Part shown: piece by piece, positions 1 to 23,376 of the stretch | Numbering within the stretch: the first letter of the stretch is position 1 | How the letters are laid out: the number at the start of each line of letters is the position of its first letter | Assembly (NCBI GenBank): GCA_963803145.1 | Contig: CAWDLW010000021.1 | Coordinates: forward strand, 1-23,376 | From: Methanotrichaceae archaeon | Lineage (GTDB): Archaea > Halobacteriota > Methanosarcinia > Methanotrichales > Methanotrichaceae | Reading direction: 5' to 3' | Length of the DNA stretch: 23,376 bases | Program-made: the position numbers and the translations under genes | The notes under the pieces: generated by a model | What the model saw: the letters and a program-made list of their open reading frames with translations, nothing else | What the model was told of the DNA's origin: nothing | The model's database searches: none

Positions 1-24
1 GTATTACTTTTAAACATAAAGATC

Positions 25-443
25 TCAGGCTTTGATTACAACAGTCTTCGCTGCCCTATCCCCCAGCCTCTGCTTTTTATGTGATGTCCAGATAAATATT
101 GCTCAACTAGATAGATGAGGAGGCCATCAATTATTCTGAGTATGGTTCTAATAAATGCAGTGCTCATGTCTATGGGGCTTCCATCTTCCCTAACCACACT
201 TATTTTCATGGTCATCTTGCCTATCGTTTGTCCCCTGGTGCCTTCAAAATAAGTATAATATGATGTGTATATAATGAATGCGATGAAGCTCCATACGGAT
301 AACGGTAACATGGGCTCCAATTTAAGGATTATGGCAGCCAAAATTATGTTGTCTATCAACAATGCCACGAACCTTATTGCTACGCCCTGATACACCATTG
401 GCTCATGAGGCGTAGCCGGTTTTGTCTCAATTGTGCCAGCCAT
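25..443 (-). pseudogene. RDD family membrane protein with a 1-nt frameshift near 103-105 (pseudogene or sequencing error)
   Basis: RFVALLID and GQTIGK...VV..DG RDD motifs in ORF 36..443. The typical RDD C-terminus AIFIWTSHKKQRLGDRAAKTVVIKA* continues in another frame (102..25); GTT GA GCA suggests a lost G of a GGA codon. Confidence 0.85.
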
Positions 444-710
444 AAACCCTCTTCGAAATTATCAGCACCATTATGCATTATTCTTATACGACTTAACTAG
501 CATCAGATTATATTAACCATTTCAAATAGTGTGCAGAGACTTCCGTAATTGATTTCCCTTTATCCGATCCATTCAATTTGTATCCATAGATAAATACTTT
601 CTAGTTGTCAGCCATCCTTCATTGAGATCGATCATGATAGGAACTTGTTTAGTTCCGAAATCCTAAAATATACCTATAACAATAATGAACAATGAGGAGG
701 GATATTCTCC

Positions 711-1901
711 ATGAAATGGAACAAATTAATATATATTATTATGTTAGTTGTTATATCAGTAATTATTTCTACTAATATCATATGCGCAGACGTTTCCCCA
801 GAGAAAAGAGTAGGCTACGAGAATATGCCTGCAGTGGTGATGATAAAAACCACATATTCGGGCCAACTGCAGGACATTGACGGAAATCAATTCATAGAAG
901 ATACTTTTGAAGACATAAATTACCACCTAAATATACCTCCAGAGGCTTATGGGGCACAAGGCTCGGGGTTTGTGGTTAGCTCTGATGGGTACATAGCAAC
1001 TAATGCCCATGTAGTGGATGATCAAATCGACGATGTCAAAAGAGAGATTGCAAAAGAAACCGCAGCGGAAATGGCCATAAACTTCATACTTTCAGCATAT
1101 AAAAATTCCGTAGAAATGAATTTCACAACAGAGGATCTATATAATCATTTTTATGATAAGCTTATCTCAGACAGATATGTGCTGAAAGACACAACAAAAG
1201 ATATAGAAGTATACTTTGGAGGCTTTAGCGACAGCAAACCTGATGGAATACCGGCGGAATTTGACTCGACGAGGAGCAGCCCGATGCAGTTATGGTCCAC
1301 CGGCTCAGGCGACGAGAAGATGTGGCACAGATCAGGCAAAGATGTCGCAGTTATCAAAATTGAACCTCGAGACAGCGTTCTCCCAAATGTAAAACTCGGC
1401 GACCCGAAGAAGGTGCAAGTTGGAGATAAAATAATTGTCATAGGATATCCGGGAGTTGCACAATCATCAGATACTAACAATGAGTTATCAGCTGAGACAG
1501 ATTATGTTCCGACCGTCACATCTGGAATTGTTAGTGCTATAAAGACTCAACCAGGTGGCATCACTATTTTCCAGACCGATGCAAGCATATACCATGGAAA
1601 TAGCGGTGGGCCTGCATTTGATGAAAACGGAAATGTAATTGGAATAGCGACTTACGCAGCTGTAGATCCCAATTCAGCGATAAATGTACAGGGCTTCAAT
1701 TTCTTGATTCCTATAGACAGAGTGAAGGAATACCTGACATCTGTAGACACTACTCCAAGCGAGACTACGCAGCATTATTGGTCTGGGCTAAATTATTACT
1801 GGAACAACGACACCACAAAGGCGCAAGACGAGTTCAGTAAAATATCTGCCCTCGATTCATTGGATAGATACGCCACAGAATATAGGAGTATCTTTAAATG
1901 A
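711..1901 (+). CDS. Secreted trypsin-like (S1C/HtrA-type) serine protease without PDZ domain, with a TPR-like C-terminal tail
   Basis: Signal peptide; GSGFVV, TNAHVV (His), DVAVIKI (Asp) and TDASIYHGNSGGP (Ser) motifs; GAGGAGG RBS upstream. Confidence 0.92.
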   Translation: MKWNKLIYIIMLVVISVIISTNIICADVSPEKRVGYENMPAVVMIKTTYSGQLQDIDGNQFIEDTFEDINYHLNIPPEAYGAQGSGFVVSSDGYIATNAHVVDDQIDDVKREIAKETAAEMAINFILSAYKNSVEMNFTTEDLYNHFYDKLISDRYVLKDTTKDIEVYFGGFSDSKPDGIPAEFDSTRSSPMQLWSTGSGDEKMWHRSGKDVAVIKIEPRDSVLPNVKLGDPKKVQVGDKIIVIGYPGVAQSSDTNNELSAETDYVPTVTSGIVSAIKTQPGGITIFQTDASIYHGNSGGPAFDENGNVIGIATYAAVDPNSAINVQGFNFLIPIDRVKEYLTSVDTTPSETTQHYWSGLNYYWNNDTTKAQDEFSKISALDSLDRYATEYRSIFK

Positions 1902-2204
1902 ATGGGCAACATTCAGCTACTTGAAGCATTAAACGAGGGCAATCGTGCATGATACTCGCTAATCGCGAGATGCTGTTTGCCCTTTCGTCCTCATTTTTCA
2001 GAGATAATGTTAGTAAAAAGATGCTCTTTCTCGAAGAAGATAGCCCTCGCGATGGCCCTGATAATTTTTCTTGTATAAATCGGATCAGATTGCAGGACAC
2101 ACTAACATGAGTTCTATGTATATTGATAAAATAAGGGCAGATGGCTCACGATGATAGACGGGTTACAGTTACTTTGATTACCAGCCCGGTCATGTTCTAT
2201 AGCA

Positions 2205-2212
2205 TTTATATA
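2205..2212 (+). promoter_or_regulatory. Archaeal TATA box (TTTATATA) for the 2259..2768 gene
   Basis: Consensus TTTATATA about 47 nt upstream of the inferred start, followed by a GGGGTGA RBS at 2248-2254. Confidence 0.55.
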
Positions 2213-2258
2213 TGTTAATTGTGCATGTTAAAATTATTCCTGGTGGTGGGGTGAGAAT

Positions 2259-2768
2259 ACGAATCGAGGTTTAAGCCTAAACTTTTTAACATTACTGGTC
2301 GTCTTAGTATTGACTGCAGGAATAGCTGATTGCGAGCAAGCGGCAAACCAAGCGCAGATAGGGAATTACTTGATAACGATCGGTACACTACCATATGGAG
2401 GGAGCGTCACCAACAATCAATTTGGAGGAATGGACGCTGGCATTTCATGGTCAATTACGTTACAATCACGCACGAATGATATGTTAGATTTAGTCCACGA
2501 TAATCTGGCAAACTCTCCCTACGCTGAGAAAGCCAATATTGCTTACAACACGATTGCAATTGATGGAAAACAGGGGGCTTATGCTTTTGCGCCCGTTGAT
2601 CTACCCATTATGAATCCAATAAGCCATCAGATTGAAGCCAATCCAACGACTCAAGGTGTAGCTATTTTCCATGTAAATGATCAGGTGGACTGTTTTATTG
2701 ACGTCCTCGGTGCCCAAAAATTGTTCCAAGACATCATAACGACCATTCACGTGGAAGAGACGAGCTAA
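2259..2768 (+). CDS. Secreted hypothetical protein; start probably ACG at 2259 (ORF track uses TTG 2310)
   Basis: The frame is open upstream of 2310 and encodes a signal peptide (NRGLSLNFLTLLVVLVLTAGIADC). RBS GGGGTGA is 4 nt before the ACG; no in-frame ATG/GTG/TTG lies between the stop at 2229 and 2310. Confidence 0.7.
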   Translation, partial: TNRGLSLNFLTLLVVLVLTAGIADCEQAANQAQIGNYLITIGTLPYGGSVTNNQFGGMDAGISWSITLQSRTNDMLDLVHDNLANSPYAEKANIAYNTIAIDGKQGAYAFAPVDLPIMNPISHQIEANPTTQGVAIFHVNDQVDCFIDVLGAQKLFQDIITTIHVEETS

Positions 2769-3188
2769 ATTTCCGAACAACATTTTTGCAGTTACTGCGA
2801 TACCAGTCTGAGAATTGAAATCTTCGGTCCGCATATATCTAGGCTAACAGTTGAAAGAGGTATTTCCAATAGCCTTCCATCTCATAAAGGCTATAGCCTC
2901 CTTCATTAGATTACAAGGGATTACCAGAAAAGGAGATTGTTTATCCCTAGGGCATTTTACAAAGCCATTGCAAGGAGAATCATTCCGTAACCTACATTCT
3001 AGGAATCTAAAAAATAGTTATTGCTGTGATGGGAGGATGTAATCTACGATTATTTTATGCATAAACCTCATCCAGGTGATGTGTACACTAAGAGCACCTA
3101 ACAATGCGCCTAAGGCTCATTAATGTTTTACGAGCAAACATCGATGATTGGGATTTTGCCATTAAACACATGCTGGGCTTCAGGAGAC

Positions 3189-4535
3189 TTAGAATCTCAT
3201 CGTCATTCGGATCAAGACGTTTATCATCAATACTAGGAGACCCCATCCAATAATGCGCTCAATAATGGATAAATACCAGTGCTCTTTCATCAATTCCTCG
3301 AAGTTGGCCGATCCAGACGGAAACATTTCCTTGGGCGCCGAGATTAAGACGATTATACTTAGCCAAAACATATTTCCATAATCAGGTTTAACCGAAGTCG
3401 TATACCAGGTTTTCGCAGAATATATGAGCGTGAAAAGTACAGAAACAATAAGAGCAAATAAAATTGTGTTAAGCCAACTGACTCCATATCCACAGGTAGC
3501 CCATGCCAGATAATCCCAGAGTTTAGATATTCCAAATGGTTTTATATTCTGACTCCACGCTCTATATTGATAATAGCAGCTGTTGGAATCATCAAACTGT
3601 TCCAGATCTTTGAAGGACTTAATCAGCGCAATATATACGGGACCATCACATACTAAAATATTCTTAATAGTATCCCAGCGGACTCTGAACTTGCTGGAGA
3701 AATCGATATCAGTAAGATTTAGTTTTCCTGGAAGGTTATCTATTCCTTCGAACTCAGCTCCTCTAAAGTCTATATCTCTCCTGAATTTTGCCCCTATAAA
3801 ATCTGCAGATGAGGTCTTAAATTGAGCATCGCTAAAACCTGCATCTTCAATGAAATGTACATCATCGAAAATAGCCTGCACACAAAACTTTGCATCTGAA
3901 AAATCAGCAAGCCCTTTAAAAATAGAATAATCGAAGTAAGAAGAACTGTTGAATTGCGAATATGCAAAATAAGCATCATTATCAAATTCGCAAAAGCTAA
4001 AATTAGCTGGACCCTCGAACCGTGTAGCATAAAAGGATGAACGTTCAAACTGAGCACTAAGAAAGCCCGCAAATTGATTAAAATCTACGCCATCAAATCT
4101 TGCCATGAGGGGAAAATTAGCATAATTAAAGTTGGCCCCTTTATCGAATTGCGATCCATCAAAATACGCAACTCCTGAGAATTTGGTATTTGCAAAATCA
4201 ATGGGTTCTTGGAAAAAAGTATCATTGAAATTTACGTTTCCTTCTACGATCGAATTTGTTATCATTATAGGGGAGATAACTTTCCTCTGATTCGCAGGTA
4301 AGCCTAAAGCCAGGACATCCATATACGATCTTGCAGCAGGGCGAGTTGGCATATCCAAGGTCGATATATCCAAATCTCCCACAATTGTAACATGATCATA
4401 AACAACGGGCGCATTATTCTTGATCTGCCCCAAAATAACAGCTGAATTAATCACATCCATAGGCTTTCCAGCGCCTTCATCTGCTGCAACTACAATTAAA
4501 AGGGCAATTAGGAATAATGCTGTGGTTGGCCTCAT
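3189..4535 (-). CDS. Pentapeptide-repeat protein with signal peptide and C-terminal transmembrane region
   Basis: Many A.F..A.F repeats; LAWATCGYGV followed by TM helices. Start at MRPTTALFL (4535) has a GGAGG RBS, so it is preferred over 4574. Confidence 0.88.
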   Translation of the reverse strand: MRPTTALFLIALLIVVAADEGAGKPMDVINSAVILGQIKNNAPVVYDHVTIVGDLDISTLDMPTRPAARSYMDVLALGLPANQRKVISPIMITNSIVEGNVNFNDTFFQEPIDFANTKFSGVAYFDGSQFDKGANFNYANFPLMARFDGVDFNQFAGFLSAQFERSSFYATRFEGPANFSFCEFDNDAYFAYSQFNSSSYFDYSIFKGLADFSDAKFCVQAIFDDVHFIEDAGFSDAQFKTSSADFIGAKFRRDIDFRGAEFEGIDNLPGKLNLTDIDFSSKFRVRWDTIKNILVCDGPVYIALIKSFKDLEQFDDSNSCYYQYRAWSQNIKPFGISKLWDYLAWATCGYGVSWLNTILFALIVSVLFTLIYSAKTWYTTSVKPDYGNMFWLSIIVLISAPKEMFPSGSANFEELMKEHWYLSIIERIIGWGLLVLMINVLIRMTMRF

Positions 4536-4840
4536 ATATCCCTCCGTATAGCCAAGCCTTGGCCTTAGTAGCATGGATGCATATCAATATTCTGCTATGT
4601 GGTATTGTTTGCCGAATTTCCTTAATTCTATGCCAATTTTTGGGTAGCTGTCCCATATTCGTTAATAGATATAATCTTTTACCAACTAGCTATTCTTTAT
4701 CGCTATCTATGACTTATCTTTTTCAAGATTCCCAATCACATATGCCCAACGATTATCAGTAAGTCTCCAACATCTATAGCGATTTTTTACATAATATTGC
4801 ATGATTGACTCATGATGCTCCTTGGTGCCTGTGCTTTTGC

Positions 4841-5599
4841 CTATATCATTTGCCAGTAGATGAGCGGAGCCATAGTTAATAGCGTGAATCCCGTTATCAA
4901 CCGGATGGCAACTCTGTGTTTTTCCCTGAATTGATCGACCTGTTCTGGGCTCATACCGAGTGCGATGATCCCTCCAAGGATCAGCACTGGAAGAGCTATG
5001 CCTAGATTGTAAGTCATCAGATAAATTGGCCCTGATGAAGTATATCCCTGGCTTGAGATTATTCCGATAATGGCGATGTAGATTCCACCCACACAGGGTG
5101 CCCTTACCAGCGAGAAGAGAGCTCCTAAGAGGAAATAATAGCTGAGTTTCCGGCTGGCAATGACACCATGGACATACTTCTTAGTCCAATCAGTGCGGAA
5201 GATAGATGTGCCTCCACTTTGCAGCCTCCTGGCATCTTCCAGCTGCATTAGCCCCAACATCAATAAGACTGCTGCCAGAACAAGGCGGAACATAGCAGCA
5301 TTGGACTTTCCCTGTAGAACGCTAAATAAGCCCATTCCGAAAATAATGTAGACCACGAAGGTGCCCAGGGAAAAGAAGGCCACCATGGTCAGAACATCCC
5401 TTCTTCGGCCTGTACTGGCCAGCATCGAGCTTGCCAGAAAGGCCAGTATGGCCAGAAGACACGGATTGAAGCCCGCTAAGAGGCCAGCTGCAAAGACGGT
5501 AACGGCGGACGATATGGTAAGATCTTTGAGAGCGTTTCCAGTAGCGCATACCGGAGCTATAGTTACAGCGACCTGTAATATACTTAGAATATAAATCAT
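4841..5599 (-). CDS. ccdA: Cytochrome c biogenesis CcdA / DsbD transmembrane-domain protein
   Basis: About six TM helices with the two conserved Pro-Cys motifs (GFNPCLLAIL, RAPCVGGIY); GGAGG RBS. Confidence 0.8.
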   Translation of the reverse strand: MIYILSILQVAVTIAPVCATGNALKDLTISSAVTVFAAGLLAGFNPCLLAILAFLASSMLASTGRRRDVLTMVAFFSLGTFVVYIIFGMGLFSVLQGKSNAAMFRLVLAAVLLMLGLMQLEDARRLQSGGTSIFRTDWTKKYVHGVIASRKLSYYFLLGALFSLVRAPCVGGIYIAIIGIISSQGYTSSGPIYLMTYNLGIALPVLILGGIIALGMSPEQVDQFREKHRVAIRLITGFTLLTMAPLIYWQMI

Positions 5600-5919
5600 C
5601 TATCTTCGCCTCCTTGACTCCGCTACAGGACTCGGTTGTTGGGATAGCTAATATTTTATTCTATCGGCATTTTACTAATAAGCGCAAATATGCTCTTCTA
5701 TGTATTATATATTCAAAACATAGATAGTTCATATCTCCGACTTAGTAATGAGCGCCAAAATAATCTTGATCCTAAAAATGCATTGCCAGGCTTAAATATC
5801 AATCCAAACACATTTTATTGAGTGGTGCTCTAAATCATCATGAATATGATGAGGCCGCCCTGATGTGGATGAGACCAGTAGGGATGAGTCTATTACACAA
5901 TTCGTCTAATATGTCACTC

Positions 5920-6831
5920 CTACTGCTGATTGATTAGCAAAACTCCAGCAACAATAAAAGCAATAGCGATGAATTTTTGTGTGAGGCTGCCAATGCCGAT
6001 CTCCTCCCTCCCCAGTTTCGGAAAGAAAAGGGAAAGGATCACACCGAAGAATAGGACAAAGAACGAAGTTGTGCTGCTGATCGCCTGCACAATTCCTAAA
6101 GGCGCAAGAAGAAGCGTGTAGCGCACACCTAGGTTGCCGCCCAAGTTTATCAATTCATTTGCGCCATTCACCGAGAGCACTGCACCTGTGTTGGAGTGCA
6201 TCATTCTTTTAAATTGTTGGCGATTTGCCGAAATCAGCATCAATATTATGCCGAATAGCGCTTGCCCTGCAAAGTTCCAGAAAGTGGTGGTCCAAAATTC
6301 ATCACGCACAGCAAAGAATTTGAAAATGAGTGAACTTAGAGCAATTGCCAAAGCACATGTAAGCATTAAAATAACCAGGCGTGTTTTAACGCGGCTTGTG
6401 TCTTGCCCAAACCTCAAGGAAAGGAGAGCCGATCCGGCAATGATCAATAAAACGCCGATAATTTGGAAATTGGATATTTCTTCGCCAAGGACAAAATACC
6501 CTAGGATCAGCCCGAAGATCCCTGCAGCCTGAAAAAAAGGCGCAATTGTTGATGCTTCCTCTGTCTGCAGTGCCTGGAGATAGAAATAGATAGCACTCAT
6601 GTAAAGAATTCCCGAAACTGTAATGACCGCCATAGATTGTGGGTCCAATGAAACTGCTCCAGGCTGGAAAAGCCAAATGAAAGGCAAGGCCAGGGCACCG
6701 ATGATTGCTGTAAAAATCATCAGCACCGCCACGCTTCCATGTTTGAAATAGCGCTCTACCAGGTATTTATCGATATGCGTAGACAATGCCCATAAAACAG
6801 GTCCGGAAAATGCGTAGATAAGCCAATACAT
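5920..6831 (-). CDS. EamA / DMT superfamily transporter
   Basis: 303 aa, about 10 TM helices in two repeats; YFYLQALQTEEASTIAP and LGYFVLGE...IIGVLLII motifs. Confidence 0.9.
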   Translation of the reverse strand: MYWLIYAFSGPVLWALSTHIDKYLVERYFKHGSVAVLMIFTAIIGALALPFIWLFQPGAVSLDPQSMAVITVSGILYMSAIYFYLQALQTEEASTIAPFFQAAGIFGLILGYFVLGEEISNFQIIGVLLIIAGSALLSLRFGQDTSRVKTRLVILMLTCALAIALSSLIFKFFAVRDEFWTTTFWNFAGQALFGIILMLISANRQQFKRMMHSNTGAVLSVNGANELINLGGNLGVRYTLLLAPLGIVQAISSTTSFFVLFFGVILSLFFPKLGREEIGIGSLTQKFIAIAFIVAGVLLINQQ

Positions 6832-6895
6832 GTTTGATTTTGCACCTGACAGCGTTCAACCAGTTCTATACTTCAGTACTTCATGCGTTTTCATT

Positions 6896-7117
6896 CTACG
6901 GCTCTAGTCCTAGTGCAGCATCGCAGGCATTTAATGATTCCTGATACCTTCCTAAGAAGAATAGAGAATCTCTCATATTGAGCCAGCCTTCTAGAAGGTA
7001 TGGATCGAGTTTCACTACTTCAGCAGGCGGATTTTTCGGCATATCGTACGAACCTGCCAAATAGGAACTGTTGCCTCTATCCAGCCAATAACTAGAGGCA
7101 CCATCTATTGGTACCAT
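6896..7117 (-). pseudogene. Tetratricopeptide-repeat protein fragment
   Basis: Two degenerate TPR units (WLDRGNSSYLAGSYD...VKLDP; GWLNMRDSLFFLGRYQESLNACDAALGLEP) ending abruptly, with no signal peptide or RBS. Confidence 0.6.
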
Positions 7118-7245
7118 TTATTTATTGATCGGATGCAGGTACGCTAGAGTAACTAAGGTTTAAGGCCAGATGGCCATCATCGCAATGAAGAAGATTATAT
7201 ATTTCTATATTCCATAAGTGCTGCCCTATCCTGAGAGAGATAAAT

Positions 7246-7965
7246 ATGAGTGAAATCACAGACAAAGAGCTAAAGCTACAGGGATTTATCAGACAGAAGG
7301 ATAAGGATCACTTCGTCGTCCGGGTGAAAACTCAAATCGGCAATGTCAGCTCTGAACAGATGACCGTACTTTCTGAGATCGCCCGTAAATACGGCAGAGG
7401 ATACATATATCTTACCAATCGGATGAATATTATAATCCCATGGGTAGCGCAAGAGAATCTCAACGAGGTGAGACAGGCTATTGAGAAAGCTGGCTTGGTA
7501 GTCGGCGGGACTGGACCAACAGTACGACCAATTGTTGCTTGTGTAGGCACAATATGCGAACACGGCCTGGCTGACACTCAGCTTCTTGGCAAGCTGCTCG
7601 ATGAGAAATTCTTCGGAAAGAAGCTGCCTGCAAAACTTAAGATCGGCATCACAGGATGTCCTAACGACTGTGGCAAGGTGGAGATCAACGACATAGGCTT
7701 TATAGGACAGGAGTCAACCGAAGCAAACACAGCTGGAAACGCAGAAGGGATGTGCTATGCAATGTATCTTGGCGGCATGTTTGGCCGGGCACACAGAGAA
7801 GGTCAGCGAGTAGGTCCACTATTGTCTCCGGAGGAAGCCGTTGCAGTAACTGATAGAGTGATCGATTATATGGAACGAAATGCCAAGCCAGGGGAGCGAT
7901 TGGGAAAGCTGATTGATCGTGTTGGGATGGATGAGATCATAAAGGCGATCGGCTTATCATCTTGA
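7246..7965 (+). CDS. Nitrite/sulfite reductase family (siroheme-[4Fe-4S]) small protein, Dsr-like protein type
   Basis: NIR_SIR ferredoxin half domain (G...SEQM..L..IA.KYG.G...LT.R); Cys motifs ACVGTICEHG and GCPNDCG; C-terminal GERLGKLIDRVG. Confidence 0.9.
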   Translation: MSEITDKELKLQGFIRQKDKDHFVVRVKTQIGNVSSEQMTVLSEIARKYGRGYIYLTNRMNIIIPWVAQENLNEVRQAIEKAGLVVGGTGPTVRPIVACVGTICEHGLADTQLLGKLLDEKFFGKKLPAKLKIGITGCPNDCGKVEINDIGFIGQESTEANTAGNAEGMCYAMYLGGMFGRAHREGQRVGPLLSPEEAVAVTDRVIDYMERNAKPGERLGKLIDRVGMDEIIKAIGLSS

Positions 7966-8149
7966 TAACTTGGAATCTGCTGGAGTATAATAGGCGGTTA
8001 ATCGGACTTAAACTAAAATCAACCTTCATAGCATGTACATAGCCGACCATAAGTATCAAGCAAAAAAGGGCAAATGCCCAAAAATTTAGGTGGGAGACCA
8101 GGTAAAGTAAATCCAACGCACATCCTTGAATGCAAGTAGGCGGCAGAAT

Positions 8150-8431
8150 TCACCAGGCACCAGACTCTATCATGCTAAGGTTCTTAAACACTTCTTCTGC
8201 AAGCTCACAGGAAAGCGTTTGCTGCTCGCAAATTTTTAGCACGCGATGGATTTCGTCTCGCTCTGCGGATGCTGTGGATTGGGCGACGAACAGCTCGGCG
8301 GCTTCATAGCCTGTCTCAAGAAGAGCATTTCTTACGTCTGCCAGCAGGTCCTCATCAAGGTGGATATTTGTGACGCCGATCTTCTCAATCGCTTCACCCA
8401 TTCGCTCCCTGCTCAAATCCATCTTTTCCAA
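8150..8431 (-). CDS. Small helical hypothetical protein, paralog 1 of a three-copy family
   Basis: About 34/80 ungapped identities to 21538..21828. The GTG at 8440 is part of a GGAGGTGA RBS, so the start is likely TTG 8431 (MEKMDL...). Confidence 0.85.
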   Translation of the reverse strand: MEKMDLSRERMGEAIEKIGVTNIHLDEDLLADVRNALLETGYEAAELFVAQSTASAERDEIHRVLKICEQQTLSCELAEEVFKNLSMIESGAW

Positions 8432-8536
8432 TTCTATCACCTCCTGTTTTAATTTTAATACTTAATAAGGATGTCTTAATAAAAAGATTTTTTGCTATGT
8501 CGTTCATATATTTCATGAATGCCAATAGCATAACGC

Positions 8537-8551
8537 CTAACTATGAGTTAG
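8537..8551. promoter_or_regulatory. Palindrome CTAACT-ATG-AGTTAG, candidate operator in the divergent ku / paralog-1 intergenic region
   Basis: Perfect 6-bp inverted repeat ending 47 nt upstream of the ku ATG. Confidence 0.3.
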
Positions 8552-8597
8552 CTCTAAGGGCAAAGATACTTAGTGAAGATAATACAATCAGAAGCAT

Positions 8598-9419
8598 ATG
8601 GCAGAAGTCCTTGAGCTCACAGAGGAGAGGCATGAAGAAAAGGCCCAAGCCGCCCCGCCCAGGGCGATGTGGTCAGGCAGCCTCAGGATGGGGCTGGTAA
8701 ATATTCCCGTCAATGCTATATCCATAACAAAGGATACGCATATCAGATTACGCATGGTTCATCGGAGCTGTAAGACTCCCATATCATTCAAGCGCTTTTG
8801 CCAGGAAGGCGAGGAGGTCCCTCTGAAGGATATCGTCTACGGTTATCCCCTAGATAAAAAGAATTACGTTATCCTGGAGAAAAAGGAGATAAATGCCGCG
8901 AAGCCGGAATCCAAGGACACTATAGATCTGGATAGGTTCGTCAACTTCTTTCAAATAGATCCTCACTACTTCGAGAAAACATACCTCCTTATGCCGAACA
9001 GATCAGAGGAGGCTTACGCCCTTCTCAGGGAAATCATGGAGAAGACGGGAAAGGCAGCCATCGGGAGGATGACCCTCTCCACTAGAGAACATATTGTTCT
9101 GGTACACTATTATCAGGGGGCCATTGTTGCCACAATCCTAAGATATTCAGATGAGCTTGTCGATCCCCAGACATTTGAGCAGCTGAAAAACTTGCCCAAG
9201 CCTGATGAACAGGAGCTGAAGCTTGCCGAGGAGATAGTGGACGGGCTCAGTGGTGAGCTGAACATGAGCGCCTATAAGGACGAATACAACGAGAGAATTC
9301 AGGACCTGGTCAGATCCAAAATGGGCAACAAGGTTGCGGCCGTTGGGAAGAAGAAGGAAAAGCCTGCTGCCAAGAGCCTTATGGAAGCTTTGAGGATTAC
9401 AGCAGAGTCGCTCAAGTGA
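8598..9419 (+). CDS. ku: Non-homologous end-joining protein Ku
   Basis: RAMWSGSLRMGLVNIPV, IVYGY, YFEKTYLL.P, AY.LLRE.ME.TGK.AIGR, ATILRYSDE, YKDEY, SLMEALRIT: canonical prokaryotic Ku motifs. Confidence 0.97.
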   Translation: MAEVLELTEERHEEKAQAAPPRAMWSGSLRMGLVNIPVNAISITKDTHIRLRMVHRSCKTPISFKRFCQEGEEVPLKDIVYGYPLDKKNYVILEKKEINAAKPESKDTIDLDRFVNFFQIDPHYFEKTYLLMPNRSEEAYALLREIMEKTGKAAIGRMTLSTREHIVLVHYYQGAIVATILRYSDELVDPQTFEQLKNLPKPDEQELKLAEEIVDGLSGELNMSAYKDEYNERIQDLVRSKMGNKVAAVGKKKEKPAAKSLMEALRITAESLK

Positions 9420-10408
9420 TAGCGATGCATGGTAGCCGAAGCAGCACTCCTAATCCGGATGCACCTATCAAACCTATGCTTGCAGTCCTCGGCAAGCCAT
9501 TCTCCTCTAAGGACTGGATATTCGAGCCGAAGATAGACGGCACTCGATGCATAGCCCATATCCAGAAAAGCATCGTGCTGCAGAACCGAAGGCTAACAAA
9601 TATCGCTTACCGCTATCCTGAGATTGTGGATGCCCTGTCGAATTCAGCATCCGGCTGTATCTTTGATGGGGAGATCGCTGTCTTCTCAGACGGCAAGCCG
9701 GACTTCGCTGCTCTGGCCGATAGGGAGCATCAGACCCAGAGGCTCAGAATTGAGTATCTATCAAAAGCTACACCGGCCAGCTATGTGGTTTTCGACATCC
9801 TCTATTCTAAAGGGGAGAATGTGATGGCCAGGCCGCTTCACGAGAGAAAGGCGATCTTGAAGGAGACGCTGCAGGAGAGCGATGGCGTAACCCTGGCCGA
9901 CTATTTTTCGGAGAAAGGCGAGGACTATTTTCAGGCGGCGCTGAAGTTGGGCATTGAAGGTGTAATGGCCAAGAGACTCGACTCCACATATCAGCCCGGA
10001 GTCCGCCATCCTGACTGGATGAAGATCAAGAAGCGTTTTGAGTTCGATCTGGTTGTAGGAGGCTATATCCAGGGCAAAGGCCGTCGAGGGCCTTACTTTG
10101 GCGGATTGCTTCTGGGAGCTTATGATTCCGGCAAATCAGGCAAGCTGATCTACGTGGGAAGAGTGGGCTCAGGCTTCTCCGATAGAGAGCTGCAAGAAAT
10201 GATAGGGGATTTTGAACCTGCAACTGTTATTCCATTCGCTAGTCCGCCCGATACTCCTGGGATCATATGGCTGATACCGAACATTGTCGTGCAGGTAGCT
10301 GCCTTGGAAGTTACGGAGAATGGCAGCCTCAGAGCTCCGGTGTTCCTACGGAGAAGGCTTGATAAGGACCCTCTTGAGTGCTCTATAGATCAATTTTTCA
10401 ATAGATAG
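9416..10408 (+). CDS. ligD: ATP-dependent DNA ligase, LigD ligase domain only
   Basis: PMLA, motif I EPKIDGTR, FDGEI, VVFDIL, EGVMAKR, WMKIK, VGRVGSGF, LRAPVF. GTGA overlap with the ku stop. Confidence 0.93.
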   Translation: MIAMHGSRSSTPNPDAPIKPMLAVLGKPFSSKDWIFEPKIDGTRCIAHIQKSIVLQNRRLTNIAYRYPEIVDALSNSASGCIFDGEIAVFSDGKPDFAALADREHQTQRLRIEYLSKATPASYVVFDILYSKGENVMARPLHERKAILKETLQESDGVTLADYFSEKGEDYFQAALKLGIEGVMAKRLDSTYQPGVRHPDWMKIKKRFEFDLVVGGYIQGKGRRGPYFGGLLLGAYDSGKSGKLIYVGRVGSGFSDRELQEMIGDFEPATVIPFASPPDTPGIIWLIPNIVVQVAALEVTENGSLRAPVFLRRRLDKDPLECSIDQFFNR

Positions 10409-10657
10409 CGCAAAAGCGCCTCCATAGGGCAAGGCAGGCCGAATATAGATACAAGTTTGCTTATGAAAAAATCAAAGAACTTATTTTAAAAGGAGACAGC
10501 ATCCGTTAGGGCAGACAGCGGACAGCCAAGACACTCATCGTAAGACCTGCCCTACCAGGTCATCATAGCAGATCTACAGTTGAGTTTAGAATAATTTAAA
10601 TACTGTAATTGTTAATATATAGGCGTCCTTGAAAATTGTGAATTAAAGGAGGGACGT

Positions 10658-13063
10658 ATGGCAGTCAAAACATGTGTGATCTTGCTGATCACTATCGGTC
10701 TGCTCGTAGGACCATCTCTGGCAGACTCCTCTTTCAAGCCTACCAATGTGCTGAATAGCATTGAATCGAACAACACTCAAATTAATACCTCGGCAATCGA
10801 TAACGAATCGGTTCGAGCCGAAATGCTGAACCTTCCTCTCAGTTTCATAGAGAACCGAGGGCAGACTTCCAACGATGTAAAGTTCATGGTCAAGACATCG
10901 AGCGAGACAATATATTTCGCGCCTTCAAATGTGCTATTTGCCTTGTCCTCGAAGAACAATGCATCAATAGTCAGAATGAGCTTTGAAGGCGCAAACCCCG
11001 GCCAATTAGCCGGTGAAGGACTCCTTCCAGGTACAGCGAACTTCTTCATCGGCAATAACTCATCGAAATGGATCACGGATATTCCTACTTACGGCTCTGT
11101 CAAGTACGAAAGCCTTTATCCAGGGGTCGATCTGGTCTTCAAAGGCACCGAAGGAAACCTGAAGCATGTGCTGCTGCTGAAGCCAGGCGTGGACCCGACT
11201 AAAATCGTTCTGGCATATAGCGGCCAGGATAGCCTGAACCTTGACAAAAATGGATCGATCCTGATAAAGACTGCAGCTGGCGACCTCACAGACTCTGCGC
11301 CATTCTGCTACCAGGATGTCAATGGGAGCAGGATGATCGTTGAGGGGAAGTATCGAAGAATTGACGACAAAAAGATAGGGTTTGAGATCAATAATTATAA
11401 CAAGAGCCTGCCTCTTGTGATAGATCCCTTGCTTAGATATTCCACATATCTGGGTGGTGCCGAAGACGACAAAGGCAACGGCATAGCAGTAGACGGCTAT
11501 GGTAATGCTTATGTTACAGGAAGCACATTTTCTTCCGACTTCCCGATTAAAAATGCATACCAGAGCAATAATGGGGGAAACTTTGACGCTTTTATCACAA
11601 AACTAAGCCATGGCGGGGCGAGCCTGATCTACTCTACCTATCTGGGGGGTGGCAAAGACGACTACGGCATGGGCATAGCTGTAGACCGCAGTAATAGCGC
11701 TTATGTTACGGGAACAACGAATTCAACCGACTTTCCAACCGAAAAACCATTCCAGGCCGCGAATGCGGGAGGTAACGATACTATTGTAGTCAAGTTAAGC
11801 CCTACAGGGAATAAACTGGTCTACTCCACTTATCTGGGGGGTGCCAAAGACGACGAAGGCTGGGGCATAGCTGTAAGCAACGGCAACAACGCTTATGTTA
11901 CAGGACGGACGAATTCAACCGACTTTCCGACTAAAAATGCATATCAGGCCGCGAATGCAGGAGAAAACGATACCTTTGTCACTAAGCTGGGTCCTGGCGG
12001 GATGAGCCTGATCTACTCCACTTATCTAGGCGGTAGCGATGATGACGGCGGTACAGGCATAGCTTTAGATCGCAGCGATAATGCTTATGTTACAGGAGAG
12101 ACTGGTTCTACCAACTTCCCGACTAGAAATGCATACCAGAAAAAGAATGCAGGGGGTCTCGACGCCTTTGTCGCCAAGCTGAACTCTGCAGGGAAGACCC
12201 TATTCTACTCCACATATCTTGGCGGCAGCGAACTCGATGACGGCATGGGCATAGCTGTAGATCGCAGCTATAACGTTTATGTTACAGGATGGACGTATTC
12301 GGACAACTTCCCGACCGAAAATCCACTCCAGGCCGCAAATGCAGGACATGATGACGCTTTTGTAACCAAGCTGAACCCTACAGGGAGAAAGCTGGTGTAT
12401 TCCACATATCTTGGCGGCAGCGAATACGACGAAGGTCAAAGAATAGCTGTAGACCACAGCGATAACACTTATGTTGCAGGGGCCACAAGTTCGACCGACT
12501 TCCGGACCAAAAATGCGTACCAGAAAACCTATGGTGGAGGGTGCGACGACGCTTTTGTAGCTAAATTGAGCCCTGCAGGGAATAACCTGGTCTACTCCAC
12601 TTATCTGGGCGGTAACGGATTCGACTGGGGGAGTGACGTAGCTGTAGACGGCAGCGACGACGTTTATGTTACGGGATGCACATTTTCTACCAACTTCCCA
12701 ACCGGAAATGCATACCAGGACAGGAATGCAGGGGGCAACGACGCCTTCATAACAGACTTTACAAAAGCGCCTCCGGATACGCCATCCAAACCCTCCGGAC
12801 CTGTTTCAGATAAGACTGGATTTTTCTACAGGTATTCCACATCAGCTACAGATCCCGATGGATACCCAATCAAATATACCTTCGATTGGGGAGATGGCAC
12901 AAAAACGACAACACGTCTGTTCAACTCTGGAACAGAGGCAACTGTAGCTCATAGATGGACCAAAGTGGGAACATTCCGGGTTGCAGCCATGGCTACAGAT
13001 AGCAAAGGTGCAACTTCGGGATATTCAAGTGCATTGGAGGTTGATATATCCAGCCGCAGGTGA
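10658..13063 (+). CDS. Cell-surface SBBP beta-propeller repeat protein with C-terminal PKD domain
   Basis: Signal peptide; LSFIENRGQ N-terminal domain; seven YSTYLGG..DD.G.GIAVD...AYVTG.T.S..FP repeats; YTFDWGDG PKD motif; GGAGGG RBS at 10648-10653. Confidence 0.93.
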   Translation: MAVKTCVILLITIGLLVGPSLADSSFKPTNVLNSIESNNTQINTSAIDNESVRAEMLNLPLSFIENRGQTSNDVKFMVKTSSETIYFAPSNVLFALSSKNNASIVRMSFEGANPGQLAGEGLLPGTANFFIGNNSSKWITDIPTYGSVKYESLYPGVDLVFKGTEGNLKHVLLLKPGVDPTKIVLAYSGQDSLNLDKNGSILIKTAAGDLTDSAPFCYQDVNGSRMIVEGKYRRIDDKKIGFEINNYNKSLPLVIDPLLRYSTYLGGAEDDKGNGIAVDGYGNAYVTGSTFSSDFPIKNAYQSNNGGNFDAFITKLSHGGASLIYSTYLGGGKDDYGMGIAVDRSNSAYVTGTTNSTDFPTEKPFQAANAGGNDTIVVKLSPTGNKLVYSTYLGGAKDDEGWGIAVSNGNNAYVTGRTNSTDFPTKNAYQAANAGENDTFVTKLGPGGMSLIYSTYLGGSDDDGGTGIALDRSDNAYVTGETGSTNFPTRNAYQKKNAGGLDAFVAKLNSAGKTLFYSTYLGGSELDDGMGIAVDRSYNVYVTGWTYSDNFPTENPLQAANAGHDDAFVTKLNPTGRKLVYSTYLGGSEYDEGQRIAVDHSDNTYVAGATSSTDFRTKNAYQKTYGGGCDDAFVAKLSPAGNNLVYSTYLGGNGFDWGSDVAVDGSDDVYVTGCTFSTNFPTGNAYQDRNAGGNDAFITDFTKAPPDTPSKPSGPVSDKTGFFYRYSTSATDPDGYPIKYTFDWGDGTKTTTRLFNSGTEATVAHRWTKVGTFRVAAMATDSKGATSGYSSALEVDISSRR
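11438..12760 (+). repeat. Seven intragenic tandem repeats of 192 bp (64 aa)
   Basis: YSTYLGG units start at 11438, 11630, 11822, 12014, 12206, 12398 and 12593 (period 192, last 195). Confidence 0.95.
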
Positions 13064-13127
13064 GTTCCAATCGCGGTAATCGTTAGATAGAAGCTAAATA
13101 TTGTATAGCCCCGGAATAGAACCCTTC

Positions 13128-13135
13128 TTTTTTTT
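13128..13135 (+). terminator. Oligo-T archaeal terminator
   Basis: T8 run 65 nt downstream of the SBBP gene stop. Confidence 0.55.
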
Positions 13136-13447
13136 GTTGCTTCTCATCAAGCGGTAAGGTCGATGGGGGTACGATGAACGATTTCGCCTATCCGCTGCGT
13201 CGAAGAGCTAAAGGAGCATTATAATCGCCGGAAGATTCTCAAACCGGAAGAGGACAAATAAGGTTTGGTAGCTCGCAATATATGACAGACGATACCGCCA
13301 GTTTCACGACTAATTGCTACTCGTATAGTACGATCTTGGCTTGGCAAACACTCGGCATCTAGGCAAAACGTTCGATCGGAAGTAGGCACGTGAAGAATAA
13401 ATCCACAGAGATCATTTGATATATCTAAATTGAGGAGGTTCACTACA

Positions 13448-14005
13448 ATGCCCCACATGCGATTCCCGACAAACGACCCAGAGCGATTAAAGTGGCAGGA
13501 CCCCGAAAAGATTCTCAGCGAAATCAGGCTTGGGCCTGATATGATGTTTGTGGACGTCGGCTGCGGTGATGGCTATTTCGCAATTCCTGCTGCCCGAATG
13601 GTCGGACCGAAAGGAAAAGTTATAGCATTTGATATTGATGATAGTGCTATCGAACGACTCAGGCAGCAGGCGGCGGATGGAGGATTGAGCCAGCTAACAG
13701 CGGAAGTGGGGTCTGCAGAGGAGACTGTTGCCTGTGAAGGTTGCGCCGACTTTGTATTCTTCGGCATAAATCTTCATGACTTTGCCGATCCTGCGCAGGT
13801 GATCAGAAACGCAAAAAGGATGCTTAAGCCTTCAGGGCTATTGGTTGATTTAGATTGGAAACCAGAGCCAATGCCGTTTGGTCCTCCGCTGAAAAAGCGG
13901 TTCTCCATCGATAAAGCCCGACAATTGATCCAGTCCGAAGGATTCAAGATAAAATCGGTCGCTGAGGCAGGGATTTATCATTATATTATCGTTGCTAATA
14001 TGTAA
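13448..14005 (+). CDS. Class I SAM-dependent methyltransferase (UbiE-like)
   Basis: VDVGCGDG motif I, VIAFDID, LHDF.DP, RMLKPSG.LV..DW. GGAGGT RBS at 13434-13439 favours ATG 13448. Confidence 0.92.
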   Translation: MPHMRFPTNDPERLKWQDPEKILSEIRLGPDMMFVDVGCGDGYFAIPAARMVGPKGKVIAFDIDDSAIERLRQQAADGGLSQLTAEVGSAEETVACEGCADFVFFGINLHDFADPAQVIRNAKRMLKPSGLLVDLDWKPEPMPFGPPLKKRFSIDKARQLIQSEGFKIKSVAEAGIYHYIIVANM

Positions 14006-14028
14006 GAAACAATGGAAGGGAGACCAAT

Positions 14029-14052
14029 ATAATTGCATGAATAATTGCATGA
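14029..14052. repeat. Perfect 12-bp tandem duplication ATAATTGCATGA x2
   Basis: Read directly at 14029-14040 and 14041-14052. Confidence 0.85.
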
Positions 14053-14541
14053 CGCTTTTGGTGTGCCTCTTTCTGCGCCGGCGATGTAGGTGGCCGTGAA
14101 TAGCGATATATCACAGTTATCCTGCTATTATCAACTATTTTTGCGAAATCATAGGCGCTTTTCCAGCCACTCTTCATCATATATCAGTAATATAGCATCC
14201 ACATGATCCAAAAGCGTTTATTTCGGCAATTAACCATATATGTATTGGCGAAAGTCGACAGACGAAAATCCCTCCTACACCTTCGGCTCTCGCCTCCCTC
14301 CTTTTCAGATTTTCACGGGTGGCTTCTGCTGTAATAACGCATGACGGTTCTGTTGAGTCTTGTGGTGGTGGCCTAGTAAAACTAATATCAACCAATCGTC
14401 CCAAATGCCATAACACCACAGGATGCAACAGAACACTTTTAGGATAGAATTTACATACTTAATTACTAGCTAAATTATGTAAGAATGATCTTTCAATGAA
14501 TATAATATTGGGTTCGAATTTCTCATTAGGATGTGTGAAAG

Positions 14542-16272
14542 ATGGCAAAGGCAAGCGGGTCTGAGCTCACAGGGACTTTGTGCGGTAAGTTCTGCTCCAT
14601 CCTTCCGATTCTCAGTTGGTCGCGCTCTTACAATAGGAAATGGCTGGCATTGGACCTCATGGCTGGCATCACCCTCGCAGCCTTCACCATACCCGAAGAT
14701 CTAGCATATGCCTCTCTCGCCGGGCTAAGGCCGGAAATGGGACTCTACGCCACCTTGATGGCCGCGTTCATCTATTTTCTAACTGGGACATCCAGACAGC
14801 TGTCCGTGGGACCGACCTCATCTCTCTCCATTCTGATTGTGTCAGTACTCTCCGGCCTCGCTTTAGATCCAGATCAATACATAGCTTCAGCAACGTTCAC
14901 AGGTTTTCTAGTTGGCATCATCGCCATATTGGCCTATCTATTCCGATTTGGCTTTCTCTCAAAGCTTATTTCCAGCACAGTTCTAACCGGCTTCATAGCC
15001 GGTGCTGCCGTCTACATTGCATCCAGCCAGTTTGCCACACTATTCGGAATTCCAGGCGGAGGCAGCTTGTTTATTGAGAGGATATGGAACCTAATCTCTC
15101 ATATTTATCAAATCAATCCGGCAAGTCTCGCTCTCGGTCTTGCTGCAATCTTGATCTTAGTCCTGATGAGGCGTAAATATCCCAAAATCCCTTGGACGTT
15201 GGTTGTAGTCATCGGCTCGATACTGTTAATATCGTTCACAGATCTTAAAGAAATGGGCATTGCAGTGGTGGGTTATGTGCCCTCAGGTCTTCCTCCTGTC
15301 AGGGTTCCTATCATACCGTCAAGTTATCATACTACTCTCATCGCCCTCGCAGGTGGTTGCTTCCTACTTGCGTACGTTGAACAGATAGGAATCGTCAAGG
15401 CACTCTCACGAGAGAACGATTACGATATCGATGAGGATCAAGAGCTGCTCTCATTGGGGCTAAGCAATTTGGCCAACAGTCTCGTGCATGGTTTTGTTGT
15501 TGGAGGCAGCTATTCGAGGTCATCGGTCAATAACCAGCTTGGTGCCAGGACACAGCTGGCTGGAGGCATTACTGGATTGATCGTCATGGTTGTTATCGTC
15601 TTCTTCACCAGCCTTCTATCAAATCTTCCCCATACTATTCTCGCAGCTATCGTCTTAGTTGCGGTTCTAAACCTTGTGCACATCAGCGAGTTCAAACGAA
15701 TCCTGTACATCAGCAAGCCAGAATTTGCTGTCGCTATGACTGTTTTCTTCAGTGTTATCCTTTTGGGATTGCTCCCCGGGGTACTCGTCGGTATGGTTCT
15801 ATCCATCTTTGAGCTAATACAGAGGTTCTATCGACCCCGTACTGTCGTCATGGGAAAGGTTCCTGGATCAGATGAGTTCGCAGAGGTCGAGGGCCATCCG
15901 GAGAATGAACAGATTGATGACACAATGGTACTCAAGATCGAGTCAAATCTCCTGTTCTTCAATGCAGACAACATTCTAAAGGAGATTCTCCATTGTCTAA
16001 CGAGGAGCCCTCGGCGTGTAAAGCTGCTAGTTCTTAATCTCGAATCGTCGCCCTTCATCGACATCAGCGCAACTGATATGATTCGACGTCTACACGAGGT
16101 TCTGAAGAAAAGAGGAATAGACCTGAAATTAGCACGAGCATCGGCTCTTATGACCGAGAGACTGGAGAAAACAGGGTTGACAAGCCTTCTCAATCAAACT
16201 GCTCCAGGAGAGACAGTCACTAAAGTCATTGATGAGTGGCAGAACTTGTCGGTCAGCACAGACGAAACATAA
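14542..16272 (+). CDS. sulP: SulP family inorganic anion transporter with STAS domain
   Basis: DLMAGITLA...PE.LAYA.LAGL.PEMGLY, GTSRQLSVGPT, DQELLSLGLSN, GSYSRSSVN; STAS LFFNA...FIDISA. Confidence 0.95.
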   Translation: MAKASGSELTGTLCGKFCSILPILSWSRSYNRKWLALDLMAGITLAAFTIPEDLAYASLAGLRPEMGLYATLMAAFIYFLTGTSRQLSVGPTSSLSILIVSVLSGLALDPDQYIASATFTGFLVGIIAILAYLFRFGFLSKLISSTVLTGFIAGAAVYIASSQFATLFGIPGGGSLFIERIWNLISHIYQINPASLALGLAAILILVLMRRKYPKIPWTLVVVIGSILLISFTDLKEMGIAVVGYVPSGLPPVRVPIIPSSYHTTLIALAGGCFLLAYVEQIGIVKALSRENDYDIDEDQELLSLGLSNLANSLVHGFVVGGSYSRSSVNNQLGARTQLAGGITGLIVMVVIVFFTSLLSNLPHTILAAIVLVAVLNLVHISEFKRILYISKPEFAVAMTVFFSVILLGLLPGVLVGMVLSIFELIQRFYRPRTVVMGKVPGSDEFAEVEGHPENEQIDDTMVLKIESNLLFFNADNILKEILHCLTRSPRRVKLLVLNLESSPFIDISATDMIRRLHEVLKKRGIDLKLARASALMTERLEKTGLTSLLNQTAPGETVTKVIDEWQNLSVSTDET

Positions 16273-16526
16273 TCAGAAGCCGAGCCTTATTAAGGCCATT
16301 TTTAGCGTAGTCGGAGCTATCCGAATTCAAGAGCATCATCCAAATTTTGCCTTAAATACGAGCCCGGGATTCCTAAAGGTAAACAGGCCGGGGATGGATC
16401 CAGAGCGAGGAGAGTTGCGTTCTCGGGAGGCCATTGCCTATTTGAAGGCTATTGACCCGGATATATTTAATTTCTTTTTAATAATGATCCTTCAGGGTCA
16501 ACGACATAGCAGAAAAGACCCATCGT

Positions 16527-16694
16527 CTAGAAAGTAACGATTAATAAGCAGCCATCAGATTCTGGCACTAGCTCTACATCCCAGCATCTCTCTTCAAGCT
16601 TGCTCAGGATCATGTCCCCAATATCTGCAGGTCTGGCGTGGAATATCTCGGCCAGGGTCTCCTTGACTGCCTGATACTCTAGGAGGCAGCAGCT
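16527..16694 (-). pseudogene. Start-less fragment of a small hypothetical protein
   Basis: Open frame LLEYQAVKETLAEIFHARPADIGDMILSKLEERCWD... bounded upstream by TAA (16695-16697). It is protein-like and resembles, from memory, small Methanothrix proteins found near family-B polymerase genes. Confidence 0.45.
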
Positions 16695-16798
16695 TTATCC
16701 GTCTCAAATAAACAATACGTTGACAGGCTGTAGAGGCAGCAATTAAGCTATACACCTTAAATATAAGGGTCAAGGACTCATATAATTATAATGTGGTT

Positions 16799-16806
16799 AA
16801 AAAAAA
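16799..16806 (-). terminator. Oligo-T terminator for the Cys-rich gene
   Basis: A8 on the + strand about 60 nt past the 16867 stop. Confidence 0.45.
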
Positions 16807-16866
16807 GAAGGGATGGCCGCAGGTTTTATGCCTGCTAGAATGGGCATTTCTCAAACCTCTATTTCA

Positions 16867-17796
16867 TTAAGATGGGCATTCAGGTGCCAGATCAATCCAG
16901 TAGTTGCCACCGTAAATATCCGCTGTGGTTCCTCCTGTCAGTGTCGCAAAATTTGAAAATGATCTTTCATTAGATCTTGGTTCGGCGCAATAAGCTGCTT
17001 TTGCTTCATCATACGAAGAAAAATCTTGAGATTTCTTTACATACTGAACTGATAAATCTGATCCATCGTTCTTACAGCTCCCACCGTGGAAAAAACTGCA
17101 TGCTTTTGCAGTTTTGAGATCAGACTCAGATCCAACCCAGATAGCCCCATTCCCGACATTTGTAAGTAAGAAAACTGCATAACTTGATACACCAGGGTTT
17201 TCTATATTCGAACAGCTTCCGCTTATGCAATTGTACCCTTGTGGGCAGATGTTCCCGCACGAGCCACAGTTCTGTGAGTCGGAATTGGTCTCGGTGCACG
17301 CGCCGTTACAACATCTCTCCTCAGCCGAACATGAATTTCCGCAAGTTCCGGTTCTCCCTGAAAGGTCGGAGGAACCTTCTGAACCTGGCCGATAACTGGC
17401 ATATCCATTACTGTTCATCCAACCCACTGCGGTATCCAGATCAGTAGGGTTAGCAAACATTGGGTAATTATAATTTCCTGAGGGCTCTTTTCCTGCTACA
17501 CAACTTTTTTTATCGCCTGTACAGTAAACATTGTAGACAGCTATGCCTGGAGCAGTTGATAAACATCCTCCATAACTTCCGTACCCATTACTGTTCATCC
17601 AACCCAGAGCAGTATCCAGATCGGCAGGATTGGTAAGCATTGGGTAATTATAATTTCCTGAAGGCTCTTTTCCTGCTACGCAACAATTCTTATCGCCTGT
17701 ACAGTACACATTATATTGTCCTATTGCAGATATGCAAAGCAGATTCAACATTATTACAACAAAAAAAATCATTCCATTAATGCATCTCGTTCCCAT
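16867..17796 (-). CDS. Secreted cysteine-rich protein with a duplicated ~48-aa domain and a STIG1-like Cys-rich module
   Basis: Signal peptide from MGTRCING (17796); two YNVYCTGDK..CVAGKEPSGNYNYPM...GWMNSNGY repeats; C...C....CCNGAC.....D.QNCGSCG..C..G..C..G.C module. Confidence 0.8.
   Translation of the reverse strand: MGTRCINGMIFFVVIMLNLLCISAIGQYNVYCTGDKNCCVAGKEPSGNYNYPMLTNPADLDTALGWMNSNGYGSYGGCLSTAPGIAVYNVYCTGDKKSCVAGKEPSGNYNYPMFANPTDLDTAVGWMNSNGYASYRPGSEGSSDLSGRTGTCGNSCSAEERCCNGACTETNSDSQNCGSCGNICPQGYNCISGSCSNIENPGVSSYAVFLLTNVGNGAIWVGSESDLKTAKACSFFHGGSCKNDGSDLSVQYVKKSQDFSSYDEAKAAYCAEPRSNERSFSNFATLTGGTTADIYGGNYWIDLAPECPS
17402..17714 (-). repeat. Intragenic direct repeat, two copies with 180-bp period
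   Basis: 17402-17534 closely matches 17582-17714 at nucleotide level. Confidence 0.9.
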
Positions 17797-17937
17797 AGTT
17801 TGGATATTTGTTGTTTTAAATATCAAGTTTGCGTAATCTGCAATATAACGAGAGAGATTGACAATGGCCCGCATTCTTTTATCGTGGAAGAAGAGATAGT
17901 TGAACAAGCGATATTTTCTTTATCATAATAATCCGTC

Positions 17938-17955
17938 AGCGCCCTGAAGGGCGCT
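17938..17955. other. GC-rich hairpin AGCGCCC-TGAA-GGGCGCT
   Basis: Perfect 7-bp stem; GCCCTGAAGGGC resembles IS200/IS605-type subterminal hairpins, but it could simply be a terminator or stabiliser. Confidence 0.5.
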
Positions 17956-18004
17956 TTATCCTCAAGAAAGTACCCGATCAACTGGTATTTCCTTAGTCCG
18001 GCGA

Positions 18005-18622
18005 TTAAGGTGTATTAAGTTTTGGCGCGTTTGAATCATTTAGGCTATAGTATAATCTCCAAGGCTGTCTTGGCCGCGAGTCGTATTTCGCCAGATAATC
18101 TAGTGGATCGGTTGTTATGTAACCGGTCTGGTACATATCGCCGTATACAATTAGTCCAATTGAGTTTGGCAATGGCTTTTTGTTCGGGTAAAATCCACCA
18201 TCCCCATCTATGAATATCCATGCTTCTTTGTATCTTGGGTTATCGACTGCAACCCACATGTGTCCTATGGGATCACCGTTCAAAGATCGGTTGTCTGGAC
18301 CCCAATCGGTGATGCATACTGCCGTATATCCATCGCGTTCTAATAGCAGCATTATGTAAATCGAGGTGTCGGTACATGAGAAGTTGCCTGTTACGTATGG
18401 GTGCGACCAATGGTAGCTGTCTAAGATGTGTTGGATATCGTTTTTGAATTGATCATCGTATGCAGGTTTTAGTGTTACAAGTTTAAAGAGGTCTGGTTGA
18501 GCATTAGCTTGTAGTAAAATCGTTCCCGCTGTGACTAATCCCATTACGAGTAAAAATAGCAGGAAACGGGTAAGATTATCTTTTTTTGATGTAGTTCTAC
18601 TTCCGTGGTCAGCATCCATCAA
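18005..18622 (-). CDS. Membrane-anchored/secreted transglutaminase-like (papain-fold) protein
   Basis: N-terminal hydrophobic helix; putative triad FSCTDTS (Cys), GHMWVAV (His), WIFIDG (Asp). Confidence 0.65.
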   Translation of the reverse strand: MMDADHGSRTTSKKDNLTRFLLFLLVMGLVTAGTILLQANAQPDLFKLVTLKPAYDDQFKNDIQHILDSYHWSHPYVTGNFSCTDTSIYIMLLLERDGYTAVCITDWGPDNRSLNGDPIGHMWVAVDNPRYKEAWIFIDGDGGFYPNKKPLPNSIGLIVYGDMYQTGYITTDPLDYLAKYDSRPRQPWRLYYSLNDSNAPKLNTP

Positions 18623-18702
18623 TGACTTGCCTCTAACAATGCGATCATTTTTCGCTTCATCTTTTCACTTTTTCGGTCTACCAGGTTGCATTCATGACTT
18701 AG

Positions 18703-18918
18703 TCATTCGTCACACATGTAAAAGACAAATATCGCCTCCTCCCATGCATTCTCCATCAGCTTCCCATAGTATTCATCATCGAACCAAGAAGCCACTCATG
18801 CTAAATCCACCTTCCGCCTGTCGGCATCCTTTACTACATAGCTTATTTCCATTCCTGGAGCCGGAGCGATCCCTTATCGGCTGTAAGCCTAAACTGTTGA
18901 AGCATCTGAGCATCTGCT
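18703..18918 (-). pseudogene. C-terminal remnant of a family-B DNA polymerase (PolB2-like)
   Basis: Frame not in the ORF track: SRCSDASTV*AYSR*GIAPAPGMEISYVVKDADRRKVDLA*VASWFDDEYYGKLMENAWEEAIFVF, with the G..I.YVV...D..YY PolB thumb signature and three in-frame stops. Confidence 0.7.
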
Positions 18919-19325
18919 TAACGTTCCTTTGGCATCTCAATAGAGATCGCTGCTTGAGCAGGAGGAGGCCATAAAATAGGATACCATCCATACCATCCAT
19001 GTTTTTCTATACCCTACTTTATACTCTATATCACTTTTCTATCTTAATTCCATTTCTGGACATAATATAGGGGTAGGCAAACCCCTGGATGGGGTGGATG
19101 GTACCGGAGTTCCTGGGTATTTTGCCATCGCTGAAGCAGACGATCTAAATAGAAAGTTAGCAGCGATAGGATAATTCTTCCTCGCCTCCCACAACCCCAA
19201 TCCCCACCTCCCATCTGCCTGCCTTCTCCAGCTCCAATAATTCCCTACCTGCTTGGAAGATCTCAAGATGTAGCTCATTTTAGGCTGGTGGCAGAAGGAT
19301 TTATTGAGTCCTTAAAACCTGAGGA

Positions 19326-19385
19326 GCCTATGTCTCTGCTCCACAGCTCAACACAGCCCTTGTAGTAACAATCGAAGATCCACAT
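19326..19385 (-). pseudogene. N-terminal remnant (about 20 codons) of the same family-B DNA polymerase
   Basis: MWIFDCYYKGCVELWSRDIG after a GAGG RBS matches, from recall, the N-terminus of Methanomicrobia type-B polymerases; same strand and correct order relative to the C-terminal remnant. Confidence 0.6.
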
Positions 19386-19554
19386 ATTTTCCTCATATCC
19401 CATCCCAATCCAATCTCCCCTAAGAGGTCTGGCAGGGCTGAGGGCAAAAATGCCAGAAGTGTGTAGGGGCGAATGTAACCTCATGGGTTCTCTGGTTGCC
19501 GAATACTGATTAGCTAGGCATACTTCTCCAGGACTTCTCCCAACTCTCCTATCC

Positions 19555-19734
19555 TTACAGGCTTTGTATATCATCTTCAGCGAGAAGTAGCTCCATTAAT
19601 CGTTTGCCAACGATACTCATTGTTTTATTGATACCTGTTTCCTCTGCTAGAAACTCGAAGCTAATCTTCTCATTACCGTCTCTTGACCTGAATACACGCT
19701 CAGCAGGATCTATTGGAAAAGTGATATCCGAAAT
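19555..19734 (-). CDS. Small hypothetical protein, possible ATT start
   Basis: GAGGTG RBS 5 nt before an in-frame ATT, with an AT-rich TATA-like region upstream; the ORF-track start at 19806 would overlap this promoter-like region. Confidence 0.35.
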   Translation of the reverse strand: MSDITFPIDPAERVFRSRDGNEKISFEFLAEETGINKTMSIVGKRLMELLLAEDDIQSL

Positions 19735-19858
19735 GATAACACCTCTTATTGCATGGGTTTTATCATAATTAATTATATAGCATGGCAGAGAACTTGGAGA
19801 CTGCACGGGAGCCGTTCAGGTCAATATTTTATAAGTTGGGAAAGGATAAGACTTTGTC

Positions 19859-20389
19859 ATGAGGCCGATCACTCTTTACATCGCCAGCAGCTTAGATGGC
19901 TTTATCGCCAGAAAAGATGGGGACATCTCATGGCTGGAGGCATACCAGCAAGAAGGCCAGGATTATGGCTACTCGGAGTTCCTGCGCTCTATAGATATCA
20001 TAGTCATGGGCTCTAAGACCTTTGAGCAAATTCTCAATTTTGGCCCATGGCCCTATGGGGATATCAAGACCTACGTCCTGACCAAAAGAGATCTTCAGAT
20101 ACCTGAGAAAGCCAAGGTCGTCTTAACCATAGAAAGCCTGGAGGAGCTAATTCCCAAGCTTAGAGAGGAAAGCCTAAAGGGCATCTGGCTGGTAGGCGGA
20201 GCTGCAACCGCCAAGAGCTTCCTGAGGCTCAAAGCGGTAGATAGGATAATCTTAGCCATCATACCAAAGCTCCTGGGAGAGGGCATAGCACTCTTTGGGG
20301 ATACAGGATCGGAGTCGTCCATGGTTCTTCAGGAATCAAGGGTTTATGGCGATGGAATTGTACAAATGTATTATGATGTTAAGTGGTAA
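19859..20389 (+). CDS. Dihydrofolate reductase family / RibD C-terminal domain protein
   Basis: IASSLDGFIA..DG.ISWL, MGSKTFE, IWLVGGA, IIPKLLGEGIALF. Confidence 0.93.
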   Translation: MRPITLYIASSLDGFIARKDGDISWLEAYQQEGQDYGYSEFLRSIDIIVMGSKTFEQILNFGPWPYGDIKTYVLTKRDLQIPEKAKVVLTIESLEELIPKLREESLKGIWLVGGAATAKSFLRLKAVDRIILAIIPKLLGEGIALFGDTGSESSMVLQESRVYGDGIVQMYYDVKW

Positions 20390-20469
20390 TTTTATGACTA
20401 ACTCAATATAGGCGTTCCTTTCGGCCAACAACATCCCCTGCAAAAAGTGTTTTCTAAGGCTGTGAGGCT

Positions 20470-21042
20470 TTAGGCATTGATCTTCTTGATTACAAATGCC
20501 ATATTCTGGCCTAAAACCCTCATGGTCATCAATCCTTCTTGATCATTAGCGACATCACCCTCTTGTAGACCAATGCCAAGATTCCAATAAATGGAGCCTG
20601 GGACAATCATTTGGCTGATCAGGAAGAAGTGATTTATCGAATCGAAGACATGAACTGCTCCCGCTCGGCGAGCAACCACTACAGCTGCACCAACTTTACG
20701 CTTGAGTAGATTACCATTCGCTCCACACACAAATCCTGCCCGATCAATAAGGGCTTTTAACTCAGGTGTGAGATCGGCAAAGTAGGTTGGAGAGCCTAAA
20801 AGTATCCCATCGGCTTTAATCATCTTCTCGATACAGCTGTTGATCATATCTGCATCAAATACACACCTTTGGTCTTTGTTTTCGAAACACTTGGTGCAGG
20901 CGATACAACCCCGAAGAGGGCCTTTAAGGTGCACCAATTCAGTCTCTATACCCGCCTTTTGCAGTTCACTTAACACCTCTTTTAGGAGAATGGATGTATT
21001 TCCATCCTTTCTAGGGCTGCCGTTAAACGCTACGACTTTCAT
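20470..21042 (-). CDS. Iron-sulfur flavoprotein / NADPH-dependent FMN reductase (flavodoxin family)
   Basis: [12 protein letters not shown] loop; Cx2Cx2Cx7C ([15 protein letters not shown]); LGSPTYF...KALIDR. Confidence 0.93.
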
Positions 21043-21537
21043 GATTATTTTCTCCCAGATTCACACTTAGAAGATTATTTTGAATTTGTAGTATTTTGCA
21101 CCTATATAGAGATCTCTGCTTGAGCGAGAGGAGAAGTACCCATAAATTAAGGTACCATCCACCCCATCCAGCGATCCCCTCCTTCTGGTTAGACAAATGC
21201 GTCCGCAATTTATGTTAACCAGTGTTTTTTTGGTTAGATTTCCCCCATTTCAGAGTTCATTTTCAAGCATTCTTTATATAATCGAGATGAGATCAGAGCA
21301 CATTTACCTTTCGAAATCAGGTAAAGAAATGAAGGCTTATCATACGAGTAATAATAAAGAAAATATCAATTTCTGTAGTCTCCAAGTTTTTGATTTTGCA
21401 TACAAAATATAAACAATCAGCTGATAAAATAATACTATATTTTATGATGATGGCACGAAATAGTATACAACATTATCTAATTATGTTAAAATTAATTCGG
21501 TTTATAAAGTTGGCGGTTGCAGCTAAAAACTTGGAAA

Positions 21538-21828
21538 CTAAGACCATTTTCCTAATTCAATTCTGTTCAAATTATCAAGGATCCGGGCTGCAGCCACTGG
21601 GCTAAGATCATATTTCTTGCATATAGCCAAAACGCGCAGCAGTTCTGTATTTTCATCAGTTCCTATGAGCTGTGCGACATAAGCTTCAGCTCCCTCATAG
21701 CCATCCTTAAGTAGAGCATTCTTGGTTTCTGCTATTACAGGTGCCGTAATGCAGGTGTTGGCTAGCCCGATGTCTTTGATAGCCTTATCTAGATTTGCCA
21801 AATTCTTTTCCGTGAACAATTCTTCCAT
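21538..21828 (-). CDS. Small helical hypothetical protein, paralog 2
   Basis: About 63/91 identical to 22688..22963 and about 34/80 to 8150..8431; GGAG RBS upstream. Confidence 0.9.
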   Translation of the reverse strand: MEELFTEKNLANLDKAIKDIGLANTCITAPVIAETKNALLKDGYEGAEAYVAQLIGTDENTELLRVLAICKKYDLSPVAAARILDNLNRIELGKWS

Positions 21829-22018
21829 CCCTTATCTCCATTTAACCGCGCTCTTCTGGTTGTGTTTTATTTACCTTTAGATGTTGTCCAAAATTGCTTA
21901 TGCCGGTATTTGGTTGCTGGCAAAGCTTGTTCATCTTTTATGACTAAATCGAACAGATAAATATAGTGCATTGATTATCTAAATCATTTAATGGCTTAAA
22001 ATGCAACTAATCCCATAT

Positions 22019-22535
22019 TTAAATATCATTATAAAGAGCAATAGAGATTGCCGAGACAGGAATTGCTGATTTCTTGATCCATACCGGTATGCCATGGGCA
22101 TTTGCAGTCAGTTTGTAGCCCCTGCGTCGCAAAACAGTCCTGACTGAATCACGATCGACTCCGATTCTCTTGGCGATCCGTCCTATTTCAGACTATCATA
22201 AAACTGTATTTGTCTAGATTCGTACTTTGAAATGTACTCCTCAAGTAAGGCGATCTTTTTTATAAGATTCACATGTTCGCCCTCCCGGCTCTTCCAGATC
22301 TTTCGGCCATGGCCGTTGTTGGTTAATTGGTAGCCAAGTCTCTTCAGTTCCGTTCGTATACAATCAGGGGATATATCGAAATGGTCTGCTATTATTTGCA
22401 CTTCTCGACGATCATAAATACGAGATCTGAATTGGTTGCTGTTCGAGAGATAAATTCCAAGGCCTATTGTGGCTTTATAGGTCTTTTGTGTTTCGAATGC
22501 TCCGTTCCTAACCAAAATTTTTGGCAGCTACTCAT
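22019..22535 (-). pseudogene. Tandem winged-HTH-like two-domain protein with two 1-nt frameshifts (about 22517 and 22193); may be intact in vivo
   Basis: ORF 22183..22515 holds domain 1 (IYDRREVQIIADHFDISPDCIRTELKRLGYQLTNNGHGRKIWK). Frame 22192..22019 holds a homologous domain 2 (SEIGRIAKRIGVDRDSVRTVLRRRGYKLTANAHGIPVWIK). ATG 22535 with a GGGAGAG RBS is 1 nt out of frame across an A5T4 run. Confidence 0.75.
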
Positions 22536-22687
22536 ACTCTCTCCCTACATGCATGAAACTATAATGTGATTATGGGCGATAAGGCATAAAATGCCAACAT
22601 AGTAAGCCCCTCCCCGGAGCATACGCTAAGAAATCTGCGGGTGCGAATACCTTTCCGACGTCGTCCCCACTCTTAATCACTAATTTA

Positions 22688-22963
22688 CTATTCTCCTGAT
22701 TCAATTATATTCAAATTATCAAGGATCTGAGCTGTAGTCTCTAACCCAAGATTATATTTCTTGCATATAGCCAACACGCGTAGCAGTTCTGTATTTTCGT
22801 CAGTTCCTATGAGCTGTGCGACATAAGCTTCAGCTACATCATAGCCATTTTCAAGCAGGACATTCTTGGTTTCCGCGATTACGGGATCTGCTATACAGGT
22901 GTTGGCTTGGCTAATAGCCTTTAAAGCCATATCTAAATTATTCAATTTCATATCTGTCAGCAT
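22688..22963 (-). CDS. Small helical hypothetical protein, paralog 3
   Basis: Shares an identical 27-aa block with paralog 2; ends TAG-TAA where the other paralogs have a terminal Trp. Confidence 0.9.
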   Translation of the reverse strand: MLTDMKLNNLDMALKAISQANTCIADPVIAETKNVLLENGYDVAEAYVAQLIGTDENTELLRVLAICKKYNLGLETTAQILDNLNIIESGE

Positions 22964-23113
22964 TTTTCCCCTACTCTCCCTATAATATCACAATCAACTT
23001 GCTATGCCAGTCACCTTTAGTTATTATCCGATTTTTCTCGATAATACCCAGTTTATTTCCTATTTAATGAACGCTAATATATCTGTTATATATGGTCTTT
23101 ATGACACGTATTG

Positions 23114-23189
23114 TAAAATGTGGAACAAAACGAAAAATGTGGCGCAAAGTGGAAAATATAGCACAAAATGAGAAATGTGATACAAGTAG
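23114..23189. repeat. Four degenerate 19-bp tandem repeats (iteron/operator-like)
   Basis: TAAAATGTGGAACAAAACG / AAAAATGTGGCGCAAAGTG / GAAAATATAGCACAAAATG / AGAAATGTGATACAAGTAG in exact 19-bp register. Confidence 0.75.
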
Positions 23190-23376
23190 TCCGGTAAATA
23201 GCGGATGATGCTAAATATTATATTCATGACTTATTAAACATTGCCAGTGAGAAGTTTCGTACCGCAAAGAACGCTTCTAGGATAGAGCAGATACGGAGTA
23301 GCCAACTACTATTTGAATATAATAAGGAATCAGGTATACAAATATTTGAAATGACTCCTTAATACGTTTCTATTAA

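Follow-up and report, generated by a model that had tools for sequence, protein, structure and literature searches.

Cas11f-like acidic paralogs and a tandem winged-helix gene behind a multi-copy 19-bp-repeat element in a Methanotrichaceae archaeon

Introduction

Tandem sites upstream of the BRE/TATA region have been described for Ptr2 of Methanocaldococcus, and they provide the nearest archaeal precedent for a promoter headed by direct repeats. In anti-CRISPR/Aca operons, a promoter that bears repeats precedes one or more genes for small acidic proteins and an HTH-type gene. Cas11, the small subunit of type III systems (Cas11f, and Cmr5 and Csm2), is a helical protein of about 90 aa, and a long helix connecting two successive winged-helix domains is found in ScpB, in ESCRT-II subunits and in Rpc62 and Rpc5 of RNA polymerase III. 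To our knowledge, few genetic tools exist for the group of methanogens studied here, which is important for methane production, and little has been learned about its regulation.

Here, we analyze a window of 23,376 nt (the whole stretch of DNA that was examined) from a Methanotrichaceae archaeon, in which two small acidic paralogs flank a tandem winged-helix gene. The original prediction had read these genes, together with a phased array of 19-bp repeats and a foldable spacer, as a new autoregulated module. On balance, and with modest confidence, we consider the cassette to be a genus-specific three-gene operon of this archaeon, placed behind one copy of a ~250-nt element. Operon organisation, promoter and regulon membership are all inferred from the DNA sequence.

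Results

Every part of the cassette lies on the minus strand of the window and is co-oriented, as had been proposed: paralog 2 (22688–22963) is followed by the tandem winged-helix gene (21996–22535) and then by paralog 3 (21538–21828). Both small paralogs are real, with intact open reading frames for acidic helical proteins of 91 aa (paralog 2, pI 4.25) and 96 aa (paralog 3, pI 4.76) that share 69% amino acid identity and, over 284 nt, 80% nucleotide identity. A third copy lies at 8150–8440 of the window, and the family numbers eight in the source genome. The cassette is located at the very end of the contig. Its neighbors in the window encode an FMN reductase, a RibD_C protein, a sulfate permease, Ku and a ligase; apart from a MITE, the window contains no mobile-element genes, and it contains no cas genes. 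Profile searches with Pfam and NCBIfam assigned the cassette proteins to no family at or above threshold, in agreement with the earlier statement that no named system is matched.

An orthologous locus was found in a sister species of the same genus (genome G001, contig C125), where paralog 2 occupies positions 356–631, the winged-helix gene 655–1197 and paralog 3 1270–1554. The gene order is kept and nucleotide identity between the two cassettes is 88–90%. Relative to this ortholog, dN/dS is 0.14 for paralog 2, 0.22 for paralog 3, and 0.17 and 0.20 for the two halves of the winged-helix gene, values that indicate purifying selection on every gene of the cassette. Among 41 genomes the arrangement recurs only in this ortholog, with one further loose case in genome G018, where the genes are 3 kb apart. 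In the source genome, eight places carry a paralog and nine a wHTH-like gene, and these overlap only at C21. The search for synteny with both proteins, which had been put forward as a check, gave a divided answer: the order is kept in one genome of the same genus, but no linkage is seen in metagenomes, where a paralog lay beside the winged-helix gene at none of 21 loci encoding the wHTH protein.

In the window, the winged-helix gene is interrupted by 1-nt gaps at about 22503/4, 22192/3 and 22026/7, the last near the C-terminus. The reading frames cover residues 1–11, 6–114 and 116–170 of the ortholog in three different frames, and because the gene is spread in this way a listing of ORFs shows only pieces of 110 and 37 aa. 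The ortholog is intact and encodes a basic protein of 180 aa (pI 9.7). Public contigs carry the extra base at 22192 in four runs, at 22501 in three and at 22026 in two; these counts comprise all runs with a contig at the respective site, and the runs come from two studies. Among the public runs listed for this DNA there was no RNA run. Most likely, the frameshifts are assembly errors or a minority variant; the metagenome contigs may also derive from a sister strain, and the gene could be truly broken in the source genome. Further 1-base differences between the window and public contigs occur in non-coding DNA, at 21462, 21907 and 23324, which suggests an indel-prone assembly. These observations bear on the reading that the winged-helix gene is a true pseudogene and that insertions (129 nt, 96 nt and the MITE) are eroding a cassette in which nothing works as a unit. 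Such decay would accommodate the three frame breaks, the three extra blocks relative to the ortholog, the array units, more degenerate here than anywhere else in the element family, and the position at the very end of a contig. It is at odds with the extra base in every public contig at the break sites, the low dN/dS of both gene halves, the similar single-base differences in non-coding DNA and the two intact paralogs, and we regard it as unlikely.

The AF2 model of the intact ortholog (pLDDT 78) contains a strand-helix-helix-hairpin arrangement twice, at residues 39–82 and 111–155. In Foldseek it matched ESCRT-II and ScpB, which have tandem winged-helix domains, with a probability of 0.97–1.0 (E 7.5e-5 to 6e-4). 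At the level of this model, two winged-helix domains in one chain are confirmed. The two-domain DNA-binding-like protein that had been proposed is thus borne out by the fold of the ortholog, but the gene as it stands in the window is split into three frames. The protein is most likely a DNA-binding factor. Its matches to curated HTH families were all sub-threshold (HTH_28, E 0.012; Sigma70_r4, E 2.6e-4 to 0.16, below the Pfam cut-offs), and its best match in PHROGs was ‘transcriptional regulator, D5-like’ (E 1.3e-4). No kleisin/SMC or ESCRT genes were found among the scanned nearby ORFs.

Between paralog 2 and the winged-helix gene lies a block of 129 nt (22544–22672, minus strand), the supposed structured RNA. 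The non-coding stretch is real, and its presence in a contig of run X2 means that it is not an assembly artefact, but it folds no better than shuffled sequence. Over 22535–22690 (156 nt) the z-score was 0.18, and 108 of 200 shuffles were as stable or more so; over 22540–22668 (129 nt) it was +1.57, with 194 of 200 shuffles at least as stable. The block is absent from the orthologous locus and the spacer has no match in Rfam; the best match among 60 other genomes of the family had an E-value of 0.025 over 34 nt, and elsewhere in the source genome the block has only a 35-nt match inside C43. The foldable RNA of the original prediction is not supported. We also considered the block as a mobile element and rejected this, having seen neither a second copy nor terminal repeats.

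A block of 96 nt between the winged-helix gene and paralog 3 (21870–21965, minus strand) is likewise absent from the ortholog. It is unique in the genome, and a contig of run X1 includes it. Part of it bears a loose likeness to one repeat unit with the TATA-like box, an impression that the profile of the element does not support. Both blocks are either insertions in the source lineage or deletions in G001, and they carry no signs of function. The stop codon of paralog 3 is supplied by the end of a MITE of ~175 nt (21368–21542, assigned to neither strand) that is absent from the G001 locus. This stretch is short and non-coding, has 16-nt terminal inverted repeats (21376–21391 and 21525–21540, 94% identical), is present in three genome copies at 96–98% identity and has an empty site, one X1 contig joining 21367 to 21543. 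No parent transposon was identified for it.

The cassette is preceded by a copy of the ~250-nt upstream element (23037–23281, minus strand). An nhmmer profile finds exactly four copies in the source genome (G000; E 4e-60 to 2e-71, with the next match at E 0.04), and in the rest of the genus four copies in G001 and about 9–10 places in G002. Within the element of the window lies the 19-bp direct-repeat array (23115–23179, minus strand), with core 14-mers at 23154–23167, 23135–23148 and 23116–23129. TRF reports a period of 19, 3.4 copies, 71% matches and a score of 74, and a repeat search recovers three 19-nt copies at 74–79% identity. In the window by itself the signal of the 14-nt core is weak, with eight matches where 3.46 are expected when up to 3 mismatches are allowed. 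Across element copies, 1–6 repeats occur at a strict spacing of 19 bp, six near-identical units being present in G002:C2; the core is TTTGTGCTATATTT, and core and spacing are preserved, in contrast to the variable 5-nt linkers. A pattern of two units with 19-bp spacing has 6, 3 and 16 matches in the genus, counted genome by genome, and a single match in each of 3 of 58 other genomes of the family; a reversed control pattern has no match in 61 genomes. The phased array is real, and the pattern is nearly confined to one genus. Literature searches on direct repeats in Methanothrix promoters and on the universal stress protein found nothing on such repeats.

Directly behind the array is an A/T-rich box (23085–23107, minus strand), in which the stretches TGTCATAAA and CATATAT are identical in all five aligned element copies and which we take as a putative BRE/TATA region. 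Between the two species, identity over the segment that runs from the box to the start codon is 88.6%; the corresponding value for the intergenic DNA from the winged-helix gene to paralog 3 is 75–83%, and dS is 0.13–0.34. The element is found in a single orientation and always upstream of genes. In the genus these include genes for Usp (twice), a rubrerythrin-like protein with Linocin_M18 (encapsulin), an M50 and CBS protease, and an ‘85-aa protein’ with a paralog; in each of its three genomes, the gene for a 2xwHTH-HisKA-HATPase-receiver hybrid protein adjoins copies of the element. As it is part of an element that heads unrelated operons too, the array is not a private operator of the cassette, and the proposal of an autoregulated unit does not survive. 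In the left part of the element, a small divergent ORF was considered as a gene and discarded, reading by eye, for want of a start codon in the window and for a stop in G001. This ORF is open in two element copies (49 aa at C15:63596–63745; ~40 aa at C12, where the start is TTG), and in our reading it is what remains of a divergent promoter or gene. An AbrB-like C-terminus, suspected from its pattern in the ‘85-aa’ protein upstream of the C15 paralog, was likewise dropped, having no library support.

The ~250-nt similarity exceeds the needs of binding sites; duplication of promoter DNA, or a dispersed element, could account for the copies with no regulator in common. In its stronger form, this reading makes the array a slippage-prone tandem repeat inside a dispersed promoter fragment, spread by DNA copying and attached to no regulator or regulon of its own. 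The copy number of 1–6, with the near-identical units of G002:C2, is what slippage might produce, and the inclusion of the apparent divergent remnant in the similarity, as well as the near-confinement of the element to one genus, would fit a copied fragment. Slippage would, however, have to accommodate a core and a 19-bp spacing that are kept while the linkers vary, an element that always stands upstream of genes in one orientation, and the gene for a DNA-binding hybrid kinase beside element copies in all three genomes. We find this account rather improbable, if less so than decay of the cassette, and retain the reading of the element as a shared promoter.

The paralogs belong to a narrow family, with 48 cluster representatives among 1.8 billion proteins, whose members adjoin ordinary cellular genes at several chromosomal places and recur across genera as copies of roughly equal length and identity. 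Some have a ribbon-helix-helix fusion whose N-terminus is ParD-like (E 3e-4 to 7.5e-4, under the Pfam cut-off). Their pI is 4.3–6.3, compared with 9.7 for the winged-helix protein, and spans 4.25–6.32 in the whole set of 27 family members. Searches of PDB sequences with the profiles of both the paralog and the winged-helix families gave a best E-value of only 0.18, NCBIfam and PHROGs gave weak, unspecific matches to the paralogs, and ESM Atlas, queried with paralog 3, gave no usable lead (best score 0.77). A complex prediction for residues 1–160 of the winged-helix protein with paralog 3 scored 0.00 against a mark of 0.32, a result that counts neither for nor against binding.

A link to Cas11 came from the PADLOC model of Cas11f, which matched paralog 3 at E 0.019, paralog 2 at E 0.0015 and a fused form of 148 aa at E 4.7e-6. 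Among the 27 aligned members, 12 match at E ≤ 0.01 (the best at 6.9e-6 and 4.7e-6), and no other PADLOC family matches any of the 27. Alignment of the family with five true Cas11f sequences by hhalign gave P 1.8e-4 over 79 columns, with a probability of 48.5%; in a column-shuffle control none of 200 reached the real score (maximum 20.9 vs 28.6). Cmr5 and Csm2 chains recur among the best structural matches of the paralog model, for which Z is about 4–6.4 overall; with VIA-align, Z was 5.9, 5.6 and 5.4 for Cmr5 chains and 3.8–4.3 for Csm2, below the chance level that the tool states for helical proteins. Foldseek found nothing for the paralog model at E ≤ 0.001. By each single measure the link is weak. 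The profile matches nevertheless suggest a narrow acidic family, sometimes RHH-fused, that appears to be remotely related to the type III-F small subunit Cas11 and lies outside any cas context. We consider this family to be what is new here, and literature searches on Cas11 or the type III-F small subunit, on its solo homologs and on anti-CRISPR found nothing on such proteins.

The Cas11 likeness of these small acidic proteins also lends itself to the anti-CRISPR/Aca analogy that was originally drawn, with the paralogs acting as decoys of a small subunit and the winged-helix protein repressing their promoter. Besides this likeness, an HTH-type gene in the same operon, repeats in the promoter and CRISPR adaptation genes in the genome (two Cas1) are as such a cassette would have them. 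Against these stand the absence of any match to the type III effector genes RAMP, Cmr2 and Csm1 in the source genome, whose assembly is 99.3% complete, and the chromosomal setting of the family beside cellular genes, with its similar copies across genera. Matches to phage families in PHROGs are only weak, mobile-element genes other than the MITE are absent from the window, and the winged-helix gene is unlinked to paralogs at 21 of 21 metagenome loci. Moreover, the repeats are direct and common to Usp, encapsulin and protease operons. The resemblance of the paralogs to Cas11 is a point in favor of the analogy, but as an explanation of the cassette we consider it very improbable.

Discussion

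The original prediction was to be given up if the two families did not co-occur elsewhere and if array and spacer were not conserved. Beyond the orthologous locus the families do not co-occur, and the spacer is not conserved; the array is conserved, within a multi-copy element. Since the same putative promoter element also heads stress genes in this genome, and the spacer is neither conserved nor structured, the cassette does not amount to a new, self-contained system equipped with an RNA of its own, and the finding is worth less than was proposed. In the reading that we prefer, the three-gene operon would belong to a shared regulon, probably one related to stress, and would not be an autoregulated island; the ‘stress’ label comes from a handful of downstream genes. 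The 19-bp repeats, directly upstream of the TATA-like box, may form an upstream activating site recognised by a single, common regulator, for which the best candidate would be the 2xwHTH-HisKA-HATPase-receiver hybrid protein. The acidic paralogs could bind DNA-binding proteins as partners or modulate them, which is the speculative step of this scheme. The 129-nt and 96-nt blocks, as lineage-specific insertions, and the MITE on the stop codon of paralog 3 may be later additions to the operon.

One can go further and imagine that the paralogs are exapted III-F Cas11 domains, reversed in charge and multiplied in Methanotrichaceae, which have moved out of the cas locus and modulate DNA-binding proteins, among them the tandem winged-helix protein whose gene they flank. 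The regulon in which they act would be genus-specific and switched by the DNA-binding hybrid histidine kinase by way of the 19-bp repeats. They would bind proteins as anti-activators or co-factors, either on their own or, in ribbon-helix-helix regulators, as the C-terminal domain. We regard this extended scheme as doubtful. If the derivation from Cas11 is true, a CRISPR component would have taken on another role away from a cas locus, in some members as part of a fusion with a DNA-binding domain. The genus-specific promoter element, whose repeats of exact period vary in number and which stands before stress-type genes and beside the gene of a DNA-binding hybrid histidine kinase, would also offer a directly testable regulon. 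Finally, the single-base gaps that break genes in the source assembly matter for any other frameshift reported from it.

The 175-nt block resembles known MITEs in its 16-nt terminal inverted repeats, its three near-identical copies and its empty allele in the population. The predicted winged-helix protein has the two consecutive domains joined by a long helix of ScpB, ESCRT-II subunits and Rpc62/Rpc5, but no sequence relationship to them (Pfam and PDB sequences below threshold); TM-scores are low (0.24–0.31), and some members of its family have a hydrophobic C-terminal helix. The layout of small acidic protein genes and an HTH-type gene behind a repeat-bearing promoter recalls anti-CRISPR/Aca operons, whereas the repeats here are direct and common to cellular operons, the context is chromosomal and not a mobile element, and this HTH family is not associated with small genes elsewhere. 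As for Cas11 (Cas11f; Cmr5/Csm2), the paralogs have the length of ~90 aa and an all-helical, five-helix model, match the Cas11f profile and align with it, profile to profile, over nearly the whole domain. Unlike Cas11, they are not encoded with cas10, cas7 or cas5 and are acidic, multi-copy, dispersed and in part RHH-fused, the five true Cas11f being basic (pI 8.85–10.07) and so of opposite charge. As with the archaeal upstream activating sites of Ptr2, several promoters of a single genome have direct repeats just upstream of a conserved A/T-rich box, but the 19-bp unit, its sequence and its variable copy number are genus-specific.

The cassette and its sister-species locus

The cassette, in which two small paralogs flank a winged-helix gene, is real and under selection in one genus. 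All of its parts lie on the minus strand, as the original prediction had it, and both small paralogs are present: paralog 2 (22688-22963, minus strand, 91 aa) and paralog 3 (21538-21828, minus strand, 96 aa) share 69% identity as proteins and 80% as DNA. Contig C125 of G001, another genome of the genus, carries the same cassette at 88-90% identity to the window, with paralog 2 at 356-631, a winged-helix gene of 180 aa at 655-1197 and paralog 3 at 1270-1554. Relative to G001 the window holds three additional blocks, one of 129 nt (22544-22672), one of 96 nt (21870-21965) and, behind paralog 3, one of about 175 nt.

The winged-helix gene proposed for the window has the tandem fold, but not the single open frame. 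The ORF listing contains it only as pieces of 110 and 37 aa, and by tblastn residues 1-11, 6-114 and 116-170 of the intact ortholog fall in three different frames, single bases being missing relative to G001 at about 22503/4, 22192/3 and 22026/7. Public contigs from four metagenome runs of two studies, compared over 21300-23376, have one extra base at these sites in every run with a contig there (22192 in four runs, 22501 in three, 22026 in two), and dN/dS against G001 is 0.17 for one half of the gene and 0.20 for the other. The gene is therefore taken to be intact in the population, and the breaks in the window assembly most likely reflect errors or a variant carried by a minority, judging from these sequence comparisons. 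The evidence from public runs is not fully independent, since these are metagenome contigs and the sample of origin may be among the runs. The same contigs also differ from the window by single bases in non-coding DNA (21462, 21907 and 23324), which brings single-base insertions to at least six places in 2 kb (with 22026, 22192 and 22501); other frameshifts from this assembly should be viewed with caution.

The fold assignment itself is right, as it follows from the AF2 model and the Foldseek matches. The model of the ortholog (pLDDT 78) has a long helix with a strand-helix-helix-hairpin unit, another pair of this kind, and a hydrophobic C-terminal helix, the last absent from many relatives. 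The Foldseek matches are tandem winged-helix proteins, first ESCRT-II and ScpB (E 7.5e-5 to 6e-4) and after them Rpc62 and Rpc5. The protein is basic (pI 9.7) and had no match above threshold among curated families; none of its 35 relatives bears a useful name. A 189-aa paralog, 73% identical across the first domain, occurs in the window's own genome (G000) as two identical intact copies, one adjoining a transposase fragment (C25:156687-157253) and one on a 14-kb contig (C41:781-1347).

The spacer described as a structured RNA, which separates paralog 2 from the winged-helix gene, corresponds to the 129-nt block and is no more stable than its shuffles (z = 0.18 for 156 nt, z = +1.57 for 129 nt). 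The block is real, because a contig of run X2 crosses it; it has a single copy in G000, and 60 further genomes of the family contain no relative. The supposed RNA is probably an insertion without functional signs. The block behind paralog 3 is a MITE with 16-nt terminal inverted repeats, of which G000 has three copies (96-98% identical). The stop codon of paralog 3 consists of the first three bases of the MITE's end, and one run X1 contig, connecting 21367 with 21543, represents a MITE-free allele.

A shared upstream element

The array at 23115-23179 (minus strand) is present as predicted, with a period of 19, 3.4 copies and 71% matches, and it is a shared feature of presumed promoters. Three further stretches of G000 resemble the sequence upstream of paralog 2, and in that genome a profile built from the aligned copies detects four and no more, each of about 250 nt (C21:23037-23281, C15:59358-59608, C15:63648-63898 and C12:230160-230389; next match E 0.04). 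G001 has four copies, and G002, the third genome of the genus, has the element in about nine to ten places. A 14-nt core recurs at a strict 19-bp spacing, from a single unit to six near-perfect ones (G002:C2). A two-unit pattern matched 6, 3 and 16 times in the same-genus genomes, and of 58 others in the family three had one match each; reversed, it gave none in the same genomes. The array is immediately followed by an A/T-rich box, probably the BRE/TATA region, in which TGTCATAAA and CATATAT are identical across five aligned copies. Between G000 and G001, identity is 88.6% from box to start codon, 82% in the array and 79% in the far part; for comparison, the intergenic DNA that both genomes have between winged-helix gene and paralog 3 reaches 75-83%, and dS is 0.13-0.34.

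The genes downstream of the element are diverse: the present cassette (G000, G001); a protein of 85-100 aa followed by a paralog (G000 C15, two G002 loci) or standing without one (G001 C58); a rubrerythrin-like protein with encapsulin (G000 C12); a 50-aa protein with an M50-CBS protease (G000, G002); and two universal stress proteins (G002). At one G002 locus (L023:1669-1959; G002:C2:85667-86013) the array has grown to six near-identical units, and an 86-aa gene and paralog pair is followed by an IS-type transposase gene (481 aa). In all three same-genus genomes, element copies adjoin a hybrid protein of 523-527 aa with two winged-helix domains, HisKA, HATPase and receiver (G000:C15:57761-59332, plus strand; L041:2954-4537; L038:2353 onward), a candidate for the regulator of the element.

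Across the genomes and loci searched, the cassette is not a general two-family system. Within G000 both families meet on C21 only, and among 41 genomes the G001 ortholog is the only other joint locus. A loose case occurs in G018, where 3 kb containing other genes separate a winged-helix gene from a member fused to a ribbon-helix-helix (RHH) domain. Neither paralog nor upstream element was found at 21 metagenome loci encoding winged-helix relatives (flanks of at most 2.5 kb, several loci being short), in a search that recovered all three window paralogs as positive control.

Genomic setting

The G000 assembly comprises 4.13 Mb in 51 contigs, and the window is one complete contig of it, C21 (23,376 nt). 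Outside the cassette its proteins are ordinary cellular ones, including by family searches a sulfate permease, FMN reductase, RibD_C, Ku with an ATP-dependent ligase, and an SBBP/PKD surface protein; no tRNA or Rfam family was found in the window. Ku (273 aa) is directly followed by the ligase (330 aa; 8598-10408, plus strand), a bacterial-type end-joining pair in an archaeal host. A third member of the small paralog family (8150-8440, minus strand, 96 aa, 40% identity to paralog 3, Cas11f profile E 2e-4) stands by itself, with a nitrite/sulfite-reductase-type gene on one side and the Ku gene on the other. Within the gene of the 801-aa SBBP beta-propeller/PKD protein, a 192-nt unit is repeated in tandem in up to 5.6 copies (11603-12747, plus strand). 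At 18620-19850 lie about 1.2 kb in which C strongly exceeds G on the plus strand; the ORFs there are all short and overlapping and match no family, Rfam gives no hit, and the stretch is possibly a degraded gene.

The small acidic paralogs and Cas11

The paralog family is narrow, with 48 cluster representatives among 1.8 billion proteins; searches located it in 16 of 24 further genomes of the same taxonomic family and in none of 16 from two neighbouring families. G000 has eight members, mostly beside ordinary cellular genes. Two 148-aa members and some metagenomic ones have an N-terminal ribbon-helix-helix-like domain (ParD, E 3e-4 to 7.5e-4, below cut-off). The AF2 model is a five-helix bundle (pLDDT 87.7) with no Foldseek match at E <= 0.001; the best rows of an exhaustive VIA-align search, SSO6904 (Z 6.4) and several Cmr5/Csm2 chains (Z 3.8-6.2), all fall below the tool's chance level for helical proteins. 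The sole PADLOC family to match is Cas11f, the type III-F small subunit (paralog 3 E 0.019, paralog 2 E 0.0015, fused form E 4.7e-6), at E <= 0.01 in 12 of 27 aligned members; none of the 27 matched another PADLOC family. Against five true Cas11f from same-phylum genomes (E 3e-16 to 3e-32; a sixth hit, an RNA polymerase subunit, was left out), hhalign aligned 79 columns at P 1.8e-4 and probability 48.5%; none of 200 column shuffles matched the score (28.6 versus at most 20.9), and reversing the alignment gave 12.2. These profile comparisons suggest that the family is, on balance, homologous to Cas11. In two same-class genomes a true Cas11f domain is fused at the C-terminus of a protein of about 250 aa (L035:1483-2550 and L036:1492-2514, both minus strand).

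In the model that we find most likely, the cassette would be a putative operon and one member of a regulon, switched via the 19-bp repeats of its presumed promoter by a regulator that we infer. Its basic DNA-binding protein would be flanked by two acidic Cas11-derived proteins, which may, through putative protein-protein contacts, modulate the winged-helix protein or other DNA-binding proteins. Two defining features of Cas11, type III gene company and basic charge, fail for the family. RAMP, Cmr2 and Csm1 genes were not found in G000, which has two Cas1 genes, and the family is acidic (pI 4.25-6.32), whereas true Cas11f proteins are basic (8.85-10.07); the paralogs are therefore not a working type III small subunit there.
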